In this document: positions 1 through 64,000 of the stretch, piece after piece
Layout of the letters: each line of letters begins with the position of its first letter
How positions within the stretch are numbered: the first letter of the stretch is position 1
DNA from: Escherichia phage Ge15
Reading direction: 5' to 3' (one strand)
DNA: 64,000 nt
Sequence record: PP359696.1
Program-made: the position numbers and the translations under genes
Notes under the pieces: model-generated
What the model was told of the DNA's origin: nothing
What the model saw: the letters and a program-made list of their open reading frames with translations, nothing else
Databases searched by the model: none

Positions 1-10
1 TGAGGAAATT

Positions 11-2188
11 ATGATTATCACCACTGAAAAAGAAACTATTCTTGGCAATGGTTCTAAATCAAAAGCATTTAGCATCGCAGCAAATCCTAAAGTATTTAAA
101 ATTCTATCATCTGATTTGTATACAAACAAGATTCGCGCAGTGGTCCGTGAATTGATTACCAACATGATTGATGCCCATGCTCTTAATGGAAATCCTGAAA
201 AATTTATCATTCAAGTTCCAGGACGATTAGATCCACGATTTGTTTGCCGAGATTTTGGTCCGGGTATGAGTGATTTTGATATTCAGGGTGATGATAATTC
301 TCCTGGTTTGTATAATTCATACTTCAGTTCATCTAAGGCTGAATCTAACGATTTCATTGGCGGATTTGGTTTAGGTTCTAAATCTCCGTTTAGTTATACT
401 GATACGTTTAGTATTACTTCGTATCATAAAGGTAAAATTCGTGGTTATGTAGCTTACATGGATGGCGATGGTCCACAAATTAAACCTACATTCGTGAAAG
501 AAATGGGTCCAGATGATAAAACTGGTATTGAAATTGTAGTTCCAGTTGAAGAAAAAGATTTTAGCAACTTTGCTTATGAAGTTTCTTATATCATGCGACC
601 GTTCAAAGATTTAGCTATTATTAATGGTCTTGACCGTGAAATTGATTATTTTCCGGATTTTGATGACTATTACGGTGTAAATCCAGAAAGATACTGGCCT
701 GATCGTGGTGGATTATATGCTATCTATGGCGGTATTGTTTATCCTATCGATGGTGTTATTAGAGACCGTAACTGGTTAAGCATTCGTAATGAAGTGAATT
801 ACATTAAATTTCCAATGGGTTCACTTGATATTGCTCCATCACGTGAAGCTCTTTCATTGGATGATCGCACTCGTAAAAATATTATTGAACGAGTTAAAGA
901 GCTTAGTGAGAAAGCATTTAATGAAGATGTAAAACGATTTAAAGAATCTACATCTCCTCGTCACACATACCGTGAATTGATGAAGATGGGGTATTCTGCT
1001 CGAGATTATATGATTAGTAATTCAGTCAAATTCACGACTAAAAATCTGTCATATAAGAAAATGCAGAGCATGTTTGAACCTGACAGTAAGTTATGCAATG
1101 CAGGAGTTGTGTATGAAGTAAATCTTGACCCTCGACTGAAACGCATTAAGCAAAGCCATGAAACTTCAGCCGTTGCATCAAGTTATCGTCTGTTTGGTAT
1201 TAATACAACAAAAATTAATATCGTTATTGATAATATTAAAAATCGTGTTAATATTGTCCGTGGATTAGCGCATGCGTTAGATGATAGTGAATTTAATAAC
1301 ACTTTGAATATTCATCATAATGAGCGTCTTCTGTTTATTAATCCGGAAGTAGAATCGCAGATTGATTTACTTCCTGATATTATGGCAATGTTTGAAAGTG
1401 ATGAAGTTAACATTCATTATTTGTCAGAAATTGAAGCTTTAGTTAAAAGTTATATTCCGAAGGCAGTTAAAAGTAAAGCTCCTCGTCCTAAAGCTGCTAC
1501 AGCATTTAAGTTTGAAATTAAAGACGGGCGCTGGGAAAAAGAGGAACTGTTTACACTTACGTCAGAAGCAGATGAAATTACTGGTTATGTAGCGTATATG
1601 CATCGTTCTGATATTTTCTCTATGGATGGTACTACATCTCTTTGTCATCCATCTATGAATATTTTGATTCGTATGGCTAATCTTATTGGCATTAATGAAT
1701 TTTATGTTATTCGTCCGCTTTTACAGAAAAAGGTAAAAGAACTCGGTCAGTGCCAATGTATTTTTGAAGCTTTGCGTGATTTATATGTAGATGCTTTTGA
1801 TGATGTAGATTATGATAAGTACGTAGGTTATTCAAGTTCAGCTCAACGATATATTGATAAAATTATCAAGTATCCTGAACTAGATTTTATGATGAAGTAC
1901 TTCAGTACAGATGAAGTTTCTGAAGAATATACACGACTCGCTAATATAGTTAGTTCATTGCGGGGCGTATATTTCAACGGTGGAAAAGGTACCATCGGTC
2001 ATGACATCTGGACAGTAACTAATCTTTTTGATGTATTATCAAATAATGCTTCAAAAAACAGTGATAAAATGGTTGCTGAGTTTACCAAGAAATTCCGTAT
2101 TGTTTCCGACTTCATCGGTTATCGCAACTCTTTAAGTGATGATGAAGTTTCTCAAATCGCTAAAACTATGAAGGCCCTTGCGGCCTAA
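11..2188 (+). CDS. rIIA: rIIA protein (membrane-associated, rapid-lysis/exclusion-related)
   Basis: 725-aa ORF; sequence and length match T4 rIIA; followed directly by rIIB. Confidence 0.9.
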
Positions 2189-2199
2189 TAAGGAAAATT

Positions 2200-3138
2200 A
2201 TGTACAATATTAAATGCCTGACCAAAAACGAACAAGCTGAAATTGTTAAGCTGTATTCAAGTGGTAATTACACCCAACAGGAATTGGCTGATTGGCAAGG
2301 TGTATCGGTTGACACAATTCGTCGTGTTTTGAAAAATGCTGAAGAAGCTAAACGCTCTAAAGTTACTATTAGCGGTGATATTACAATTAAAGTTAATAGC
2401 GATGCAGTTATTGCTCCAGTTGCTAAATCTGACATTATTTGGAATGCATCTAAAAAATTCATTTCAATTACTGTTGACGGTGTAACTTATAACGCAACAC
2501 CTAATACTCATTCAAACTTCCAGGAAATTCTCAATCTGCTTGTAGCGGATAAGCTGGAAGAAGCGGCACAAAAAATTAATGTTCGTCGCGCTGTTGAAAA
2601 ATATATTTCCGGCGATGTTCGAATTGAAGGTGGAAGCTTATTCTATCAAAATATTGAATTGCGGTCTGGTTTGGTTGATCGTATTCTTGATTCGATGGAA
2701 AAAGGTGAAAACTTTGAATTTTATTTTCCGTTCTTGGAAAATCTGCTGGAAAACCCAAGCCAGAAAGCGGTATCTCGACTCTTTGATTTCTTGGTAGCAA
2801 ACGATATTGAAATTACAGAAGATGGTTACTTCTATGCTTGGAAAGTAGTTCGTGACAACTACTTTGACTGTCACTCAAACACCTTTGATAACAGTCCTGG
2901 TAAAGTAGTTAAAATGCCGCGTACTCGTGTGAATGACGATGATACACAAACTTGTTCTCGTGGTCTGCATGTGTGTTCTAAATCTTATATTCGTCACTTT
3001 GGCAGTTCAACCAGCCGAGTTGTAAAAGTTAAAGTACATCCACGTGATGTAGTATCAATTCCGATTGATTACAACGATGCTAAAATGCGTACCTGCCAAT
3101 ACGAAGTAGTTGAAGACGTTACTGAACAATTTAAATAA
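2200..3138 (+). CDS. rIIB: rIIB protein
   Basis: 312-aa ORF, same length as T4 rIIB; RBS aaggaaaatt upstream; synteny with rIIA. Confidence 0.9.
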   Translation: MYNIKCLTKNEQAEIVKLYSSGNYTQQELADWQGVSVDTIRRVLKNAEEAKRSKVTISGDITIKVNSDAVIAPVAKSDIIWNASKKFISITVDGVTYNATPNTHSNFQEILNLLVADKLEEAAQKINVRRAVEKYISGDVRIEGGSLFYQNIELRSGLVDRILDSMEKGENFEFYFPFLENLLENPSQKAVSRLFDFLVANDIEITEDGYFYAWKVVRDNYFDCHSNTFDNSPGKVVKMPRTRVNDDDTQTCSRGLHVCSKSYIRHFGSSTSRVVKVKVHPRDVVSIPIDYNDAKMRTCQYEVVEDVTEQFK

Positions 3139-3152
3139 GGGCTTCGGCCCTT
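3137..3152 (+). terminator. hairpin aagggcttcggccctt (UUCG loop) after rIIB
   Basis: perfect 6-bp GC stem with ttcg loop immediately after rIIB stop. Confidence 0.5.
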
Positions 3153-3170
3153 ATCATATTAAGGAAAATT

Positions 3171-3365
3171 ATGTTAGGTTATCAAGCACGAGTAAAAGAA
3201 GAATACGATCAATTAATGCTCAAAATTAATGCACTGAGCAAATTTTTAGAAAGCACAAAGTTTCTAACGGTTAGTGCAGTTGAGCAAGAACTGCTGCTTT
3301 CACAGTTCATCTCAATGAAATCTTATGCTGAGTGTCTAGAGAAAAGAATCGCACAATTTAAATAA
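3171..3365 (+). CDS. small hypothetical protein (rIIB.1-like position)
   Basis: 64-aa ORF with RBS aaggaaaatt; bracketed by two identical hairpins. Confidence 0.5.
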   Translation: MLGYQARVKEEYDQLMLKINALSKFLESTKFLTVSAVEQELLLSQFISMKSYAECLEKRIAQFK

Positions 3366-3368
3366 AAT

Positions 3369-3386
3369 AAGGGCTTCGGCCCTTTT
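3369..3386 (+). terminator. hairpin aagggcttcggccctttt
   Basis: same stem-loop as 3137-3152 followed by T-run. Confidence 0.5.
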
Positions 3387-3428
3387 GTTTTAAGAGAAAT
3401 TATGATTCCGACATAAAGGAAAGTTTAA

Positions 3429-3986
3429 ATGCAGAAAACGAATCCGGGTTTACAGAGACTATTTCAGATTCCGACATTTACCCTATCGAACAGTGACTTG
3501 ACTAGTGAAATGAAGGTCAAAATTGCTGATACAGCAAGATACTCTTTAAAACAAAACCCGAACCAGGATAAAGCAGAAGTTATTGAAAGATGCCGTATCG
3601 CAGTGTATGCTGAGTATGTTGTAGCAGATTGGTTAAGTGGGTATGTTAACAAAGGTCAAGAAGACGTCGATGATCCGTATACATATGCATGGGATGTTTT
3701 AGCACATCCAAAATACTGCGGGCTTCGGGTAGAAGTTAAAACACACCAAACTGACTCTCGATGGATTTCAGTAACGACAGGATACAGCGGAGAGTATCCA
3801 TACGGTTCTGGAATAAATCTAGGGCCCATTCTAAATCATCAAGTCGCTGACTGTATAATTATATTCAACACTAAAGAAATTCATCCAGGTGTCATCCAGT
3901 ACACTCCAAAGTTCATTGGGGATAGAGAAGACCTTCGTAAGGTAGTGCGAAAAAGCAACTACAACGGATGGTATCTTTCCATCTAA
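3429..3986 (+). CDS. denB: endonuclease IV (cytosine-DNA specific)
   Basis: 185-aa ORF; size and position after rIIB match T4 denB. Confidence 0.75.
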   Translation: MQKTNPGLQRLFQIPTFTLSNSDLTSEMKVKIADTARYSLKQNPNQDKAEVIERCRIAVYAEYVVADWLSGYVNKGQEDVDDPYTYAWDVLAHPKYCGLRVEVKTHQTDSRWISVTTGYSGEYPYGSGINLGPILNHQVADCIIIFNTKEIHPGVIQYTPKFIGDREDLRKVVRKSNYNGWYLSI

Positions 3987-4003
3987 AAATTTTCATAAAC
4001 TAG

Positions 4004-4032
4004 TTTACATACCACAAGGACCGTGGTACTAT
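4004..4032 (+). promoter_or_regulatory. T4-type early promoter (GTTTAC -35, 17-bp spacer, TACTAT -10)
   Basis: gtttac at 4004-4009, tactat at 4027-4032; followed by RBS ggagg and ATG at 4060. Confidence 0.5.
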
Positions 4033-4059
4033 ACAACTATCAACTACGGAGGAACAAAA

Positions 4060-4323
4060 ATGAAATTTAAATTCTTTTATGTTAAACATAAAATCACAGG
4101 TGAATTTGTTTATGTACAATATTCTGAAATTGACGATGCAACATCATTTATTTCATTGGGATTGTCTAAATATGAATCAGATCAACCATATCTTACTGAT
4201 AAATTGCAACAAGAGCGTTTGCTGAATGGTGATTTAAACAATTCTTGGGAAGTTCTTATTTACGATGATTTAAAGAAAGCTATTAAAGAAAATAATCTTG
4301 AAATCATTGAGATTGAACTATGA
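4060..4323 (+). CDS. hypothetical protein
   Basis: 87-aa ORF with strong RBS ggagg. Confidence 0.55.
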   Translation: MKFKFFYVKHKITGEFVYVQYSEIDDATSFISLGLSKYESDQPYLTDKLQQERLLNGDLNNSWEVLIYDDLKKAIKENNLEIIEIEL

Positions 4324-4508
4324 GTTCATTATGGTGGTGTTTTGTTTGGTTAATTAGTATTCCATTGATTTGTTTAACATTTACTTTTGTGATGAGGTTA
4401 TTATGAAAATTTTTAATTCTGTACTTATTGCTTGTGCGTGGTGGGTTGCGCAAGTTTCGGCAGTAGTGATTGGTATTCACATTTATTACGAATATTTTTA
4501 AAAAAGTT

Positions 4509-4538
4509 GTTTACAAGACTGTTCTTCCGTGGTACTAT
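4509..4538 (+). promoter_or_regulatory. T4-type early promoter
   Basis: gtttac 4509-4514, tactat 4533-4538; same cassette as at 4004 and 23949. Confidence 0.5.
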
Positions 4539-4566
4539 TACCCTATCAACTACGGAGGAACAGAAA

Positions 4567-4680
4567 ATGAAAAAGATTGTTAAAGCTATATGGAATGTAG
4601 TTATAATACTAATAGTTTTGAGTATATTCCCAATCGTTTTAATGATTGATATGTTAAACGCTTATTTTGGATTTATGTGA
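4567..4680 (+). CDS. small hydrophobic membrane peptide (37 aa)
   Basis: ATG after RBS ggagg; hydrophobic core IILIVLSIFPIVLMI; shorter than the 60-aa ORF track cutoff. Confidence 0.4.
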   Translation: MKKIVKAIWNVVIILIVLSIFPIVLMIDMLNAYFGFM

Positions 4681-4687
4681 GGAAAAT

Positions 4688-4885
4688 ATGAAACGTAAGC
4701 GTAGTGCTTTTACATTTATTGAATGGTTTTTCGATAATATTTTTCCGGCTTTATTCATTTTCATGCTGATTTTCGCCTTGGGTTCAGTTGTGGTTGGAAT
4801 CTATTTGATGGCAGTTGTCGGAATGGACATTCATCAAAATGGCTTAAAATCTGTAGTTGAAACAATTTGGAATGGTGTAAAATAA
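4688..4885 (+). CDS. small membrane protein (65 aa)
   Basis: RBS gagg then ATG; two hydrophobic segments. Confidence 0.45.
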   Translation: MKRKRSAFTFIEWFFDNIFPALFIFMLIFALGSVVVGIYLMAVVGMDIHQNGLKSVVETIWNGVK

Positions 4886-5000
4886 TGAATTTACTGAGCA
4901 TTTGGTTTTATATTCTTATGTTTTACATTGGTGCAAATTTTCCATATTGGATGGGATGGTCAACAACTGCATTCGGATTTTATACTCCTTGAGGTGAATT

Positions 5001-5216
5001 ATGAAAAGCTTTAAAGATGTAAAAGTTGGTGAAATTTTCTGTTTAGATAACGGTGATCAGTTAATTCGCATTTCACCTCTTAAGAGCACTAGCGAGAAAC
5101 CGACAGTTAATGCTACTTTAACAAATAACAGTAATGAACGTTTCTGTATTGAAAATGATACTGAAACTTATACCGTAGAAGAGTTTTGGGAATTGAGCGT
5201 CGACTGCGACGATTAA
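5001..5216 (+). CDS. hypothetical protein
   Basis: 71-aa ORF with RBS gaggtg. Confidence 0.5.
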   Translation: MKSFKDVKVGEIFCLDNGDQLIRISPLKSTSEKPTVNATLTNNSNERFCIENDTETYTVEEFWELSVDCDD

Positions 5217-5276
5217 TTTAATGGCCGCGTGTATTCATGCGGCCTTGGAGTAGAAAATAATTTAGAGGAAATTAAT

Positions 5277-5735
5277 ATGAAATATATGACTGTTACTGAT
5301 CTGAATAATGCAGGCGCTACTGTTATTGGTACAATCAAGGGCGGTGAGTGGTTTTTGGGAACTCCACATAAAGACGTTTTATCTAAACCTGGATTTTACT
5401 TTTTAGTGAGTAAATTAGATGGTCGTCCATTTAGTAATCCATGTGTGTCTGCACGATTTTATGTAGGTAATCAGCGTTCTAAGCAAGGATTCAGCGCAGT
5501 TCTAAGTCATATTCGTCAACGCCGGTCTCAGCTTGCGCGTACTATTGCAAATAACAATGTTCCATACACAGTATTTTATCTGCCTGCTTCTAAGATGAAA
5601 CCTCTGACGACGGGATTTGGAAAAGGACAGTTAGCTTTAGCGTTTACTCGTAATCATCATTCTGAGTATCAAACACTTGAAGAAATGAACCGTATGTTGG
5701 CTGATAACTTTAAATTTGTTTTGCAGGCATATTAA
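5277..5735 (+). CDS. ndd: nucleoid disruption protein
   Basis: 152-codon ORF from MKYMTVTDL with RBS gagg; matches T4 Ndd sequence and length. Confidence 0.8.
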
Positions 5736-5815
5736 TGAGTAATTTCCATAACGAACATGTGATGCAGTTCTATCGTAATAATCTTAAAACTAAAGGCGTC
5801 TTCGGACGCCAGTGA
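5735..5815 (+). CDS. stp: Stp peptide (26 aa; activator of host PrrC anticodon nuclease)
   Basis: translation [26 protein letters not shown] equals T4 Stp; start overlaps ndd stop (TAATG). Confidence 0.8.
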
Positions 5816-5822
5816 GGAAAAT

Positions 5823-5981
5823 ATGAATATCGCAAAATTATTAGGAGTTATTTCATTTATTTGCTGGATAGTAGCATGTGTTTTAACTATCTGTATCGAT
5901 GCTAGCAGTGTGTTTTCGCAAGCTTTAGCTCAGGGTATGTGTGCATATTTAACATTTGTGTTGTTATCTACTAATGATTAA
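5823..5981 (+). CDS. ac: small membrane protein (52 aa), possible ac
   Basis: RBS gagg; hydrophobic; size and position between stp and gene 52 fit T4 ac. Confidence 0.4.
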   Translation: MNIAKLLGVISFICWIVACVLTICIDASSVFSQALAQGMCAYLTFVLLSTND

Positions 5982-6115
5982 GAAAATCTTGGGCTATTCA
6001 TTAGCCCTTGCTACTTTATTAGTAGCACTATATTATGGAGTAATGTTCGGATTAATTCAAGTCGTGCTTTTCATTTCTGATGTTATTATGGCACTACATT
6101 CACTAGTATGGTAAA
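5975..6115 (+). CDS. small hydrophobic peptide (46 aa)
   Basis: ORF overlapping the preceding stop; strongly hydrophobic. Confidence 0.35.
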
Positions 6116-6118
6116 TTT

Positions 6119-7447
6119 ATGCAACTGAATAATCGCGATTTAAAAAGTATCATTGATAATGAAGCATTGGCTTATGCTATGTACACGGTTGAAAATCGTG
6201 CTATCCCAAATATGATTGATGGATTTAAGCCAGTTCAACGATTTGTTATTGCTCGAGCTCTTGATTTGGCACGAGGAAATAAAGATAAGTTTCATAAGCT
6301 CGCTTCTATCGCAGGTGGTGTAGCGGACCTTGGATATCACCATGGCGAAAACTCTGCGCAAGATGCGGGAGCTTTGATGGCTAACACTTGGAATAATAAC
6401 TTTCCTCTGTTAGATGGTCAAGGAAACTTTGGTTCTCGTACCGTTCAAAAGGCAGCGGCGAGTCGTTATATTTTTGCTCGTGTAAGTAAAAATTTCTATA
6501 ACGTGTATAAAGATACTGAATATGCTCCGGTACATCAAGATAAAGAACACATTCCGCCTGCTTTCTATTTGCCTATTATTCCTACTGTTCTTCTTAATGG
6601 CGTTTCCGGTATTGCAACTGGTTATGCAACTTACATTCTTCCTCATAGTGTTTCTTCTGTCAAGAAAGCTGTACTGCAAGCTATTCAAGGAAAGAAAGTA
6701 ACTAAACCGAAGGTAGAATTCCCAGAATTTCGTGGTGAAGTCGTTGAGATTGACGGTCAATATGAAATTCGTGGAACGTACAAGTTTACTTCACGAACTC
6801 AAATGAATATCACTGAGATTCCGTATAAGTATGATCGTGAAACTTATGTGAGTAAAATCTTAGACCCACTTGAAGATAAAGGCTTCATTACATGGGATGA
6901 TGCTTGTGGTGAGCATGGCTTTGGCTTCAAAGTTAAATTCCGTAAAGAATATTCTTTGAGCGATAACGAAGAAGAACGCCATGCAAAAATTATGAAAGAC
7001 TTTGGGTTGATTGAGCGTCGTTCTCAGAATATTACGGTTATTAATGAGAAAGGAAAACTGCAAGTTTACGATAACGTAGTTGATTTAATCAAAGACTTCG
7101 TCGAAGTTCGTAAAACTTATGTCCAAAAACGAATTGATAACAAAATTAAAGAAACTGAGTCAGCTTTTCGTTTAGCCTTTGCCAAGGCACATTTCATTAA
7201 GAAAGTAATTTCAGGTGAAATTGTTGTACAGGGTAAAACTCGTAAAGAACTGACCGAAGAACTTTCGAAAATCGATATGTATTCTTCTTATGTTGATAAA
7301 CTAGTTGGAATGAATATTTTTCATATGACTTCCGATGAAGCGAAGAAACTTGCTGAAGAAGCTAAAGCTAAAAAAGAAGAAAACGAATATTGGAAAACTA
7401 CTGATGTAGTTACTGAATACACCAAAGATTTAGAGGAAATCAAATGA
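6119..7447 (+). CDS. 52: DNA topoisomerase II medium subunit (GyrA-like)
   Basis: 442-aa ORF, same length as T4 gp52; GyrA N-terminal-like sequence. Confidence 0.9.
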   Translation: MQLNNRDLKSIIDNEALAYAMYTVENRAIPNMIDGFKPVQRFVIARALDLARGNKDKFHKLASIAGGVADLGYHHGENSAQDAGALMANTWNNNFPLLDGQGNFGSRTVQKAAASRYIFARVSKNFYNVYKDTEYAPVHQDKEHIPPAFYLPIIPTVLLNGVSGIATGYATYILPHSVSSVKKAVLQAIQGKKVTKPKVEFPEFRGEVVEIDGQYEIRGTYKFTSRTQMNITEIPYKYDRETYVSKILDPLEDKGFITWDDACGEHGFGFKVKFRKEYSLSDNEEERHAKIMKDFGLIERRSQNITVINEKGKLQVYDNVVDLIKDFVEVRKTYVQKRIDNKIKETESAFRLAFAKAHFIKKVISGEIVVQGKTRKELTEELSKIDMYSSYVDKLVGMNIFHMTSDEAKKLAEEAKAKKEENEYWKTTDVVTEYTKDLEEIK

Positions 7448-7593
7448 GTCCATTCATTGGTATTACAAGCGCTGCATTAGTATCCGGTAGCATTTTACTG
7501 GCGGGTTTAGGTGTTGTTCCAGCCGTAGCAGGAGGTCTTCTTGCGTTCGGAATTCAACGTGTTATCATGACAGTTATCACAGTCATGCAGTAA
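7444..7593 (+). CDS. small membrane peptide (49 aa)
   Basis: ATG overlapping gene 52 stop; glycine-rich hydrophobic sequence. Confidence 0.4.
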   Translation: MSPFIGITSAALVSGSILLAGLGVVPAVAGGLLAFGIQRVIMTVITVMQ

Positions 7594-7597
7594 TTTT

Positions 7598-7626
7598 AGG
7601 GAGAGCTGAGGCTCTCCCTTTTTTAT
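7598..7626 (+). terminator. rho-independent terminator
   Basis: agggagagc-tgag-gctctccct stem followed by T7 run. Confidence 0.6.
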
Positions 7627-7649
7627 TTCAAAAATTTTTTCACAAAACG

Positions 7650-7679
7650 GTTTACAACCAAAGCATACTGTGGTACTAT
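7650..7679 (+). promoter_or_regulatory. T4-type early promoter upstream of motA
   Basis: gtttac 7650-7655, tactat 7674-7679. Confidence 0.5.
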
Positions 7680-7720
7680 ACAACTATCAACTACTGATAC
7701 AGAATTACGGAGATTAGAAA

Positions 7721-8356
7721 ATGTCTAAAGTAACTTACATCATCAAAGCTTCTAACGATGTTCTGAATGAAAAAACCGCTGCGATTTTAATTACTATTGC
7801 TAAGAAAGATTTCATTACAGCTGCAGAAGTTCGTGAGGTGCATCCAGATTTAGGTAACGCAGTAGTTAATAGTAATATTGGGGTATTGATTAAAAAAGGC
7901 CTGGTAGAGAAATCAGGTGATGGATTAATCATCACAGGCGAAGCGCAAGATATTATTTCAAACGCAGCAACTTTATATGCGCAGGAAAATGCTCCAGAAC
8001 TTCTGAAAAAACGTGCTACTCGTAAAGCTCGCGAGATTACTTCCGATATGGAAGAAGATAAAGATCTCATGTTAAAACTTTTAGATGAAAATGGATTTGT
8101 TCTTAAAAAGGTTGAAACTTACCGCAGTAACTATCTTGCTATTTTAGAAAAACGCACTCATGGAATTCGTAATTTTGAAATTAACAACAATGGAAATATG
8201 CGAATTTTTGGATACAAAATGATGGAACATCATATTCAGAAATTTACTGATATCGGAATGTCATGTAAAATCGCTAAAAACGGTAATGTGTATCTTGACA
8301 TTAAACGCTCGGCAGAAAACATTGAAGCTGTAATCACTGTAGCATCTGAACTGTGA
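7721..8356 (+). CDS. motA: middle-transcription activator MotA
   Basis: 211-aa ORF matching T4 MotA in sequence and length. Confidence 0.9.
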   Translation: MSKVTYIIKASNDVLNEKTAAILITIAKKDFITAAEVREVHPDLGNAVVNSNIGVLIKKGLVEKSGDGLIITGEAQDIISNAATLYAQENAPELLKKRATRKAREITSDMEEDKDLMLKLLDENGFVLKKVETYRSNYLAILEKRTHGIRNFEINNNGNMRIFGYKMMEHHIQKFTDIGMSCKIAKNGNVYLDIKRSAENIEAVITVASEL

Positions 8357-8366
8357 GGAATAAATA

Positions 8367-8696
8367 ATGAACAAGTTAGAAATTGTTAATGAACTTCGTC
8401 GTTGCGCAGAACCTACTCAAGAGGGTTGGGATATTTGGTACCACGGAGCTTATCTTGGAACTATCGTAAAGATTAAGACTGGTAAATACATGATTATTCG
8501 TGAAAGTAAAGATGCTCCAGTAGGTATTCGTAATAATTTTATGGCAGCGATAAGTTCATTTACGGATGCAGCTTACGAAATTTACCTTGCCGATTATAAA
8601 GAATTCCAGGAATCTCAACCGGTTATTCGTTCAATTGGTGTTAACAAAGCTCAGCAGAAAACTTTGTGGCAACGTATTAAAGGATGGTTTAAATGA
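8367..8696 (+). CDS. hypothetical protein
   Basis: 109-aa ORF with RBS gagg. Confidence 0.55.
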
Positions 8697-9154
8697 ACCC
8701 ATTTATTAATCGTTTAAAAATGCTGAATGTTCCTTTATCTCGTGAAACTCCAGAAAGTCTTGTTGAAAAATTTAAAGCGCATGGTTATAAATGCACAGAA
8801 GAAGATATTCTGAAAGAAGTTCCTGAAATCTGTTGGCAGCCTGCATATTGGGATGAAAACCAAAAGTATCAACGACGAATTGTCTGTGCAGCCAACCGTT
8901 TTAAATTAAAAGATGGACGAACTCTTATTATTCCAGGTGCTCGTCATTATTCTAAAGATATGGCAGAAGTTTTAGATGTAGTTAAACCTCAATTAGTTAC
9001 TCAACAAGTTTGTGATGATGACCAAGGGTTTATTGACCAATATAGTAATTATTGGACACGTGAAGAAGCAATGATTATTGCAACTTACGCTGGACAAGTA
9101 CGTATTGAACGTGGTGGTAATGAAAAAGAACTTTACTCTGAGGACCTTTACTAA
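8693..9154 (+). CDS. hypothetical protein
   Basis: 153-aa ORF, translationally coupled to the previous one. Confidence 0.55.
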
Positions 9155-9435
9155 TGAATCTTAAACAACTCCAGATTGATGCTATTGAAGCCCATATTAA
9201 TCATATCAAACGCCTGAATGCTATGATGGAAGAAAATTATGGTACGTATGCTAATCAGCCTGGTTGGGATGCTTTAGACCATCCTTATTTGGTTAATTTA
9301 TGTAAAGGTGATACGTTAGCAATTATTCGTGATGGGTTAAAACCTTTCTTGCGCGACATGTATATTAAAATGAACGAAGAAATTATTAGCTCGTTGCAGT
9401 ATCAATTAAGGAAATTAGATGATGAGAATAATTGA
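9154..9435 (+). CDS. hypothetical protein
   Basis: 93-aa ORF, coupled start. Confidence 0.5.
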   Translation: MNLKQLQIDAIEAHINHIKRLNAMMEENYGTYANQPGWDALDHPYLVNLCKGDTLAIIRDGLKPFLRDMYIKMNEEIISSLQYQLRKLDDENN

Positions 9436-9637
9436 TTCTAAAGCAGATTATTTTAATTCTGTTAATGATAAGAATAAAGCTTTAATTCGTCACTTTATTA
9501 CTGAGATGGGATATACTGACTCTAAAGATTTGAAAGAGCACATTATAGAATGTTCTGTGGCTAAAAAGTTTTCTTTCACAGACAAATGTTTAAACGAGGT
9601 TATAAATCATTATGAACAATCTTGTAGCAAAACATGA
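9419..9637 (+). CDS. hypothetical protein
   Basis: 72-aa ORF. Confidence 0.45.
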   Translation: MMRIIDSKADYFNSVNDKNKALIRHFITEMGYTDSKDLKEHIIECSVAKKFSFTDKCLNEVINHYEQSCSKT

Positions 9638-9718
9638 TTTCAATAAGGCTTCCGTCCATAAGGACAAAAAGAAATCAGAACTTCAATCTAAACGTAAACA
9701 AAAACATAAGGGTAAAGA

Positions 9719-10020
9719 CTATGCTTACTAAAATCAAAGAAAATCCTGCCACTGAACTTGTTATTCGATGTGAAGAACTTGCAGAGCTTTATCAGGTTAA
9801 CCGAGAAGTGTGTCGTAGTGTTATCGTAGATATGGAAGACGAAGTATGTTCTCGTATTCCTTTTAGTGTCGATTTCAATCACATGAAGCCTGGTGAAATC
9901 ACTATCGTCTTTGGTTCTGACTATACTGAAGAACGGGCTCTTAATGCCCTAGAATATGAAATGTCATTCTTCGACATACAGGACTACATTGATAGTTATA
10001 AGGAACAATATGAGTCATAA
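9719..10020 (+). CDS. hypothetical acidic protein; position compatible with Arn-like anti-restriction protein
   Basis: 100-aa ORF from MLTKIKE (alternative upstream start at 9634); name inferred only from position near asiA. Confidence 0.4.
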
Positions 10021-10171
10021 TCTTCAGAACGTAGTAGAGGCCGAACGTGAGCGTGAGGCTTTAGTCTATAATGAACTATTAGCTCCGTTCTTAGCCTTAC
10101 ACTCGTACGAACAGGAAGTCTACATTGATTATGTTAAAAGCGTAGAAAAGGCCGTTTACAATCAACACTGA
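10010..10171 (+). CDS. small hypothetical protein (53 aa)
   Basis: ATG with RBS aaggaac. Confidence 0.4.
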   Translation: MSHNLQNVVEAEREREALVYNELLAPFLALHSYEQEVYIDYVKSVEKAVYNQH

Positions 10172-10217
10172 TAATGGTACTATATCCATATCAACCAAGT
10201 GGAATGAATAAAACGTT

Positions 10218-10490
10218 ATGAATAAAGACATTGAAATCGTACGTGAAATTATTACTATTGCTTCTATTTTGATTAAATTCTCTAGGGAAGATATTGTTGA
10301 AGACCGAGCAAGTTTCATCGGATTCTTGAATGAGATTGGAATTAAAAAAGATGGTCGGCAGCTAAATCAGAATTCGTTCAGAAAACTAATTACAAATTTA
10401 ACTGCCGAAGAAAAGAAAACACTGATTAGTGAATTCAATGAAGGTTTTGAAAATATTTATCGTCATTTAGCGATGTATTCTAACAACTAA
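10218..10490 (+). CDS. asiA: anti-sigma70 factor AsiA
   Basis: 90-aa ORF matching T4 AsiA. Confidence 0.9.
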   Translation: MNKDIEIVREIITIASILIKFSREDIVEDRASFIGFLNEIGIKKDGRQLNQNSFRKLITNLTAEEKKTLISEFNEGFENIYRHLAMYSNN

Positions 10491-11150
10491 TTATTTAGCC
10501 CTTCCTAGTATTCGTATCGCTTGGTTGCATATAGCCGCTAAGCGATCTTCCTCAAGTATATTACTCCCCTTATACCAATACATCGTCACAGTTCCAGCAT
10601 AGATGTTATCCAAATTAAAGTATGGACAACTATACATATAAGAAAGTTCGGCAGTCTTAGATTTTGTAGGCAAAAATGCAAATTCTGATTTAGATGAGAA
10701 ATGACGGCCACTTAAATGAATTATATATTCATTGGCCGTTTTATCCACTGGGAATCCGCCAAGGGACTTTTCAGAAATTGTGCTAGGTAGTTTGCCTTCA
10801 TAAGCTATAAGGTCGACAAAATAATTTAAGTTTTTAGGTCTGAAAGAATACACAGCACTAAAATCTGCACCAGATGAGATATGAACTATTTGCAGTTGTT
10901 CTAGAGCCGCAGATTCAAAACGTAAAGCTCGTTCTTTTTGGATTATTTCAGTATAAGTATCATACTTAGCTCTTACATAATAATCCAACAAAATACTTCC
11001 TTTGTACCATATTAGTGCCATTAGGAACAAAAGAATAATTACCGCCACTCGGGACATTAAAACCTTTCCGGTAGCGTTATCTTTGAAAATACGATCTAGC
11101 AACCCAAATAGAATATCACTAAGCGAAAATGATACTTTTGGTGTTGCCAT
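10491..11150 (-). CDS. t: holin T
   Basis: 219-aa ORF matching T4 holin (N-terminal transmembrane helix, large periplasmic domain). Confidence 0.9.
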   Translation of the reverse strand: MATPKVSFSLSDILFGLLDRIFKDNATGKVLMSRVAVIILLFLMALIWYKGSILLDYYVRAKYDTYTEIIQKERALRFESAALEQLQIVHISSGADFSAVYSFRPKNLNYFVDLIAYEGKLPSTISEKSLGGFPVDKTANEYIIHLSGRHFSSKSEFAFLPTKSKTAELSYMYSCPYFNLDNIYAGTVTMYWYKGSNILEEDRLAAICNQAIRILGRAK

Positions 11151-11159
11151 AATACCTCC

Positions 11160-11711
11160 TTACTTAAAGATATTTATAATCGCTTTGATAATAGATTTGT
11201 TTTCAAGGTCAGGGAATTTAGGGAATTCGCCGCCAAGATGTTCATGTTTTTCTAAAAGGGCAAAGAATTTTTTGAGCTCTTTAAATTTTCGTTTTTCTTC
11301 TCTATTAGCAACCTCTGCGTCAATAAGAGAACTTAAAACACTGAATAATTTATAGAGTTCATGAATTTTCTTATCACGTTGAACTACACGTTTATATGCT
11401 TCATCTTCCTTCCACCCGTCGTCGGTCCAAAGGTCAAATTCACCAGGTTCTTCTGTAGTAACATTTTGAAGAGCACCTGGAGTGTCAATAACAATTTTTT
11501 GCTTATCATATGTCCATACTGTTTTTCCTCGATGGTCTTCAACATATACCCATTCTTGCTCGCGTTCGTCAAATATAACAGCATAGCCTTCTTTAGGGTC
11601 TAAAGGTTTTTTTGGTGTCGAATGAGCCGGAAATCCTACGCCTTTTAATGGTTTATAATTTTCTTCTTTGTAAAATTCTTTAGTGTCAAAATAATAGTGA
11701 TAAATTTTCAT
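11160..11711 (-). CDS. 38: tail fibre assembly/adhesin-associated protein gp38 (T4 type)
   Basis: 183-aa ORF, same length as T4 gp38; downstream of gene 37. Confidence 0.8.
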   Translation of the reverse strand: MKIYHYYFDTKEFYKEENYKPLKGVGFPAHSTPKKPLDPKEGYAVIFDEREQEWVYVEDHRGKTVWTYDKQKIVIDTPGALQNVTTEEPGEFDLWTDDGWKEDEAYKRVVQRDKKIHELYKLFSVLSSLIDAEVANREEKRKFKELKKFFALLEKHEHLGGEFPKFPDLENKSIIKAIINIFK

Positions 11712-11716
11712 ATTCA

Positions 11717-11736
11717 GAAGGGGCCGAAGCCCCTCT
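11717..11736. terminator. hairpin gaaggggccgaagcccctc between genes 37 and 38
   Basis: GC stem with GNRA-like loop. Confidence 0.4.
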
Positions 11737-11738
11737 CC

Positions 11739-14700
11739 TTATGCTAAACGAACGATATAGTTAAAAGCAATGTTTTTAACCGTGTTTTCTGTATTACCTG
11801 TACTATTTACAGTGATAGTATGTCCGTGCGAACCAATCGCTACTGAATGCGAGTGGGCACCGATACCTACAGTGTGAGTGTGAGCACCGATACCTACAGT
11901 ATGAGCATGGTTACCCGTAGCGCTAGTAGTACCTGACCAAGTATGAGTATGGTTACCTTCTGTTGATGTTTTGGCCATATTCGACGATGCAGTAGCACCG
12001 CTCACGGTTGCAGTGAATTTAGCGTTGCCGTTTGGACCTACAGTATTGTATCCGTCATAGAATACGCTAGTGGTTATGCCGCCTTGTACCTGAGGACCTG
12101 AACGCGCGTGTTGGTGGTTACCTGCTGCGGCAGTAGTTCCACTCACCGTATGGTTATGGTTACCTGTGGTATTACTGGTTTTAGTACCATAATCAAAGCT
12201 TGAAGATGTTTTAGTACCATAATCAAAGCTTGATGTGGTTTTAGTACCCAAATCAGTATTAGATGCAGAAGCACTATGATTATGAGACTTAATACCATCA
12301 GCTTCTGCACTCAACACTGCACGACCACTCGGTTTACCCTTGATAGTTTGACCACGCATATCAGGCAGAGTGCCGGAAGGATACACAGCAGCTAACTTAG
12401 GATACAAGTCAGCATCAAATGTTTGACCTTCCATTATGGCATAACCTTCAGGAGGTGTATCAGTAGGCCAAGGAATCGGAGCACCAATTGGATAACTTGA
12501 GACAATATCTGTCTTAAGGTTATTTATTGTGGTATTCAAGTTAGCAAAATTACCAGAACCACCAGTAATATTACCATCAGTACCGAATTGAGCATTACCA
12601 ACTTTTAATGGTTTAGTAATATCGACAGAATCAGAGTTTAATGCAATACCATGTGAATATGTGTAGCTGTGCATACGAACGACGTTGCCGCCATCTCCAA
12701 TACCTAAATACCATTTCGGAACATCTGCTTTACGTCCTTGAATGAAGTTAGAAGACTCTTGTGTTGGAGCATTTATTCTAATAGCATCTGATGCCATATT
12801 TACTGTTATGCGTTGACCAGCCGTAGTTCCAGCCGCTTCTACTTTAAATCTACCGCCGCCGATATCTACATCATGATCCATGGAAACTTTACCAGTACTT
12901 AATGTAATATAGAACGGACGTAAATTAGAAATACCACCTGATTCACCAACATTCTGTGGAGTTGGAATAATATAAAGCTTATCTTCAGAACGACGGAAAA
13001 TAGCCCCGTATTCAGCATCGTAAATACGGAAAGCATCAGCAGTCCCGCCAATTTTAACCTGTCCGGTAATTGAGGCACCACCTTGAACAAACAATCCATT
13101 ATTCATTGTAACGTTGCCAACTAGAGTGCTTAATCCGTTAACTCTAAGACTTCCGTCGGTTATTAAGCTTCCTCTAGCATTAACCTGTCCATTGAACTGA
13201 GTTACAACAGGGCCTGTAGTTTCAGAACCGGTCGGAGCTACGCGTTGAGAATAGAAATAATAACCTTGGCCATCAGAAACCTCAAATACGGTTTCTCGAG
13301 CTTTATCACCAGTAGCATTAAATGAGTTACCCCATGCTTTCACGGTCACATAACTTTTGTTCTGGCCTGCACGAGTACCGCCTTCCCAAAGGATTTGTTT
13401 GGTGCCATCAATACCTGAAGCCGCTTTAAAAACTAGAGAAGCATTAGTTCCATCACCATTAAAATATAATCCATTATTAAGTTTTAATGTTTGAACAGAA
13501 GCGATGGTACCATCAGCACGCAAATTTAACGAATTTGAACCAGTTTTAATATCTAAAATGCCAGGCTCAACAAGAAGCCCATCACCCATACTAATGGACA
13601 TACGACCCGTGCCACGGAAATAGTGATACATTTTAGAATTACTGCTATACCCGATATGAGTTTGACCATCACCATTATTATTACCATCAACATCGGTACG
13701 CGCAGTAAACATTGCTTGGTTGTTATTTGGGTAATCCCATGTAGTTCCGGAATCACGGCTATAACCAACCATCAATTTTTTAGTACTGTTAATACCATTG
13801 TTCAAAATGGTAGCCGAAGAAATACCGTTGGCCATTAAATCGATAACGCCGTCGCGAACCCATTTAATACCTGTATCGTTATCACCAATGGCAATACCAA
13901 TAGAAATAGCTGAATCTAATGGATAACGTCCATTCGCACCACTATCCGGAAGACCTACGGAAATAGATTTACCTGCAGTAATACGCCCGGAGGTATCAAA
14001 CGCCCACTGGAAAGATGATGGTCCAATACCAGTCCACCAAGAAATTTCTTGTGGCTTACCTTTTCGGCAATCGGCAATTTCATGGAAAATACTTGATGCA
14101 CTTGATGCACGCAATTTACGCAAATAGTTTAAACCATTAGTAGTATTATCAGAACCATCAGCCGGTGGGTTATAAACCCAAGTAGGTAAAGAAACCCAAT
14201 CATACCCGATGTTGGCGTTAGAGACAAATGTTTTTGTACTGAAATTAATATTTTTAGTAACAATTTCAGGACCGGTGATAATACCATTAGCAGAGTTAAT
14301 ATTGCCTGACGCAGAAATATTACCACTGCGAACTTCAAGACTGCCAGAATCTACAATAAAATTACCATTACGGTTAAAGACCCAGTGTTTAGAATTGTCT
14401 GGAGCTGTAGAATCAATATAATGAACTCTAAATGAGCCTTCGCTTACTAATGTACCTACTGAAAAAGTACCGTCTTTATAACGTTGCTTAATCAGAGGAT
14501 GGTATTCAGACCCTGAGGTAGTTGAACTCAAATCGGTGAAAATTGGAGCTTTATTTGTGTGCTGATTTGCCCAAGCACCATTTCCAGCAGTTTTTGGCAA
14601 GAATTCAATATACTTTCCTGCATAAACAAACTGATTTCCATTAAGATTATACGTGCCGTTTTGTAAATAATCACCATTTTGAGTAATATTTCCACTAATG

Positions 14701-14870
14701 TTACCACCGGCAGAAATGCTTAAATCAATAATATTTCCCGAGTCATCTTTAGTAAAAAGAGTACGGTCTTTTAAGTTTATAGCCAATTCACCTTCGGCTA
14801 ATACTGAAGCAGCAGGGCGTTGACCTGCAGTTTTGCTTCTTTTAAATTGTATTTGTTTTAAAGTAGCCAT
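11739..14870 (-). CDS. 37: long tail fibre distal subunit gp37 (receptor-binding tip)
   Basis: 1043-aa ORF; C-terminus with His-x-His boxes and ...[15 protein letters not shown] as in T4 gp37. Confidence 0.9.
11853..11906 (-). repeat. 27-bp tandem duplication inside gene 37 (codes GIGAHTHTV x2)
   Basis: gtgggcaccgatacctacagtgtgagt / gtgagcaccgatacctacagtatgagc adjacent copies. Confidence 0.7.
12179..12270 (-). repeat. 30-bp tandem repeat (2 full + 1 degenerate unit) inside gene 37 (codes [10 protein letters not shown] units)
   Basis: ttttagtaccataatcaaagcttgaagatg repeated head to tail. Confidence 0.7.
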
Positions 14871-14878
14871 AAGTCCTC

Positions 14879-15544
14879 TTAATAATAGCCGAAATCTTGA
14901 ACAGAATCCTTAATAACAATTTGATCAAATCGTGGAACATGTGAAGGTTGAGACGCTGGATTCTGTGAGAAAAAGTTTGGAGCTGTTAAATTTCCAGTCA
15001 TAGTATCGCCTCTACGCAATACACGTGAATTTGCGTTATCCGTAACAATATTTATTGCTCCATCAACATAATCTTTTCTTGTGAGATCATTTGCTGCAAC
15101 TGGAGCAGTCATATCGCTTCTTACTTGTCCTGAAGCAGATACAACGCCTTTTGTGCTAATATCACCATTACGTGCATTAATTACTACAGTTCTACCTGCA
15201 GATCCTTGTGATGATTTAAAACCAATTCCATACCATGAAACAATATCAATATTTGCTGTAGCAAAAGTAGCTGCATCACCGTTACCTGGATAAACACCGC
15301 TTTGGTTTGTATTGTTTATAGCATATGGTATTTGCACGCCACCGTTAAATGTTACCTTTGAAGCGTAAGTACCACCATTAGCTTTAGAAACGAAATCGTT
15401 ATCAGCTGCTTGTGGTTTATTATATTCTGTATATATTTTAAATGATTTATAGAGTACATCGTCACCGGCTGGATTCAATGGAAAATTTCCTTGATGCCAA
15501 ATGACAGAGCCTCCAGTTGTTGAACCTACTTTTAAATCAGCCAT
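14879..15544 (-). CDS. 36: long tail fibre hinge connector gp36
   Basis: 221-aa ORF, same length as T4 gp36; synteny. Confidence 0.85.
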
Positions 15545-15567
15545 TGTATGCCCCTTTATTTTAATAG

Positions 15568-15575
15568 TATTTATA
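15568..15575 (-). promoter_or_regulatory. late promoter TATAAATA upstream of gene 36
   Basis: tatttata on + strand equals TATAAATA on - strand, about 25 nt upstream of the gene 36 start. Confidence 0.5.
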
Positions 15576-15606
15576 AAGAAAAAGGGAACCCGAAGGCTCC
15601 CTCAAT

Positions 15607-16722
15607 TTAAACTTCTCTAAATTCTTGCCCAAACACTTTACCAGTTTTAGACGATGCTTGCGTAGGAAGTACCATTATATCCGGAGGTGAAGCAGATTCA
15701 CAGACATAATTAACTCTAATACCGTTAACACCAAACTCAGCGGGTTTTGAAATTCCACCATTTCTTGATACTTCAGAAAAGCTTAAATTTCGCATGCCGC
15801 CTTGTCCTGCTTGAGCAGTTCTCTGCGCATATATCGTAAATCCTACAGCGTTTTCTGGAACAACTACATAATCTTCCTTTAATTCCCAAGACCCAGCCTG
15901 TCCAGTAAACTCAGCCTGTGTTGAAGAAATATATCCGTTTGATGAATTATAAAAACGAATGGATATATTTGTAGTTCCAAGAGCGAGTAAATCAGCATCA
16001 GCATATAGTTGCGCTTTAAGATAAAGAACATCGCCAGGAATTAAATTGTAGTCAGATAGTTTACTTATCGCGGATGAAGTCGGTAAACGCGCAATTTCGT
16101 TATTAGTTCCACCAACAGCTGACATAAATTGCTCAACGCTTTCGTATGTTCTTTTAGGAAATCCTGTCGCTCCAACATCTTCTAAACTATCAAATACTAC
16201 ATCTAATACAGTTTGATAATCATCTGTGCTTTTTCTGTTACTTAATTTAACATGTTCTAATGCGATAGCTCTTTTAGAAGAAGTGTAAAAAGCAGCATAT
16301 GATACATCAAATCTCGACAATATAGAGTCAGATGGAAAAGCAGACGTTCCTGCTGTTCTTAACCAAGATACTACTTCAGGAGGAAAATTAACCTTTCCGT
16401 TAGTTAATATAGCAACAAGTCTATTGCTTGAAAAAGAATTCATGAAACTAACAAAGGCAGCTGATGTAGTATCATTTGAAGTCGAAAAAGCATATGATTT
16501 ACTATCAACTAATGCTCCGGTGGAAGGGTCAAAAACTCTTAAATGAAGGCCTGCGCTAAATGTTTGACTTCCTACAGGATTATCCTGAAATTTAACGTAT
16601 GGTCCTGCTGTAGAAAGCGGGCAAGAACCCGCTATGCTTATTTTATATCTTACTGAATTGCTTTCCGATAAAAATGGCGTTTGGACATATCCTTGTCCAA
16701 ACTCTGCCATAAATTTTTCCAT
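15607..16722 (-). CDS. 35: long tail fibre proximal connector gp35
   Basis: 371-aa ORF; synteny between 34 and 36. Confidence 0.85.
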   Translation of the reverse strand: MEKFMAEFGQGYVQTPFLSESNSVRYKISIAGSCPLSTAGPYVKFQDNPVGSQTFSAGLHLRVFDPSTGALVDSKSYAFSTSNDTTSAAFVSFMNSFSSNRLVAILTNGKVNFPPEVVSWLRTAGTSAFPSDSILSRFDVSYAAFYTSSKRAIALEHVKLSNRKSTDDYQTVLDVVFDSLEDVGATGFPKRTYESVEQFMSAVGGTNNEIARLPTSSAISKLSDYNLIPGDVLYLKAQLYADADLLALGTTNISIRFYNSSNGYISSTQAEFTGQAGSWELKEDYVVVPENAVGFTIYAQRTAQAGQGGMRNLSFSEVSRNGGISKPAEFGVNGIRVNYVCESASPPDIMVLPTQASSKTGKVFGQEFREV

Positions 16723-16730
16723 AATACCTC

Positions 16731-19700
16731 TTATTCAACCCATTCAAATTTAACAGTTTTATTCACTGGGTCAGGAATAATGCGAACATTACCAATTCGT
16801 AAGAAATCACGAATAGTAAGATTCCCCATTGTAGCATTATCAGATGGTAAAGCACCGATATCAGATGGTTGAGGAGGGTTACCTCCATCAAATACCTGAA
16901 CAAAACTTGACCAAGAGTTTTTGGTTTTCTGCCATGTACGTGTCCAGCGAGTGGTACGTGCTTCTGGAGTCGTTGGATAAGTAATCCAATCTTGGTAAAG
17001 CGAATCAAGTGTGTTACCAAACTGAGTCAATGTACCAGGAGATTTAACTTCTTCGCCACGTTCTAGGTACGGAAGCCCAGTCACTTCATTAGTTTTTTCA
17101 ACCATTTTAAAATAACCTGGGAACTGGTTATAAGTAGCTGAATCATTAATATCAATTGACCAGAATCCTACGGTATCAGATGTTGGCGCACGGGTATATA
17201 AGTCAGAGGTTTTAGTGCCCTGAGAACGAATTCTCGAGTTAACAGTTAAACCACCTGAATTTATAGTAGCACCTTTGGCAATGATTAAGCTTTCACCAAT
17301 AGTTACTTGACCAGATGCATTATTAATAGCTAAAGGACGTAATCCATTAAATCCGCCAGTCTGATCACCCGATGCAGTAAGCATAAAATAGGTGTTAGCA
17401 GCATCATTGCGAATAAAGAATCCATAGTCGCCATTTATTGCTCTGAAAGCATTTGCAGACTTGCTGATGAATTCGCCATTGGCTGTAACTGAACTACCAA
17501 ATGTTGCAACGCCGTTCGCATTCAAAGAACCCGAAGCATTAACATTTATTGGCATTACAGTACCATTGATACTAAACGTTATATTCCCAGCTTTATTGCG
17601 TTGAGAATAAAAGTGATTAGACGTTTCATCACCAACTTCAAATACAGTAGAACGTGTTGTATCTGAACCGCCACCAAACTGATTTCCCCAAACTCTGATA
17701 GTCATCGTCTGTACTGGGTTAGTTCCAGTTTGAGGTCCTTTCTCAAAAATCAGACGAGTTGCCGTTCCAGTATTAGAAATAGTTAATGTGCTGTTTGCCG
17801 AAACTGATCCGCCAAACGTAGCAGTACTAGATGATACAAGAGGGGCACTCAGATTCGTTTGTTGAGTTAAGGTTAGTGAACCATTAACCGTCTGTGCAAT
17901 ATCCCTACGAATGAACTGAGATGAATCTAGACCATCCAATAAATTTGTATCAGCAGCTTTTGCTTTTAATGGCAAATAATTTGCTAATACACGGTTTAAT
18001 TCATATGGTGATACCGCATAGCTATTTTTCTCATACAGTTCTAAATCTTGGGTAGAACCGACTGTATCATTACCAACGAATGTAATTGAACCAGATGAAG
18101 TTTTAACAAAACCTCTTATTGCAGTAGTAGCTGCCCAGGTAGGTTCACTCTGCACAATCCATTTTAAATTTTTTGGAGATACAGCAGTATTTGCTGATGT
18201 TCCAGTCACAGTTTCAGACTGGGTTGCAACTTTAATAACACCTTCCTGTGCTTCAGTAGATTTAGTACCTAAAAGTTTTTTAGGAGTTATTAAAACATTA
18301 TCTAATGTTCCTGTAGCAGCTTCGACCTGTGTAGCTACACGAAGTGTACCACGCTGTGTCTCATTTGCTTCAAGAATATTAAGGGTATAATGGTCCCAGA
18401 GAGTTCCTGATTCAACTAATCCAGATAGAGCAACAACAGAAGTACGATCAGTACTATTAAATCTGGTTTTAATTTTTAATGGTGTAGAGATACGAGTATC
18501 GTCGACGCCTGCGTCGAATTCAACTTGTGTAGCAATTTCAGCTATACCACTTAAACTTTCAGTTGCTCTACGGTCATTTAAAGTTTTAGGAGTGACTGCA
18601 CGAGTATAATCAGTTCCTGTATTAACTTCACTTTGCGTAGCAATTTCAATTAAACCAATTCTTCCATCAGTTGATGTCTTTTTATGTAACGTTTCTGGCG
18701 TTACAACAGCATTTGCCCATCCTTCTTGACTCTGTCCAGCAATTACTTCACTTTCAACTGCTAAAATTACTGCACCTTGTTGCGTTGGAGTAGCTTTATA
18801 CTGATCCAAAGCTTTAGGTGAAACAACTAAATTATTAGTGTTTTTATTATAAACGTTGGTACCATTTAATTCACGGCTAGAAGCTGGAGTAGCACCTGCA
18901 GTAGATACAAAAGTTACAATACCAGATAATGATTCAGAACCTTGACGAGCTTGAAGCTTTTTAGGAGTGATGATTGTAGTATCATCAGTACCTGTATTAG
19001 TTTCTTGCTGCGTAGCAATTTCAGCAACACCTCTACGAGTTTCTGTAGCAGTTCTTTCATTCAGCTTTTTAGGAGTGATGATAAGGTCATCAGCAAAAGA
19101 GAATGTGGTGTTCTGATTTACTTGAGCAGTAGTTGCTATTCTTGCGATACCTCTACGGGTTTCAGTAGCAGTACGATTAGCTAACGTTTCTGGAGTAATT
19201 GCTAATTCTTTTTGTGGAGAATTTTCTAAATCGACATTAGCTTGAGCTTGTGTAGCTAAAGCAATTACGCCTAATCTTGCTCTAGTAGAATCATTTAAAG
19301 AATCTACTCTTTCTACAGTTGGAACGTTTTGCTGTACAACCCAGTATTTTCCATCAGAATCTTCTATATAAGCAAGTTGTAAAACTGGAACATAATTAGT
19401 TTCACCGTTAAAAACTAATTCTTGAACTGTAACCCATTCAGCTTCAGGTGGATATTCTGAGCGTTTTGGGAATTGCAGCAATTGAACTGAAGAAGCAATT
19501 TTATCTTCACCTGCAGCTTTGATTTTAACTGTTTGTCCTTTTCTCATGTAATTCATGGAAATTTTAACAGTATCACCAACAGAAATATCAGTAGGAAGCT
19601 GAAGTTCAATTGTCTGAGTTGTTCCGTTATTCGCACCAAATACCATAACTTCTTCGTTTGGACGAATATTAGAATTAGTCGTTATAATACGTAAACGTGC

Positions 19701-20600
19701 TTTACTATCCCCGTCAAACAATCTCCACAATTTCTCATTATCATCAAACATCAAGAAACCGTCAATCGATGTACGGCCTTCAATGGAATGAGTTCCAACT
19801 TCTTGTACTGAAGTCGTTTCATCGTATGTAGTAACAATTGTATGATAAAGTGGATTCAGTTTATCTAAATCGACAAAATTAATAATATCGCCATGATTAG
19901 CAAATCTTGGAAGTTTAACATTAATTGGTGCAGCAGAAGTAAATCTACGTACGATAAAATCATTAGATTGCGCCTGATAGAGACTTGCTGGTGTTACAAC
20001 GACAGCTTCTCTACTATAATCGGCAACATACATTTGCCACAGACGATTACTAAAAATTAAAACTAGCTGTGACTTTGGATGAGTCATTAGTACTGAACGT
20101 ACTTGTTCACCTCTAAAGTTTACAATACTTTGCACTGGAGCTACAATTAAAACTTGGTTAACTCCGGGTTTTCCTCCAATATCTTGGAGAACGATAGTAT
20201 CACCATCAATTGGAGTAGATGGTAAAGTAAATGTGATGTCATTTCCAGCTGCAGTATTAACCGAAATTGCTTCGCCAGATTTTAATTGATATGAACCAGA
20301 TGAAACCGTAATCCAGTTAGCATCTGTACGTAATGCTCTCCAGCGTCCGCTATTAAAAGCTCCTGCCGGTTTTGGAATATCATTTATAGCAGCCCAAAAG
20401 CGGTTATCATAAATGATTACAAAATCTTTTAAATATCCACGAGTTGGATCGTATTGTTGAACTGTGTTTTCTTGAATTAGGTAATCAACGTTAACACCGT
20501 CAGTTCCTACGGCACGATCAGCTAAAGCTACGTTGATTATTTTATCACCACCTGCGTCCAGACCATCTTCTGCTCTGAACTTTCTTTTAATCTCGGCCAT
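16731..20600 (-). CDS. 34: long tail fibre proximal subunit gp34
   Basis: 1289-aa ORF, same length as T4 gp34. Confidence 0.9.
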   Translation of the reverse strand: MAEIKRKFRAEDGLDAGGDKIINVALADRAVGTDGVNVDYLIQENTVQQYDPTRGYLKDFVIIYDNRFWAAINDIPKPAGAFNSGRWRALRTDANWITVSSGSYQLKSGEAISVNTAAGNDITFTLPSTPIDGDTIVLQDIGGKPGVNQVLIVAPVQSIVNFRGEQVRSVLMTHPKSQLVLIFSNRLWQMYVADYSREAVVVTPASLYQAQSNDFIVRRFTSAAPINVKLPRFANHGDIINFVDLDKLNPLYHTIVTTYDETTSVQEVGTHSIEGRTSIDGFLMFDDNEKLWRLFDGDSKARLRIITTNSNIRPNEEVMVFGANNGTTQTIELQLPTDISVGDTVKISMNYMRKGQTVKIKAAGEDKIASSVQLLQFPKRSEYPPEAEWVTVQELVFNGETNYVPVLQLAYIEDSDGKYWVVQQNVPTVERVDSLNDSTRARLGVIALATQAQANVDLENSPQKELAITPETLANRTATETRRGIARIATTAQVNQNTTFSFADDLIITPKKLNERTATETRRGVAEIATQQETNTGTDDTTIITPKKLQARQGSESLSGIVTFVSTAGATPASSRELNGTNVYNKNTNNLVVSPKALDQYKATPTQQGAVILAVESEVIAGQSQEGWANAVVTPETLHKKTSTDGRIGLIEIATQSEVNTGTDYTRAVTPKTLNDRRATESLSGIAEIATQVEFDAGVDDTRISTPLKIKTRFNSTDRTSVVALSGLVESGTLWDHYTLNILEANETQRGTLRVATQVEAATGTLDNVLITPKKLLGTKSTEAQEGVIKVATQSETVTGTSANTAVSPKNLKWIVQSEPTWAATTAIRGFVKTSSGSITFVGNDTVGSTQDLELYEKNSYAVSPYELNRVLANYLPLKAKAADTNLLDGLDSSQFIRRDIAQTVNGSLTLTQQTNLSAPLVSSSTATFGGSVSANSTLTISNTGTATRLIFEKGPQTGTNPVQTMTIRVWGNQFGGGSDTTRSTVFEVGDETSNHFYSQRNKAGNITFSINGTVMPINVNASGSLNANGVATFGSSVTANGEFISKSANAFRAINGDYGFFIRNDAANTYFMLTASGDQTGGFNGLRPLAINNASGQVTIGESLIIAKGATINSGGLTVNSRIRSQGTKTSDLYTRAPTSDTVGFWSIDINDSATYNQFPGYFKMVEKTNEVTGLPYLERGEEVKSPGTLTQFGNTLDSLYQDWITYPTTPEARTTRWTRTWQKTKNSWSSFVQVFDGGNPPQPSDIGALPSDNATMGNLTIRDFLRIGNVRIIPDPVNKTVKFEWVE

Positions 20601-20634
20601 TCTCCCGGGCTCCTATTGTGTTTTCAATAATAAG

Positions 20635-20642
20635 TATTTATA
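20635..20642 (-). promoter_or_regulatory. late promoter TATAAATA upstream of gene 34
   Basis: tatttata on + strand, about 35 nt upstream of the gene 34 start. Confidence 0.5.
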
Positions 20643-20704
20643 CTTGTTTACTTTAAGATTCGGATGGTATATAATAGAAATCTCACTAATTGAACGAGGT
20701 TCAT

Positions 20705-21622
20705 ATGGATTTAGAAATGATGCTGGATGAAGATTACAAAGAAGGAATCTGCTTAATTGACTTTAGTCAAATTGCGCTTTCAACTGCTTTGGTAAACTTC
20801 CCAGATAAAGAAAAAATTAATTTATCAATGGTTCGTCATTTGATATTGAACTCAATTAAGTTTAATGTCAAAAAAGCAAAAACTCTTGGATACACTAAAA
20901 TTGTATTGTGTATTGATAACGCGAAATCTGGATACTGGCGTCGTGATTTTGCTTATTATTATAAGAAAAACCGTGGAAAAGCACGAGAAGAATCTACTTG
21001 GGACTGGGAAGGTTATTTTGAATCCAGTCATAAAGTTATAGATGAATTGAAAGCTTATATGCCATACATCGTTATGGATATTGATAAGTATGAAGCAGAT
21101 GACCATATTGCTGTTCTTGTTAAAAAGTTCTCTTTAGAAGGGCATAAGATTTTAATCATTTCATCGGATGGTGACTTTACTCAACTTCACAAATACCCAA
21201 ATGTTAAGCAATGGTCACCGATGCACAAGAAATGGGTTAAAATTAAAAGCGGTTCTGCTGAAATTGACTGTATGACTAAAATCCTTAAAGGCGACAAAAA
21301 GGATAACGTTGCTTCAGTTAAAGTACGATCTGACTTTTGGTTTACCAAAGTTGAAGGTGAACGAACTCCTTCAATGAAAACTTCAATCGTTGAAGCTATT
21401 GCTAATGACCGTGAGCAAGCTAAGGTGCTTCTCACAGAATCTGAATATAATCGTTATAAAGAAAATTTAGTTCTAATTGATTTTGATTATATTCCTGATA
21501 ATATTGCTTCAAACATTGTGAATTATTATAATTCATATAAATTACCACCGCGTGGCAAAATTTATTCATATTTTGTAAAAGCGGGTCTTTCTAAATTAAC
21601 TAATAGCATTAATGAATTTTGA
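20705..21622 (+). CDS. rnh: RNase H (5'-3' exonuclease, FEN-1 family)
   Basis: 305-aa ORF from MDLEMMLDEDY matching T4 RNase H; ORF track start 20690 is an upstream in-frame ATG. Confidence 0.9.
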   Translation: MDLEMMLDEDYKEGICLIDFSQIALSTALVNFPDKEKINLSMVRHLILNSIKFNVKKAKTLGYTKIVLCIDNAKSGYWRRDFAYYYKKNRGKAREESTWDWEGYFESSHKVIDELKAYMPYIVMDIDKYEADDHIAVLVKKFSLEGHKILIISSDGDFTQLHKYPNVKQWSPMHKKWVKIKSGSAEIDCMTKILKGDKKDNVASVKVRSDFWFTKVEGERTPSMKTSIVEAIANDREQAKVLLTESEYNRYKENLVLIDFDYIPDNIASNIVNYYNSYKLPPRGKIYSYFVKAGLSKLTNSINEF

Positions 21623-21630
21623 GGTGAATA

Positions 21631-21900
21631 ATGGCTAAAAAAGAAATGGTTGAATTTGATGAAGCTATCCACGGCGAAGACTTGGCTAAATTTATTAAAG
21701 AAGCATCTGATCATAAACTGAAAATTTCCGGTTATAATGAACTGATTAAAGATATTCGAATTCGTGCTAAAGATGAACTTGGCGTTGATGGTAAGATGTT
21801 TAATCGTCTATTAGCTTTGTATCATAAAGATAACCGTGATGTGTTTGAAGCTGAAACTGAAGAGGTAGTTGAACTTTATGACACAGTTTTCTCTAAATGA
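21631..21900 (+). CDS. dsbA: dsDNA-binding protein DsbA (late transcription enhancer)
   Basis: 89-aa ORF; position between rnh and gene 33. Confidence 0.8.
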   Translation: MAKKEMVEFDEAIHGEDLAKFIKEASDHKLKISGYNELIKDIRIRAKDELGVDGKMFNRLLALYHKDNRDVFEAETEEVVELYDTVFSK

Positions 21901-22216
21901 TATTCGCCCGGTCGATGAGGCCGGGCTTTCAGAAAAAGAACTTTCAATTAAGAAAGAAAAGGATGAAATTGCAAAGCTTCTTGACCGTCAAGAAAATGGA
22001 TTTATTATTGAAAAAATGGTAGAAGAGTTTGGAATGAGTTATCTTGAAGCTACAACAGCATTCTTGGAAGAAAATTCTATTCCTGAAACTCAATTTGCTA
22101 AATTTATTCCTTCGGGTATAATTGAAAAAATTCAGTCAGAAGCTATTGACGAAAATCTTTTACGTCCTTCTGTTGTTCGTTGTGAAAAAACTAATACATT
22201 AGATTTTCTATTATGA
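21878..22216 (+). CDS. 33: late transcription co-activator gp33
   Basis: 112-aa ORF from MTQFSLNDIRP; overlaps dsbA 3' end. Confidence 0.85.
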   Translation: MTQFSLNDIRPVDEAGLSEKELSIKKEKDEIAKLLDRQENGFIIEKMVEEFGMSYLEATTAFLEENSIPETQFAKFIPSGIIEKIQSEAIDENLLRPSVVRCEKTNTLDFLL

Positions 22217-22866
22217 TTAAACTCCGCATGCCTGCTGGTGGTGAAAGATATATTGATGGTAAATCAGTTTATAAATTATACTTAATGATAAAACAACATA
22301 TGAATGGAAAGTATGATGTAATTAAGTATAATTGGTGCATGCGGGTGTCTGATGCCGCTTATCAAAAGCGAAGGGATAAGTATTTTTTCCAGAAGTTATC
22401 AGAAAAATATAAATTAAAGGAACTTGCTTTAATTTTTATAAGCAATCTTGTTGCTAACCAAGATGCTTGGATTGGTGACATCTCTGACGCTGATGCACTT
22501 GTGTTTTATCGTGAATATATCGGACGCTTAAAGCAAATTAAATTTAAGTTTGAAGAAGATATTCGCAACATTTATTATTTTAGTAAAAAAGTTGAAGTTT
22601 CTGCTTTTAAAGAAATCTTTGAATATAATCCAAAGGTTCAGTCAAGTTATATTTTTAAACTTCTGCAATCGAACATAATTTCGTTTGAAACGTTTATCTT
22701 GCTTGATTCGTTTTTAAATATAATTGATAAACATGATGAACAGACTGATAATTTAGTCTGGAATAATTATTCTATAAAGTTAAAGGCTTATAGAAAAATT
22801 TTAAATATTGATTCACAGGAAGCTAAAAAAGTTTTTATTGAAACTGTGAAATCTTGCAAGTATTAA
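22213..22866 (+). CDS. 59: helicase loader gp59
   Basis: 217-aa ORF, same length as T4 gp59; immediately upstream of gene 32. Confidence 0.85.
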   Translation: MIKLRMPAGGERYIDGKSVYKLYLMIKQHMNGKYDVIKYNWCMRVSDAAYQKRRDKYFFQKLSEKYKLKELALIFISNLVANQDAWIGDISDADALVFYREYIGRLKQIKFKFEEDIRNIYYFSKKVEVSAFKEIFEYNPKVQSSYIFKLLQSNIISFETFILLDSFLNIIDKHDEQTDNLVWNNYSIKLKAYRKILNIDSQEAKKVFIETVKSCKY

Positions 22867-22874
22867 TTGCTTAT

Positions 22875-22882
22875 TATAAATA
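22875..22882 (+). promoter_or_regulatory. late promoter TATAAATA in gene 32 leader
   Basis: exact tataaata. Confidence 0.4.
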
Positions 22883-22899
22883 GATTATAATTATCTCAC

Positions 22900-22965
22900 T
22901 GACCAGCTATGAGGTCATACATCGTCATAGCACCAACTGTTAATTAAATTAAAAAGGAAATAAAA
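22900..22965 (+). promoter_or_regulatory. gene 32 autoregulatory translational operator (pseudoknot plus unstructured A/U-rich tract)
   Basis: tgacc/ggtca and agctatga/tcatagc interleaved stems (pseudoknot), then ttaattaaattaaaaaggaaataaaa before ATG. Confidence 0.6.
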
Positions 22966-23874
22966 ATGTTTAAACGTAAATCTACTGCTGAACTCGCTGC
23001 ACAAATGGCTAAACTGGCTGGAAATAAAGGTGGTTTTTCTTCTGAAGATAAAGGCGAGTGGAAACTGAAACTCGATAATGCGGGTAATGGTCAAGCAGTA
23101 ATTCGTTTTCTTCCGTCTAAAAATGATGAACAAGCACCATTCGCAATTCTTGTAAATCACGGTTTCAAGAAAAATGGTAAATGGTATATTGAAAACTGTT
23201 CATCTACCCACGGTGATTACGATTCTTGTCCAGTATGTCAGTACATCAGTAAAAATGATTTGTACAACACTGACAATAAAGAATATGGTCTTGTTAAACG
23301 TAAAACTTCTTACTGGGCTAACATTCTTGTAGTAAAAGACCCAGCTGCTCCAGAAAATGAAGGTAAAGTATTTAAATACCGTTTCGGTAAGAAAATCTGG
23401 GATAAAATCAATGCAATGATTGCAGTTGATGTTGAAATGGGTGAAACTCCGGTTGATGTAACTTGTCCGTGGGAAGGTGCTAATTTTGTACTGAAAGTTA
23501 AACAAGTTTCTGGTTTTAGTAACTACGACGAATCTAAATTCCTGAATCAATCTGCGATTCCAAACATTGATGATGAATCTTTCCAGAAAGAACTATTCGA
23601 ACAAATGGTTGACCTTTCTGAAATGACTTCTAAAGATAAATTCAAATCGTTTGAAGAACTGAGCACTAAGTTCAGTCAAGTTATGGGAACTGCTGCTATG
23701 GGTGGTGCCGCAGCAACTGCTGCTAAGAAAGCTGATAAAGTTGCTGATGATTTGGATGCATTCAATGTTGATGACTTTAATACAAAAACTGAAGATGATT
23801 TTATGAGCTCAAGCTCTGGCAGTTCATCTAGTGCTGATGACACGGACCTGGATGACCTTTTGAATGACCTTTAA
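22966..23874 (+). CDS. 32: ssDNA-binding protein gp32
   Basis: ORF matching T4 gp32, including CxxC...C zinc site and acidic C-terminus. Confidence 0.95.
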
Positions 23875-23896
23875 TAGATTATATTACTAATTAATT

Positions 23897-23923
23897 GGGG
23901 ACCCTAGAGGTCCCCTTTTTTTA
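23897..23923 (+). terminator. rho-independent terminator after gene 32
   Basis: ggggaccctagaggtcccc stem then T8. Confidence 0.6.
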
Positions 23924-23948
23924 TTTCAAAAAATTTTTTCACAAAACT

Positions 23949-23978
23949 GTTTACATCCTTGTTCTTCCGTGGTACTAT
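23949..23978 (+). promoter_or_regulatory. T4-type early promoter
   Basis: gtttac 23949-23954, tactat 23973-23978. Confidence 0.5.
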
Positions 23979-24021
23979 ACAACTATCGGCAATACTGCTG
24001 ATAATTAAAGAGGAAAATAAC

Positions 24022-24249
24022 ATGGCTAAAGTTGATATTGACATCGTTGATTTTGAGTATATTGAAGAGATTATTCGTAATCGTTATCCTGAGCTTAGTA
24101 TCACAAGCGTGCAAGATTCTAAGTTTTGGAGTATTCAAATCGTTATTGAAGGTCCTCTTGAAGACCTCACTCGCTTTATGGCTAATGAATATTGTGATGG
24201 TATGGATTCTGAAGACGCAGAATTTTACATGGGATTGATTGAACAATAA
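24022..24249 (+). CDS. hypothetical acidic protein (frd.3 position)
   Basis: 76-aa ORF from MAKVDIDIV with RBS agagg. Confidence 0.5.
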
Positions 24250-24292
24250 TTATCAAGGGGCTATTAAGCCCCTATCAAAATGAGGAAACGTA

Positions 24293-24673
24293 ATGTATAT
24301 TGGCAAAAAGTATGAACTTGTTCCAAGACTTATTGATACATTTATTAATTATAGCCCACGTTCTAATTCATCAATCGTTAAAGCTATTCGAGATAATGGC
24401 GGATGGTTTGAAGTTAAAGAAGTTTCCGTCGCTAATGGATATAAAGCAGTAAAACACATTGAATGCGCAAATGGAAAGCATTTTTACCTCAAAGATAGAC
24501 TTTTAGAAATTTGCGAAGATGAATTTCATTGTTTTCGTGAGTATAAAGAACCGACTTCTGAAGAAGATGAAGTCAAAGACAAGGTTTCTGGCGTAACAAA
24601 AATTCACTGCATTGTTGACGAAAACAATGTAGATGAAATCATTGAACTTTTGCAAAAAACTTTCAAAAAGTAG
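24293..24673 (+). CDS. hypothetical protein
   Basis: 126-aa ORF with RBS gagg. Confidence 0.55.
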   Translation: MYIGKKYELVPRLIDTFINYSPRSNSSIVKAIRDNGGWFEVKEVSVANGYKAVKHIECANGKHFYLKDRLLEICEDEFHCFREYKEPTSEEDEVKDKVSGVTKIHCIVDENNVDEIIELLQKTFKK

Positions 24674-24702
24674 TTTACAGTAGGGTAGTAGTGTGATACT
24701 AT
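24674..24702 (+). promoter_or_regulatory. T4-type early promoter
   Basis: gtttac 24674-24679, tactat 24697-24702. Confidence 0.5.
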
Positions 24703-24811
24703 TACCCTATCAAAACTAATGGAGAAAAGAAAATGTTCGCACCTTATATTATGGCAGCAGTTATGTTGGTCTGTTTATATCTTTTGATTAAAGCTTGCTA
24801 AGGAGAATAAA

Positions 24812-25054
24812 ATGAGATTACAACGCCAGAGCATCAAAGATTCAGAAGTTAGAGGTAAATGGTATTTTAATATCATCGGTAAAGATTCTGAACTTGTTGA
24901 AAAAGCTGAACACCTTTTACGCGATATGGGATGGGAAGATGAATGTGATAGATGCCCTCTTTATGAGGATGGAGAAAGCGCAGGATTCTGGATTTATCAT
25001 TCTGACGTTGATCAGTTTAAAGCTGATTGGAAAATTGTGAAAAAGTCTATTTGA
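24812..25054 (+). CDS. hypothetical protein
   Basis: 80-aa ORF with RBS aaggag. Confidence 0.5.
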   Translation: MRLQRQSIKDSEVRGKWYFNIIGKDSELVEKAEHLLRDMGWEDECDRCPLYEDGESAGFWIYHSDVDQFKADWKIVKKSI

Positions 25055-25064
25055 GGAAAATATT

Positions 25065-25397
25065 ATGTCTGACATTCATGTAACTGGAATTTCACAAGTA
25101 AATATTCGCTGCCAATTTAAAACTGTACCCGGGGTGACTCATATTACTTTATCACACGACCCATATTCTCGTGGAAGACAGTTAACTGGTGTAATTAAGT
25201 TTTTCGGTGGAATTGGTGGTAATGAATTTACTATAGGCGATGAAGAAATTGTTGGCTGTAAATTAAAAGTTCAGAAAGGCGTGTTAGAACTTTTTAGTGA
25301 TGAAGTTTTTGATGAAATCTCACGAGCAGTTAACAAAGGAATGTTAACGTTAATTAAAATGATTAAAGCTAGCGGATATGTTCCTGATCCTTTTTAA
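25065..25397 (+). CDS. hypothetical protein
   Basis: 110-aa ORF with RBS gagg. Confidence 0.5.
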   Translation: MSDIHVTGISQVNIRCQFKTVPGVTHITLSHDPYSRGRQLTGVIKFFGGIGGNEFTIGDEEIVGCKLKVQKGVLELFSDEVFDEISRAVNKGMLTLIKMIKASGYVPDPF

Positions 25398-25408
25398 TAG
25401 GAGATAAT

Positions 25409-26235
<827 letters not shown>

Positions 26236-26243
26236 AATAACGC

Positions 26244-26603
26244 GTGGCGGAAAATATGAATTTTAATTATTACCCTATTTTATTAGAAAAAGACGCGAAA
26301 CAGCCAAAGTGGCAGGGTCCTCAGTTTATTAAAGGTGTCTATCAATTAGTAGTTCCTAAAGACAAGATTTACAGCAGTTGTTTCACTGAATCCGCTTGCA
26401 GTATTTTCGGTAATAGTTCTCCGTATTGGAATTTTGACATAAAGCTGGATAGAAATATCGATATTTGGTTGAAAGCTATGGATATTGGTAATATCACGTT
26501 TGATGAGAATAATTATCATATTATTGGTCGCTTTTCCAAACGTGGCAAAGAATTATATTTCACACCTGAAATTGAGAGAAAATTTGATGCTAAACCGTAT
26601 TGA
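26244..26603 (+). CDS. hypothetical protein inserted between frd and td
   Basis: 119-aa ORF (possible start at MNFNYY, 26256); no recognisable motif. Confidence 0.5.
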   Translation: MAENMNFNYYPILLEKDAKQPKWQGPQFIKGVYQLVVPKDKIYSSCFTESACSIFGNSSPYWNFDIKLDRNIDIWLKAMDIGNITFDENNYHIIGRFSKRGKELYFTPEIERKFDAKPY

Positions 26604-26618
26604 TTATATAGGTGTTAA

Positions 26619-27479
26619 ATGAAACAATACCAAGATTTAATTAAAGACATTTTTGAAAATGGTTATGAAACCGATGATCGTACAGGCACAGGAACAATCG
26701 CTTTGTTCGGTACTAAATTGCGTTGGGATTTAACTAAAGGCTTTCCTGCAGTAACAACTAAAAAGCTCGCCTGGAACGCATGTATTGCTGAGCTTCTATG
26801 GTTTATTTCCGGTTCTACCAATGTTAATGATTTACGTCTTCGTACTCATGGTAGTCTTATTCAAGGTAAAACTATCTGGGATGACAATTATGAAAACCAA
26901 GCTAAAGACCTAGGATATCATAGTGGTGAACTTGGTCCAATTTATGGAAAACAGTGGCGTGATTTCGGTGGTGTGGATCAATTAGTTGAAACTATTGATC
27001 GTATTAAAAAATTACCAACTGATCGACGTCAAATCGTTTCAGCATGGAATCCAGCTGAAATCAATCAAATGGCATTACCGCCCTGTCATATGTTCTATCA
27101 GTTTAATGTGCGTAATGGTTATCTTGATTTACAATGGTACCAAAGAAGTGTAGATGTTTTCTTGGGATTGCCATTCAACATTGCCTCGTACGCTGCCTTG
27201 ACGCATATTGTGGCTAAGATGTGTAATCTTATCCCAGGAGATTTGATATTTTCTGGTGGTAATACTCACATCTATATGAATCATACTGAGCAATGTAAAG
27301 AAATTTTACGTCGTGAGCCTAAAGAACTATGTGAACTTAAAATTGATTGGCCTATAGAGTTTGGAAATTGTGACACCGAAACACAGCTTTACTGGTTAAC
27401 TGAATACATGAAACCGAAAGATTTTATCCTTGAAAATTATGAATCGCATCCAGCAATTAAAGGGAAAATGGCAATATGA
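26619..27479 (+). CDS. td: thymidylate synthase, uninterrupted
   Basis: 286-aa continuous ORF with full ThyA motifs (PPCH, DxxLGxPFN); no intron. Confidence 0.95.
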
Positions 27480-27739
27480 TTTTACGATTTAAAGATACTT
27501 CTGGCGTTGTTCTTTTTACACTTCCTAATCCAAGCGAGTTAGAAGTTCCAGGACCAGAACAGCCTATTATCATTTATGGCAAAAAATATTATACTCATAA
27601 AATGACTCGTGAGTATTTTGATAATAAAATTTCTACAGTTAAAACTTCTTCTGATTGTTATTATGATATTACTGTTTTAACGGAAAAACAATATGACGAA
27701 TTATTACCACGCGTGCCGTCTATGCCGGGTAGTGAATAA
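27476..27739 (+). CDS. hypothetical protein
   Basis: 87-aa ORF coupled to td. Confidence 0.45.
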
Positions 27740-28019
27740 ATATAAATCCGACTTTGATGTTAATATTCACCGTGGTACATTTTGGGGAAATTACGTCGGT
27801 AAAGATGCTGGCAGCCGGGAGGCTGCCATTGAATTATTCAAAAAAGATTTTATACGTCGAATTAAATCCGGAGAAATAACTAAAGCACATTTAGAGCCTT
27901 TACGTGGAATGAGGCTAGGATGCACATGTAAACCAAAGCCGTGTCATGGTGATATAATAGCTCATATAGTTAACCGATTGTTTAAAGACGATTTTCAAGT
28001 TGAGGACTTATGCAATTAA
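27693..28019 (+). CDS. hypothetical Cys-rich protein
   Basis: 108-aa ORF; start uncertain, overlaps the previous ORF. Confidence 0.4.
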
Positions 28020-30274
28020 TTAATGTTATCAAAAGTAGTGGTGTTTCTCAGAGCTTTGACCCGCAAAAAATTATTAAAGTTTTATCCTGGGCAGCTGAAG
28101 GAACATCTGTAGATCCTTATGAATTATATGAAAATATTAAATCATATCTCCGTGATGGAATGACCACTGATGACATTCAAACCATTGTAATTAAGGCTGC
28201 TGCGAATTCTATTTCAGTTGAAGAGCCTGATTATCAATACGTAGCCGCTCGCTGTTTAATGTTTGCTCTTCGTAAGCATGTTTACGGACAATATGAACCA
28301 CGTTCATTTATTGACCATATTTCTTACTGTGTAAATGAAGGTAAATACGACCCTGAATTATTGTCAAAATATTCAGCAGAAGAAATTACATTTTTAGAAT
28401 CAAAAATTAAGCACGAGCGGGATATGGAATTTACTTATTCCGGGGCGATGCAATTAAAAGAAAAATATCTCGTTAAAGATAAAACCACTGGTCAAATTTA
28501 TGAAACTCCGCAGTTTGCATTTATGACTATTGGAATGGCATTGCATCAAGATGAACCTGTTGATAGATTAAAACACGTTATTCGTTTTTATGAAGCAGTA
28601 TCTACTCGACAGATTTCATTGCCAACTCCTATTATGGCTGGCTGTCGTACTCCGACTCGACAGTTTAGTTCATGCGTTGTTATTGAGGCAGGTGATTCAT
28701 TAAAGTCTATCAATAAGGCTTCCGCTTCAATTGTTGAATATATCTCCAAACGCGCTGGAATTGGTATTAACGTTGGTATGATTCGTGCCGAAGGTTCTAA
28801 GATTGGCACAGGTGAAGTGCGTCATACTGGTGTTATTCCTTTTTGGAAACATTTTCAGACTGCTGTTAAATCATGCTCACAGGGTGGAATTCGTGGCGGC
28901 GCTGCTACTGCTTATTATCCTATTTGGCATTTGGAAGTTGAAAATCTTCTCGTTTTGAAAAATAACAAAGGTGTAGAAGAAAACCGTATCCGTCATATGG
29001 ATTATGGCGTTCAACTGAATGACCTAATGATGGAACGATTCGGAAAGAATGATTACATTACTTTGTTCAGTCCGCATGAAATGGGTGGTGAGCTTTATTA
29101 TTCTTATTTTAAAGACCAAGACCGTTTCCGTGAATTATATGAAGCCGCAGAAAAAGACCCTAATATTCGTAAAAAGCGTATTAAAGCCCGTGAACTGTTT
29201 GAATTACTCATGACTGAACGCTCAGGAACAGCAAGGATTTATGTACAGTTCATTGATAATACGAATAACTATACTCCATTTATTCGTGAAAAGGCACCTA
29301 TTCGTCAGAGTAACTTGTGCTGTGAAATTGCTATTCCAACAAATGATGTGAATAGTCCTGATGCTGAAATTGGATTGTGTACTCTCTCTGCATTTGTGTT
29401 AGATAACTTCGATTGGCAAGACCAAGATAAAATTAATGAATTAGCAGAAGTCCAAGTTCGTGCTCTTGATAATCTTTTAGATTACCAAGGATATCCAGTT
29501 CCTGAAGCAGAAAAAGCTAAAAAGCGTCGAAATCTTGGTGTAGGTGTTACTAACTATGCAGCTTGGCTGGCAAGTAATTTTGCTTCTTATGAAGATGCTA
29601 ACGATTTAACACATGAACTATTTGAGAGATTACAGTATGGACTCATCAAAGCATCCATTAAGCTCGCCAAAGAAAAAGGACCTTGCGAATATTATTCAGA
29701 CACTCGTTGGTCTCGAGGCGAATTACCTATCGACTGGTACAATAAAAAGATTGACCAAATCGCAGCTCCAAAATACGTTTGTGACTGGTCGGCGCTGCGG
29801 GAAGACCTTAAGCTCTTTGGCATCCGTAATAGCACATTATCAGCACTTATGCCATGTGAGTCATCTTCCCAAGTTTCTAACAGTACAAACGGTATCGAGC
29901 CTCCACGTGGACCAGTCTCTGTTAAAGAATCAAAAGAGGGTTCCTTTAATCAAGTCGTGCCCAATATTGAGCATAACATAGACCTCTATGATTATACGTG
30001 GAAATTAGCTAAAAAAGGTAATAAACCTTATCTTACGCAAGTAGCTATTATGCTTAAATGGGTGTGTCAATCAGCTTCAGCAAATACATATTATGACCCG
30101 CAGATTTTTCCAAAAGGAAAGGTTCCAATGTCAATAATGATTGATGACCTTTTGTATTTTTGGTATTTTGGCGGAAAAAATTTCTATTATCATAATACCC
30201 GTGACGGTTCTGGTACTGATGATTATGAAATAGAAACTCCAAAAGCTGAAGATTGTGCAGCGTGTAAATTGTAA
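28010..30274 (+). CDS. nrdA: ribonucleotide reductase large subunit (class Ia)
   Basis: 754-aa ORF, same length as T4 NrdA; ATP-cone and catalytic motifs. Confidence 0.95.
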   Translation: MQLINVIKSSGVSQSFDPQKIIKVLSWAAEGTSVDPYELYENIKSYLRDGMTTDDIQTIVIKAAANSISVEEPDYQYVAARCLMFALRKHVYGQYEPRSFIDHISYCVNEGKYDPELLSKYSAEEITFLESKIKHERDMEFTYSGAMQLKEKYLVKDKTTGQIYETPQFAFMTIGMALHQDEPVDRLKHVIRFYEAVSTRQISLPTPIMAGCRTPTRQFSSCVVIEAGDSLKSINKASASIVEYISKRAGIGINVGMIRAEGSKIGTGEVRHTGVIPFWKHFQTAVKSCSQGGIRGGAATAYYPIWHLEVENLLVLKNNKGVEENRIRHMDYGVQLNDLMMERFGKNDYITLFSPHEMGGELYYSYFKDQDRFRELYEAAEKDPNIRKKRIKARELFELLMTERSGTARIYVQFIDNTNNYTPFIREKAPIRQSNLCCEIAIPTNDVNSPDAEIGLCTLSAFVLDNFDWQDQDKINELAEVQVRALDNLLDYQGYPVPEAEKAKKRRNLGVGVTNYAAWLASNFASYEDANDLTHELFERLQYGLIKASIKLAKEKGPCEYYSDTRWSRGELPIDWYNKKIDQIAAPKYVCDWSALREDLKLFGIRNSTLSALMPCESSSQVSNSTNGIEPPRGPVSVKESKEGSFNQVVPNIEHNIDLYDYTWKLAKKGNKPYLTQVAIMLKWVCQSASANTYYDPQIFPKGKVPMSIMIDDLLYFWYFGGKNFYYHNTRDGSGTDDYEIETPKAEDCAACKL

Positions 30275-30915
30275 TGAATTATCAAAAAATCTATAACGAC
30301 CTAATTTCCCGAGCTCAGGCTCGGGAATCTTTATCAGAATATAAAGAGACACATCATATAATCCCTAGATGCATGGGAGGTTCTGATGATAAAGAAAATT
30401 TAGTTGAATTAACAGGTAGAGAGCATTTTATAGCTCATTGGCTTTTATGCAAAATATATGACACCCCAGGATTAAAGAAAGCTTTTGGTTTAATGTGCTT
30501 GACTGGTAAAAATCGCTCATATAAAATTTCTTCTCAACTATACGAATTAGGTAGACGACGTTTATCTGAAGCTGCTATAGGACGTGAAGTTTCTATAGAA
30601 ACCAGGGAAAAGATAAGTAGAGCTCTTAAAGGAAGGAAATTTACCAAAGAGCATTTAGCTCGCATGAGAAAACCTAAAACCGAAGAAGCTAAAAAGAATA
30701 TAGCTGCTGCTAAAGTCGGCGTGCTTAATCCGATGTATGGTACAATCTCTCCGACAAGAGATGTTCCTCATACTAAAGAAACTCGCGATTTGATTTCTTT
30801 GAGAACTAAGCAAAGTATAGAGTATCCGCCTTGTCCGCATTGTGGCAAGAAAGTTAATAAAGGCAATGCTCTAAGATGGCATTATGATAAATGTAAATTT
30901 AAGGATTCTAAATGA
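30274..30915 (+). CDS. mobE: HNH endonuclease (mobE-like, free-standing)
   Basis: HHIIPRCMGGSDDKENLVELTGREHFIAHW HNH motif; located between nrdA and nrdB as T4 mobE. Confidence 0.7.
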   Translation: MNYQKIYNDLISRAQARESLSEYKETHHIIPRCMGGSDDKENLVELTGREHFIAHWLLCKIYDTPGLKKAFGLMCLTGKNRSYKISSQLYELGRRRLSEAAIGREVSIETREKISRALKGRKFTKEHLARMRKPKTEEAKKNIAAAKVGVLNPMYGTISPTRDVPHTKETRDLISLRTKQSIEYPPCPHCGKKVNKGNALRWHYDKCKFKDSK

Positions 30916-32081
30916 GTACAGTTTTTAATACATCCCCTGTTAATATTTTGACTGAGCCGATGTTTTTTGGTTCTGGATTGGGTTTAGCTCGATATGATAT
31001 TCAACGACATAGAGTATTTGAAGAACTTATTGAGAAATCTTTATCATTTTTTTGGCGTCCTGAAGAAGTAAACTTGATGATGGATGCTGCACAATTTAAT
31101 AAGCTTCCTCAGTATCAGCAAAATATTTTTACTAATAACCTGAAGTATCAATCACTTTTGGATAGCATTCAGGGTCGTGCGCCGTCTGCTGTACTTATGT
31201 CGTTAATTTCAGACCCAAGTCTTGATACATGGGTTGCTACATGGACTTTTAGCGAAACTATTCACAGCCGTTCATATACTCATATTATGCGAAATCTTTA
31301 TACTGATCCATCAAAGGTATTTGATGAGATTGTATTAGATAAAGCTATCATGAAACGCGCTGAATCTATTGGTCGTTATTATGATGACGTTCTAGTTAAG
31401 ACTCGTGAATATCAGAATGCGGTTGAAGATTATGAAGGAATTTTATCAGAAGGATTTCGTAAAGAAGAGTTAGGCAAAGTTGTTGAATGTACTAAACGAG
31501 CACTAATGAAATCTCTTTACCTCTGCCTGCATGTAATCAACGCATTGGAAGCTATTCGTTTTTATGTATCTTTCGCATGTACCTTTAACTTCCATAAGAA
31601 CATGGAAATCATGGAAGGTAATGCCAAGATTATGAAGTTCATTGCACGTGATGAGCAGCTTCACCTTAAAGGCACCCAATATATTATTCGTCAACTTCAA
31701 TCCGGTACTGATGGCGATGAATGGGTTAAAATTGCTCAAGAGTGTGAACAAGAAGCAGTTGATATTTTCATGGAAGTTAACCGCCAAGAAAAAGATTGGG
31801 CAGTTCATTTATTTAAAGATGGCGATGTTCCTGGATTAAATACAAATAGCATGTGGAGCTTTATTGATTACTTAACTGTATCTCGTATGAAACAGTGTGG
31901 TCTTCCATGTCCAATTACCGATGCTCCGGTTAAACATCCATATCCTTGGATTCGTGAATACCTTAATTCTGATAATGTTCAATCCGCGCCGCAAGAAGTA
32001 GAACTGTCATCTTACCTTGTAGCACAGATTGATAATGATGTTGATGATAAAGTTATGATGAGTTTTAAAAAATATTTTTAA
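30912..32081 (+). CDS. nrdB: ribonucleotide reductase small subunit, uninterrupted
   Basis: 389-aa continuous ORF; no intron. Confidence 0.95.
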   Translation: MSTVFNTSPVNILTEPMFFGSGLGLARYDIQRHRVFEELIEKSLSFFWRPEEVNLMMDAAQFNKLPQYQQNIFTNNLKYQSLLDSIQGRAPSAVLMSLISDPSLDTWVATWTFSETIHSRSYTHIMRNLYTDPSKVFDEIVLDKAIMKRAESIGRYYDDVLVKTREYQNAVEDYEGILSEGFRKEELGKVVECTKRALMKSLYLCLHVINALEAIRFYVSFACTFNFHKNMEIMEGNAKIMKFIARDEQLHLKGTQYIIRQLQSGTDGDEWVKIAQECEQEAVDIFMEVNRQEKDWAVHLFKDGDVPGLNTNSMWSFIDYLTVSRMKQCGLPCPITDAPVKHPYPWIREYLNSDNVQSAPQEVELSSYLVAQIDNDVDDKVMMSFKKYF

Positions 32082-32108
32082 GGAGTGGGCCGCAAGGCCC
32101 ATTTTATT

Positions 32109-33696
<1,588 letters not shown>

Positions 33697-33699
33697 GCT

Positions 33700-33729
33700 G
33701 TTTACAAGTCCCTCGTGTTGTGTTACAGT
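33700..33729 (+). promoter_or_regulatory. T4-type early promoter (part of a cassette repeated at 52104)
   Basis: gtttac 33700-33705; the 55-bp block gtttacaagtccctcgtgttgtgttaca...ttactgacataacatgagga recurs at 52104. Confidence 0.5.
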
Positions 33730-33757
33730 AGTCTTACTGACATAACATGAGGACTTT

Positions 33758-34264
33758 ATGATGGATTTACAGCTTATTACTACTGAAATGGTCGTTGAAG
33801 CATACGGTGATACTACAGATGGGATTTCTGTATTTAAAGGAAATCGTCGAGTTGGATATATCACCGATCTTAAGAAAGATTTAGCTAAACAAGTCAAGCG
33901 GAAAACGACCATTAAAGAATATCGAAATCGTCGTCTTGAGCAAGCCCGTGATATGCTTCCTGATGCGGTTGAGGAGATGAAAGTCTTTTTAGAAAATCAG
34001 CTTGCGAAATATGATTGTGATGTGTTCATTAATCAGACTCAACCTAATGTTCATATCAATAACTGCAAATGCTATATCATCGTTAATCCTTTGACGGGAA
34101 AACACCGCCTTGGTATTAGTAATCCAAATCGTAGTGCATCGGATATGGCAGAAGATGTTGAGGCATGCTTTAAAATTTCTAAATCTCCAGCTGAACATCA
34201 TATTTTAATTAACGGTCTTTCTCAAGACGATATTATAGAGGTTATTAAAACTTTATGCAATTAA
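33758..34264 (+). CDS. alc: Alc (blocks transcription of cytosine-containing DNA)
   Basis: 168-aa ORF; length and position match T4 alc. Confidence 0.8.
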   Translation: MMDLQLITTEMVVEAYGDTTDGISVFKGNRRVGYITDLKKDLAKQVKRKTTIKEYRNRRLEQARDMLPDAVEEMKVFLENQLAKYDCDVFINQTQPNVHINNCKCYIIVNPLTGKHRLGISNPNRSASDMAEDVEACFKISKSPAEHHILINGLSQDDIIEVIKTLCN

Positions 34265-34608
34265 GTAATACGACAGCAGGTTTGCTATTAATTGTAATTG
34301 CATTGGGCGGAACTTCTTTAATTTTAAAAAATAAAATTGAAAGATTAGAAACGTCTGTTGTAGAAATTACAAAAACGGCCAATGAAAACGCTTTAGCATT
34401 AAATAATTTGCGAATTCAGTATAATTATATTGATGCGATGAATAATAAAAATCGTGAGGCAATTGCTGCTATTGAGCGTGAAAATGAAAAACTGCGCAAA
34501 GACGCAAAGAAGGCGGATGTGGTGGCTCATAAGCCAGGATTGGTTGAAAAACAAATCAACAACTCCTTCAACAAGTTCGCAGAAGACATCCAGGACCTTT
34601 CTAAATGA
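34255..34608 (+). CDS. hypothetical membrane-anchored coiled-coil protein
   Basis: 117-aa ORF; N-terminal TM helix AGLLLIVIALGGTSLIL. Confidence 0.5.
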   Translation: MQLSNTTAGLLLIVIALGGTSLILKNKIERLETSVVEITKTANENALALNNLRIQYNYIDAMNNKNREAIAAIERENEKLRKDAKKADVVAHKPGLVEKQINNSFNKFAEDIQDLSK

Positions 34609-34904
34609 TTAAACTATCAGCAGTAATATTATCTATTGGTCTTCTAGTTGGTTGTTCGACAAAGCCTCTAGAAGTAAAGAAAGAAACAGTTCATCCTAAT
34701 TGGCCTGTACAAATAAAGTCATATGATGAAGCTAAACTATCTTGGCAAGTTAAAGTTATTGATGGTAAAGCTTGGGTCGGTATGCCATTTGAAGATTCCC
34801 AGGAATTTCGCATTTGGCTTAATGATGTAAAACGATATGTACATGATCAGAAAACTATGATATGTTATTATCGTCAAGAGTTAAAAGAGGATAAATGCAA
34901 ATGA
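34605..34904 (+). CDS. putative lipoprotein
   Basis: 99-aa ORF; signal peptide with lipobox LLVGC. Confidence 0.5.
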   Translation: MIKLSAVILSIGLLVGCSTKPLEVKKETVHPNWPVQIKSYDEAKLSWQVKVIDGKAWVGMPFEDSQEFRIWLNDVKRYVHDQKTMICYYRQELKEDKCK

Positions 34905-35125
34905 TTTCATGGCATCAATTTGAACATCTCAAAGGATTGATTTATGAATCCGAGATGGCTGCAATGATTTATGGACGCCAGATTCAACGGTTAGAATCTT
35001 TACCTCCAACTAATGATGTTTTATTAGCTCAATCTCGGGCTAATCTTAAAAATGAATACCAAAATAAGTGGGGTAAAGCATCTAAAGACCTGCATGATTA
35101 TATTCAATCATTGGTTGAGAAATAA
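34895..35125 (+). CDS. hypothetical protein
   Basis: 76-aa ORF. Confidence 0.45.
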   Translation: MQMISWHQFEHLKGLIYESEMAAMIYGRQIQRLESLPPTNDVLLAQSRANLKNEYQNKWGKASKDLHDYIQSLVEK

Positions 35126-35128
35126 TAA

Positions 35129-36353
<1,225 letters not shown>

Positions 36354-36354
<1 letters not shown>

Positions 36355-36551
36355 TGGCGTGGCATCATGAAACTTGGTCTATTGTTATTGTAAATAGTGG
36401 TTTAGTTGGTACTAGTAATGGACAATTTTGTGTATTCACTAGTGAAATCAGAGCTTGGGAGGAATGCCTTAAATTAAGAGAAAAGAATCCTGATGTTGAA
36501 CTAACAGTAAAGAAAACTAAACTGCCTTTACCATGGAAAACTTATGAATAA
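36354..36551 (+). CDS. hypothetical protein
   Basis: 65-aa ORF. Confidence 0.45.
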
Positions 36552-36744
36552 CATAGAAAAGATTTATCGACTTTGTGATAAAATTGAAAAAGAAAAGAAA
36601 TATCTATTTTGTTTATGGCCTATTGTTGATGGAAGAGTAGGCTTAGATGTTCTTGATTATGAAACAGAAGATAAAGTAGATGGTTCAACTTTTGATAATG
36701 CGTTGGATGTTATTGATTGGCTTGAAGAAAATTATGTGAGGTAA
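36544..36744 (+). CDS. hypothetical protein
   Basis: 66-aa ORF. Confidence 0.45.
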   Translation: MNNIEKIYRLCDKIEKEKKYLFCLWPIVDGRVGLDVLDYETEDKVDGSTFDNALDVIDWLEENYVR

Positions 36745-36746
36745 AT

Positions 36747-37022
36747 ATGTTTCCAACTTATTCTAAAATCGTAGAAGTAGTGTTTAGCCAAATTATTGCT
36801 AATAATATGTTTGAAAAGCTTGATAATGCAGCTGAGCTTCGAATTCATGCTCAAGTGACTCATGTATTGAATACTTTGCTTCCAGACCAGGTGGATTCTA
36901 TTGCAATTACTCTGTATCCAGGTTCTGCTCATATTATTGTCGTATTCGGTCTTGATGCTGAGCTAGTCATCAAAGGCGATATTCGCTTTGAATCACAGAC
37001 ATCAGAATTCAAAGCAATTTAA
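36747..37022 (+). CDS. hypothetical protein
   Basis: 91-aa ORF. Confidence 0.45.
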   Translation: MFPTYSKIVEVVFSQIIANNMFEKLDNAAELRIHAQVTHVLNTLLPDQVDSIAITLYPGSAHIIVVFGLDAELVIKGDIRFESQTSEFKAI

Positions 37023-37024
37023 TA

Positions 37025-37053
37025 GTTTACTTTACGGTAGAGTTGTGATATTA
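37025..37053 (+). promoter_or_regulatory. T4-type early promoter
   Basis: gtttac 37025-37030, tattat 37048-37053. Confidence 0.45.
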
Positions 37054-37084
37054 TAGCTCTACCAAAACAAATGAGGAAATTGAA

Positions 37085-37612
37085 ATGAGCGAATGGTTTG
37101 AAGAAGATAAGGTTTATCGCTTTAAAGCTGGATATAAAGATATTTTTAATGAAACTTGTGGGGCTAATAAACGAATTGCTCAGTTTATTGGGGAAAATTC
37201 ATTTAAAGTAAAAATAGATCCTGCGAAAAATGTTATTAGCATTAAACGCGAAATTGACGATTGCTGGTATAAAGCTGTTGATGTAATGGGCGAATCTTAT
37301 AAAGAAAGCCCGCTATTTTCAATTACTTATATGTCAGAATATTATTTTTTCGAAGAAGTTCAAAAAGATGACTCTATCAGTAAATTTGAAATTAAAACTG
37401 ATAAAGAAATTAAGTGGAAAGTAGTAGGTATTACTGGTTGTATGTTTTATATCTATGCTCAAACTGATACGAAGGAAGAAGCTAAAAAGAAAGCTCTAGA
37501 ATATCTTGAAGAGTATGAAGAAGGCCCGGTAATGATTACCCAAGATGCCGAATTAGTTTCTGTCAAATTAGTTAAAAACGTTGAAAGTAAGGAGCTGGGA
37601 TCAACATGCTAA
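37085..37612 (+). CDS. hypothetical protein
   Basis: 175-aa ORF with RBS gagg. Confidence 0.5.
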   Translation: MSEWFEEDKVYRFKAGYKDIFNETCGANKRIAQFIGENSFKVKIDPAKNVISIKREIDDCWYKAVDVMGESYKESPLFSITYMSEYYFFEEVQKDDSISKFEIKTDKEIKWKVVGITGCMFYIYAQTDTKEEAKKKALEYLEEYEEGPVMITQDAELVSVKLVKNVESKELGSTC

Positions 37613-37842
37613 GTGAAAAACCAATTACTACTAAAGAATTCCAAGAAAAAGTTAAACTATTTGCTCAGGAATTGGTAAATAAGGTTTCTGAACGATTTCC
37701 TGAAACATCGGTTCGTGTTATTACCGAAACTCCTCGTTCAGTATTAGTAATTGTGAATCCAGGTGATGGTGACCAAATAACACATCTTAAACTGGATTTT
37801 GATGGATTAGTTGAAGCACAAAGGGTGTATGGCGTACTATGA
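37606..37842 (+). CDS. hypothetical protein
   Basis: 78-aa ORF. Confidence 0.45.
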   Translation: MLSEKPITTKEFQEKVKLFAQELVNKVSERFPETSVRVITETPRSVLVIVNPGDGDQITHLKLDFDGLVEAQRVYGVL

Positions 37843-38177
37843 TGAATTTAACTGATATAATTGATAATTGTCTTGAAAATGATACTGGCGATCATAGAGC
37901 GCTTGATTCTGAAACAGCACAGTTCATTAGAATAACTTTAATGAACGATACTCTGGTGAACAGTATTCATCCTTCTGTGTATGATGCTATTATTGTGACG
38001 AAGTATCCTGTTGAGCTTCACAAAAAGATGGCTGGTGCAATTTTTATTGATAAGAAAAACCGCTTTAAAGATGGGCAGAATATAATTAGTTCTGTTATTA
38101 AAAGTATAACTAAACTTCGTCACGAAATTTATCGTGTTGAAACTGCTAAATCTGCTTATCTGGTGATTATGAAATGA
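37839..38177 (+). CDS. hypothetical protein
   Basis: 112-aa ORF. Confidence 0.45.
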   Translation: MMNLTDIIDNCLENDTGDHRALDSETAQFIRITLMNDTLVNSIHPSVYDAIIVTKYPVELHKKMAGAIFIDKKNRFKDGQNIISSVIKSITKLRHEIYRVETAKSAYLVIMK

Positions 38178-38755
38178 AAGCGAGTACAGTACTTCAAATT
38201 GCATATTTAGTATCACAAGAATCAAAGTGTTGCTCCTGGAAGGTAGGAGCAGTAATTGAAAAGAATGGACGTATTATTTCTACCGGATATAATGGTTCAC
38301 CTGCCGGGGGTGTGAATTGCTGCGATTATGCTGCTGAGCAAGGTTGGTTGCTGAATAAGCCTAAACATACTATCATTCAAGGTCATAAGCCTGAATGTGT
38401 ATCATTTGGTTCAACTGATCGTTTTGTCTTGGCGAAAGAACATCGTAGTGCTCACTCTGAATGGTCGTCTAAAAATGAAATTCATGCTGAACTAAATGCG
38501 ATTTTGTTTGCTGCGAGAAATGGTTCTTCAATTGAAGGTGCTACTATGTATGTAACACTTTCTCCTTGCCCAGATTGTGCAAAAGCGATAGCTCAATCTG
38601 GTATTAAAAAGCTGGTTTATTGCGAAACATACGATAAGAATAAACCTGGCTGGGATGATATTCTGCGAAATGCGGGTATTGAAGTGTTTAATGTTCCTAA
38701 GAAAAACTTGAATAAGTTAAATTGGGAAAATATCAACGAATTCTGTGGTGAATAA
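38174..38755 (+). CDS. cd: dCMP deaminase
   Basis: 193-aa ORF; HAE...PCxxC zinc-binding deaminase motifs; matches T4 Cd. Confidence 0.9.
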   Translation: MKASTVLQIAYLVSQESKCCSWKVGAVIEKNGRIISTGYNGSPAGGVNCCDYAAEQGWLLNKPKHTIIQGHKPECVSFGSTDRFVLAKEHRSAHSEWSSKNEIHAELNAILFAARNGSSIEGATMYVTLSPCPDCAKAIAQSGIKKLVYCETYDKNKPGWDDILRNAGIEVFNVPKKNLNKLNWENINEFCGE

Positions 38756-38991
38756 TGAAATTTCGTTTGGTACAGCTCACAGCAATTAGTTCTTATTCTA
38801 ACGAGAACATTTCATTTGCTGTAGAGTATAAGAAGTATTTTTTCTCTAAATGGAAACAGTATTATAAGTCAGAATGGGTTTGTATTGATAGGCCGTATAG
38901 TTGGAAATCTGATTTAGAAAAATGCCAAAAGTTGCTTTCCACTCTTAAAGAACGTGGAACAACTCATATTAAAACTGTAATAGGTAAATAA
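38755..38991 (+). CDS. hypothetical protein
   Basis: 78-aa ORF. Confidence 0.45.
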   Translation: MKFRLVQLTAISSYSNENISFAVEYKKYFFSKWKQYYKSEWVCIDRPYSWKSDLEKCQKLLSTLKERGTTHIKTVIGK

Positions 38992-39300
38992 ATGAAATTG
39001 ACGACTGAACAAAAAGTAGCAATTCGTGAAATTTTGAAAACTAAATTGTCCATGGGTATTTCAAACGTAGTTTTTGAAAAGTCTGATGGTACTATTCGTA
39101 CTATGAAAGGTACTCGTGATGCAGACTTTATGCCAACCATGCAAACCGGTAAATTGACTGAATCTGCTCGGAAAGAATCTACTGATATGATTCCAGTATT
39201 TGATGTTGAGCTTGGTGCATGGCGAGGTTTTTCTATTGACAAATTGATTTCCGTTAATGGTATGAAAGTTGAGCATTTGCTTCAATTTATTGGTAAATAA
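38992..39300 (+). CDS. hypothetical protein
   Basis: 102-aa ORF. Confidence 0.5.
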   Translation: MKLTTEQKVAIREILKTKLSMGISNVVFEKSDGTIRTMKGTRDADFMPTMQTGKLTESARKESTDMIPVFDVELGAWRGFSIDKLISVNGMKVEHLLQFIGK

Positions 39301-39356
39301 ATGCTTTAAGAATTATTTGTTATTATTAATTCATCTGTTAACAAAAAGGAAAAACG

Positions 39357-39692
39357 ATGTCTGAAGTACAACAGCTACCAATTCGTGCTGTCGGTGAATA
39401 TGTTATTTTAGTTTCTGAACCTGCGCAAGCCGGTGATGAAGAAGTTACAGAATCAGGACTTATTATCGGTAAACGTGTCCAAGGTGAAGTTCCTGAACTG
39501 TGTGTAGTTCACTCTGTTGGTCCTGATGTTCCTGAAGGTTTCTGCGAAGTTGGTGATTTGACTTCTCTTCCAGTTGGTCAAATTCGAAACGTTCCGCATC
39601 CTTTTGTAGCTCTGGGTCTTAAGCAGCCAAAAGAAATTAAACAAAAATTCGTTACTTGTCACTATAAAGCTATTCCGTGTCTTTATAAGTGA
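39357..39692 (+). CDS. 31: co-chaperonin gp31 (GroES-like)
   Basis: 111-aa ORF matching T4 gp31. Confidence 0.9.
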
Positions 39693-39818
39693 TATAAATA
39701 ATAATATGAATTGAGTTTCAATTCTATGTGGTAGTCTACAACTGAGAGATCTGTCGAAAGAAGATGAAATTCAGAAGAACGTGACTACCGAGTTTTAATC
39801 TCTAACGAGAATTTTTAA

Positions 39819-40067
39819 ATGATTAAACAATTACAACACGCTCTTGAACTGCAACGAAACGCATGGAATAATGGTCACGAAAACTATGGTGCATCTATTG
39901 ATGTTGAAGCCGAAGCTCTTGAAATCCTGAGTTATTTCAAACATCTGAATCCTGCTCAAACTGCATTAGCTGCTGAGCTTCAGGAAAAAGATGAACTTAA
40001 ATATGCTAAGCCACTGGCTTCTGCTGCACGAAAAGCAGTTCGTCACTTTGTGGTAACACTGAAGTAA
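39819..40067 (+). CDS. rIII: rIII lysis-inhibition accessory protein
   Basis: 82-aa ORF; length and position after gene 31 match T4 rIII. Confidence 0.75.
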   Translation: MIKQLQHALELQRNAWNNGHENYGASIDVEAEALEILSYFKHLNPAQTALAAELQEKDELKYAKPLASAARKAVRHFVVTLK

Positions 40068-40465
40068 TTTATTGGAGAGTCACTGCCTTAGTGTGAAGTT
40101 AAAACGAGGAGCCGTCGAACTGTCTGATTAATGATTTGCGAATCATTATAGTTTTAAGACCCCGGCAGTTTTACGGTGTACCTCTTGAATGTTATTCTTA
40201 TAGCGGCAAGTGCATGCTACCCCGAGGTGATGGCCAATCGGGAGTACGCCTCAAGGCCTATATATCCATCAGTATATATCTTATCCTCGAGAAATCGAAC
40301 CCGGAACCTTTAAGCTAACGGTGTGCAACAGATAAGAGCTATAAGGTATGATGACGGGTTTATGGTTATCCTGGTCGTTAAATATTCAAAAACCTATGTT
40401 CCCCTTGAGGGCTTGCGCAGGCAATGCCAATAAGTCCTGCATTTTCATTTAAAAGAGAATTTATA

Positions 40466-40642
40466 ATGGCAAAACAAGCTAAAGCAAAGAAAGCAGTTGA
40501 AAAGAAAGTTGGTGATTCTAAACGCGCTGGCTACAAGCGTGGGTCGAACTCTCGTATCAATCAAACTGTTGAGAAGATCATGCGCCGAGCACGTGCGGTT
40601 CTTCGAGATGATGCTTCTCGTTTTGGTAAGCAGAAAGCATAA
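40466..40642 (+). CDS. small basic protein (30.9 position)
   Basis: 58-aa Lys/Arg-rich ORF from MAKQAKAKK; followed by terminator. Confidence 0.5.
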   Translation: MAKQAKAKKAVEKKVGDSKRAGYKRGSNSRINQTVEKIMRRARAVLRDDASRFGKQKA

Positions 40643-40647
40643 GTTGA

Positions 40648-40672
40648 GGACTCCTTCGGGAGTCCTTTTTTA
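40648..40672 (+). terminator. rho-independent terminator
   Basis: aggactccttcgggagtcct stem then T-run. Confidence 0.6.
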
Positions 40673-40695
40673 TTTTCCAAAGATTGCACAAAGTT

Positions 40696-40728
40696 GTTTA
40701 CAGTATAGTTCCTTTGTGATAGTATTAT
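40696..40728 (+). promoter_or_regulatory. T4-type early promoter
   Basis: gtttac 40696-40701; tagtattat -10 region. Confidence 0.5.
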
Positions 40729-40752
40729 TTTACACAAACAAAGGAGAATAAA

Positions 40753-41121
40753 ATGAAAATCAATCTTAACTCATACATCAAAGGTAAAGATCACGACGGC
40801 TATAAAGCTATCGAAACTAAAGAACTTCAGTGGCATTTATATAAAGAACAATTTGAATTCGTAGGTTGCATGACTCCTGAAGGTCCTTCTGATGATTTCT
40901 CTTGGAAAATAATGTTAACTAACTTTTTTACTGGAGATACATACGAATTAAAAACTTTGATTCTTGGTAAAATTCGCTGTGAGACTTATGAAGATAAAGA
41001 AACTGGTTATTCTGAAGATGTTACATGGTATCAAAATGGTCGTATTACCGCTGATCTTTTGATTGAAAAAATGAAAGCCAAAGGTGAATTAAATTTAGAT
41101 AATTGGATTAAAGTTGCATAA
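40753..41121 (+). CDS. hypothetical protein
   Basis: 122-aa ORF with RBS aaggag. Confidence 0.55.
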   Translation: MKINLNSYIKGKDHDGYKAIETKELQWHLYKEQFEFVGCMTPEGPSDDFSWKIMLTNFFTGDTYELKTLILGKIRCETYEDKETGYSEDVTWYQNGRITADLLIEKMKAKGELNLDNWIKVA

Positions 41122-41125
41122 AATA

Positions 41126-41154
41126 GTTTACTTTGGTACAGGATATGATATTAT
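41126..41154 (+). promoter_or_regulatory. T4-type early promoter
   Basis: gtttac 41126-41131, tattat 41149-41154. Confidence 0.45.
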
Positions 41155-41191
41155 ATACCTGTACCGCAATTAAACATCTCGGAGAATAAAA

Positions 41192-41557
41192 ATGAACTAC
41201 ATCAACTTTGAACGTAAATATGTTTCTAACGGTATTGCAGGTTCTATTGATACTATCTGCCTTTGGAAACATCAAAATGGATCAGTATGCGAAATTGAAC
41301 AGTATATGACTCCTAACTACGTTTATATGCGATTTGAAAATGGCATCACGGTTTCAATCACGAAAGAAGGTTCTTCTTTTAAAATCGCTTTAGATGATGA
41401 TTTTCGTCAACGCGATTTAGGGACTCATCCTTGCTGGAATGGCGTCAATCGTAAGCTTCTGGTTAAAACTTGGATTCGTCATATTTTGAGTAACAGAGCT
41501 AAACCTGAGCATCTTGAAGCAATCTTTGATGTAGTTCTTAACGAATTTGATATTTAA
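41192..41557 (+). CDS. hypothetical protein
   Basis: 121-aa ORF with RBS ggag. Confidence 0.55.
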   Translation: MNYINFERKYVSNGIAGSIDTICLWKHQNGSVCEIEQYMTPNYVYMRFENGITVSITKEGSSFKIALDDDFRQRDLGTHPCWNGVNRKLLVKTWIRHILSNRAKPEHLEAIFDVVLNEFDI

Positions 41558-41567
41558 AATAAAATGA

Positions 41568-41581
41568 GGGGCTTCGGCCCC
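41568..41581 (+). terminator. hairpin ggggcttcggcccc
   Basis: GC stem with ttcg loop. Confidence 0.5.
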
Positions 41582-41598
41582 TTACTGAGGAAAATACT

Positions 41599-41886
41599 AT
41601 GTTTATGACTACTTATTTTGATACCCGTAAAAATTTCTGTGAAGTGGTTTTCTCAAAGGCGCCTAAAGACCTTCCTGCTCATTTGCAACCTACTAGTGAA
41701 TCGATTAAAAACTATGTTAATGTAGTCTGCCCTTTAGAGTTCCGTACAGTAAATGGGCGCGATACTTTAGCTATCACTAAACTTAATCGTGAAATTGACA
41801 TTGACCCTTCAATTGCGCGTGAAATTAACATTTCTGATATTGGCGGCGGTAATGTTAAATCGCATGGTTTTCAGATGAGGTTCTAA
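41599..41886 (+). CDS. hypothetical protein
   Basis: 95-aa ORF with RBS gagg. Confidence 0.5.
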   Translation: MFMTTYFDTRKNFCEVVFSKAPKDLPAHLQPTSESIKNYVNVVCPLEFRTVNGRDTLAITKLNREIDIDPSIAREINISDIGGGNVKSHGFQMRF

Positions 41887-42083
41887 TGAAATTCTTTTTG
41901 GGTCAAACTGTTGAATTAAAGGGAGTTGGTATACCTGGATTAATTTCTAAGGTTCTACCTCCATTTAAATGGAGTGGTATTCAAATAAAAGAGGCTTATA
42001 TTGTTTCCTGGGTAGATGGAAATGAAGACCTTCGTATGGGTGATGAATTATCTCCTATCTATGGATTAAAGGAATTAATATGA
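41886..42083 (+). CDS. hypothetical protein
   Basis: 65-aa ORF. Confidence 0.45.
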   Translation: MKFFLGQTVELKGVGIPGLISKVLPPFKWSGIQIKEAYIVSWVDGNEDLRMGDELSPIYGLKELI

Positions 42084-42286
42084 ATATAATTAATAAGATT
42101 TTTGGAATTCAGTACATTAAGGTTACATATAAAGTAACGTATAAAGGTCCGTATACCGATGAACATGAAGAGCCACAAGTTCAGTCTATTATATTAGAAA
42201 AGGACCCTAACTGGCCAGTTGAATTTCGTCTTCCTTGCTATGGTCATTGGGCTGATGTTGAAATTATAAGTATTGAAAATGTCTGA
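42080..42286 (+). CDS. hypothetical protein
   Basis: 68-aa ORF. Confidence 0.45.
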   Translation: MNIINKIFGIQYIKVTYKVTYKGPYTDEHEEPQVQSIILEKDPNWPVEFRLPCYGHWADVEIISIENV

Positions 42287-42737
42287 GTTAGAGATAAGAA
42301 GCAATTTTAGATGGCCATCATGTGCATTAAGTAATTTCGCCCAATGGCCTTTTGTTATGGATGGTATCCAATTTGGAGGTCTCGAAGGATTCCTCCAAGG
42401 ATGCAAGGTGAAAAATGTTGAACAACAGCGTCGTATATTTGGGTTATCCGGGCTTGCCGCCCAACAAGCTGGAAGGTCTTATGCTAGAGCTCAGGACCGT
42501 GGGACCCTCTTCTGGCTTGGAGTTCCGTTTTCAAGATACTCCCCAGCGTGGAAAGAATTATACACAAATGCATATTTTGAAGCAGCGTTCCAAAACAAGG
42601 GCTTTCGCGATGCATTACAAGCCTCGAAAGGAAAAGTTTTGAAGCACAGCATGGCTAGTGGTCTAACAAAAGATGATACAATACTAACCGAAGCTGAATT
42701 TATTGATGTGTTAAACCTATTAAGAGACTCTCTATGA
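42273..42737 (+). CDS. YbiA/NADAR (DUF1768)-like protein, 30.3-like
   Basis: motif SNFAQWPFVMDGIQFGGLEGFLQGCKV parallels YbiA FSNFAAWP..DG...SEHYFQAQK; locally higher GC. Confidence 0.6.
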   Translation: MKMSELEIRSNFRWPSCALSNFAQWPFVMDGIQFGGLEGFLQGCKVKNVEQQRRIFGLSGLAAQQAGRSYARAQDRGTLFWLGVPFSRYSPAWKELYTNAYFEAAFQNKGFRDALQASKGKVLKHSMASGLTKDDTILTEAEFIDVLNLLRDSL

Positions 42738-43597
42738 AGCCTACTATTTTGACTGATATTGATGGAGTATGTTTAAGCTGGCAATCAGGCCTTCCTTATT
42801 TTGCTCAGAAATATAATCTTCCGTTAGAACATATTTTAAAAATGATCCAAGATGAGAAATTTATTTCTCCGGGTAAACTCTTTAATTGTGATGAAGAACT
42901 TGGTGTCAAGTTAATTGAAAAATATAATCGATCAGATTTTATTCGTTATTTGTCTCCATATAAAGATGCACTGTGTGTAATTAACAAATTAAAAGAAGAT
43001 TATAATTTTGTAGCTGTTACAGCATTGGGTGATTCTATTGACGCTCTGTTGAATCGTCAATTTAATTTGAATGCTCTTTTTCCTGGTGCCTTCTCAGAAG
43101 TAATGATGTGTGGTCATGATTCTTCAAAAGAAGAGTTATTCAAAAAGGCAAAAGAGAAATATAACGTAATTTGTTATATTGACGATCTCGCTCACCATTG
43201 CGATCATGCGAGTGAAATATTAAATGTTCCTGTTTATTGGATGGCGCGAGGAGAGCGTGACAATATTCCAAAAACCGCTCAGCGAGTTTATACATGGAAT
43301 GATGTAGAAAATAAGCTTTTTTCGCCGAAGGAAAATAAAGAAAGTTTTGATAATGAAAAAGCTATAAAAGATGTAATTGAGAAGATGGTTAAAAACGATT
43401 CTTTTCGTTGGAACACTACCTGGAGAACTCCTGGATTTAATCCGTATAATCCATATTATACACATCCATATAATCCATATTATACACACCCGTATCATAT
43501 GAATCCATTCCATACGTGGAGTTATACTAAGCCTGGTGATGCAGGGTATTTTAATAGATTTACTAGTGGTGATAATATTTTCCAAGGAGCATTCTAA
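42734..43597 (+). CDS. HAD-like hydrolase with C-terminal Tyr/Pro/His-rich repeats, 30.2-like
   Basis: N-terminal ILTDIDGV (DxDG HAD motif I); C-terminal NPYNPYYTHPYNPYYTHPYHMNPFH repeats. Confidence 0.6.
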   Translation: MKPTILTDIDGVCLSWQSGLPYFAQKYNLPLEHILKMIQDEKFISPGKLFNCDEELGVKLIEKYNRSDFIRYLSPYKDALCVINKLKEDYNFVAVTALGDSIDALLNRQFNLNALFPGAFSEVMMCGHDSSKEELFKKAKEKYNVICYIDDLAHHCDHASEILNVPVYWMARGERDNIPKTAQRVYTWNDVENKLFSPKENKESFDNEKAIKDVIEKMVKNDSFRWNTTWRTPGFNPYNPYYTHPYNPYYTHPYHMNPFHTWSYTKPGDAGYFNRFTSGDNIFQGAF

Positions 43598-43644
43598 TGT
43601 TTGTCGTTCACACTATTTATGAAAATGAAGGTAATACTACACGT
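43232..43644 (+). repeat. 413-bp direct repeat, copy 1 (3' end of 30.2-like gene plus first 48 bp of 30.1-like gene)
   Basis: identical to 45617-46029 by direct comparison. Confidence 0.9.
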
Positions 43645-44017
43645 CCGTATAATCCATATTATACACATCCATATAATCCATAATTTAATCCGTATAATCC
43701 ATATTATACACATCCTATAAAAAATTAAAATTAACCACAATAAGCGAATTGATTAAAAATATTTATTGTTCATTATCCGTCAGTAATCATCCCGGGCAAA
43801 TGCCCGGGAATTATTCTAGGATTATTTTCTTTGTTAAAAAAGACAAACGGTATTAACTGATGTATTTACTATTTACCGCTCCCTGCAGGGGGGATTATCA
43901 GAATCCGCGGTTATTCATTATTTATATACATTCAATAAAAAAGTAACCTCATAAAAAATCCTGTACTCACAGGGTGATGCGGGATAACTGACGTAAGGAG
44001 TGCTGCAGGGATTTGAT
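43645..44017. other. left arm of inserted block: scrambled phage micro-repeats then unique AT-rich DNA with GC palindromes
   Basis: 43645-43680 repeats 43442-43477, 43684-43715 repeats 43436-43467; then cccgggcaaatgcccggg, ctgcagggggg, ccgcgg. Confidence 0.6.
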
Positions 44018-44108
44018 TAGACTGGCCCCCTGAATCTCCAGACAACCAATATCACTTAAATAAGTGATAGTCTTAATACTAGTTTTTAGACTAGTCATTG
44101 GAGAACAG

Positions 44109-44474
44109 ATGATTGATGTCTTAGGGCCGGAGAAACGCAGACGGCGTACCACACAGGAAAAGATCGCAATTGTTCAGCAGAGCTTTGAACCGGGGATGAC
44201 GGTCTCCCTCGTTGCCCGGCAACATGGTGTAGCAGCCAGCCAGTTATTTCTCTGGCGTAAGCAATACCAGGAAGGAAGTCTTACTGCTGTCGCCGCCGGA
44301 GAACAGGTTGTTCCTGCCTCTGAACTTGCTGCCGCCATGAAGCAGATTAAAGAACTCCAGCGCCTGCTCGGCAAGAAAACGATGGAAAATGAACTCCTCA
44401 AAGAAGCCGTTGAATATGGACGGGCAAAAAAGTGGATAGCGCACGCGCCCTTATTGCCCGGGGATGGGGAGTAA
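44109..44474 (+). CDS. insC: IS2 InsC (orfA, HTH regulator/transposase N-terminus)
   Basis: 121-aa [29 protein letters not shown]... with A6G slippery site at 44426-44432. Confidence 0.85.
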
Positions 44475-45143
44475 GCTTAGTCAGCCGTTGTCTCCGGGTG
44501 TGCCAAACGTGTTTACCGGATCATGCGCCAGAATGCGCTGTTGCTTGAGCGAAAACCTGCTGTACCGCCATCGAAACGGGCACATACAGGCAGAGTGGCC
44601 GTGAAAGAAAGCAATCAGCGATGGTGCTCTGACGGGTTCGAGTTCTGCTGTGATAACGGAGAGAGACTGCGTGTCACGTTCGCGCTGGACTGCTGTGATC
44701 GTGAGGCACTGCACTGGGCGGTCACTACCGGCGGCTTCAACAGTGAAACAGTACAGGACGTCATGCTGGGAGCGGTGGAACGCCGCTTCGGCAACGATCT
44801 TCCGTCGTCTCCAGTGGAGTGGCTGACGGATAATGGTTCATGCTACCGGGCTAATGAAACACGCCAGTTCGCCCGGATGTTGGGACTTGAACCGAAGAAC
44901 ACGGCGGTGCGGAGTCCGGAGAGTAACGGAATAGCAGAGAGCTTCGTGAAAACGATAAAGCGTGACTACATCAGTATCATGCCCAAACCAGACGGGTTAA
45001 CGGCAGCAAAGAACCTTGCAGAGGCGTTCGAGCATTATAACGAATGGCATCCGCATAGTGCGCTGGGTTATCGCTCGCCACGGGAATATCTGCGGCAGCG
45101 GGCTTGTAATGGGTTAAGTGATAACAGATGTCTGGAAATATAG
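44432..45143 (+). pseudogene. insD: IS2 insD (orfB transposase catalytic part), frame disrupted by internal deletion
   Basis: orfB reads [23 protein letters not shown] then shifts at about 44501; the downstream DDE region (44523-45143) is in another frame. Confidence 0.8.
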
Positions 45144-45367
45144 GGGCAAATCCAATAAACAATTGGAATTTACTTCCATTGATCTGTTTACTCAGTGGTT
45201 GTCACTTTTATCGAGAAAGGTTTGCAGAACGCGGGTTTTTTTATAAGGTTCCTGATGTACTGAGGGATTATTTATCAGCTATACCGCTGGAAATAAATGA
45301 AAAGGCACGATACAAACCCGGCATCGCTAACTATCACAATATCATCACATGTGGTTTTTCAACGTTG

Positions 45368-45616
45368 TTACCCTATATAAGGCACGGCACCATGACAAAT
45401 ACGGGTATTCGCGCCGATAACAACTTCACCTGCAGTTTCATCAATAATTACCTGGTCTGCAATCTGAATATTTTTCTCTTTAACATTAAGCTTCAGATAG
45501 TTTTTCAGTTCCTGTGACAGAAGGTTGGGAATAAGCGGTTGACGCTTCCACCAGTGCGGAATAGCGGGTGGGTTTGTCGCGCTGAGGTTCGCGTCCAGTA
45601 AAAAAGGCAATAAGTC
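45368..45616 (-). pseudogene. 3' fragment of a non-phage gene (C-terminal about 80 codons ending ...GANTRICHGAVPYIG)
   Basis: coding-like - strand frame ending at a stop at 45368-45370, truncated at the junction with phage repeat copy 2; higher GC than the phage. Confidence 0.5.
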
Positions 45617-46029
45617 GTTTATTGGATGGCGCGAGGAGAGCGTGACAATATTCCAAAAACCGCTCAGCGAGTTTATACATGGAATGATGTAGAAAATAAG
45701 CTTTTTTCGCCGAAGGAAAATAAAGAAAGTTTTGATAATGAAAAAGCTATAAAAGATGTAATTGAGAAGATGGTTAAAAACGATTCTTTTCGTTGGAACA
45801 CTACCTGGAGAACTCCTGGATTTAATCCGTATAATCCATATTATACACATCCATATAATCCATATTATACACACCCGTATCATATGAATCCATTCCATAC
45901 GTGGAGTTATACTAAGCCTGGTGATGCAGGGTATTTTAATAGATTTACTAGTGGTGATAATATTTTCCAAGGAGCATTCTAATGTTTGTCGTTCACACTA
46001 TTTATGAAAATGAAGGTAATACTACACGT
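45617..46029 (+). repeat. 413-bp direct repeat, copy 2
   Basis: identical to 43232-43644. Confidence 0.9.
45626..45982 (+). pseudogene. truncated duplicate of the 30.2-like gene 3' end (118 codons from internal Met)
   Basis: translation identical to the C-terminal 118 aa of the 42734-43597 product; upstream context is foreign. Confidence 0.6.
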
Positions 46030-46251
46030 GATTACGGTCACGTAAATCAATTTTTTAGATGCAATCCAGAATTCCGAGCTCAAAAAGACGAACGAATTTT
46101 TAAAAAATGTGTAGAGCAAGGTTTCATTTACGTCAAGCACTGGATGCAAGGAAATAAAGTTAGAACTACATATCATAAGTCTTTGCCTGAGCTTAATGAT
46201 GAATTGATTTATAATAGAGCTGTAAACCAAACTTTGAAGGATGAGCAATGA
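45982..46251 (+). CDS. hypothetical protein (30.1 position)
   Basis: 89-aa ORF; start overlaps the stop of the 30.2-like ORF (TAATG). Confidence 0.55.
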   Translation: MFVVHTIYENEGNTTRDYGHVNQFFRCNPEFRAQKDERIFKKCVEQGFIYVKHWMQGNKVRTTYHKSLPELNDELIYNRAVNQTLKDEQ

Positions 46252-47711
46252 TTCTTAAAATTCTGAATGAAATAGCATCTATTGGATCAACTAAACAGAA
46301 GCAAGCAATTCTTGAAAAGAATAAAGATAATGAATTGCTTAAACGGGTATATCGTCTGACTTATTCTCGTGGGTTACAGTATTATATCAAGAAATGGCCT
46401 AAACCTGGTATTGCTACCCAGAGTTTTGGAATGCTGACTATTACCGATATGCTTGACTTCATTGAATTCACGTTAGCTACTCGGAAATTGACCGGAAATG
46501 CTGCAATTGAGGAATTGACTGGATATATCACCGATGGTAAAAAGGATGATGTTGAAGTTTTGCGTCGAGTGATGATGCGAGACCTTGAATGCGGTGCTTC
46601 AGTATCTATTGCAAACAAAGTTTGGCCAGGTTTAATTCCTGAACAACCTCAAATGCTGGCAAGTTCTTATGATGAAAAGGGCATTAGTAAGAATATCAAA
46701 TTTCCAGCCTTTGCACAGTTAAAAGCAGATGGAGCCCGGTGTTTTGCTGAAGTTAGAGGCGATGAATTAGATGATGTTCGTCTTTTATCACGAGCTGGTA
46801 ATGAATATCTAGGATTAGATCTTCTTAAGGAAGAATTAATCAAAATGACTGCTGAAGCCCGCCAGATTCATCCAGAAGGTGTGTTAATTGATGGCGAATT
46901 GGTATACCATGAGCAAGTTAAAAAGGAACCAGAAGGCCTAGATTTTCTTTTTGATGCTTATCCTGAAATTAGTAAAGCTAAAGAATTCGCCGAAGTAGCG
47001 GAATCTCGTACTGCTTCTAATGGAATCGCCAATAAATCCTTAAAAGGAACCATTTCCGAAAAAGAAGCCAAATGCATGAAGTTTCAGGTCTGGGATTATG
47101 TCCCGTTGGTAGAAATATACGGTCTTCCGGCGTTTCGTTTAAAATATGATGTACGTTTTTCTAAACTAGAACAAATGACATCAGGATATGATAAAGTAAT
47201 TTTAATTGAAAACCAGGTAGTAAATAACCTAGATGAAGCTAAGGTAATTTATAAAAAATATATTGACCAAGGTCTTGAAGGTATTATTCTCAAAAATACC
47301 GATGGATTGTGGGAAAATGCTCGTTCAAAAAATCTCTATAAATTTAAAGAAGTAATTGATGTTGATTTAAAAATTGTAGGAATTTATCCTCACCGTAAAG
47401 ACCCTACTAAAGCAGGTGGATTTATTCTTGAATCAGAGTGTGGAAAAATTAAAGTAAATGCTGGTTCAGGCTTAAAAGATAAAGCCGGTGTAAAATCACA
47501 TGAACTTGACCGTACTCGCATTATGGAAAACCAAAATTATTATATTGGAAAAATTCTAGAGTGCGAATGCAACGGTTGGCTAAAATCTGATGGCCGCACT
47601 GATTACGTAAAATTATTTCTTCCAATTGCGATTCGTTTACGTGAAGATAAAACTAAAGCTAATACATTCGAGGATGTATTTGGTGATTTTCATGAGGTAA
47701 CTGGTCTATGA
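46248..47711 (+). CDS. 30: ATP-dependent DNA ligase
   Basis: 487-aa ORF near-identical to T4 DNA ligase from MILKILNEIASIGSTKQKQAIL...; adenylation lysine motif region present. Confidence 0.95.
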   Translation: MILKILNEIASIGSTKQKQAILEKNKDNELLKRVYRLTYSRGLQYYIKKWPKPGIATQSFGMLTITDMLDFIEFTLATRKLTGNAAIEELTGYITDGKKDDVEVLRRVMMRDLECGASVSIANKVWPGLIPEQPQMLASSYDEKGISKNIKFPAFAQLKADGARCFAEVRGDELDDVRLLSRAGNEYLGLDLLKEELIKMTAEARQIHPEGVLIDGELVYHEQVKKEPEGLDFLFDAYPEISKAKEFAEVAESRTASNGIANKSLKGTISEKEAKCMKFQVWDYVPLVEIYGLPAFRLKYDVRFSKLEQMTSGYDKVILIENQVVNNLDEAKVIYKKYIDQGLEGIILKNTDGLWENARSKNLYKFKEVIDVDLKIVGIYPHRKDPTKAGGFILESECGKIKVNAGSGLKDKAGVKSHELDRTRIMENQNYYIGKILECECNGWLKSDGRTDYVKLFLPIAIRLREDKTKANTFEDVFGDFHEVTGL

Positions 47712-47896
47712 AAGCTTACTTAGAAACAATTGTCGTTGCTCAAAAAGAAGGTGGAGATGTTTCTACTTCTGTATCACAAATTATGATTGAATTTATAGAT
47801 GCATATGCTTATAATAAATTCGCAGAAACATTTGATGCCTATGAAAAAGGTCCAAAGTTTGAAATATATCGTACTCTCTTACCAATAGATTATTAA
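47708..47896 (+). CDS. hypothetical protein
   Basis: 62-aa ORF coupled to ligase stop. Confidence 0.45.
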   Translation: MKAYLETIVVAQKEGGDVSTSVSQIMIEFIDAYAYNKFAETFDAYEKGPKFEIYRTLLPIDY

Positions 47897-47913
47897 AGGC
47901 CTTCGGGCCTTTA
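47896..47913 (+). terminator. hairpin aaaggccttcgggccttt
   Basis: GC stem with ttcg loop. Confidence 0.5.
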
Positions 47914-47945
47914 ATTTTATAAATAGAATAAACACTAGAGAGGAT

Positions 47946-50042
47946 ATGATGGAACTCATTACAGAATTATTTGACGAAGATACTACTCTTCCGATTACAA
48001 ACTTAAATCCAAAGAAGAAAATACCACAAATTTTTTCAGTTCATGTTGATGACGCAATTGAACAACCAGGCTTTCGTTTATGTACCTATACATCTGGAGG
48101 TGATACTAATCGCGATTTAAAGATGGGCGATAAAATGATGCATATTGTTCCTTTTACATTAACTGCTAAAGGTTCAATTGCTAAATTAAAAGGTCTCGGT
48201 CCAAGCCCAATTAATTACATCAATTCAGTTTTTACTGTTGCGATGCAGACGATGCGTCAGTATAAAATTGATGCCTGTATGCTTCGTATTCTTAAGTCTA
48301 AAACTGCTGGTCAAGCTCGTCAAATTCAACTTATTGCTGATAGACTTATCCGCAGTCGTTCAGGTGGCAGATACGTCCTTCTTAAGGAACTCTGGGATTA
48401 CGATAAAAAGTATGCATATATTCTTATACATCGCAAAAATGTATCACTAGAAGACATTCCAGGAGTTCCAGAAATTAGCACCGAGCTCTTTACTAAAGTT
48501 GAATCAAAGGTTGGTGATGTTTATATCAATAAAGATACTGGAGCTCAAGTAACTAAAAATGAGGCAATTGCTGCATCTATTGCGCAAGAAAACGATAAAC
48601 GTTCTGACCAAGCTGTAATCGTTAAAGTTAAAATTTCCCGTAGAGCAATTGCACAAAGTCAATCATTAGAATCTTCTAGATTTGAAAGTGAATTATTCCA
48701 AAAGTATGAATCTACCGCAGCTAATTTCAATAAACCTGCTACGGCTCCTTTAATTCCCGAAGCAGAAGAAATGAAGCTTGGAATTAATTCATTAGCTTCT
48801 AAAACTAAAGCAGCAAAAATTATTGCTGAAGGAACTGCAGATGAACTTCATTATGACTATAAATTCTTTTCAAAAAGTGAGGTTAATGAAGTTTCTGAAA
48901 AAATTAAAGATGTAATTCTTAATGCGATTAAAAATGAACCAACTACTTCAATAAAATGTTTAGAGAAATACGCAGCAGCTGTTAATCAATTATTTGAAGA
49001 ATATAAAGATAATTGGCTTGATAAACATAATAAAACCCGTAAAGGACAGCCAGATGAAGTCTGGGAAGAAATGACTAAAAATTCCTGGAACGCAGCAAAA
49101 ACTAAATTCCTCAAAAGAATGATTTACAGCTTTTCTGGAATTGGTGCAGGTCCAATGATTGATATTACTATTGCCCGTGATGGTTCTAAATATACTCCAT
49201 CACAAAAGCGTGGCATTAGAGAGTATTGCGGTTCAGGATATACTGACATCAATAATCTTCTTTTAGGACGCTACAATCCAGAACGATATGATGTAATGAG
49301 TGAAAAAGAAATTGAATCTGCTATAAATAACTTAGATTCAGCTTTTGAAAATGGTGACCGTATACCAGAAGGCATTACAGTTTATCGTGCTCAAAGCATG
49401 ACTGCTCCTATATACGAAGCACTAGTTAAAAATAAAGTGTTCTATTTCAGAAATTTTGTATCTACTTCTTTAACTCCTATCATTTTTGGACGTTTTGGAA
49501 TTACGCATACTGGTATTGGTCTTTTAGAACCAGAAGCTCGTAATGAATTGACAGTTGATAAAAATGAAGAAGGAATAACTATTAATCCAAGCGAAATAAG
49601 AGCGTATAAAGAAAATCCTGAATACGTTAAAGTTCAAATAGGATGGGCAATTGATGGAGCTCATAAAGTTAATGTTGTATATCCAGGAAGTCTCGGAATA
49701 GCAACAGAAGCTGAAGTTATTCTACCACGAGGATTGATGGTCAAAGTTAATAAAATAACTGATGCTTCTAATAATGACGGAACAACATCTAATAATACAA
49801 AACTCATTCAAGCTGAAGTTATGACTACGGAAGAACTCACCGAATCAGTCATTTATGACGGTGACCGTCTAATGGAAACTGGTGAAGTAGTTGCAATGAC
49901 AGGTGATATTGAAATAGAAGACAGAGTTGACTTTGCATCATTTGTTTCATCAAATGTTAAACAAAAAGTAGAATCATCTCTTGGAATTATTGCGTCTTGC
50001 ATAGATATTACAAACATGCCTTACAAGTTCGTTCAAGGATAA
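47946..50042 (+). CDS. alt: Alt-family ADP-ribosyltransferase (capsid-packaged, injected)
   Basis: 698-aa ORF; N-terminal MELITELFDE; position between ligase and baseplate genes as T4 alt. Confidence 0.75.
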   Translation: MMELITELFDEDTTLPITNLNPKKKIPQIFSVHVDDAIEQPGFRLCTYTSGGDTNRDLKMGDKMMHIVPFTLTAKGSIAKLKGLGPSPINYINSVFTVAMQTMRQYKIDACMLRILKSKTAGQARQIQLIADRLIRSRSGGRYVLLKELWDYDKKYAYILIHRKNVSLEDIPGVPEISTELFTKVESKVGDVYINKDTGAQVTKNEAIAASIAQENDKRSDQAVIVKVKISRRAIAQSQSLESSRFESELFQKYESTAANFNKPATAPLIPEAEEMKLGINSLASKTKAAKIIAEGTADELHYDYKFFSKSEVNEVSEKIKDVILNAIKNEPTTSIKCLEKYAAAVNQLFEEYKDNWLDKHNKTRKGQPDEVWEEMTKNSWNAAKTKFLKRMIYSFSGIGAGPMIDITIARDGSKYTPSQKRGIREYCGSGYTDINNLLLGRYNPERYDVMSEKEIESAINNLDSAFENGDRIPEGITVYRAQSMTAPIYEALVKNKVFYFRNFVSTSLTPIIFGRFGITHTGIGLLEPEARNELTVDKNEEGITINPSEIRAYKENPEYVKVQIGWAIDGAHKVNVVYPGSLGIATEAEVILPRGLMVKVNKITDASNNDGTTSNNTKLIQAEVMTTEELTESVIYDGDRLMETGEVVAMTGDIEIEDRVDFASFVSSNVKQKVESSLGIIASCIDITNMPYKFVQG

Positions 50043-50045
50043 ATC

Positions 50046-52103
50046 ATGGAACTTATTACAGAATTATTTGACGGCGCTTCGGCGCCGGTTGTTAACTTAA
50101 ATCCTAAGCATAAAATACCTCAAATTTTTGCTATTCAAACCGGTGAAGAAAGCGTGCTTCCTGGATTTAGATTTTGTACATACACCTCTGGCGGTGATAC
50201 AAATAAAAACGTTAAGCCAGGCGATAAAATGATGCATATCGTAATGATAGGTGTTAATGAGAAACTATCATTAGTTAAACTTAAAAACTTGGGTGGAAAT
50301 CCAATTGGTGTCATTAATGCGGTTTTTGATACTGCTCTTCAAACAATGAAACAGTATAAAATTGACGCATGCCTATTCCGCGTACTAAAAAGTAAAACAA
50401 ATGGTGCAGCTCGTCAAATGCAAGTTATTGCTGACCGTTTAGTACGTACTAAAGGAGCAGGTCGATATGTTCTTTTAAAGGAAATCTGGGATTACGATAA
50501 AAAGTATGCATATATTATGGTTTACCGTAAAAATGCCAATTTAGAAGACATTCCAGGTGTACCTCCTATTTCAACTGAGTTATTCACAAAAGTTGAATCA
50601 AAGGTTGGTGATGTTTATGTAGATGTTAAAACAGGTAATGCTGTTCCTAAAGCTGTTGCTGTTGCTGCTTCTATTGCTTTAGAAAATGATAAGCGCACGG
50701 ATCAAGCTGTTATTCAGAAAACTAAAATTAGTCGTCGATTGGCAGCACAAGCTCAATATTCTACTGTCGATGCTTCGCTTCAGGGTGATAGCTTCGCTGC
50801 CAAGAAATATCAAGAGTTTGAATCTAAAGTTCCGGTATATAAAGCAGAAGGACCAATGAACTCTGGTGTTATTCAGATTGGTTCAAACTTCAGCAAAGGA
50901 GCTATCGGTGGTATGAGAAGTGCTTCTCGTTTTAAATCTAACGATTATGAACTAGAAAGCTTCCGAAATCATATTGCATTGGCTCATGCACGTTTACGTG
51001 ATCCGTCTATCAGACTGCAGAGCGATATAACACATCAAGGTTCTCAAGAATATTTAAAGAATAAAGAATTTTTTGATTATAAAACCGATAAAATTTTGAG
51101 CGATCTCGCTGACATTAATATTTCTAATAGCTTTGATGTTATTAAGAAAATTATCAATGATTTAGTTAAAGGTTCTAAAGCCACGCCAGACGAAAAGGTA
51201 GCTATTATTCAATTTGTTATGAATGGCATTTATAAATTGATTAATGAATCTGCTGCTCAGGCATATGAATACGCAAGCACCGAAGTAACTCCAAAAGGAT
51301 TAACTCAGGCTGAGTCTGATGTAATAGAAGATTATTGTGCAGATTCATATGTTGAAATGAACTCGTTCCTCTTGGGTAAACCAGATTCTACCCGTGAAGA
51401 ATACATGGAACGAGCTATTAAACACATCGAGACAATGGATTCTGCATTCGCTAAAGGTTCAGTTCTTCCTCCAGGAACTACGCTTTATCGTGGACAAGAA
51501 GTTACTTTTAAAACTTTACGTCATAATATTGAAAATAAAATGTTCTATTTCAAGAACTTCGTATCCACATCGCTTAAACCAAATATCTTCGGTGAGCATG
51601 GTAAAAACTATATGGCTCTAGATGATTCCGGCGCAGTATTTTCTGGCGAAGGAGAAGGTTCAGTTGATGCTGAAGATTTAATGCATATGGGTAGTCACTC
51701 TGCTTATGCGAATGAAGACGCTGAAACTAGCGTAGGTATGGTAATTAAAGGGGCTGAGCGAATCAAAGTTATCGTTCCAGGTCATTTATCAGGATTTCCA
51801 TCAGAAGCTGAAGTTATTTTACCGCGTGGAATTTTGCTGAAGATTAATAAAGTGAGCACGTACATGATGAAAGAAACTGCTTATAATAAGTATCTAATCG
51901 AAGGCACAATCGTTCCTCCTTCTGAACAATTAGAAGAATCGGTATATGATGGCGATCATCTAATGGAAACTGGTGAAGTTCGTCCAATGGCTGGGTTTAA
52001 TCAATTCCTTGTAGAAGAATCAAAAGAAGAGGAAAACGAAGTTTCTCAAATCTTGGCTTCTTTGGTTAACATCAACGGAATGTCTAAAAAGTTCAAGATG
52101 TAG
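50046..52103 (+). CDS. Alt-like paralogue
   Basis: 685-aa ORF; same N-terminus MELITELFD and collinear similarity to the upstream alt product. Confidence 0.7.
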   Translation: MELITELFDGASAPVVNLNPKHKIPQIFAIQTGEESVLPGFRFCTYTSGGDTNKNVKPGDKMMHIVMIGVNEKLSLVKLKNLGGNPIGVINAVFDTALQTMKQYKIDACLFRVLKSKTNGAARQMQVIADRLVRTKGAGRYVLLKEIWDYDKKYAYIMVYRKNANLEDIPGVPPISTELFTKVESKVGDVYVDVKTGNAVPKAVAVAASIALENDKRTDQAVIQKTKISRRLAAQAQYSTVDASLQGDSFAAKKYQEFESKVPVYKAEGPMNSGVIQIGSNFSKGAIGGMRSASRFKSNDYELESFRNHIALAHARLRDPSIRLQSDITHQGSQEYLKNKEFFDYKTDKILSDLADINISNSFDVIKKIINDLVKGSKATPDEKVAIIQFVMNGIYKLINESAAQAYEYASTEVTPKGLTQAESDVIEDYCADSYVEMNSFLLGKPDSTREEYMERAIKHIETMDSAFAKGSVLPPGTTLYRGQEVTFKTLRHNIENKMFYFKNFVSTSLKPNIFGEHGKNYMALDDSGAVFSGEGEGSVDAEDLMHMGSHSAYANEDAETSVGMVIKGAERIKVIVPGHLSGFPSEAEVILPRGILLKINKVSTYMMKETAYNKYLIEGTIVPPSEQLEESVYDGDHLMETGEVRPMAGFNQFLVEESKEEENEVSQILASLVNINGMSKKFKM

Positions 52104-52132
52104 TTTACAAGTCCCTCGTGTTGTGTTACAAT
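52104..52132 (+). promoter_or_regulatory. T4-type early promoter (second copy of the 33700 cassette)
   Basis: gtttac 52104-52109, tacaat 52127-52132. Confidence 0.5.
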
Positions 52133-52163
52133 AGTTTTACTGACATAACATGAGGAACACAAA

Positions 52164-52454
52164 ATGAAATCTTCTTTACGCTTTTTAGGTCAAGAACTTG
52201 TAGTTGAAGGCGTTATTCCTGCTGATAACGCTTTTAATGAAGCAGTTTATGATGAATTTATCAAAATTTTTGGAACAGATAAAAAGTTCGGAATTTTTCC
52301 TTCTGAAAATTTTTTAAAGCCAGAACAGACTGAAAGCATTTTCCAGGGTGTAGTAACAGGTAAATTTGAGTCAGAAGCTCCGGTAAAAATTGAAGTTTAT
52401 ATTGAAGACAGTTTAGTTGCTTCAGTTGCTGCTTTTATTTCATTCCGTAAATAA
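52164..52454 (+). CDS. hypothetical protein
   Basis: 96-aa ORF with RBS gagg. Confidence 0.5.
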   Translation: MKSSLRFLGQELVVEGVIPADNAFNEAVYDEFIKIFGTDKKFGIFPSENFLKPEQTESIFQGVVTGKFESEAPVKIEVYIEDSLVASVAAFISFRK

Positions 52455-52460
52455 AAATAT

Positions 52461-52478
52461 GGGGACCGTTCGGTCCCC
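52461..52478. terminator. bidirectional hairpin terminator between convergent genes
   Basis: ggggaccgttcggtcccc. Confidence 0.55.
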
Positions 52479-52482
52479 ATTG

Positions 52483-53448
52483 TTATATTGCTCCTAATAT
52501 TTTACTTTGCGAGTTGACAATTCCCGTCATAGTATTAATGTTTGAAATGCTTCCAGCAGTTCCTCCTAATCTACTAAGTCGTGAAAGCGAATTAGATAAT
52601 CCAGTAACACCTCCACTATTTCCGAGAACGCTTTGAATGCCATTTATAGCAGCAGATTCAAGCCACTCAAGCGCAGCTTGTCTATCAACCGACCCAGCCT
52701 GCATGACTCTATACGCAAAAGTAACATCAAATGTAGTTATTTGGTTATCTCCATCATATGATAACTCAGGAGCGCTCACTGACACTGGAATGCATCCGGT
52801 GAACATCACTGCAGTATGAGGTAATCCATTACGAGCATGAAGATTAACCTGAATATCTGCCTCGACATCTTGTGGCAAAGCACGCAGTCCAGTTACTGGG
52901 TCTTGAACAGCGTTAACCCAGTCTTGCATTGCACGATAGTTACAAGCTTCTGAATCCATTCTAAATGAAATAACCAAAGGGTCTAATTCTCTCCCAGTTA
53001 TACGAATATTAGGAGAGTTATAGTTCCAGTCAGTTTCATAGGATAATCTATTCTCTGGCATTTTTACAGAATATATCATCAATCCAGATGAATTATACGC
53101 CATATTAAAGAAGTCAATTAAATATGTACCAACTGTAAATGAGCCCAATAAACTTTGAACTGTACGTTGACTCATGGCACCAATAAGATATTTACTAACC
53201 CCTGATTTTCTTATCAGTTTTTGTGTGCCAGCAGTAATTAGCGTGGTAATTCCCTGATTAATATCGCCTTGAGTCAATCCTAACCAGTCTGAATTTAGAC
53301 CCAAGTTATTATAAGAAAAGTTGCTAATTGAACTTATCAACGAAGAGCTTTTAGTTGATGGAGTTGTCGCAAAAACGCAGCTAAACATATTATTACGTTG
53401 AAAATCTGCGTTTATTGCTTGATTATTAAATTCCTCTAAAGAATACAT
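52483..53448 (-). CDS. 54: baseplate tail tube initiator gp54
   Basis: 321-aa ORF; synteny 29-48-54. Confidence 0.8.
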   Translation of the reverse strand: MYSLEEFNNQAINADFQRNNMFSCVFATTPSTKSSSLISSISNFSYNNLGLNSDWLGLTQGDINQGITTLITAGTQKLIRKSGVSKYLIGAMSQRTVQSLLGSFTVGTYLIDFFNMAYNSSGLMIYSVKMPENRLSYETDWNYNSPNIRITGRELDPLVISFRMDSEACNYRAMQDWVNAVQDPVTGLRALPQDVEADIQVNLHARNGLPHTAVMFTGCIPVSVSAPELSYDGDNQITTFDVTFAYRVMQAGSVDRQAALEWLESAAINGIQSVLGNSGGVTGLSNSLSRLSRLGGTAGSISNINTMTGIVNSQSKILGAI

Positions 53449-54542
53449 TAAAAAGTCCCCGCATATAAAGAAGCACGGTTTAACGTGATAATTTCTCTCA
53501 TAGTAATCTCAAGAGTAAATGTACTAGGGAGGTTTGGAGCAATAGCTAATCCGTTAAAGTTACCATTAGGCGTTTTATCAAATCTGATGCTCTGTATTTG
53601 GCATGGGCCAAATATTTCCGTTTTTCCATCAAACTTAGATGTTGCACCAAAGTTTTTCACCATCCAAATTGTCGGGTTTGAAACTACTAGAACGTTAGTT
53701 AAGCTCGATGTCATTTTCTCAAATAGTGTTTTATTTTTAGCTGCGTCTTCCGGAGATAAAGGTTCAATTAACGTAGAACGATACCAATCATCCAAATACC
53801 CCTTTATTTCAGCAGCATATTGAGATTTGCCCGTTTCACCATAAGAAAAATAGTTAAAATATTGATAGATATTGATAATAGCCATCAAATCTTCTGTTGA
53901 ACGTGGAGTCAAATCCCATGTAAACACTTTAGTTCTATTCTCAGCACCACCATACATACTTCTGGCTGTCGTATAAATCTGTTCATTATTATCAGCCATT
54001 ATACCTTGTGTTATACTTTCCAGTGCCCCAAATACTGCAGTTGAAGCAATATTACTTAACACACCAGTAGCAGTACCTCCGCCTCTGCTGATAAGACTTT
54101 CTTGAACATCATTAAATCTATGTGATGATGTATCAACGTCAGATTTAGATCTCGGTAAAAGAATGTTTGCGACAGGAGCTTTACTTATTGTTCCTGAATT
54201 ATTGTTTGATATTAATCCATTTGATAGTTTTGATACTGTACTACTAATAGTGTTTCTAGCTGTACTTAAAATACTCGAAGATGAAGAAGAGTAGTTAGAT
54301 CTCATCGATCTAAGACTTCCAGAATCCCTAGATGACATATTGTATGCAGTAAATAATAATCCATTCTTATATAGATCTGTTACCTGGAAGTCCCCTGTAG
54401 TGTCATTACCACTAGCACGCCCAGTTGGAAACTGGGCAGTGTATGTTTTAGTTACTACTTCTGATTTAGTACTCTGTCCGGCTGAAATTTTCTCACCGGA
54501 CTTTTTAATTAAATCAGCAGTTATTTCTTTAACAATTGCCAT
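53448..54542 (-). CDS. 48: baseplate tail tube cap gp48
   Basis: 364-aa ORF, same length as T4 gp48. Confidence 0.8.
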   Translation of the reverse strand: MAIVKEITADLIKKSGEKISAGQSTKSEVVTKTYTAQFPTGRASGNDTTGDFQVTDLYKNGLLFTAYNMSSRDSGSLRSMRSNYSSSSSSILSTARNTISSTVSKLSNGLISNNNSGTISKAPVANILLPRSKSDVDTSSHRFNDVQESLISRGGGTATGVLSNIASTAVFGALESITQGIMADNNEQIYTTARSMYGGAENRTKVFTWDLTPRSTEDLMAIINIYQYFNYFSYGETGKSQYAAEIKGYLDDWYRSTLIEPLSPEDAAKNKTLFEKMTSSLTNVLVVSNPTIWMVKNFGATSKFDGKTEIFGPCQIQSIRFDKTPNGNFNGLAIAPNLPSTFTLEITMREIITLNRASLYAGTF

Positions 54543-54550
54543 ATTATTCC

Positions 54551-56323
54551 TTAATTAACTCCAGTCGCATCAAATACACCAGGAGCAGTCGTGCTCGTTA
54601 CGGGTGTCATATTATGAACGACAGTATTTTTCTTAACAACATTATTAGTATTATTGATCGAAGGAGATGCTTGTTGAACAGGAGCTTGCTGTGCTTTGTT
54701 CTTTTCTATTACCTGGACTTGTTTTGCTTCTGGCGATTTAGCAGAAGTTTGAGGTTTGGCATTAGGCTGATTTTTCTTGAGCTCTTGATAAGTAGCATCA
54801 ATTTTAGAAAATCTAGCAGCAAGTTCTTTTTTAACTGCCGGTGAATTATTTAAATCCGGATCATCCATCCGTTTTTTAAGGTCTTCATAAGCAGCTTCAA
54901 CTGATTTAACCGTTGAGTCTTTACTCATATCAGCTGAATTAGCATATTCATCAAAACGATTCATAGCAGCGCGAGCTTCATTAGCTTTCATTAAAGCAAT
55001 TTTAGCTTCCTCCGGAGAAAGTTGCTTTAATTTTTCTTCTTCCTCTGCTCTCTCTTCATCAGTCGTTAGTGCTTCTTTATTATCAACACCACGAATCCAG
55101 TTAGATGCACGAGTTTTCCAGTTCGCAATTTTGTCTAGTCCTTTTGCTATTGGACCAAGATCGCCATTCATTCTTTTATATTGATAATTTGCAACTTTTT
55201 CTTGGTCTTCTTTGCTAAGAGAAGCATTTGTAGTGTTTTGGAAATTTTCTAGTGCTCTTCCTTCTACTTCGTCAGCAGTGTCTTTCATGCCAGGAATGAC
55301 TCGAAGAATTGCAGCAGATAATTTAGCCATTCCAAGTTGAATAAGCTCTCCTAAATTAAAAAGAACCTTTCCAAGCCCTTCTACAATAGCTGCTGTCAAT
55401 CCGCCCCAATCTCCAGCTTCCCACAGCTTCTTAATTTTATCAATAGAACTAAAGATGCTCTGTAATAAAGGGCCCCATGTTCCGGTTTCGCTAGAGAATT
55501 TAGTAAAGTCTGTACTAAACAAATCCCAAGCCTGTGAAAATTTATCTGACCAATATTTGAAATGAACCATCAGCAGGTCTATTCCGACAACAACAGCCAA
55601 TATCATTGCAGTCATTTTAGCAGCTTCAATAGCAGCACTGACTGTATACTTAAATAGCATGCTTGATATTTTATCAGTAATTGAAATAGATTTCTTAAAT
55701 CCGAAATCAACAGTCTTTGTTAATTTATCTAAAGCTTGAGATAATTTTAAGTTAAATGCATCTTTTTTCTGTTTTTCTTCTGGCGATTCTTGTTTAGGTT
55801 CAACTGGCTGAGGGGTAGGGAAAAAATCAGCATCAGGATCATTATTAACTGCTTCAGGAGCCGGTAATAAAGGACCAACAGATTCAGCTGTATCGTCCTC
55901 AACAACTTTAACAGGAATAGCGCTTTCAACCGTGGCTAAACTAGTTCCAGTCTGTTGAATTCCAGCTGTCTGGATTTTTTGCTCTAGTAAACTTGTTAAT
56001 TTATCTAATTTGCTCCCGAGTGATTCACCGATTTCTTTATTAATATTGTTGCCAATTTCAACAGTTTCAGCAATTAACTCAGAACCAGCAGTAGTATCAC
56101 TCACTGCGCTTTCTACATTGTCAATTGCTCCAATTATTTCATTCGATTTTTCTTCGACAGTTTGAGCAATTAATTCAGAAGCAGCTTGAGCATCATCCAA
56201 TTTCGTAGATATATCGTTAAGCCCAGATAAAGTGTTGGAAGCGGATTTAGCCGCTTCCTGTGTTGGTTTATTATCTGAAATAACTTTTCTACGCATCGTT
56301 TGCATTTCTTGTGGCTTTTTCAT
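54551..56323 (-). CDS. 29: tail tube tape-measure/baseplate hub protein gp29
   Basis: 590-aa ORF, same length as T4 gp29. Confidence 0.85.
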   Translation of the reverse strand: MKKPQEMQTMRRKVISDNKPTQEAAKSASNTLSGLNDISTKLDDAQAASELIAQTVEEKSNEIIGAIDNVESAVSDTTAGSELIAETVEIGNNINKEIGESLGSKLDKLTSLLEQKIQTAGIQQTGTSLATVESAIPVKVVEDDTAESVGPLLPAPEAVNNDPDADFFPTPQPVEPKQESPEEKQKKDAFNLKLSQALDKLTKTVDFGFKKSISITDKISSMLFKYTVSAAIEAAKMTAMILAVVVGIDLLMVHFKYWSDKFSQAWDLFSTDFTKFSSETGTWGPLLQSIFSSIDKIKKLWEAGDWGGLTAAIVEGLGKVLFNLGELIQLGMAKLSAAILRVIPGMKDTADEVEGRALENFQNTTNASLSKEDQEKVANYQYKRMNGDLGPIAKGLDKIANWKTRASNWIRGVDNKEALTTDEERAEEEEKLKQLSPEEAKIALMKANEARAAMNRFDEYANSADMSKDSTVKSVEAAYEDLKKRMDDPDLNNSPAVKKELAARFSKIDATYQELKKNQPNAKPQTSAKSPEAKQVQVIEKNKAQQAPVQQASPSINNTNNVVKKNTVVHNMTPVTSTTAPGVFDATGVN

Positions 56324-56853
56324 TCAAATAATCCAATAATATTACCAATTCCAGTTATTGGACCATTAGGGCCAGGAATTGCTAAAGTTGTAAAAATATC
56401 ATTTGCCCATTTTAAAACAAATGCTGGCATCTCAAGAAAATTAATTTCTTTAACTTCATCATTGACCTTAAGCAAGCATTTGGATAACATATCGCTCACC
56501 GTTAAAAATTGTTCAAATTTTCCAGGCGGTCTAAAATAAAATGTATTTCCTTGGTATTGAAATTCTAATCTTTGGCATACATAAACATCATTAATGTCAT
56601 AAGTATAACGATCTATTTCTTTACGAGATTTAATCTTTCCATTAAATTCCAATAAATGAATGGAAACGAAATCAACTTCTGCCGGTGATAAATTCGGGCA
56701 AATAGAATCAATAAGAAGTTTTAAATTTTCATCAGGACCTTTAACATCTTTTAAAATGTTATAATGTTTAAGACCCATTTTAGGAATAGAAACTTCTTTA
56801 TTGCTTATTGGAAGAACTACTTTCTTCAGTGGTAGTATCAGATTTAAATTCAT
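56320..56853 (-). CDS. 28: baseplate hub distal subunit gp28
   Basis: 177-aa ORF; synteny. Confidence 0.8.
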
Positions 56854-57973
56854 TTTTAACCTTAACTGGGTCTATTGTTTCCAGTTTCGTTGCATTAGTG
56901 AACATATATAGATGAGTTACTGAATTATTATTAGATAATTCGTGGATAACTTCATCAACGTAAAATTCTGTTTTAAATTGGTTTTTACTATCATTAAAAA
57001 TAATTTTAACGCCAGGAGTCAAGTTAAAATTACCGACAGTAGAACATTTAGCATAGCCATCGTATTGTGCCATAGTTTGAAGACGAATAGCTTCTTCATA
57101 TCCATTCCTATAAGTCATTTCAGAATAAGCACCTGACCTTGACACTACAATAGAGTTTTCTCCCTTTCCTGTAGTAATCATTGGCAATGAAGAATCTAAA
57201 AATGAATGCGCATAGATAGTAGCGTTTTTCATTGGGTCACGTTTGTGAGGATTTGATTTAGTCAACCAAACGAAATCATATGCTAATGGATATTTTAATT
57301 CTTGGATGAATTGACCTATTAAAGATGGCTCACCGACAATCATTGGATACGGTTCTTGATTTATCATCATATCATAGTCCATCATGTTAACTCCCATGAT
57401 GTCTTGCCACACAAATACAAATTTGTCACTTCCTACAGCTAGAGCAACTTCTCTAACATACGACAAATAGTTTTCAAATGTGCTAGTCCATGGAATATCA
57501 GGAACATAAGCATTTATAGCATTTATTGCTGGAGTTAATAACGTGCGATCCTGATAAATGACACCAAGCATTTCCTTTATAGATTCACCTGCATCAGAGA
57601 AAAACGGTCTGCCAAATTTAAGATTTTCTATAGAATGAATAGTTCCCAATTCAATAGCAATGATGTTATCACCCTTTGAATCTACTGACACTGAAAAATG
57701 CTTACATCCATAAATTCGTGTTTTAACATTATTAATATCATTTGCATTAGCTACAGAAATCTGAATTATTTCATTTCCATCCATTTTTGTATGGATATTT
57801 TTAGAATCATAAAACTGCAGCATTCCTTCATTTCGGCCATAAAGAGAATCCCGCATAGTTAATGTGGTAATAGTAGCAGCTAATTCAACAAATCTATTAT
57901 TACTCCAAGCGTCGTAGCTATCAAATAATTTAACGCTGAGATTTGGATATCCTGGGCGTTGCAACATACTCAT
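56798..57973 (-). CDS. 27: baseplate hub subunit gp27
   Basis: 391-aa ORF, same length as T4 gp27. Confidence 0.85.
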
Positions 57974-58722
57974 TATTGTTTATCCTTCTCAATCAGTTTT
58001 AATACGAATCCGCGCTCAGCAGGAATCATTTTCATTATTGAATTTAAGCTATAATTACTTTTTACGAGTGTGTGATTAATTTGATAAAAAGTAAATATTT
58101 CATCTGGGTTAACTAATAGCTTAAACACATCTACTATATCAGTGTATTTTTTTACATACTTATTACAACATGACATATGTAATGTTAAATTAATAGGATT
58201 CATTGCATCGAGAATTTTTTCTAATGTTTCTATCTCGATGGCATCAGCAAGTTCTATTTGACTTGATTCGCTAATTTCCTTCCAGTCATACCACATTTCA
58301 TCTACTTGAACGGAATGAATATTTTCAGTAATCATCTTTGCTTTATTTTCATAAAACTCAGAAGGAAACTTTAATTTAATTTTAACATTAGCTACATCAA
58401 AAACAGGTTCCTTTAATTCTTTTTGATATATTTCAAATGGAACTGTCTTTTCTTTTTTACATTTTGGACATACAAATGTGACCGGTACTTTAGTTTTACC
58501 TATTGACCCTACAAATACCTGCAAAAATATAAATGGTTGCCAAGTCTTCGGATAGTCTCCAAAATAATCGGCAATTAAATCAGCAATTATTTCTTTTTGT
58601 TCTTGTGGTGACCGATGTTCTATATCGTTTCGAACTAACAAAAAATCTCGATAATCTTCTACCGTAAATGGTTTAAAACGATGAACACCATCTGGTAATT
58701 TACAACGAATAATGTTTGCCAT
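57973..58722 (-). CDS. 51: baseplate hub assembly catalyst gp51
   Basis: 249-aa ORF; synteny. Confidence 0.8.
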
Positions 58723-58739
58723 AGATGCTCCTTTTATTC

Positions 58740-58751
58740 TATTTATAAATA
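58740..58751. promoter_or_regulatory. overlapping divergent late promoters (TATAAATA on both strands)
   Basis: tatttataaata: - strand TATAAATA at 58740-58747 (gene 51), + strand at 58744-58751 (gene 26). Confidence 0.45.
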
Positions 58752-58772
58752 TGATAAATAAAGGAGCTAAAT

Positions 58773-59399
58773 ATGTATGAATACAAATTTGATGTGAGAG
58801 TTGGTTCTAAAATAATCAACTGTCGCGCATTTACTCTTAAAGAATATCTAGAACTTATTACTGCTAAAAAGAACGGTTCAGTAGAAGAGATCGTTAAAAA
58901 GCTAATTAAAGAATGCACAAATGCAAAAGATTTAAACCGCCAAGAATCAGAACTACTATTGATTCATTTATGGGCGCATTCTCTTGGAGAAGTTAATCAC
59001 GAAAACTCCTGGAAGTGCATCTGTGGAACTGAAATACCAACCCATATAAATCTATTACATACACAAATAGATGCACCAGAAGACCTCTGGTATACACTGG
59101 GTGACATTAAAATTAAGTTCCATTACCCTAAAATTTTTGATGATAAAAATATAGCCCACATGATAGTATCATGTATAGAAACGATTCATGCTAACGGTGA
59201 AAGCATTCCAGTTGAAGACTTAAATGAAAAAGAGTTGGAAGATTTATATTCTATCATCACAGAGTCAGATATTGTAGCTATAAAAGATATGCTTTTAAAG
59301 CCTACTGTTTATTTGGCTGTTCCAATTAAATGTCCAGAGTGTGGAAAATCTCACGCTCATGTAATAAGAGGACTCAAAGAATTCTTTGAGCTATTGTAA
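58773..59399 (+). CDS. 26: baseplate hub subunit gp26
   Basis: 208-aa ORF with RBS aaggag. Confidence 0.8.
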
Positions 59400-59797
59400 T
59401 GGCAAATATTAATAAGCTTTATTCTGACATTGACCCAGAAATGAAAATGGATTGGGACAAAGATGTTTCTAGATCCCTTGGATTAAGGTCAATTAAAAAT
59501 AGCCTTTTGGGAATTATTACAACCAGAAAAGGGTCGAGACCATTTGACCCGGAATTTGGATGTGATTTATCTGACCAGCTTTTTGAGAATATGACTCCTC
59601 TTACTGCTGATACTGTTGAGCGTAACATTGAAAGCGCAGTAAGAAACTACGAGCCGCGTATTGATAAATTAGCAGTTAATGTAATACCAGTTTATGATGA
59701 TTATACTCTGATAGTAGAAATACGCTTTTCGGTCATCGATAACCCTGATGATATTGAGCAGATAAAACTACAACTGGCTTCCAGTAACAGAGTATAA
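59399..59797 (+). CDS. 25: baseplate wedge subunit gp25 (GPW/lysozyme-like fold)
   Basis: 132-aa ORF matching T4 gp25. Confidence 0.85.
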   Translation: MANINKLYSDIDPEMKMDWDKDVSRSLGLRSIKNSLLGIITTRKGSRPFDPEFGCDLSDQLFENMTPLTADTVERNIESAVRNYEPRIDKLAVNVIPVYDDYTLIVEIRFSVIDNPDDIEQIKLQLASSNRV

Positions 59798-59863
59798 TGC
59801 TTCACGTATAAACGTGGTATAATGAATCTAAGTCCATCCAATAACAATTGAATAGAGAACAAT

Positions 59864-60277
59864 ATGAAATTAGAAGATCTTCAAGAAGAATTGAAGAAAG
59901 ATGTGTTTATAGATTCGACTAAATTACAGTATGAAGCAGCTAATAATGTGATGTTATATAGTAAATGGCTCAATAAGCATTCAAGTATTAAAAAGGAAAT
60001 GCTTAGAATTGATGCACAGAAAAAAGTTGCTCTTAAAGCTAAATTAGACTACTACTCGGGACGAGGAGATGGTGATGAATTTAGTATGGATCGTTACGAG
60101 AAATCAGAAATGAAAACAGTTCTATCAGCTGATAAGGATGTTTTAAAAGTTGATACTTCATTGCAATATTGGGGAATTTTATTGGATTTCTGTAGCGGAG
60201 CTCTTGATGCTATTAAATCACGCGGATTTGCTATTAAGCATATTCAAGACATGCGAGCATTTGAGGCTGGAAAATAA
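59864..60277 (+). CDS. uvsY: recombination mediator UvsY
   Basis: 137-aa ORF matching T4 UvsY. Confidence 0.85.
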   Translation: MKLEDLQEELKKDVFIDSTKLQYEAANNVMLYSKWLNKHSSIKKEMLRIDAQKKVALKAKLDYYSGRGDGDEFSMDRYEKSEMKTVLSADKDVLKVDTSLQYWGILLDFCSGALDAIKSRGFAIKHIQDMRAFEAGK

Positions 60278-60501
60278 TGAAATATAGCATTGATGATGCT
60301 TTTAATTATGAAGAAGAATTCGAAACGGAAATTCAATTCTTAATGAAAAAGTATAATCTCAAGCGTCAGGATATTCGTATCCTGGCCGACCACCCATGCG
60401 GTGAAGATGTACTTTATGTTAAAGGAAAATTTGCCGGATATCTTGATGAATATTTTTATTCTAAAGATATGGGCATTGATATGCATATGAGAGTTATATA
60501 A
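60277..60501 (+). CDS. hypothetical protein (uvsY.-1 position)
   Basis: 74-aa ORF coupled to uvsY. Confidence 0.55.
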   Translation: MKYSIDDAFNYEEEFETEIQFLMKKYNLKRQDIRILADHPCGEDVLYVKGKFAGYLDEYFYSKDMGIDMHMRVI

Positions 60502-60504
60502 ATA
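60497..60504 (+). promoter_or_regulatory. late promoter TATAAATA
   Basis: exact tataaata about 28 nt upstream of the 60532 ORF. Confidence 0.4.
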
Positions 60505-60531
60505 GATATATATAATTTAGAGGAGACAATC

Positions 60532-60699
60532 ATGTCAGATAAGATTTGCGTTGTCTGTAAAACTCCAATCGATTCTGCATTGGTTGTTGAAACAGACAAA
60601 GGTCCTGTACATCCTGGGCCTTGTTATAATTACATTAAAGAACTACCAGTTTCAGAAAGTTCGGAAGAACAATTAAATGAAACACAACTTTTGCTATAG
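60532..60699 (+). CDS. small Cys-containing protein (55 aa)
   Basis: RBS gaggag; CVVC...C pattern. Confidence 0.45.
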   Translation: MSDKICVVCKTPIDSALVVETDKGPVHPGPCYNYIKELPVSESSEEQLNETQLLL

Positions 60700-60722
60700 T
60701 GTGACCTTTAGTCTATAGTTTT

Positions 60723-60746
60723 GGCCCTTCCTTTTTGGTTGGGCCT
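60723..60746. terminator. bidirectional hairpin between convergent transcription units
   Basis: ggccc...gggcc stem flanked by T-runs. Confidence 0.45.
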
Positions 60747-60754
60747 TTTTTAAT

Positions 60755-60997
60755 TTAAAAGCTTTCTTCTACTTCATCGTCTGAATCTTCTAATTCAGCT
60801 CTTTTTCCTGCCAAAGCATCTCTGACTGAGATGTCATCAGTATCTTTTAATTCAGTTTCTTTAACTCTTTTCTTGTAATAAGCTTCAAGTTCTTCTAGAC
60901 CTTCTAATGTTTGACAAGAGGCAATTTTACCCATAAATTCATCAATAGAAGCTTCATAAAGAAATTGTTTAAATTCTAGTAACATCTTTTTCTCCAA
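60755..60997 (-). CDS. UvsW.1 small acidic protein
   Basis: 80-aa ORF immediately downstream of uvsW. Confidence 0.55.
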   Translation of the reverse strand: MEKKMLLEFKQFLYEASIDEFMGKIASCQTLEGLEELEAYYKKRVKETELKDTDDISVRDALAGKRAELEDSDDEVEESF

Positions 60998-61010
60998 AGG
61001 GCCGAAGCCC

Positions 61011-62519
61011 TTATAAATTAACTGTTTTCATTACGTAATTAAATTTTTCATCTGCGTAGCGCTGAATACGATCAATGCCATGTTTTAAAAGATAGTTCAA
61101 ATGAACGTATTTCTTTTTCGTATTAGCAGATTTTGGTTTAACACCGCAATCATCGATGAGGTCCCAGACCGTTGCGATTGTTTTAGAACCATGCTTACGT
61201 AATACGCGACCTATTGTTTGCAATACAATAATTTTAGATTTAACACCGTGTGCTAAAACAACGTGATGCAGATTTTTAACTGAAATGCCAGTAGAAAATA
61301 CACCATAACTAGCTACTATAATTATTCCTTTACCGTTTTCAGCTAAGGTTTTCATTACGTTGCGTGTTTCGGTATCAACTTCCCCTGATACGTAATAAAC
61401 TTTATCGTATTCATTTTTAATTAAATCGAAAATAGCTTTACCGTGCGATACGTGTTTAAACATGACAAAAGCGTTTTCATCTTTTTGTGCAAGCTTAATA
61501 GCTAATTTAGCGATCCATTTATTTCTTTTACTGAGCCCAGTAATAATTTTTATTTCTTCTTGGTAAGTTTTTCCCTTTAATTTAGTAGTGAACTCATCGG
61601 GATAGCGAAGAAAAATACTATTAATTTTTAGCTCAGTTACTTGTCCATCTTCCATTAATTTAGAGGTCGTTACTGGCTTAAATATTTCACCAAACATTCC
61701 AACATACTGCATGATATTAGCTTTGCCATCACGTAATGAACCAGACAAACCAAATTTAAACATACAGTTATTTAAACCTGATATGATAGATGAAATACTT
61801 TTTCCTGTGGCAAGATGGCATTCATCATTCATCATCATTCCAAACTGTGAGAACCATTCTTTTGGCTGTTTTACTACAGTTTGCCATGTACCAACAACAA
61901 CTGGCGCATCATTTTTATATTTATCATCTTTTGATGCTCCACCGCCGATTTTCTTTATCATTGCATGACTGAATAAACGATAGTCAACAAAGTCATCAGC
62001 CATCTGAGTTGTTAAAGCAGTTGTTGGAACAATGATAAGAATTTTACCTTCATAATTTTCCAAATAATATCGAGCGAGCAAAGCTTGAATTAAAGATTTA
62101 CCTGCGGATGTTGGAAGATTAAGAATTCTACGACGATTAACTAATCCTTCGAACACTGCATCTTTTTGATACCAATGCGGTTCAATTCTTTTATTTCCTG
62201 AATAGATTTCTAATTTAGAAAGCCATTCATCAAAATCTTTTCTTGATAATTCTTCTTTTTCGTTAATCTGTGGGTCAATCCAGGCTTTATAGCCAAAGTT
62301 ATCGCAGAACTTTTTAATTTGCCCGACTAAGCCGAATGGAAGAAGACGATTATAATCTAAAAGACGGATTCGTCCATCCCAGTTGCCATATCTGAAGCGA
62401 GGGTTAAATCTATATCCATCGGCCTCAAACGAAAAGAAATCTCTTAATTCGTGGAACGTGCTCTCTTCACAATCGATGCGTACATGACTGAAGTCGTGAA
62501 AATGTACTTTAATATCCAT
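61011..62519 (-). CDS. uvsW: UvsW SF2 DNA/RNA helicase
   Basis: 502-aa ORF; Walker A NLPTSAGKS and DECH box. Confidence 0.85.
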   Translation of the reverse strand: MDIKVHFHDFSHVRIDCEESTFHELRDFFSFEADGYRFNPRFRYGNWDGRIRLLDYNRLLPFGLVGQIKKFCDNFGYKAWIDPQINEKEELSRKDFDEWLSKLEIYSGNKRIEPHWYQKDAVFEGLVNRRRILNLPTSAGKSLIQALLARYYLENYEGKILIIVPTTALTTQMADDFVDYRLFSHAMIKKIGGGASKDDKYKNDAPVVVGTWQTVVKQPKEWFSQFGMMMNDECHLATGKSISSIISGLNNCMFKFGLSGSLRDGKANIMQYVGMFGEIFKPVTTSKLMEDGQVTELKINSIFLRYPDEFTTKLKGKTYQEEIKIITGLSKRNKWIAKLAIKLAQKDENAFVMFKHVSHGKAIFDLIKNEYDKVYYVSGEVDTETRNVMKTLAENGKGIIIVASYGVFSTGISVKNLHHVVLAHGVKSKIIVLQTIGRVLRKHGSKTIATVWDLIDDCGVKPKSANTKKKYVHLNYLLKHGIDRIQRYADEKFNYVMKTVNL

Positions 62520-62521
62520 AA

Positions 62522-63139
62522 TTATGCCTTACTAAATTTGCCTTTAGAATCTCTTTTCATGAGACGACCTTTAATAAATCCGTCGGGAATAATACCGTCT
62601 GGTTGTATTAATTTATTTATTGCGCCATTATTGACCCAAAAAGTTCCTGTGGTAGTCGGTTTGACTTTACATCCTTTTCTGGACTTTCTATTAGGATGAA
62701 CCATCCCTTTTACAAATCCTTCTGGAACAAGTTCTCCAGGTTTAATAAAAATATTTTTAGTTCCATTAGTGTAGCAAGTTTTACCTAATACCGTGCCTGG
62801 TGAGTTTTCAAATCTTTTAGCGGAAGATTCTTTCATCTTTGCTATAACCTCTGTAGTCATAACAATTCCACCAATTCCACCAGGTTTCATATTATAATAA
62901 TTTTTGCTTTTTATTAGTTCAGGAGTTATAATTTCTTCTTCATACATGTACGCTTCTTCGGAAGTTTTAAACTCTTTTAATATTGTTCTAGAGAAATTGT
63001 TTTCACCATATTTCTTTATAGCCTGCTGAATTGCCTTACCGGAACCAAGGTAACCATCATTCAAGTCATCAGTAGAGTGTTTTCCTATATACTTTTTACC
63101 ATTTATTAGATTTGTTGTTTCATATACAAAGTGGTACAT
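62522..63139 (-). CDS. segD: GIY-YIG homing-endonuclease-like protein (segD-like)
   Basis: N-terminal HFVYETTNLINGKKYIGKH GIY-YIG motif; position between uvsW and inh. Confidence 0.65.
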   Translation of the reverse strand: MYHFVYETTNLINGKKYIGKHSTDDLNDGYLGSGKAIQQAIKKYGENNFSRTILKEFKTSEEAYMYEEEIITPELIKSKNYYNMKPGGIGGIVMTTEVIAKMKESSAKRFENSPGTVLGKTCYTNGTKNIFIKPGELVPEGFVKGMVHPNRKSRKGCKVKPTTTGTFWVNNGAINKLIQPDGIIPDGFIKGRLMKRDSKGKFSKA

Positions 63140-63188
63140 ACTATTTTCCGAGTAATAAATATATCTATATTTATACTGAGGAAATATT

Positions 63189-63869
63189 ATGATAGATAAA
63201 GATTATATTGCAGAGCTGAAGGCTCTTGATGATAATAAAGAAGCTAAAGCTAAATTAGCTGAATATGCTGAACAGTTTGGTATAAAGGTCAAAAAGAATA
63301 AATCTTTTGATAATATCGTTAATGATATTGAAGAAGCCCTCCAGAAGCTCGCTAGTGAACCTATGCCAGAGACTGATGGGTTATCTATTAAAGACTTAAT
63401 TGATGCTGCTGATGCTGCAGACGGATTAAAATATGACGATGAAGAAGTCAATCCAGAAGCAGCACTTCTGATTGATTCTCCGGTTAAATCTGACATTAAA
63501 ATTGAAGTAGTAGAAACGGATAAAATTCCTGAAAATACCGATGTTTTGATTGAAGATACTCCTTTTGTTGAAGAAAAATTCGAGCAGGCTGTAGCTGAGA
63601 TTATTGAATCTGAAAAGCCGTCTGTATTTACTCTTCCGGAAAACTTTAGTCCGAATCTTCAGCTGATTGGAAAAAATCCAGGATTCTGCACTGTTCCTTG
63701 GTGGATTTACCAGTGGATTGCTGAAACTCCGGATTGGAAATCTCACCCAACTAGTTTTGAACACGCGTCGGCGCACCAAACTTTATTTAGCTTAATTTAC
63801 TACATTAATCGTGACGGATCAGTTCTAATTCGTGAAACACGTAATTCTTCTTTCGTAACATTAAAATAA
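63189..63869 (+). CDS. inh: Inh-like protein (inhibitor of prohead protease)
   Basis: 226-aa ORF; length and position just upstream of hoc. Confidence 0.65.
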   Translation: MIDKDYIAELKALDDNKEAKAKLAEYAEQFGIKVKKNKSFDNIVNDIEEALQKLASEPMPETDGLSIKDLIDAADAADGLKYDDEEVNPEAALLIDSPVKSDIKIEVVETDKIPENTDVLIEDTPFVEEKFEQAVAEIIESEKPSVFTLPENFSPNLQLIGKNPGFCTVPWWIYQWIAETPDWKSHPTSFEHASAHQTLFSLIYYINRDGSVLIRETRNSSFVTLK

Positions 63870-63878
63870 GGATAACTT

Positions 63879-64000
63879 ATGGCTTTTACAGTTGATATAA
63901 CTCCTAAAACACCGACAGGGGTTATTGATGAAACTAAGCAGTTTACTGCTACACCCAGTGGTGAAACTGGAGGCGGAACTATTACATATGCTTGGACTGT
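63879..64000 (+). CDS. hoc: Hoc (highly immunogenic outer capsid protein), 5' partial; runs off window
   Basis: MAFTVDITPKTPTGVIDETKQFTATPSG... matches T4 Hoc N-terminus. Confidence 0.8.
   Translation, partial: MAFTVDITPKTPTGVIDETKQFTATPSGETGGGTITYAWT

Follow-up and report, generated by a model that had tools for sequence, protein, structure and literature searches.

The two in-frame tandem repeats near the 3' end of gene 37 of Escherichia phage Ge15 are probably two halves of one structural polymorphism that concerns how many layers make up the iron-stapled stem of the gp37 needle. In the 64,000-nt stretch of this genome that we analysed (record PP359696.1; the window), the gp37 stem would amount to that of T4 plus one layer, with 10 aa added where the chain runs up the stem and 9 aa where it runs down. 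Layer number would be a trait of an old, widespread allele class, inherited or acquired in a mosaic, rather than the result of fresh slippage.

Both repeats had been noticed in a preliminary description of this DNA, and both are real. When the codons of gene 37 were shuffled 400 times, the best tandem repeat of period at least 9 scored 17.5 on average and 65 at most, whereas the two arrays of the unshuffled gene score 92 and 125; none of the 400 shuffles gave a repeat as strong. Only five arrays in the whole 64-kb window score at least 70, and two of them are the gene 37 arrays. Tandem Repeats Finder locates the 30-bp array at 12177-12255 (2.6 copies, 87% matches, score 123), and placement in codon phase resolves it, as had been described, into two full units and a degenerate third (Table 1). 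The two full units, each with an FDYG motif, are identical at 27/30 nt, and the general form of this ascending 10-aa unit is x-D-[L/Y]-G-T-K-T. The 27-bp array is found at 11853-11905 (2.0 copies, 92% matches, score 92), and its two VGIGAHxHx units, taken in codon phase, are identical at 21/27 nt. The reported tandem duplication of a His-x-His box thus stands, but its reading as GIGAHTHTV twice does not: the protein has GIGAHTHTV followed by GIGAHSHSV, and the stretch repeated exactly is TVGIGAH (twice).

By its domain matches, the product of gene 37 is a T4-type gp37. Adhesin needles of this type are interwoven trimers that hold iron ions along their axis, and their tips bind LPS or a protein of the outer membrane. 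Pfam Collar (PF07484) scores 43.8 bits against a cut-off of 24 and gp37_trimer (PF20744) 42.5 bits against 21.7, and a C-terminal fragment matches the chain of PDB 2XGF with a phmmer E-value of 2.6e-81 (query 2-264, chain residues 17-242). Overall identity with T4 gp37 is 53%, and the best phage record for the gene 37-38 region reaches at most about 90% nucleotide identity. The match of the gene 38 product to Pfam Caudo_TAP is marginal (22.2 bits, cut-off 22.1), and in 8/8 relatives the gene at the syntenic position carries the annotation 'tail fiber assembly'. Because gene 38 encodes a T4-type chaperone and not a T2-type adhesin, the adhesin must be carried by gp37 itself. The ORF list holds no plus-strand ORF of at least 80 aa beneath gene 37, and an overlapping feature was rejected.

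Table 1. Positions of genes 37 and 38, the subdomains of the gp37 needle and the repeat units in the window
Feature	Position	Strand	Basis
Gene 38, T4-type tail-fibre assembly chaperone, 183 aa	11160..11711	-	ORF list, Pfam, synteny
Gene 37, long tail fibre distal subunit with C-terminal adhesin needle, 1043 aa	11739..14870	-	ORF list, translation, Pfam
Knob/collar domain, N-terminal part, aa 791-861 (T4 811-881)	12288..12500	-	ungapped alignment to 2XGF, T4
Stem ascending arm, aa 862-921, 60 aa: three 10-aa units between His box 1 and His boxes 2 and 3	12108..12287	-	
30-bp/10-aa array, three units	12174-12263	-	Tandem Repeats Finder, codon-phase coordinates, alignments to T4 and 2XGF
30-bp array, degenerate unit	12234-12263	-	codon phase
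30-bp array, next unit	12204-12233	-	codon phase
30-bp array, last unit	12174-12203	-	codon phase
Tip (head) subdomain, aa 922-967, 46 aa	11970..12107	-	homology to T4 932-959
Stem descending arm, aa 968-1026, 59 aa, five His-x-His boxes	11793..11969	-	
27-bp/9-aa His-box array, four boxes	11817-11924	-	Tandem Repeats Finder, coordinates, alignments
His box SATGNHAHT	11898-11924	-	codon phase
His box VGIGAHTHT	11871-11897	-	codon phase
His box VGIGAHSHS	11844-11870	-	codon phase
His box VAIGSHGHT	11817-11843	-	codon phase
Knob domain, C-terminal part, aa 1027-1043	11742..11792	-	identical to T4

Structural facts on the T4 needle were drawn from PMC6957217, PMC9603124 and PMC11705849. [quoted passage not shown] With these borders transferred by homology, both arrays fall in the stem subdomain, and not in the receptor-binding tip to which they had been assigned. 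The tip subdomain, aa 922-967, is free of any repeat and, by its homology to the T4 tip, is the probable receptor-contacting part. The needle of the window has eight His-x-His boxes, three ascending and five descending, and the last box is followed by a tail of 29 aa, a length that is invariant in 214/214 tips.

Alignment of the gp37 C-terminus with T4 and relatives, the check that had been proposed, gives one unit more than T4 in each array. Consistent with this, T4 gene 37 does not share the repeat structure: Tandem Repeats Finder returns none there. Homology extends over the whole knob, stem and tip fragment solved in 2XGF, and in the alignments of this part the only indels outside the tip are the absence from T4 of 10 aa and of 9 aa, corresponding to one FDYG unit and one VGIGAHxHx box. 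The T4 stem therefore has arms of 50 and 50 aa with four descending boxes and seven boxes in all, whereas that of the window has arms of 60 and 59 aa with five and eight. The tip inserts (46 aa in the window, 28 aa in T4) are unrelated in sequence, while the knob sequence, the His-x-His boxes, the DLG/FDYG units, the last 29 residues and a downstream gp38 chaperone are common to both. At 1043 aa the protein is indeed longer than T4 gp37 (1026 aa), as translation and alignment confirm. This difference of 17 aa does not come from the repeats alone, since the C-terminal part is 37 aa longer (207 against 170 aa; 10 + 9 in the stem and 18 in the tip subdomain) and a net loss of 20 aa in the shaft offsets the gain.

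Because the chain runs up the stem, turns at the tip and runs down again, the two arms must match in length, as they do in T4. We surveyed 225 distinct complete homologous tips from phage, prophage and metagenome, measuring each arm from its first to its last His box, and derived a balanced-arm rule under which the ascending arm exceeds the descending one by 13-19 aa. The window tip (56 - 41 = 15) lies within this range, as do 223/225 tips. Over the 225 tips, which are related and recombining and hence not independent observations (in terms of independent gains or losses they probably reflect around ten length classes), ascending and descending lengths are correlated with r=0.994 and a slope of 0.95. 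Ten of 11 length classes, which span 3 to 7 descending boxes, are balanced, and 0/20000 class permutations match the observed balance. Each added pair of units contributes exactly +10 and +9, as in the series (32,18), (42,27), (52,36). By these lengths, one 10-aa unit up is paired with one 9-aa His box down. The one genuine exception, the metagenomic 5-up/4-down tip L002 from IMG/VR contig 3300030021_000020, has two FDYG units and only four descending boxes, so an unbalanced stem is either tolerated or, in this case, an assembly chimera.

About 20 further apparent exceptions arose from a parser that accepted only F[DENQ][YHFW]G and assigned the head to the largest gap. On inspection they proved to be degenerate units (TDLG, VDYG, FDYS, YDYA) or misplaced heads, and they disappeared under the length-based measure. 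Tips P0219, in which the second ascending His box is lost, and P0008, with a box spacing of 15 aa, were likewise parser artefacts. We found no statement of the arm-matching rule in the literature searched, from which the primary structure paper (Bartual et al. 2010) is excepted; the rule is the single modest addition of this work to what is known.

The pairing suggests how a layer may be built. In the lower stem, an ascending 10-aa unit would lie outside one descending V-G-I-G-A-H-x-H-x box, and the box histidines from the three chains would hold one axial iron per layer. In an antiparallel register, ascending and descending residue numbers sum to 1891, and it fits the two contacts between the arms that have been published, G921-F970 (sum 1891) and H929-G964 (sum 1893) (PMC6957217). 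In T4, the H998 box would thereby face TDLG and the H989 box FDYG; in the window, D873, F882 and F892 would face H1015, H1006 and H997. The layer register, which derives from these two contacts and arithmetic, predicts an eighth iron site in the window compared with seven in T4. The stem would be about 10 residues longer per arm, or very roughly 2.5-3 nm at a rise per residue assumed for extended chains. Units are probably gained, lost or homogenised when the 27-30-bp repeats undergo gene conversion or unequal exchange with one another, whole tips probably pass between phages through recombination, and selection for a foldable trimer would remove unbalanced combinations. The main determinant of receptor specificity is probably the 46-aa tip insert, which is unrelated to that of T4.

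A more speculative extension, which we regard as unlikely, is that the stem length of gp37/Stf needles can itself evolve under selection in discrete steps of one layer (a 10-aa unit up, a 9-aa box down and one iron) and acts as a molecular ruler for the reach of the tip through O-antigen or capsule. Fixation of a layer would then require a pair of coupled changes separated by about 330 bp, and L002 and other unbalanced forms would represent rare intermediates or dead ends. If true, this would supply a simple design rule for fibre-length engineering.

The arrays had been described as expansions, but they are neither private to this phage nor recent. The 207-aa tip architecture, with three units up and five boxes down, is identical in 8/8 sampled relatives (Mosigvirus, Tequatrovirus, Gaprivervirus and one record without an assigned genus), and there is no sign of copy-number variation of either array among these eight. 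Seven further phages from five genera all have balanced arms. A probe over both FDYG units was covered to at least 80% in 194 of the 241 matching phage records, lambda stf included; every listed match was ungapped, and coverage in T4 was only 56%. T4 is thus the short minority and the two-FDYG-unit state the common one. Being the same in about 190 other sequenced phages, lambda included, the repeat layout is ordinary for tail-fibre tips of its type. In SHBML-50-1 the flanks are T4-like, yet there are two FDYG units and five descending boxes. The best 120 matches of a search of 5.8 billion proteins were all 214-462 aa long and mostly prophage or partial tail-fibre proteins; given this bias, the full-length T-even gp37 sequences were taken from the phage collection.

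Since the two-unit state is common in phage records, T4 may be a contracted form. A stronger version would make the five-layer form ancestral and T4 a deletion derivative, with the state in the window simply the normal one. Most of the phage collection has the two-FDYG form, which is seen in lambda stf, Dhakavirus, Mosigvirus, Gaprivervirus and Tequatrovirus, and the paralogous units of lambda are old, being identical at only 18/30 and 18/27 nt. We nevertheless find this version improbable, as forms with four layers (72 of the 225 tips) and with three (32 tips) are also widespread among the tail fibres of prophages, and recombination obscures the direction of change. The layered-stem explanation can accommodate this version, polarity being the sole point of difference.

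The closest relatives also indicate how the present allele may have been put together. In vB_EcoM_VR25 (KP007361, Gaprivervirus) about 2 aa of the tip are changed, the tip subdomain is nearly identical, and the last ~360 nt match the window exactly; the FDYG units of O157 typing phage 3 (KP869101) are identical to the window's. Both phages, together with Mosigvirus NRG-P0074 and SHSML-52-1, have the same 207-aa architecture. From these nucleotide comparisons the allele is a mosaic, with FDYG units as in O157 typing phage 3 and His boxes as in VR25. Lambda Stf (orf-314) and its counterparts in lambdoid and P1-like prophages follow the same plan of knob, stem and tip, with the 10-aa units and His boxes, and the layer count of lambda Stf (3+5) equals that of the window. 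Lambda-type Stf differs in its tip insert and fibre shaft, has about 60-64% amino acid identity, and carries the older, more diverged units noted above. The FDYG units are identical at 27/30 nt in VR25 and O157 typing phage 3, as in the window, and at 22-23/30 in other phages. In ESCO10 they are identical at 28/30, both with a lineage-specific TCATCA, and the His-box units of vB_EQ1 are identical at 27/27. Exchange within the arrays does occur, to judge from this homogenisation of units in some lineages.

The preliminary description had instead put forward slippage in the tip domain as a plausible route to host-range variation. On this reading, the receptor-binding tip would contain two independent slippage-prone arrays whose copy number actively alters host range in this phage. 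Tandem, in-frame units of the identities given above would suit such a process, as would the freshly homogenised units of vB_EQ1 and ESCO10 and a copy number unlike that of T4. However, the copy number is the same in the eight relatives, most records match the two-unit probe, and the arrays lie in the stem, outside the tip subdomain to which contact with LPS/OmpC has been mapped. Co-variation is also unexpected from independent slippage, and because unit numbers co-vary almost perfectly across homologues, the arrays are not independent slippage sites. Slippage rates would moreover be low, as there are only two or three units of 27-30 bp that are 78-90% identical. The arrays do not resemble contingency repeats, which have many near-identical short units and varying copy number. 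We therefore consider this reading quite doubtful.

A precedent for the slippage reading does exist. Duplications in the gp37 adhesin domain are reported to expand the host range of T4 (Tetart, Repoila, Monod and Krisch 1996, J Mol Biol 258:726), so that the general idea of an altered host range through such duplications is already published. The T4 duplications were laboratory-selected and reportedly extended the host range to Yersinia pseudotuberculosis, whereas the extra units in the window are a fixed, widely shared natural architecture; both are in frame and affect the part of gene 37 that encodes the C-terminal adhesin. The 27-bp unit of the window is itself a His box, in one copy above T4. 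Repeated His-box motifs reportedly mediated the T4 duplications.

That the extra units are an assembly artefact with a mis-resolved repeat count, as can happen with short tandem repeats, is extremely improbable, because units of 27-30 bp that have diverged are spanned by ordinary reads, the unit count and frame are identical in eight independently sequenced relatives and some 190 records, the ORF is intact and the arms are balanced.

The layered stem carries little weight for this phage in particular, since the layout is common and a near-identical tip is already in GenBank (VR25). As the textbook T4 protein has the shorter stem, differences from T4 at this place should not be read as expansions or host-range determinants unless relatives are checked. 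For engineering or annotating gp37/Stf-type adhesins, stem units should be changed in pairs, 10 aa up with 9 aa down, and work on specificity is better aimed at the tip insert (aa 922-967) than at the repeats. Among relatives, the number of His boxes per chain ranges from about 5 to 10, and the predicted iron load per fibre varies accordingly.

Tandem Repeats Finder placed two arrays, with periods of 27 and 30 bp, near the 3' end of gene 37 (table). With its output and the codon-phase coordinates, the preliminary description of two in-frame repeats near the C-terminus of gp37 is essentially right; of the GIGAHTHTV motif that it read twice, the first copy holds and the second is GIGAHSHSV. The repeats far exceed what chance produces: the arrays score 92 and 125 in the real gene versus at most 65 in 400 of 400 codon shuffles of gene 37. 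In the whole 64-kb window, just five arrays reach a score of 70. The ORF list holds no plus-strand ORF of at least 80 aa overlapping gene 37.

Coordinates of gene 37, its repeat units, its neighbour and the needle subdomains
Feature	Position	Strand	Details
Gene 37 ORF	11739-14870	minus	1043 aa
27-bp period array	11853-11905	minus	2.0 copies; Tandem Repeats Finder, 92% matches
30-bp period array	12177-12255	minus	2.6 copies; Tandem Repeats Finder, 87% matches
Three 10-aa units, 30-bp array in codon phase	12234-12263, 12204-12233, 12174-12203	minus	
Four consecutive 9-aa His boxes	11817-11924 in all	minus	include 27-bp array
His box within 27-bp array	11871-11897	minus	
His box VGIGAHSHS	11844-11870	minus	
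His box VAIGSHGHT	within 11817-11924	minus	last of the four
Gene 38	11160-11711		T4-type gp38 chaperone, 183 aa; Caudo_TAP score just over cut-off
Knob	aa 791-861 and 1027-1043		homology to T4
Stem	aa 862-921 and 968-1026		homology to T4
Tip	aa 922-967		homology to T4

The C-terminal 264 aa match the T4 gp37 needle over the whole chain (PDB 2XGF, E=2.6e-81), and Pfam finds a phage tail collar domain and the gp37 trimerisation region. Genes 37-38 have their best match, at ~90% nucleotide identity, in Mosigvirus phages among 50,697 phage records, and relatives annotate the gene syntenic to gene 38 as a tail fibre assembly protein. With a T4-type gp38 chaperone next door, gp37 itself should bear the adhesin, as in T4. 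Between the gp37 stop codon (directly 3') and the gene 38 start lies a G+C-rich hairpin, GGAGAGGGGCTTCGGCCCCTTCT (~11716-11738, minus strand), where relatives annotate a transcription terminator.

In T4, the gp37 chain runs from knob to tip and then turns back (PMC9603124), and His-x-His boxes hold seven irons along the needle (PMC6957217). The knob comprises residues 811-881 and 1010-1026, the stem 882-931 and 960-1009, and the tip 932-959 (Islam et al., PMC6957217); LPS and OmpC contacts map to the tip subdomain (PMC6957217). By homology to these borders, the array of 10-aa FDYG units belongs to the ascending arm of the stem and the array of 9-aa VGIGAHxHx boxes to its descending arm. Neither lies in the receptor-binding tip, where they had originally been placed.

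Aligned to the window, T4 gp37 (NC_000866) lacks exactly one FDYG unit and one VGIGAHxHx box, and Tandem Repeats Finder detects no tandem repeats in T4 gene 37; the repeat structure is thus not that of T4. Between the two indels, the T4 segment is shorter than the window's and unrelated. The ORF is longer than T4's, as first noted, by 17 aa, but the repeats alone do not explain the difference: the last 207 aa correspond to 170 aa in T4 (+37 = 10 + 9 + 18), which is offset in part by a shaft 20 aa shorter overall.

All eight phages examined with the window's tip type share the 207-aa tip architecture: NRG-P0074, SHSML-52-1, KAW3E185, WFbE185 and O157 typing phage 3 (Mosigvirus), phiD1 (Tequatrovirus), VR25 (Gaprivervirus; about two residues differ from the window's tip) and vB_EQ1 (a record without genus). 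With these eight alike, there is no sign that copy number varies in the window's lineage, contrary to the suggestion that repeat slippage offers a route to host-range variation. Of 241 phage records hit by a 121-nt probe across both FDYG units, 194 covered 80% or more of it, ungapped throughout among the matches listed and with lambda stf orf-314 included; T4 records covered only 56%. The two-FDYG form is the majority in the phage collection, and T4 is a short minority. Judging from their distribution, the extra units in the window are neither private nor a recent expansion.

We inspected the best 120 homologues from a search of 5.8 billion proteins, 80 IMG/VR loci and 150 representatives at 50% identity, which suggested that modules ahead of the tip equal in number the His boxes past it. 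Because the units of the ascending arm follow a generic 10-aa motif of variable sequence, x-D-[L/Y]-G-[T/S]-K-T (TDLG, FDYG, VDYG etc.), each arm was measured as the distance from its first to its last His box. The two lengths differed by 13-19 aa (here called balanced) in 223 of 225 distinct complete tips (r=0.994, slope 0.95). Of the 11 length classes, which span (32,18) to (76,59) aa ascending and descending, ten were balanced; none of 20000 class permutations achieved this. Each added unit pair contributes exactly +10/+9, as in (32,18), (42,27) and (52,36). Tips with four descending boxes may have, on the ascending arm, one FDYG unit with two additional His boxes, or else two FDYG units with one; thus length is conserved, not unit type. 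Seven more phages (Tequatrovirus, Dhakavirus, Lambdavirus, Punavirus, Felixounavirus) were all balanced, and SHBML-50-1 has T4-like flanks with a stem +1/+1 relative to T4. Even the very long stems of two representative proteins, each with seven His boxes on the way down, are balanced: P0164 carries four FDYG units, and in P0222 the ascending arm measures 73 aa, its FDYG units lying ~20 aa apart.

The sole unbalanced tip with a full set of His boxes among the 225 is that of L002 (IMGVR_UViG_3300030021_000020, ~1501-2265 of the locus), with two FDYG units up and only four boxes down. One descending box is identical to T4's (27/27) and the ascending arm resembles the window's; the locus may be either a natural recombinant of five-layer and four-layer alleles or a chimeric metagenome assembly. 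In another representative, P0219, the second ascending His box has been lost but the spacing is kept. An apparent exception, P0008, was a parsing artefact.

Antiparallel arms of equal length would pair T4 residues whose numbers sum to 1891. The two published inter-arm contacts, at sums of 1891 (G921-F970) and 1893 (H929-G964), agree with this register (Islam et al., PMC6957217). The T4 His boxes are numbered here H883, H915 and H929 (up) and H966, H980, H989 and H998 (down), in agreement with the published H929/H931. In this register the H998 box would face D893/L894 of the TDLG unit, and the H989 box F902 of the FDYG unit; for the window, whose sum is 1888, the predicted partners are D873 with H1015, F882 with H1006 and F892 with H997. 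We infer that the extra FDYG unit and extra His box probably form one added stem layer, the unit on its outside and the box on its inside; such a layer is predicted to bring an eighth iron site and to lengthen each arm by ~10 residues.

Within a phage, FDYG units share 18/30 nt in lambda, 22-23/30 in most Mosigvirus, 27/30 in the window, VR25 and O157 typing phage 3, and 28/30 in ESCO10, where both carry a lineage-specific TCATCA; for the VGIGAHxHx units the figure runs from 18/27 (lambda) up to 27/27 (vB_EQ1). Such lineage-specific changes common to paralogous units indicate that gene conversion or unequal exchange acts within the arrays. The window's allele is, on its sequence, a mosaic: its FDYG units match O157 typing phage 3 exactly, and its last ~360 nt do the same with VR25. 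In vB_EQ1 (PQ516281), two VGIGAHSHT boxes are identical (27/27 nt). Its annotated gp37 spans 3534 nt (~1177 aa) and a 962-nt probe matched as two pieces over 1391 nt; the gene thus has a large additional stretch on the upstream side of its needle.

Three points were known: that the T4 gp37 tip and lambda Stf are homologous (Montag et al. 1989), that T4 gp37 has seven His-x-His iron sites (PMC6957217) and that duplications inside the adhesin domain reportedly expand T4 host range (Tetart et al. 1996). Hairpin topology naturally implies equal arms, hence the balance rule; we found no explicit statement of it in the literature searched, to which the primary structure paper did not belong. We conclude that the repeat layout is the common architecture of gp37-type adhesins, in the structural stem and not the binding surface, with the coupled-layer rule a modest, testable by-product.

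Elsewhere in the window, an exact 413-nt direct repeat occupies 43232-43644 and 45617-46029 (starts 2385 nt apart, flanks unrelated). A 287-aa ORF (42734-43597, plus strand) has its 3' end in the first copy, and the second copy holds a 118-aa ORF (45626-45982) that matches the C-terminus of the longer ORF exactly. The copies may flank a 2.4-kb insertion, or the pair may be a duplication introduced by the assembly. Arrays of 24 bp (consensus ATCCGTATAATCCATATTATACAC) lie at 43440-43495, 43638-43720 and 45825-45880. Those within the repeat code for PYNPYYTH repeats; the array at 43638-43720 is mostly just 3' of the first copy and apparently non-coding. Diverged direct repeats pair 48370-48663 with 50464-50757 and 47991-48148 with 50085-50242, both at 71-72% identity and a spacing of 2094 nt, which suggests two paralogous genes in tandem.

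Follow-up and report, generated by a model that had tools for sequence, protein, structure and literature searches.

The window analysed here is a 64,000-nucleotide (64-kb) stretch of Escherichia phage Ge15 (PP359696.1), in which the genes for dihydrofolate reductase (DHFR; frd) and thymidylate synthase (TS; td) are separated by an open reading frame on the plus strand, at positions 26244–26603, which begins with GTG, comprises 119 codons and ends with a TGA stop at 26601–26603. The frame had been pointed out in an earlier note made from the sequence alone, and both its position between frd and td and its stop 15 bp ahead of the td ATG were seen as described there. The phage-like composition ascribed to it was likewise borne out, in that its GC content is 31–35% and both GC and GC3 are like those of the neighbouring genes. 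The features of the interval are collected in Table 1, where the gene contained in this frame is designated gene X.

Table 1. Genes and sequence features of the frd–td interval (positions in the window)
Feature	Position	Strand	Remarks
frd, dihydrofolate reductase, 193 aa; upstream neighbour	25654–26235	+	Pfam DHFR_1, E value 4.2e-19; 94% nucleotide identity to T4 frd
Left 9-bp direct repeat, TAAATGAAA	26229–26237	+	Spans the frd stop TGA (26233–26235); includes a possibly vestigial ATG-AAA-TAA mini-frame
In-frame GTG extension of gene X, probably untranslated	26244–26255	+	Includes a Shine-Dalgarno-like element, GGCGGA (26246–26251), for ATG 26256
Gene X, 115 aa plus stop	26256–26603	+	PHROG 1928; small, basic product, predicted to be beta-rich
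X–td spacer, 15 bp	26604–26618	+	Contains AGGTG (26610–26614), the td ribosome-binding site
Right 9-bp direct repeat, TAAATGAAA	26616–26624	+	Includes the td start codon (26619–26621)
td, thymidylate synthase, 286 aa, intronless; downstream neighbour	26619–27479	+	Pfam Thymidylat_synt, E value 7e-96

Translation of gene X almost certainly starts at ATG 26256, which gives a product of 115 amino acids, and not at GTG 26244. This placement is based on the annotated starts in REP1, RB32, T2 and other phages, all of which correspond to ATG 26256, on exact matches to the 115-residue protein in other genomes, on the GGCGGA element 4 nt 5' of this ATG, and on the lack of conservation of the GTG codon. 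In PTK and F2, the position of the upstream GTG is occupied by ACT, yet GGCGGAAAATATG is kept.

The boundaries of the gene vary among relatives. In PTK and F2, as well as in JQD51, one additional A in the run ahead of the frd stop results in loss of the TGA; frd is thereby 12 codons longer and overlaps the start of X by 11 nt (the stretches concerned are 1150–1232 and 1296–1378 of the extracted PTK and F2 loci). At the other end, most Tequatroviruses with X have an X–td spacer longer by 29 bp than that of the window and of REP1, as aligned with FriedrichMiescher, RB32 and T2 (spacers at 3451–3494, 1561–1605 and 1705–1749 of three extracted loci). The additional 29 bases within this spacer, tagcttcataaaatgtattataatttat, hold an extended -10-like element, TGTATTATAAT; they are missing from this window, from REP1 and, judged by match length, from Phaginator, and a TTAT microhomology is found at their edges. 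Two more small open reading frames, at 25065–25397 (110 aa) and 25409–25654 (81 aa), are located further upstream, between frd.1 and frd. T4 has neither of them, and its frd.1 and frd lie just 71 bp apart. The 110-aa frame found at the position of 25065–25397 in a relative belongs to Pfam DUF7247, and the 81-aa frame has no Pfam family.

Between frd and X no sigma-70-like promoter was found, nor any terminator in 24200–28100, and the surroundings of X contain neither a MotA-box pattern nor the late motif of T4 (TATAAATA). An Rfam scan of 24000–28500 returned just one sub-threshold chance match. Given the lack of promoter, terminator, late and MotA motifs around it, X reads as part of the frd–td–nrdA early transcription unit, and would be transcribed together with these early nucleotide-metabolism genes. 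In other genera, the start and stop of X usually overlap the adjacent genes, and the recurrence of such overlaps in several genera implies translational coupling.

The product of gene X matches PHROG 1928, a family to which no function is assigned (E value 9.5e-36; residues 8–115 on profile positions 2–125 of 126), and all 54 relatives that were aligned match this PHROG alone. Searching 50,697 phage records with tblastn located X in 554 of them. The identity is at least 90% in 362 of these records, including T2, RB32, RB5, wV7 and PST, and below 60% in the other 192, which derive from phages of Klebsiella, Kosakonia, Edwardsiella, Erwinia, Citrobacter and other hosts. The exact 115-aa protein was present in 637 blocks of a public assembly collection, and each of the six contexts opened was that of a T4-like phage with X between frd and td. 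On the sequence records, X is the majority state in Tequatrovirus. Diverged homologues, with roughly 25–46% identity, adjoin frd/td in the other enterobacterial T4-like groups examined. Homologues at this position were seen in the Mosigvirus-like phages, in Kanagawavirus, Jiaodavirus, Moonvirus and Roskildevirus, and in the phage groups of Serratia, Proteus, Morganella and Providencia, which are all the groups covered. The position was checked gene by gene at six diverged loci (two from Kanagawavirus and one each from Jiaodavirus, Roskildevirus, Moonvirus and a Klebsiella phage), and at all six the homologue directly follows frd; for the remaining groups (Serratia, Proteus, Morganella and Providencia phages), frd or td was read among the annotated features under the match. 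Identity of X to the proteins of other genera is 31–46%, as compared with 45–50% for frd and 72–81% for td. The divergence of X thus tracks that of frd, which fits vertical descent together with the flanking genes. HMMER, run exhaustively against 1.84 billion cluster representatives, gave only 51 matches, about 95–150 aa in length except for four long proteins. The long matches (345–2903 aa) carry PKD, PEGA or CarboxypepD_reg repeats, over which weak scores add up, and were rejected as artefacts. As far as the sources are traceable, the X family appears to be small and confined to T4-like phages.

Gene X is already known in the sense that it is an annotated hypothetical gene in hundreds of genomes and has its own PHROG. 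RB32ORF229c and its PHROG 1928 counterparts in T2, RB32, RB5, wV7, PST and several hundred Tequatrovirus records are the same gene, with 98–100% amino acid identity. They share its position and its flanking 9-bp repeats, and the sole contrast is the 29-bp shorter X–td spacer of the window and REP1. We found no paper on X in the literature, and it is not mentioned by Petrov et al. 2010 (PMC2993671).

In T4 (NC_000866), frd occupies 145109–145690 and td ends at 145112, so that the two genes share a 4-nt ATGA overlap with nothing between them. The earlier note had described this overlap correctly, and the frame is indeed additional relative to T4, in which the slot holds no gene. The 3' end of frd and the 5' end of td at the T4 junction are 94–98% identical to those of the window. 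In the window, the X segment is bounded by the two copies of TAAATGAAA, the left one lying over the frd stop and the right one over the td start, and removal of 26229–26615 (387 bp, from repeat copy to repeat copy) reproduces the T4 frd/td junction base for base. The repeats themselves were recorded in the 2000s, in the GenBank note on RB32ORF229c ('flanked by 9 bp repeat'). In the window as a whole, TAAATGAAA occurs in 11 copies against 3.9 expected (e.g., at 5851, 35126, 38989, 45294, 52962, 59221 and 60674). Since it is common as a stop-start junction, the repeats are better regarded as microhomology than as the signature of a mobile element. More generally, this genome favours TAAATGAAA where a stop meets ATG-Lys at a gene junction, and neighbouring genes could readily undergo microhomology deletions at such copies.

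The direction of the change can be judged from the flanks. Those of T4 differ from the window by a dS of 0.21 for frd and 0.70 for td, while the corresponding values for PTK and F2, which are Mosigvirus-like and have X together with both repeats, are 0.51 and 1.2–1.5. T4-type junctions were present in about 30 T4-like records among the matches listed, comprising T4 strains, T4T, RB55, RB59, vB_EcoM_112, G2133, FL12, HY03, SG1, JEP6 and G28. Because the T4 flanks are closer to the window than are those of X-bearing PTK, and T4-type junctions are few among the matches listed, the fused frd/td junction is most simply explained as a deletion in the T4 lineage, and the loss of X is consistent with recombination between the two TAAATGAAA repeats. 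The T4 lineage would have lost the 387-bp segment between the two copies, with the ATGA overlap as the result. The earlier note had taken the frame for a small lineage-specific insertion. This is supported neither by the numbers, about 360 records with X at 90% identity or more versus roughly 30 T4-type junctions among the matches listed, nor by the comparison of the frd–td junction across T4-like groups, which revealed X homologues in every group examined and marks T4 as the derived state. The proposal of an accessory gene fared better, in that X behaves as a dispensable accessory gene. We therefore regard X as an ordinary functional accessory gene that has long been carried between frd and td and is missing in T4 through deletion, a reading to which we assign a probability of about 0.85. 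If so, the ATGA overlap for which the frd and td genes of T4 are well known would be a derived and not an ancestral arrangement.

A minor feature of the left boundary concerns the two-codon frame ATG AAA TAA at 26233–26241, which opens on the frd stop and copies codons 1–2 of td (ATG AAA CAA). It may be what is left of an earlier overlap between frd and td, or be due to chance. The left repeat also resembles the td start over 12 nt, which may go back to a far more ancient insertion.

Substitution rates were obtained from codon alignments of the window with REP1, FriedrichMiescher, RB32, T2, PTK and F2. The dN/dS of X is 0–0.05 at a dS of 0.08–0.99, while in the same comparisons it is 0.10–0.23 for frd and 0–0.23 for td, and the X protein is 100% identical to that of T2 at a dS of 0.33. 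X is a genuine gene on which purifying selection is very strong, and among coliphages its conservation exceeds that of DHFR and TS.

Two readings that deny X the standing of an ordinary gene have to be considered against these values. That the frame arose by chance within a non-coding spacer might be suggested by a weak ribosome-binding site, by the absence of any domain match and by the GTG at which the frame was first taken to start, but the substitution pattern (complete conservation of the protein at a dS of 0.33, dN/dS of 0.05 or less) refutes it; moreover, homologues with as little as about 25% identity share the same motifs, and the AlphaFold2 model is confident. We consider this reading practically negligible. 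The idea that X is a remnant of a homing endonuclease, a free-standing one, or a recent mobile insertion which such an enzyme brought in, with the 9-bp repeat as target duplication, had been raised in part by the earlier note and agrees with the label 'putative homing endonuclease' given to X in FriedrichMiescher and other BASEL records. It also draws on the flanking repeat, on the presence/absence polymorphism of X, and on a G-[VI]-Y tripeptide which resembles GIY-YIG in its first half. A comparable G-[VI]-Y-x-[LI] strand is present in I-TevI and the Seg proteins, the homing endonucleases of this type in T4, which have it in common with X and are known as free-standing junction frames with presence/absence polymorphism. 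However, neither GIY-YIG, HNH, LAGLIDADG nor other nuclease domains were seen in X and 13 homologues with Pfam and NCBIfam at E values up to 1–5. Comparison by hhalign gave a probability of 0.9% for I-TevI, with just 12 residues of one strand aligned, and 0.1% for MobE. The second half of GIY-YIG, the catalytic Arg and Glu, and the His and Cys residues are absent or not conserved, and X is half the size of the GIY-YIG enzymes and differs from them in predicted fold. In addition, a dN/dS of 0.03–0.05 is the opposite of what is expected for a decaying remnant, and X occupies the same slot in distant genera, with a divergence tracking that of frd, in contrast to sporadic or site-hopping elements. 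A census of homing endonuclease genes in T4-related phages lists a single one in T2, of the HNH class (PMC2993671), yet T2 carries X. Taken together, an origin of X as a homing endonuclease is very improbable.

Neither X nor its homologues matched any domain in Pfam, NCBIfam or PADLOC, which agrees with the earlier note in that no catalytic motif could be recognised. With a pI of 8.5, the protein is mildly basic, and most of its relatives are basic as well. It contains one His and two Cys, and has no hydrophobic segment. In the alignment of 54 sequences, the conserved residues are W19, G27, Y29, G91, F93, K95, G97 and F102. The X of the window has W19, G27/Y29, the segment G91-R-F-x-K-x-G97, and F102, each of which is invariant among the 54 sequences or shared by 90% or more of them; the conserved residues map to loop 1, strand 2 and the final hairpin. 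An AlphaFold2 model based on a 21-sequence alignment (pLDDT 80; pTM 0.75) predicts strands at residues 8–12, 27–34, 48–50, 62–64, 80–82, 86–96 and 99–104, and a helix at 68–77. X is predicted to be a soluble protein of 115 aa, mostly beta-stranded with one helix and without a catalytic motif. Sequence searches against the PDB with single-sequence and 54-sequence profiles gave nothing below an E value of 0.27. Foldseek comparison of the model with the PDB was not significant, the weak matches being RPA, Stn1, RMI and CusF, and the BFVD matches were uncharacterised proteins of T4-like phages alone, including Aeromonas phages. Among known systems, OB-fold nucleic-acid-binding domains (HIN, RPA/Teb1, SSB, PriB) would be among the closest, and the model weakly suggests that X may be a small, non-catalytic, OB-like binding module. 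The prealbumin-like beta-sandwich of transthyretin/HIUase, a recurrent weak match, was rejected at an hhalign probability of just 4.5%.

Outside Tequatrovirus, a tandem paralogue of X, here designated Y, is usually present within the frd–td interval, and in Erwinia phage FBB1 this longer copy lies upstream of X. In five of the extracted loci, the paralogue was placed at 2317–2676, 2317–2673, 2287–2634, 2290–2643 and 1556–2011. Y (e.g., QYN80407 of Kosakonia phage 305 and ORF-252 of Edwardsiella phage PEi26) has the QKKW, HG[IL]Y and GRFxKxGxxxxF motifs in common with X, and the two are related with BLASTP E values down to 1e-12. In contrast to X, Y contains an insert of about 18 residues (ALVxQGxxPTIxxYKRNP) past the conserved Trp and has no C-terminal tail. 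No copy of Y was present in the Tequatrovirus loci examined, and no paralogue of X, Y included, was detected elsewhere in the 64-kb window. The same was true of T4 in the 128 kb searched (1–78 kb and 119–169 kb, on either side of the late structural genes).

The slot between frd and td can also be occupied by an unrelated frame of 68 aa, designated Z (MSNKLKVKDVPNAMALFICRQMHQGPMTPKQ...), which is found at exactly this position in about 135 records, mostly of Tequatrovirus, with an ATGA overlap between the frd stop and the start of Z. Among the extracted loci, Z lies at 2633–2839 in Shigella phage Sf21, at about 2297–2503 in JS10, where it is unannotated, and at 2633–2839 and 2648–2854 in two others; in some records it is labelled 'flagellar biosynthesis protein'. 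Its identity is 79% in Klebsiella phages and 43% in Phapecoctavirus, and these values across both indicate that Z moves between phage groups. Within Tequatrovirus, therefore, the slot is polymorphic and contains X, Z or nothing. A further variable element of the locus is the td group I intron with I-TevI, which some phages with an identical X protein have (4390–6266 and 4393–6269 of two extracted loci), while td is intronless in the window. X is therefore found both with and without the intron, and the two vary independently.

As to function, we tentatively propose, at well short of even odds, that X is a non-catalytic binding protein and a dispensable partner of the nucleotide-precursor/replication machinery of the phage. 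The proposal derives from its fixed position between frd and td, the overlapping stops and starts, the tandem paralogue and the predicted OB-like fold. X would act by binding and not by catalysis, with W19, G27/Y29 and G91-R-F-x-K-x-G97 as the ligand face of an OB-like barrel, and its partner would be DHFR, TS or nucleic acid. Only slightly behind this, at similar odds, is the alternative that X is a host-directed early protein, for anti-defence or takeover, which binds and neutralises a host factor, with the slot serving as a site for accessory cassettes (X, Z or none) exchanged via recombination in the flanks. In its favour, three alleles with identical boundaries are present inside one genus, and the occurrence of Z in unrelated groups (43% identity in Phapecoctavirus) is typical of mobile accessory genes. 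Furthermore, X is small, non-catalytic and dispensable, is near-invariant among coliphages as opposed to 31–46% identity in phages of other hosts, and has no compensating paralogue in the early regions of T4 that were searched. On the other hand, the position of X is fixed across all T4-like groups examined, its divergence tracks frd, and known anti-defence genes usually change faster than X does. In addition, no similarity of X to a characterised protein was seen, PADLOC, which covers defence proteins, gave nothing, and no literature was found.

In a broader and more doubtful proposal, X and Y would constitute an unrecognised non-catalytic part of the thymidylate-synthesis module, a beta-barrel without a close solved relative that serves either as an adaptor of DHFR/TS to the dNTP-synthetase/replication complex or as a host-specific counter-defence factor. 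If this were true, 70 years of T4 genetics would have overlooked the X family solely through the deletion in T4. That a gene conserved more tightly than those for DHFR and TS is still without an assigned function can be ascribed to its absence from the model phage T4. For experimental work, X is a reasonable and cheap knockout target; as a discovery it carries little weight.

The product names under which X has been deposited differ. In several records it is misannotated as 'putative homing endonuclease', 'putative dihydrofolate reductase' or 'putative glucose-1-phosphate adenylyltransferase' (MZ501066 (bas39_0071), MW749001, PV287714, PV204681 and MN580668). The first two of these GenBank labels are unfounded. 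In PV204681, the product names around X are displaced by one gene.

Follow-up and report, generated by a model that had tools for sequence, protein, structure and literature searches.

The closest described systems are the mobE loci of the T-even phages. MobE-dependent nicks have been mapped in nrdB of phage T2 at nt 122–126 on the non-coding strand, and MobE makes no nick at the nrdB intron insertion site (Wilson and Edgell, 2009, PMC2790892). In the same work, polymorphisms at nrdB nt 114–131 were proposed to protect the genomes which carry mobE. Codon 42 was found to be AAG in all mobE-less phages, and AAG, AAA, CGG or CGA in mobE-carrying ones (PMC2790892). In laboratory progeny of the type mobE+ I-TevIII−, the recombination point was located within the first 189 nt of nrdB (PMC2790892). 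T4 crosses have shown super-Mendelian inheritance of mobE, which was lost upon deletion of the HNH motif. Regarding the expression of T4 mobE, a weak internal terminator has been demonstrated experimentally (PMC2790892), and an overlap of stop and start codons has been described as an arrangement for translational coupling (PMC2988022). The middle promoter of T4 nrdB sits in mobE and, according to Wilson and Edgell, selects against mobE deletion (PMC2790892). Activity of T4 MobE was never shown in vitro, and the authors allowed that the protein might instead regulate another nuclease (PMC2790892). Both the gene arrangement and the proposed self-protection have already been known for T-even phages since 2009, and T6 has a layout identical to the one reported here.

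The stretch of DNA analysed, referred to as the window, consists of 64 kb of Escherichia phage Ge15 (PP359696.1), of which a region of 6.4 kb was in focus. The genes of this segment, listed below, form the nucleotide-metabolism cluster typical of Tequatrovirus (T4-like) phages:

25654–26235, frd.
26244–26603, ORF of 119 aa with no assigned function (phrog_1928).
26619–27479, + strand, td (thymidylate synthase), 286 aa, uninterrupted (Pfam Thymidylat_synt, 1–266/266, E 7e-96).
27476–27739, nrdA.2.
27693–28019, nrdA.1.
28010–30274, + strand, nrdA, 754 aa, with a TAA stop overlapping the mobE ATG (TAATGA).
30274–30915, + strand, mobE, 213 aa, T6/LZ7-type allele, between nrdA and nrdB.
30912–32081, + strand, nrdB, 389 aa, uninterrupted (Pfam Ribonuc_red_sm), with its ATG overlapping the mobE stop (ATGA).
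32085–32519, denA, 3' of nrdB and followed by rnlA.

The 6.4-kb region was matched by 450 phage records at a coverage of at least 80%, the top one being Escherichia phage KAW1E185 (96.9%).

The initial annotation had proposed that a free-standing, mobE-like HNH gene is located between nrdA and nrdB. This was borne out by the comparison with annotated T6 mobE (97.4% nucleotide identity, five residues differing) and with the genes of KAW1E185, Lutter and VEc20 (98–99% nucleotide identity). By sequence comparison, the 213-aa ORF is unambiguously mobE, in the form of the T6/LZ7 allele. The protein matched the homing endonuclease family phrog_655 (E 1.7e-66) and the Pfam HNH model at aa 21–44 (24.4 bits for a cut-off of 21.4), and NUMOD3 was also detected. 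In MobE, an HNH module at the N-terminus is followed by NUMOD3 repeats and, at the C-terminus, by a CxxC...HxxxC module; these elements were assigned as follows:

30343–30438, + strand, region coding for the HNH catalytic motif, aa 24–55, KETHHIIPRCMGGSDDKENLVELTGREHFIAH.
30580–30636, + strand, top-scoring NUMOD3 DNA-binding repeat, aa 103–121.
30826–30894, + strand, C-terminal zinc-finger-like motif, PPCPHCGKKVNKGNALRWHYDKC, unchanged in every examined MobE allele of 213 or 232 aa.

The catalytic motif is essentially identical in T4 and T6 MobE. A search of PDB sequences with the 213-aa protein returned only marginal matches to the HNH motif (E 0.19 or worse), in which a group II intron maturase and McrA aligned through their HNH regions, and no informative homologue; a search of NCBIfam gave no match over the cut-off.

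In the T4 reference record, a 141-aa mobE matches the N-terminus of the window protein and the 83-aa nrdB.1 its C-terminus (98%). That the window ORF is a fusion of these two genes was ruled out. The split in NC_000866 is due to two 1-nt insertions which are absent from ECO4 and mogra, and the re-sequenced T4 records HM137666 and MT984581 carry one annotated mobE of 699 nt and 232 aa; the window ORF and T4 mobE hence represent alleles of a single gene. The T4 gene codes for a free-standing HNH protein in the same slot between nrdA and nrdB, with 57 nearly identical N-terminal residues and 83 C-terminal residues which are 98% identical and include the invariant CPHC...HYDKC motif common to both. 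In contrast, overall amino acid identity is only 76% (T4T, 232 aa), the middle of the protein is divergent and T4 MobE has one extra NUMOD3-like repeat. T6 and LZ7 (MH550421, AY262134, DQ178119) resemble the window more closely: the slot is shared, the ORF has 642 nt and 213 aa and overlaps nrdA and nrdB in the same way, and nrdB is uninterrupted. A third allele, the RB3/Aplg8-type HNH gene, occupies the same slot and is 95% identical over its first ~165 nt (HNH module), whereas its product is 243–248 aa long and its C-terminal half is unrelated. Its DNA recognition is therefore presumably different.

The three elements which control mobE and nrdB in T4 were all found to be kept in the window:

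30268–30279, sequence ATTGTAATGAAT, in which the mobE start overlaps the nrdA stop (UAAUGA).
30306–30337, + strand, intrinsic-terminator-like hairpin in the 5' end of mobE, TTCCCGAGC-TCAG-GCTCGGGAA then TCTTTATC.
30865–30888, + strand, equivalent to the middle promoter of T4 nrdB and lying within the mobE 3' end, with MotA-box-like AATGCTC and −10 TATGAT.

The hairpin itself (30306–30327) has a predicted energy of −16.9 kcal/mol (z −4.5) and corresponds to the internal terminator of T4 mobE, so that a similar function may be expected. The MotA box differs from that of T4 (AATGCTT) by one substitution, and by analogy with T4 the element probably acts as the nrdB middle promoter.

Absence of introns from td and nrdB was verified by alignment to T4. 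In the T4 reference annotation, both genes are made of two exons, and the introns, which the initial annotation had also mentioned, house I-TevI and a defective I-TevIII. In the window, both frames are unbroken, follow the spliced T4 genes colinearly and have the lengths of the spliced products, in agreement with the continuous ORFs first noted. BLAST and global alignment revealed that exactly the T4 td intron and the 598-nt nrdB intron are missing. The T4 td exons align to 26616–27166 and from 27171 onward, and the T4 sequence flanking the nrdB intron aligns to 30664–31576 and from 31579 onward. The equivalents of the insertion sites are:

Between 27167 and 27168, + strand, td intron insertion, TCTTGGGA followed directly by TTGCCATT, with the frame running across.
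Between 31578 and 31579, + strand, nrdB intron insertion, CTTTCGCAT followed directly by GTACCTTTA, with the frame running across.

Alignment with T4 showed no frame interruption at the nrdB position. Searching the whole 64-kb window with Rfam at gathering thresholds gave no match to any RNA family, group I introns included; therefore no group I intron is present. A cryptic intron is ruled out by these continuous ORFs, by their spliced lengths and by the Rfam result.

The combination of intron-free td, mobE and intron-free nrdB is common. A 213-aa mobE adjoins an uninterrupted nrdB in T6, where td differs from that of the window by carrying the intron with I-TevI. Eleven records from eight phages (KAW1E185, FL08, slur02/04/11/13, AdolfPortmann and FelixPlatter) are colinear with the window over the whole 6.4 kb as a single alignment piece, and share with it the intron-free td, the 213-aa mobE and the intron-free nrdB. 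They differ from it in nucleotide sequence, with an identity of only 95–97%, and the window is therefore a distinct isolate. Most of the T4 nrdB intron is present in 118 records and most of the td intron in 197, while td was matched in 668. Intron-free alleles are the majority state and T4 the unusual one. The td gene bears no relation to mobE.

The initial annotation had linked the missing intron to the question of how the genome is protected from its own endonuclease. This link does not hold. The nick site at nt 122–126 and the intron insertion site at nt 664/667 are separated by ~540 nt, the former being upstream, so self-cleavage is unaffected by the lack of an nrdB intron, and intron absence was ruled out as the source of the problem. 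T4 meets the same question of self-protection despite its intron, in which the defective I-TevIII is mobilised in trans by MobE; the window lacks a passenger of this kind. The hypothesis published by Wilson and Edgell for nt 114–131 fits the window sequence. The region concerned is:

31025–31042, unstranded, counterpart of nrdB nt 114–131, the polymorphic region nicked by MobE; the nicks at nt 122–126, mapped in T2, correspond to 31033–31037.

Comparison of this cleavage region with T2 was done as had been suggested. Codons 38–44 read GAA CTT ATT GAG AAA TCT TTA in the window and GAT TTA ACC GAA AAG CAG TTG in T2, a difference of 11 out of 21 nt resulting in D38E, T40I and Q43S. They are identical in T6 and KAW1E185 and lie directly upstream of the invariant block coding for FFWRPEE. 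At codon 42 the window has AAA, which is among the codons published for mobE-carrying phages. Over 100 nt spanning the nick site, identity amounts to 100% with LZ7 and 99% with T6. T4 nrdB is also polymorphic at nt 114–131, with a different variant (codons 42–45, CGG CAG ATC AGT versus AAA TCT TTA TCA in the window). The position of the nick made by the window allele is taken from the T2 mapping and should be considered as probable. The middle third of the window protein differs from that of T4 MobE, and position or specificity of nicking could therefore differ.

The site variant is strongly associated with the mobE allele. Among 35 records with a 213-aa-type mobE (at least 95% identity), 34 also bear the window-type nrdB site (at least 95%), and in the sole exception, HMD-9, the amino acid variant is unchanged and the nucleotide differences are synonymous. 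The same variant was found in the other three Tequatrovirus genomes with a 213-aa mobE which were inspected, HMD-9 with its synonymous differences, and it is absent from the mobE-less T2 and KRT47. The mobE-less EPIMRB01 has the window variant and the mobE-less SCS4 a related one. Of the genomes with an RB3-type HNH gene, Aplg8 bears the window-type site and RB3, which unlike the window also has an nrdB intron with full-length I-TevIII, a T2-like nick region. These four genomes break any simple one-to-one rule between mobE and site. The relation is correlative, and the variant is suggested to confer resistance to nicking.

Comparison with KRT47, a relative without mobE, gave a well-delimited pattern. 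All 39 mismatches in nrdB fall in nt 6–211, while nt 212–1170 (959 nt) and the next 500 nt are identical; nrdA is near-identical until 18 nt before its end. From T6, the window differs at only two of the first 250 nrdB positions, and past nt ~211 it is KRT47-like and not T6-like. The segment was delimited as:

30917–31122, + strand, inferred co-conversion tract, with the 39 differences from KRT47 confined to nrdB nt 6–211.

This pattern is read as a homing co-conversion footprint, and it agrees with the recombination point found in laboratory progeny. The window has the appearance of a genome produced by a MobE homing event, perhaps a recent natural one, with a co-conversion tract of ~211 nt. 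The nrdB intron would be missing because the tract ended far before nt 667 and no intron was present in the backbone.

Altogether, the locus is best explained as an intron-free td/nrdB background in which a T6/LZ7-type mobE homes into mobE-less relatives, the host being spared by substitutions at the nick site; this explanation is considered likely as a whole. It draws on observations made here: how the locus is built, which mobE allele it contains, the link between this allele and the site variant, the footprint against KRT47, and purifying selection on mobE. By analogy with T4, small amounts of MobE would be translated from transcripts reading through from nrdA, its expression being checked by the internal terminator and by the coupling of stop and start codons. 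In a mixed infection, MobE would nick the non-coding strand of nrdB from mobE-less relatives at about nt 122–126. Repair templated by the mobE-carrying genome would then transfer mobE to the recipient together with a short flanking stretch, so that the substitution cluster located exactly at the enzyme's own nicking region would be co-inherited with mobE. It is proposed that this cluster, present in the nrdB of the host genome itself, is what spares that genome. The window would correspond to a backbone similar to KRT47 and IME09 which gained mobE and ~211 nt of donor sequence at the 5' end of nrdB.

Protection could alternatively come mainly from down-regulation of mobE through terminator and translational coupling, or from harmless repair of nicks templated by sibling genomes, the nrdB 5' variants being hitch-hiking donor sequence rather than determinants of resistance. 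The conserved hairpin and TAATGA overlap are compatible with tight down-regulation, co-conversion alone accounts for nrdB variants travelling with mobE, and the T2-like site of RB3 accompanies an HNH gene. The differences from T2 are however densest exactly at nt 114–132, with three amino acid changes (11 out of 21 nt) beside the FFWRPEE-coding block, and in the published logos, phages with and without mobE are likewise divided at the nick region (PMC2790892). Moreover, an endonuclease cutting its own multi-copy genome would win no transmission advantage. This alternative is regarded as improbable.

Whether mobE is functional was addressed by comparing the alleles from Tequatrovirus, Dhakavirus LHE83, Mosigvirus LF82-3 and Klebsiella phage Mexia, all of which have 213 unbroken codons. 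Pairwise dN/dS values against the window gene were 0.04–0.18, with dS up to 1.2, and the HNH residues are invariant across the MobE alleles compared. This argues for purifying selection on the protein, which would not be a relic. Inactivating substitutions in the HNH motif, which had been raised as a possible objection, were looked for and none was found, nor was any disruption of the frame. An inactivated ORF is ruled out by the intact motif, the unbroken frame in all alleles examined and the dN/dS values. The gene looks functional, and nuclease activity of this allele is probable in view of the intact motif and the low dN/dS. A last explanation holds that mobE codes for an inactive endonuclease kept solely for the nrdB middle promoter and for linking nrdA and nrdB expression, which would therefore make self-protection moot. 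It can invoke the promoter counterpart within the 3' end of mobE, which selects against deletion, and the fact that in vitro activity of MobE was never obtained (PMC2790892). Retention of the promoter would nevertheless constrain only ~30 nt, yet the 213-codon ORF is whole in four phage lineages under the selection described above. Invariance of the HNH residues and of the C-terminal Cys/His motif is contrary to retention for the promoter only, and the sharp footprint against KRT47 implies recent mobility, contrary to an inactive MobE. This explanation is hence given little credit, and a functional, mobile mobE is retained as the preferred one.

In SPO1 and SP82, the endonucleases I-HmuI and I-HmuII compete in mixed infections. 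The 213-aa MobE (T6 and window) and the 232-aa MobE (T4) have nuclease and C-terminal modules in common, while their middle segments and the neighbouring nick-site variants differ. The idea that each of these alleles nicks the nrdB of the other, and that they compete in mixed infections, is speculative and rather doubtful. If true, the site variants would represent allele-specific immunity and not generic resistance.

The initial annotation was right in recognising mobE, in noting the absence of both introns and in expecting action on nrdB of co-infecting mobE-less relatives. The significance it implied is unsupported: the arrangement is common, the nick site is far from the intron site and a hypothesis for protection has been published. 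As a discovery the locus is of little weight, since layout and protection hypothesis have been known since 2009 and T6 is alike. Its modest value lies in being a clean natural example, in which a near-identical mobE-less relative delimits both the mobE insertion and a ~211-nt tract spanning the nick site. The length of this downstream tract is consistent with those measured in laboratory crosses. Window and relative supply matched nrdB alleles, presumed resistant and sensitive, which may be used for a direct test of MobE immunity.

The slot between nrdA and nrdB was found to be occupied by three distinct HNH alleles of 213, 232 and 243–248 aa, the first of which is that of the window. All three have one module in common (approx. 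95% identity), but in the middle or C-terminal segments for DNA binding they diverge or show no relationship. The compared features are the following:
30274–30438, the HNH module of approx. 165 nt
3501–4232 in L006 and 1001–1747 in L008, the loci used for HNH allele comparison

The nrdB nick region (nt 114–131, with the MobE nicks mapped in T2 at nt 122–126) stays T2-like in RB3, and the HNH allele of the RB3 type therefore probably aims at another target.

In the T4 reference NC_000866 (5217–5917), the region corresponding to window 30274–30915 is annotated as two ORFs, mobE (141 aa) and nrdB.1 (83 aa). This split is caused by two 1-nt insertions in comparison with ECO4 and mogra. A single mobE of 232 aa is annotated in the re-sequenced T4 records HM137666 and MT984581, so that nrdB.1 appears to be an artefact stemming from the older reference.

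Sequence comparison along frd, td and nrdB delineated three further features in the window:
26244–26603, + strand, an ORF of 119 aa between frd and td (phrog_1928)
27123–27197, + strand, the equivalent in td of the I-TevI homing site
31400–31500, + strand, a hypervariable patch in nrdB (nt ~490–590)

The 119-aa ORF gave no match in Pfam. It is present in T2, T6, KRT47 and KAW1E185, while in T4 it is missing and frd directly adjoins td. Between the homing-site equivalent and the T4 td exon junction, 21 of 75 nt differ; the protein sequence is conserved over the homing site, and the CNNNG cleavage motif is retained as CAAAG. The C-terminal ~45 aa of td diverge from T4, similarly to the nrdB patch, in which T2, T4 and T6 display ~60% identity to the window (T4 with a length difference of one codon) and KRT47 and KAW1E185 99–100%.

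Finally, the mobE-linked type of nick-site allele was detected in the nrdB 5' region of two phages devoid of mobE, EPIMRB01 with the same allele as the window and SCS4 with a related one. Both phages could be resistant survivors or the outcome of mobE loss.

Follow-up and report, generated by a model that had tools for sequence, protein, structure and literature searches.

Does the untranslated stretch between rIII and 30.9 of Escherichia phage Ge15 represent spacer DNA, or does it encode an RNA with a conserved structure? A preliminary description of the locus had favored a structured RNA, and we followed this up in the window, i.e., the whole 64-kb stretch of DNA analyzed here, which represents a T4-like (Tequatrovirus) phage and is read along the early-gene strand.

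Genomic setting of the rIII–30.9 gap

The gene order of the locus is cd (38174-38755), 31.2, 31.1, gene 31 (39357-39692), rIII (39819-40067), gap, 30.9, a strong intrinsic terminator located 3' of 30.9 (40646-40677), an early-type promoter (TTTACA-17-TAGTAT; 40697-40725) and 30.8. Comparison of open reading frames (ORFs) and annotations delimits an untranslated intercistronic region of 398 nt on the + strand (40068..40465), which is a mosaic of conserved RNA modules. The ATG of 30.9 is most likely the one at 40466 rather than at 40424, since this is the start annotated in T4 and the N-terminus MAKQAK is kept in all genera, extending to MAKQAKAK in every one of them. The true 3' limit of the gap is therefore 40465. 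A mechanical ORF list lets 30.9 begin with an ATG at 40424 (40424-40642); the 14 extra codons fall in a hairpin designated M3b (see below) and are not conserved as protein.

Neither a sigma-70-like promoter nor an intrinsic terminator was found within the gap (40068-40465), and inspection by eye identified no MotA box or late promoter inside it. A late-promoter-like TATAAATA is located at 39693-39700, directly upstream of rIII. Past rIII, the untranslated sequence contains two copies of GGAG, the target of the T4 RegB endoribonuclease, at 40072-40077 and 40108-40111. RIII is reported to influence RegB activation via ribosomal protein S1 (PMC9409239).

Composition and coding capacity

The GC content of 0.438 for 40068-40423 and of 0.473 for 40197-40346 compares with 0.360 for the whole window, and only 3.1% of all 356-nt windows equal or exceed that of 40068-40423, which agrees with the initial impression of a GC-rich island (top 3%). 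Perfect 8-bp hairpins number 28 in the window versus 11.6 +/- 3.1 in shuffles, and a single one is not remarkable alone. The hairpin highlighted in the preliminary description exists, although it spans 40129-40148 and does not begin at 40125. The folding-energy z scores are not unusual either: 40068-40196 and the central 150 nt both score -1.3, and the complete gap scores -1.0. The support for a structured RNA, which we consider strong, comes from the covariation of aligned relatives and not from folding energy.

The absence of a credible ORF, another feature noted at the outset, was borne out by the homologues of the central 150 nt (the core). All six frames contain at least one stop in 28 of 28 distinct homologues, the number used for this analysis (29 distinct sequences entered the covariation statistics), and homologues vary by indels of 1-9 nt, which shift the frame. 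The 60- and 45-codon ORFs of the gap matched no family in Pfam or PHROG. In GenBank records of related phages, coding sequences (CDSs) for a 'hypothetical protein' overlie the core, e.g., at 40124-40318 (corresponding to JB75_0063A in L001) and in L005 (1518-1643). Since each distinct homologue has all six frames interrupted, these annotated CDSs are probably not genuine.

A 150-nt RNA domain in the center of the gap

The core RNA domain comprises 150 nt (40197..40346, + strand). Its fold was predicted with RNAalifold from a plain, un-fitted MAFFT alignment of 17 core sequences, which yields the helices described here and from which the covariance model R1 was built. The closing stem P1 (40200-04/40338-42) opens into a perfect four-way junction without unpaired bases. 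One arm consists of P2 (40205-07/40256-58), a conserved internal loop (AAGUGCAU at 40208-15 opposite CUCAAG at 40250-55) and P3 (40216-27/40234-49), and P4 is the neighboring hairpin (40259-65/40272-78). The arm formed by P5 (40279-85/40331-37) terminates in a three-way junction with P6 (40287-90/40295-98), which is capped by a GAAA loop in most sequences, and P7 (40299-303/40319-24), which has a 15-nt loop and is joined to P5 by J7/5 (GCAACA, 40325-30). The inverted repeat cccga/tcggg, recognized beforehand, is a real covarying helix belonging to P3, although its strands are to be placed at 40221-25 and 40238-42.

The covariation statistics cover 29 distinct sequences belonging to 10 or more T4-like genera and include the kissing loop described below. 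Of 1,410 cells, 99.1% are standard pairs, 27 of the 49 core pairs change on both sides, and each helix contains at least one compensatory pair. None of 500 shuffles matched any of five covariation measures, and pairing falls to 26-40% in controls with slid partners. A scan for covarying unpaired columns singled out the two hexaloops, i.e., UGAUGG of P3 (40228..40233) and CCAUCA of P4 (40266..40271), which are perfectly complementary in every core sequence and form a 6-bp kissing loop. The variants are CGAUGG/CCAUCG, UGAUGG/CCAUCA, CUAUGG/CCAUAG and CAAUGA/UCAUUG, and the covariation tallies (helices 4 and 5) amount to CG:19 UA:8; GC:24 AU:2 UA:2; and GC:26 AU:1. A pseudoknot between the P3 loop and a downstream CGCC/GGCC, our first idea, was replaced by this P3-P4 contact, and the internal loop between P2 and P3 did not match the consensus of a K-turn or a loop-E when inspected by eye. 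About 20 unpaired bases of the core are invariant, represented by the motifs AAGnGCAU, GA(A/C)CC, GCUAA and G(U/A)GCAACAGAU.

G.U pairs are frequent in P4 (UG:26), P3 (GU:11) and P6 (UG:7) of the 29 sequences, and 26 of them have a U.G at the base of the P4 loop. Since such pairs would be C.A mismatches on the opposite strand, the gene-sense (+) strand is the folding one. The test for covariation across T4-like genomes thus decided clearly, for the central 150 nt, in favor of the proposed structured RNA and against spacer DNA. It lends strong support to the view that the center of the rIII–30.9 gap is a discrete and previously uncatalogued structured RNA.

Searches for known relatives

An Rfam 15 scan of the gap (cmscan, E<=10, four nested stretches) matched no catalogued family, with nothing at all in 40068-40400. 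The sub-threshold matches at the edges (Atu_C8, Phe_leader, MIR4221, PVX_3, Peptidase-S11 and DUF2815) are attributable to chance or to the terminator; those of Atu_C8 and Phe_leader coincide with the intrinsic terminator at 40646-40677. The weak DUF2815 RNA match (40408-40468, 14.5 bits, E 7.4) covers M3b and the 30.9 ribosome-binding region and is probably due to chance, though the layout of this phage-associated motif, a hairpin plus start codon, is alike. ARAGORN detected no tRNA or tmRNA in the window, and the Rfam tRNA model gave no match, in agreement with the earlier failure to fit a tRNA cloverleaf or a group I intron, for which ARAGORN and Rfam were both silent. Unlike in a tRNA, where the D and T arms are in contact, the kissing loop of the core links the second and third arms.

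A host origin or host mimicry of the core was rejected. BLAST searches against 5,426 E. coli genomes returned no match and those against plasmids just two 30-nt chance matches, and the invariant 20-mer of the core is absent from 185,579 bacterial and archaeal genomes. The full-text literature on the element, its sequence strings and T4 small RNAs yielded no description, and rIII and 30.9 are unmentioned in a T4 omics paper (PMC9697503). The core is accordingly an RNA for which neither a matching catalogued family nor a prior account in the literature was found.

Distribution and conservation of the core

BLAST of the gap against 50,697 phage records gave partial matches in 1,010 and a coverage of at least 80% in 179 of them, and the core (40197-40346) was found in 406 phage records from many genera. 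The covariance model R1 detects a single copy in the 64-kb window (180.9 bits), and one core in each of 19 of the 47 rIII loci from IMG/VR. Further cores are carried by 14 metagenome contigs and by Erwinia phage Cronus. The genera concerned are Tequatro-, Mosig-, Jiaoda-, Karam-, Moon-, Kanagawa-, Muldoon-, Kagamiyama-, Teguna- and Risoevirus. Wherever it occurs, the core is flanked by rIII and 30.9 and runs in the direction of these genes, as documented by 35 of 35 matches and the related GenBank phages examined. It is absent from T4, which matches the sequences on either side of the core at ~97% and lacks the middle, and from ~60% of the relatives; R1 with filters switched off returned only noise when T4 and other core-less phages were searched for a degenerate copy. 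Gain or loss of the core has taken place within at least four genera.

Compared with Mosigvirus, the core is 98-99% identical, M2/M3 86-98%, rIII 81-83%, gene 31 78% and 30.9 68-69%. The whole gap, with 86-99% identical nucleotides, thus ranks above both rIII and 30.9. Versus most other genera, the identity of the core amounts to 82-90% and that of rIII to ~71-77%; an exception is EcS1 (core 70% versus rIII 74%). Part of the near-identity of cores in different genera may stem from recent recombination and not from constraint. A pattern scan of metagenomes retrieved close T4-like relatives only, with the same context throughout. The divergent core of Cronus (L130, 882-1032) escaped the exact-pattern scans because GGUGUGC reads GGUGAGC, a change that is compensated by an A-to-U exchange on the opposite strand of P7. 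Counts of divergent members obtained from pattern scans are therefore too low.

Modules outside the core

Alignment of the rIII–30.9 gaps of eleven phages revealed a mosaic of recurring modules whose order varies among phages. M4 (40081..40095, +) is a 3-bp hairpin, CAC-UGCCUUAGU-GUG, with a conserved loop of 9-10 nt; it recurs in other genera at differing positions of the gap as CGC-UACCUUAGU-GCG and UGC-UACCAAAGU-GCA, with covariation at two stem positions as judged only by eye. Module X (40111..40177, +) is a long branched hairpin (GCCGU.../...ACGGU) predicted by RNAfold (MFE and centroid) that is common to T4 and Mosigvirus at 97%; it holds the perfect 8-bp hairpin mentioned above, and its energy z score of -1.3 is not significant. 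M3b (40417..40440, +), a GCAGG/CCUGC hairpin ahead of the 30.9 ribosome-binding region, is replaced in other genera by GGGAGC/GCUCCC or GGGAAC/GUUCCC.

The remaining modules, M2 and M3a, form a unit. M2 (40351..40402, +; 54.5 bits with the covariance model R2) is an H-type pseudoknot. Its stem 1 (40353-58/40370-76) carries a hairpin loop that pairs ~25 nt downstream (40364-67 with 40391-94), thereby spanning an A-rich linker (GUUAAAUA) with the sequence UUAAAUA at 40378-84. R2 finds a single M2 in the 64-kb window and likewise in each related locus, including that of T4 (L002, 1330-1381). Covariation testing of this downstream pseudoknot was likewise positive, more modestly so than for the core, with a score of 0.344 versus 0.172 in shuffles and 0.05-0.16 with slid partners. 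The signal is less clean than that of the core, in part owing to a second helix whose register varies from lineage to lineage. Overall, 77% of the M2 cells are paired (85% in stem 1, 72% in the pseudoknot), and both helices are backed by compensatory changes, as expected for an H-type pseudoknot, with both sides changing in four of six pairs of stem 1 and four of nine pairs of stem 2. The loop and tail covary as GGUU/AACC, UGUGAG/CUCACA, UUAGUAGUU/AACUACUAA and CAAGGUU/AAUCUUG. Most genera, like the window and T4, have the linker sequence UUAAAUA; it is replaced by UAAAACA in phages of the JD18 group and by UUAAUUU in fHe-Yen9-01. An 11-nt GAAA-tetraloop receptor (UAUGG/CCUAAG) in M2 was found in L061 alone and was therefore treated as a coincidence. 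M3a (40398..40415, +) consists of G-UU, a short hairpin CCC(C)-UUGA-GGG, with the stem variant CCUC/GAGG in L057, and a nearly invariant CUUG. Nearly all loci with M2 also contain M3a, immediately on the 3' or 5' side of the pseudoknot, and M2 itself is present in 40 of 41 loci encoding 30.9 and absent where 30.9 is absent.

The modules of the window are ordered M4-X-core-M2-M3a, and T4 is identical except for the missing core. NM4.3 and PG7 have core-M2-M3a; JD18, SonariX, PEi20 and Muldoon M2-(M4)-core-M3a; PS49 and EcS1 M3a-core-M2; and the loci L047, L050, L062 and L073 M3a-M2. In most arrangements, the core lies no more than ~10 nt from M2 or M3a. A simple circular permutation of the whole module set was dismissed, as genera vary in the cyclic succession of M4, core, M2 and M3; only the M2/M3a pair retains its cyclic order. 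The gaps of L047, L073, L052, L036 and L038 contain further shuffled leader modules, namely a long hairpin (GGCTCTATGC.../...CATAGAGCT), a hairpin CAGCAAAAGGTTAGCTG and, among these relatives, a hairpin directly upstream of 30.9 that sequesters the Shine-Dalgarno sequence (CUCC...GGAAGA).

Comparison of M2/M3a with the pistol ribozyme

The layout of M2 and M3a recalls that of the pistol ribozyme (RF02679; env25, PDB 5K7C), in which the P1 loop is also pseudoknotted with a downstream strand. The env25 pistol starts with CGUGG-UUAGGG-CCACG-UUAAAUA, i.e., with a P1 hairpin, the loop of which engages in the pseudoknot, and a 7-nt linker 3' of it (PMC7373991). This J1-2 linker is single-stranded with a conserved AAA (PMC6101554), and the UUAAAUA of M2 is identical to that of env25 (CGUGGUUAGGGCCACGUUAAAUAG...; sequence from PMC7373991). 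Further resemblances are a G soon after the 3' strand of the pseudoknot, the short third hairpin that follows, and the association with phages, which is documented for pistol RNAs (PMC4604425). As an analogue of P2, the CUUG of M3a is able to pair with C(A/G)AA past the M2 linker, and both placements of M3a, ahead of M2 or behind it, preserve the cyclic order P1, linker, CAA, PK3', hairpin, UUG.

The differences are nevertheless substantial. The P2 analogue of M2/M3a has only 3-5 bp (CAA/UUG-type) with a shifting register; the P1 loop has 11 nt versus 6; the equivalents of G33 and G42 and several positions of the catalytic core are not conserved; and the parts are permuted, with 40-190 nt inserted between them. 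The P3/P2 junction of pistol RNAs, which is the cleavage site, is strictly 2 nt long and usually GU (PMC4604425), whereas the junction of M2/M3a is C in the T4 type, GC in the JD18 type, AC in the permuted type and CU in Cronus. The Rfam Pistol model gave no match at E<=10 in stretches of 1501, 411, 88 and 91 nt. M2 thus shares with pistol RNAs a covariation-backed P1-loop pseudoknot and a 7-nt linker with AAA, but the unit stays below the gathering threshold and lacks a covarying P2 with the strict 2-nt junction. Since these defining tests failed, with the model silent, a P2 of 3-5 bp and a junction of 1-2 nt that is not GU, the assignment of M2+M3a as a pistol ribozyme was rejected, and M2 is filed as an H-type pseudoknot with a pistol-like layout.

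Proposed function of the gap as a 30.9 leader with an optional domain

Gene 30.9 (40466..40642, +) encodes a very basic protein of 58 aa with 19 K/R and 5 D/E. The product belongs to PHROG 1427 ('unknown function') and matched nothing in Pfam or among PDB sequences. Given its 19 K/R and the lack of a known family, gp30.9 could plausibly bind RNA, which makes it a candidate for autogenous regulation. Autogenous control is known for T4 gp32, gp43 and RegA. Yersinia phage vB_YenM_TG1 (L062, 1889-2533) keeps the leader modules M3a-M2-M4, while an unrelated ORF of 214 aa is joined to the 30.9 N-terminus (MKLSKAKAKTAVKETV) or takes its place.

Our preferred interpretation, to which we assign a probability of about 45%, is that the gap constitutes a modular structured leader of 30.9 that acts as RNA and may carry an optional aptamer-like domain. 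It would be co-transcribed with rIII and 30.9 on the + strand. M2 and M3a (40351-40415) would represent its constant part, traveling with 30.9 in almost every T4-like phage and most likely serving as an operator or enhancer that sets the translation of 30.9 or the processing of its mRNA; by analogy with the autogenous controls of gp32, gp43 and RegA, the regulator may be the basic gp30.9 itself. The 30.9 leader resembles the pseudoknot leader of T4 gene 32 and the operators of gp43 and RegA in being a structured RNA with proposed binding of its own product. It differs from them by the lack of sequence similarity and by being far longer and modular, and binding of gp30.9 is putative.

The core would be a self-contained 150-nt domain of this leader, with two adjacent arms locked by the kissing loop and a second sub-domain that contains ~20 invariant unpaired bases. 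Compact folds of this kind, in which the junction bases do not vary, are the look of ligand- or protein-binding RNAs, and the core would accordingly recognize a specific partner and modulate in cis the constant element next to it. The core itself is non-coding and dispensable, with a conserved + strand fold at a fixed genomic address; partner binding, the action in cis and the controlled target are deduced from these properties. As T4 and ~60% of the relatives are devoid of the core, expression of 30.9 does not need it. A simple cis switch fits less well with the lack of a conserved expression platform and with the variation in module order and in the distance between core and 30.9 start among genera; arrangements such as core-M2-M3a, M2-M4-core-M3a and M3a-core-M2 are awkward for a simple switch. 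Given the missing platform and the dispensability of the core, a trans-acting decoy, a ribozyme and a riboswitch are therefore live alternatives to the modular leader.

The first of them, possible but on balance improbable, is that the core is a stable trans-acting noncoding RNA that is excised from the rIII–30.9 transcript at its closing stem and captures, in the manner of a decoy or sponge, a protein of the host or the phage, e.g., a defense sensor, a nuclease, S1 or an RNA chaperone, so that its address in the gap would be merely historical. A self-contained fold with a closing stem and a position that is not fixed relative to the 30.9 start would suit such a role, as would the patchy occurrence within genera, which is reminiscent of accessory or counter-defense genes (window versus T4, JS98 versus its relatives, PG7 versus L047 and L050, fHe-Yen9-01 versus phiR1-RT). 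The 98-99% identity of the core between Tequatrovirus and Mosigvirus, with rIII at ~82%, suggests cassette exchange. Yet the core was never encountered in another genomic context in the genomes, plasmids and metagenomes searched, it lacks a dedicated promoter or terminator, and no host RNA resembles it. The phi29-family packaging RNA (pRNA), a phage RNA of ~120-170 nt that is transcribed from its own promoter and whose loops pair between molecules to form a ring on the portal, is comparable with respect to the helical junction and the two covarying complementary loops. To our knowledge, packaging of the T4 type needs no RNA. In contrast to pRNA, the core is missing in T4, and its covariation fits loop pairing within or between molecules alike.

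A self-cleaving ribozyme is the less likely second alternative. Either M2+M3a would be a divergent, permutable pistol-like element that cleaves the transcript between rIII and 30.9 and has the core inserted into an open junction of its fold, or the core would be a new class of its own. The UUAAAUA linker and the preserved cyclic order of the parts speak for the former, and the patchy spread of the core and its invariant junction bases, which are typical of small ribozymes, for the latter. They are opposed by the silent Pistol model, by the deviating P2 analogue, junction, G33/G42 equivalents and loop size, and by the fact that no ribozyme model matches the core.

It is more doubtful still that the core is a classical riboswitch that senses a metabolite, e.g., a nucleotide-related one, and switches 30.9 by the formation of P1. 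The core has much in common with riboswitch aptamers such as the L2-L3 contacts of the purine and lysine classes and the four-way junction of the cobalamin class, namely a closing and covarying AU-rich P1, a multi-helix junction, arms that kiss by Watson-Crick pairing, invariant junction nucleotides and the location in a 5' leader. It is unlike them in lacking any sequence or Rfam similarity to a known class and an expression platform, since no terminator, anti-terminator or partner sequestering the ribosome-binding site is found beside P1 in any arrangement; in addition, the core is optional, and the downstream gene is non-metabolic, encoding a tiny basic protein that is neither an enzyme nor a transporter.

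That the region does not act as RNA, i.e., that it is a decayed protein gene or a DNA-level site (recombination hotspot, origin or cruciform), appears effectively excluded: the 'hypothetical protein' annotations in several GenBank records and the indel hotspot among relatives are outweighed by compensatory substitution pairs, strand-specific G.U pairs and a conservation above that of the flanking genes, and the recombination site and the degraded gene contemplated in the preliminary description found no support, as no reading frame or protein family survives in homologues with stops in six frames (28/28) and frame-shifting indels.

Implications for T4-like phages

RNAs with such covariation, a kissing loop and invariant junctions are usually riboswitches, ribozymes or parts of RNA-protein machines. 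An RNA of complex fold has been left unannotated, or mis-annotated as 'hypothetical protein', in the T4-like phages, which have been studied as thoroughly as few other viruses, probably because T4 itself lost the core. The domain is a candidate for a new RNA function that is accessible in easily handled E. coli phages (JS98, JB75), with T4 as a natural knockout. It is a tempting but tentative idea that the core founds a new functional class of RNA and/or that M2+M3a is a divergent, circularly permuted pistol-type ribozyme. If true, the new class could be a self-cleaving ribozyme, a riboswitch or a decoy directed against a host defense or RNA-binding protein, and a pistol-type M2/M3a unit tolerating the core as an insert would make the pair an allosteric ribozyme. 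The leader provides a handle on why a non-coding gap outdoes its neighboring genes in conservation, and its conserved pseudoknot, which is present in T4 itself, offers the first handle on the regulation of the orphan gene 30.9.

Follow-up and report, generated by a model that had tools for sequence, protein, structure and literature searches.

The question raised by this locus is whether a small gene of a T4-like phage encodes an enzyme that counters a host defence based on ADP-ribosylation of DNA. The analysed stretch of DNA, called here the window, comprises 64,000 nucleotides of Escherichia phage Ge15 (PP359696.1) and is a segment of a Tequatrovirus (T4-like) genome. About 700 phage records matched its positions 41500-47000, and the best match was that of Escherichia phage sutha (98.9%). 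A sequence-only reading had placed the 30.3-like gene at 42273-42737 and proposed that its product is related to YbiA. The open reading frame at these positions was confirmed. The start was corrected, as TTG at 42273 is only the first possible start of a mechanically listed ORF; the likely start codon is ATG at 42279, which agrees with the T4 annotation of the gene (459 nt). The gene and its borders are as follows:

42279-42737, + strand: gene 30.3 (adfN), coding sequence of 152 codons plus stop; the predicted function is that of a NADAR-fold DNA ADP-ribosylglycohydrolase.
42279-42286, + strand: overlap of the 30.4 stop codon and the 30.3 start codon, ATGTCTGA, read from the sequence and the ORF ends.
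42734-42737, + strand: ATGA, in which the 30.2 start codon overlaps the 30.3 stop codon, from the sequence and the ORF coordinates; the layout in T4 is identical.

The stop-start overlap between 30.4 and 30.3 suggests that these genes may be translationally coupled. The gene order, 30.6-30.5-30.4-30.3-30.2, is as in T4. Gene 30.3 lies in the early block, with rIII/31 on one side and the DNA ligase gene (gene 30) on the other, and the order here matches both T4 and sutha. The rIII/31-to-ligase position was also found in the phages KARL-1, phiAS5 and Phi1, and the slot is shared across Straboviridae.

The product of 30.3 (152 aa) was identical to T4 gp30.3 (NP_049816) at 150 of 152 positions (99%). 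The two substitutions, I104F and I125M, both recur in many other Tequatrovirus isolates, such as sutha; residues 104 and 125 are neither catalytic nor invariant. An identical protein is encoded by phage phiC600P9, and 67 phage records contain the protein at an identity of at least 99%. In Pfam, Phage_30_3 (PF08010) was matched over the whole profile (positions 1-138 of 138) with an E value of 8.6e-70 and a score of 233.4 bits, the gathering cut-off being 36 bits. The protein also matched PHROG 652; the PADLOC and NCBIfam searches gave no match. The window gene is the full-length Tequatrovirus orthologue of T4 30.3, now named adfN (anti-DarT factor NADAR), and we are highly confident that it encodes an anti-DarTG1 guanine-ADPr hydrolase. 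With the use of tblastn, homologues were detected in 1510 phage records, in 617 of them at an identity of at least 95%. Members of the family are not confined to Straboviridae: examples are those of Ralstonia phage RSP15, from the Ackermannviridae, and of an Acinetobacter phage record of 68.9 kb (PP798982.1). Most of the 1510 records label the homologue as a 'hypothetical protein', and these annotations could be updated.

The kinship to YbiA was analysed with the YbiA sequence taken from the MG1655 chromosome and with an alignment of 58 homologues of the 30.3 protein (A1). BLASTP of the 30.3 protein against E. coli K-12 YbiA gave 19 identities in 56 positions with an E value of 9e-6 for this single comparison, over the following motif:

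42330-42410, + strand: NADAR core motif SNFAQWPFVMDGIQFGGLEGFLQGCKV, residues 18-44, which holds the catalytic E36 and K43 and is aligned to YbiA FSNFAAWPIKVDGKTWPTSEHYFQAQKF.

When the A1 profile was searched against all PDB sequences, YbiA (2b3w) was the sole match (E 0.0055). This match was confined to the motif, with the profile string SNFA..F..DG...mEGFLQslKf aligned to SNFAAWPIKVDGKTWPTSEHYFQAQKF of YbiA. Comparison of the A1 family with YbiA by hhalign gave a probability of 93.2% and an E value of 3e-7 over 91 columns. The Pfam NADAR family (PF08719) was matched individually by 23 of the 58 homologues, with a best E value of 1.5e-7, and several homologues are named 'YbiA (DUF1768 family)' by JGI. 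The window protein alone gave no NADAR match in Pfam at E <= 1 and nothing significant among the PDB sequences, where 3rjz appeared at chance level (E 0.82); the link to YbiA therefore needs profile or structural methods. The YbiA/NADAR (DUF1768) signature claimed by the sequence-only reading was confirmed by BLASTP, the family profile, hhalign and the Pfam matches of the homologues. That reading had named the lack of a significant HMM or structural match to DUF1768/NADAR as the observation that would speak against it, and an HMM match was found, for the homologues in PF08719 and for the family with hhalign. The 30.3 protein has the NADAR alpha+beta fold in a small single domain, which begins at about residue 3 of 152 in the structure model. 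Genuine remote homology to NADAR/YbiA and the right biology were thus recognisable from the raw sequence.

The residues S18, N19, F20, E36, G37, F38 and Q40 were invariant across the 58 homologues in A1. E36 and K43 align to Glu and Lys of YbiA as the conserved catalytic pair of the E-x(6)-K motif, and the substitutions E36A and K43A each impair AdfN-T4 (PMC11825919). The catalytic residues and the elements at the C-terminus are located as follows:

42384-42386, + strand: Glu36, codon GAA, catalytic; read from the sequence and invariant in A1.
42405-42407, + strand: Lys43, codon AAG, catalytic; conserved in at least 90% of the 58 homologues, with Arg in some distant phages.
42645-42647, + strand: His123, codon CAC, in the last beta-strand; invariant in the 58 homologues.
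42690-42731, + strand: C-terminal helix, residues 138-151; a helix in the model, intact and identical to T4.

The residue in the last strand splits the NADARs into those with His (phage gp30.3), Glu (YbiA) and Asp (DarT-associated BC4488) (PMC11125620, PMC11543638). The hhalign alignment ends at K122 of the window protein and V124 of YbiA, which places H123 in register with E125 of YbiA; the modelled strand (residues 120-122) stops just before H123. By its His123, the 30.3 protein is assigned from sequence to the phage gp30.3 subfamily of NADARs. The C-terminal helix is needed for full activity, which is reduced by truncation, and in the RB69 allele a frameshift removes this helix and leaves the protein inactive (PMC11825919). 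In the window protein, residues 126-152 are identical to T4 and the RB69-type frameshift is absent. Because of the 99% identity and the intact catalytic residues, we infer that the F104/M125 allele acts like the T4 protein. The phage carries an intact and presumably active adfN allele, and we predict that it forms plaques on hosts with DarTG1.

For phage biology, gp30.3/AdfN is already a characterised anti-DarTG1 counter-defence enzyme; the NADAR and anti-DarT interpretation of the gene has been published and is not new. The protein was classed years earlier as a phage NADAR subfamily. Schuller et al. (2023) reported that guanine ADP-ribosylation catalysed by DarT1 is reversed by NADARs (PMC11543638). 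A study published in Toxins in 2024 found that T4 gp30.3 hydrolyses guanine-ADPr in vitro and does not hydrolyse thymine-ADPr, and that uninfected E. coli with DarT1 is not rescued by gp30.3/AdfN-T4 (PMC11125620). Johannesman et al. (2025) mapped the resistance of T2 and T4 to DarTG1 to 30.3, renamed it adfN, and found it necessary and sufficient for this resistance (PMC11825919). Deletion of adfN made T2 and T4 sensitive to DarTG1, and its expression rescued RB69; the rescue was weakened by E36A, K43A and truncation of the C-terminus (PMC11825919). The purified AdfN stripped ADP-ribose from DNA and did not bind DarT1. It was specific for DarTG1 and did not counter DarTG2, and AdfN-T4 was fully effective only in T-even infection, with phages outside the T-even group partly rescued (PMC11825919). 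The candidate role that had been proposed from the sequence, counter-defence against DarT-type toxins by reversal of ADP-ribosylation of DNA bases, has thus been demonstrated experimentally for the T4 protein gp30.3 (99% identity to the window protein).

In the proposed mechanism, the host DarTG1 would sense the infection, and the toxin DarT1 would ADP-ribosylate guanine bases of the phage DNA and thereby block replication. AdfN, encoded by an early gene of the rIII-to-ligase block, would cut the N-glycosidic link between ADP-ribose and guanine by means of E36, K43 and H123, so that normal DNA would be restored and replication could proceed. The target of AdfN is the lesion, with no binding of the toxin, and the thymine-ADP-ribose made by DarT2 is not a substrate. 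Because uninfected cells are not rescued and phages outside the T-even group are rescued only in part, a phage cofactor or further specificity is involved in the action of AdfN-T4.

The window protein was compared with the known proteins of similar sequence or role. It shares with AdfN-T4 the length, the neighbours, E36, K43 and H123, and the C-terminal helix. DarG1, the DarT1-associated NADAR antitoxin of the BC4488 subfamily (E. coli C7; Geobacter lovleyi, 8bat), has Asp in the last strand, whereas the window protein has His. The DarG1 gene lies beside darT1 and its product has an N-terminal extension, and both of these features are missing from the window gene; no ART domain is adjacent to 30.3, the neighbours being the phage genes 30.4 and 30.2. 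In uninfected cells, DarG1 cannot be replaced by AdfN-T4. E. coli YbiA (2b3w; PF08719, NADAR/DUF1768) has Glu in the last strand, in contrast to His123 of the window protein. Its gene belongs to a chromosomal operon under LexA control; the protein has been linked to N-glycosidase activity on riboflavin intermediates and gives no protection from DarT1 in vivo. The NADAR of Phytophthora nicotianae (8bau, complex with ADP-ribose) is eukaryotic, shows 19% identity, and has E125 where AdfN has H123. The other T-even anti-DarT factor, AdfA (gp61.2), counters the same defence as AdfN but is unrelated to it in sequence; AdfA binds DarT1, whereas AdfN is a DNA-repairing enzyme that does not bind the toxin.

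Several other functions were weighed against that of a guanine-ADPr hydrolase. It is extremely improbable that 30.3 encodes a YbiA-type housekeeping N-glycosidase acting on riboflavin-pathway intermediates and not on DNA adducts: the last-strand Glu that defines the YbiA subfamily is replaced by the invariant His, T4 gp30.3 acts on guanine-ADPr in DNA and has an anti-DarTG1 phenotype, and riboflavin genes are absent nearby. Another conceivable role would be to keep the ADP-ribosyltransferases of the phage itself (Alt, ModA, ModB) in check by undoing off-target modification. In T4, sutha and KARL-1, the early block that holds 30.3 also contains alt, about 3 kb further downstream, and co-expression of NADARs and ARTs in T4-like phages has been noted (PMC9503650). 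However, the targets of Alt and Mod are protein arginines, ModB attaches RNA, and none of them forms guanine N2 adducts, whereas the NADARs tested to date are specific for guanine-ADPr; we consider this role very unlikely. Soluble immune signals derived from ADP-ribose, or ADP-ribosylated RNA, could be the main or additional targets beyond DNA modified by DarT1. Such targets were proposed for phage NADARs on contextual grounds (PMC9503650), the authors of the AdfN study speculate on further defences that ADP-ribosylate DNA or RNA (PMC11825919), and the family, with its 1510 phage records, occurs very widely among large myoviruses that infect many hosts. The DarTG1 phenotype alone, however, accounts for the retention of the gene in coliphages, and targets of this kind are considered unlikely.

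A speculative candidate for the phage factor that AdfN needs is the product of its neighbour, which is located directly downstream:

42734-43597, + strand: gene 30.2, encoding 287 aa, with the HAD-like sequence ILTDIDGV at the N-terminus.

At its N-terminus, gp30.2 carries a DxDGV motif, which is characteristic of phosphatases of the HAD type. In PHROG it matched polynucleotide kinase weakly (E 0.0012); the searches against Pfam, NCBIfam and the PDB sequences gave no match. Its C-terminal tail of NPY/THPY repeats differs in length from that of T4 (287 vs 278 aa for the proteins). That the T-even factor required by AdfN is the coupled neighbour gp30.2, or that AdfN has a second substrate (ADP-ribosylated RNA or a soluble ADPr signal), is quite unlikely. 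A homologue of 30.2 is adjacent or close to 30.3 in Acinetobacter phage KARL-1 and Aeromonas phage phiAS5, and was not found within 3 kb of 30.3 in four other distant phages. A strict linkage between 30.2 and 30.3 was rejected; as 30.2 is near 30.3 in only two of the six distant phages, the linkage is partial and the idea of a partner is speculative.

The sequence-only reading had also noted that the gene is richer in GC than its neighbours and had taken this as a sign of horizontal origin. The first part was correct. Among the window's 88 phage ORFs with a length of at least 60 aa, 30.3 ranked first for GC (42.7%, against a mean of 34.8% with sd 3.1) and third for GC3. As a sign of horizontal origin, this excess is weak, and as evidence of recent transfer it was rejected, because the homologues in six distant phages have a GC content (0.36-0.46) that differs little from that of the loci in which they lie, and the gene occupies a conserved syntenic slot. 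The GC excess fits an old acquisition combined with amino-acid composition; Johannesman et al. proposed an old acquisition of adfN from a DarG1-like ancestor (PMC11825919).

The gene had further been described as lying directly next to the insertion site. This was not the case: the intact gene 30.2 lies in between, and the foreign DNA, which starts at 43645, is 908 bp downstream of the 30.3 stop codon. The insertion is characterised by the following features:

43645-45616: insert of 1972 bp, absent from sutha and T4.
43232-43644 and 45617-46029: direct duplication of 413 bp, covering the 3' end of 30.2 and the 5' end of 30.1, which flanks the insert.

Both the rank of 30.3 as the GC-richest ORF in the window and the presence of this E. 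coli-derived insert at such a distance would favour a recent horizontal acquisition of 30.3 tied to the insertion. Against it stand the homologues in the 1510 phage records, with the GC of the distant ones close to that of their own loci, the separation of the insert from 30.3 by 30.2, and the same syntenic place of 30.3 in the insert-free genomes of T4, sutha, Dhakavirus and Lazarusvirus. The synteny in these insert-free relatives already refutes the link to the recent insertion, and we give this explanation practically no credence. A functional tie between the insertion and 30.3 was rejected as well, since 30.2 lies between them, 30.2 and 30.1 are intact, and the relatives that lack the insert carry the same 30.3. 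The insertion thus has no evident bearing on 30.3.

The insert itself is a mosaic of E. coli K-12 pieces that are not contiguous. From the left, the first components are two extra partial copies of the 30.2 repeat. They are followed by 237 bp that adjoin a tyrosine recombinase gene, an IS2 that lacks 193 bp internally, about 227 bp from the flank of another IS2 copy (OrgA/MxiK locus) and, at the end of the insert, 233 bp from the yaiX/yaiP side of a third copy. Despite the duplication, one intact copy each of 30.2 and 30.1 is present. A simple transposition of IS2 was rejected as the origin of this patchwork; it is possible that the insert is an assembly chimera formed through the IS2 repeat (contamination with host reads) or a product of complex recombination. 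The two additional copies of the 44-nt TCCGTATAATCCATATTATACACATCC... motif, both of them partial (95% and 75%), are located at 43644-43732, just inside the left edge of the insert, and this motif encodes the NPYNPYYTHPY repeats of the gp30.2 C-terminus. At 43790-43809 (+ strand), in the part derived from E. coli, we observed a strong GC-rich hairpin with a T-rich tail behind it (TCCCGGGCAAATGCCCGGGA). This element resembles a terminator, and its orientation is such that transcription running on from 30.2 in the direction of 30.1 and the ligase gene would be stopped.

A second reading frame is present within 30.3:

42415-42642, + strand: 30.3', an alternative-frame ORF of 75 codons inside 30.3, annotated in T4.

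In the distant homologues, the corresponding frame is not always open. It is open in the window, in sutha and in two Dhakavirus phages, the 30.3 protein of which is about 86% identical.
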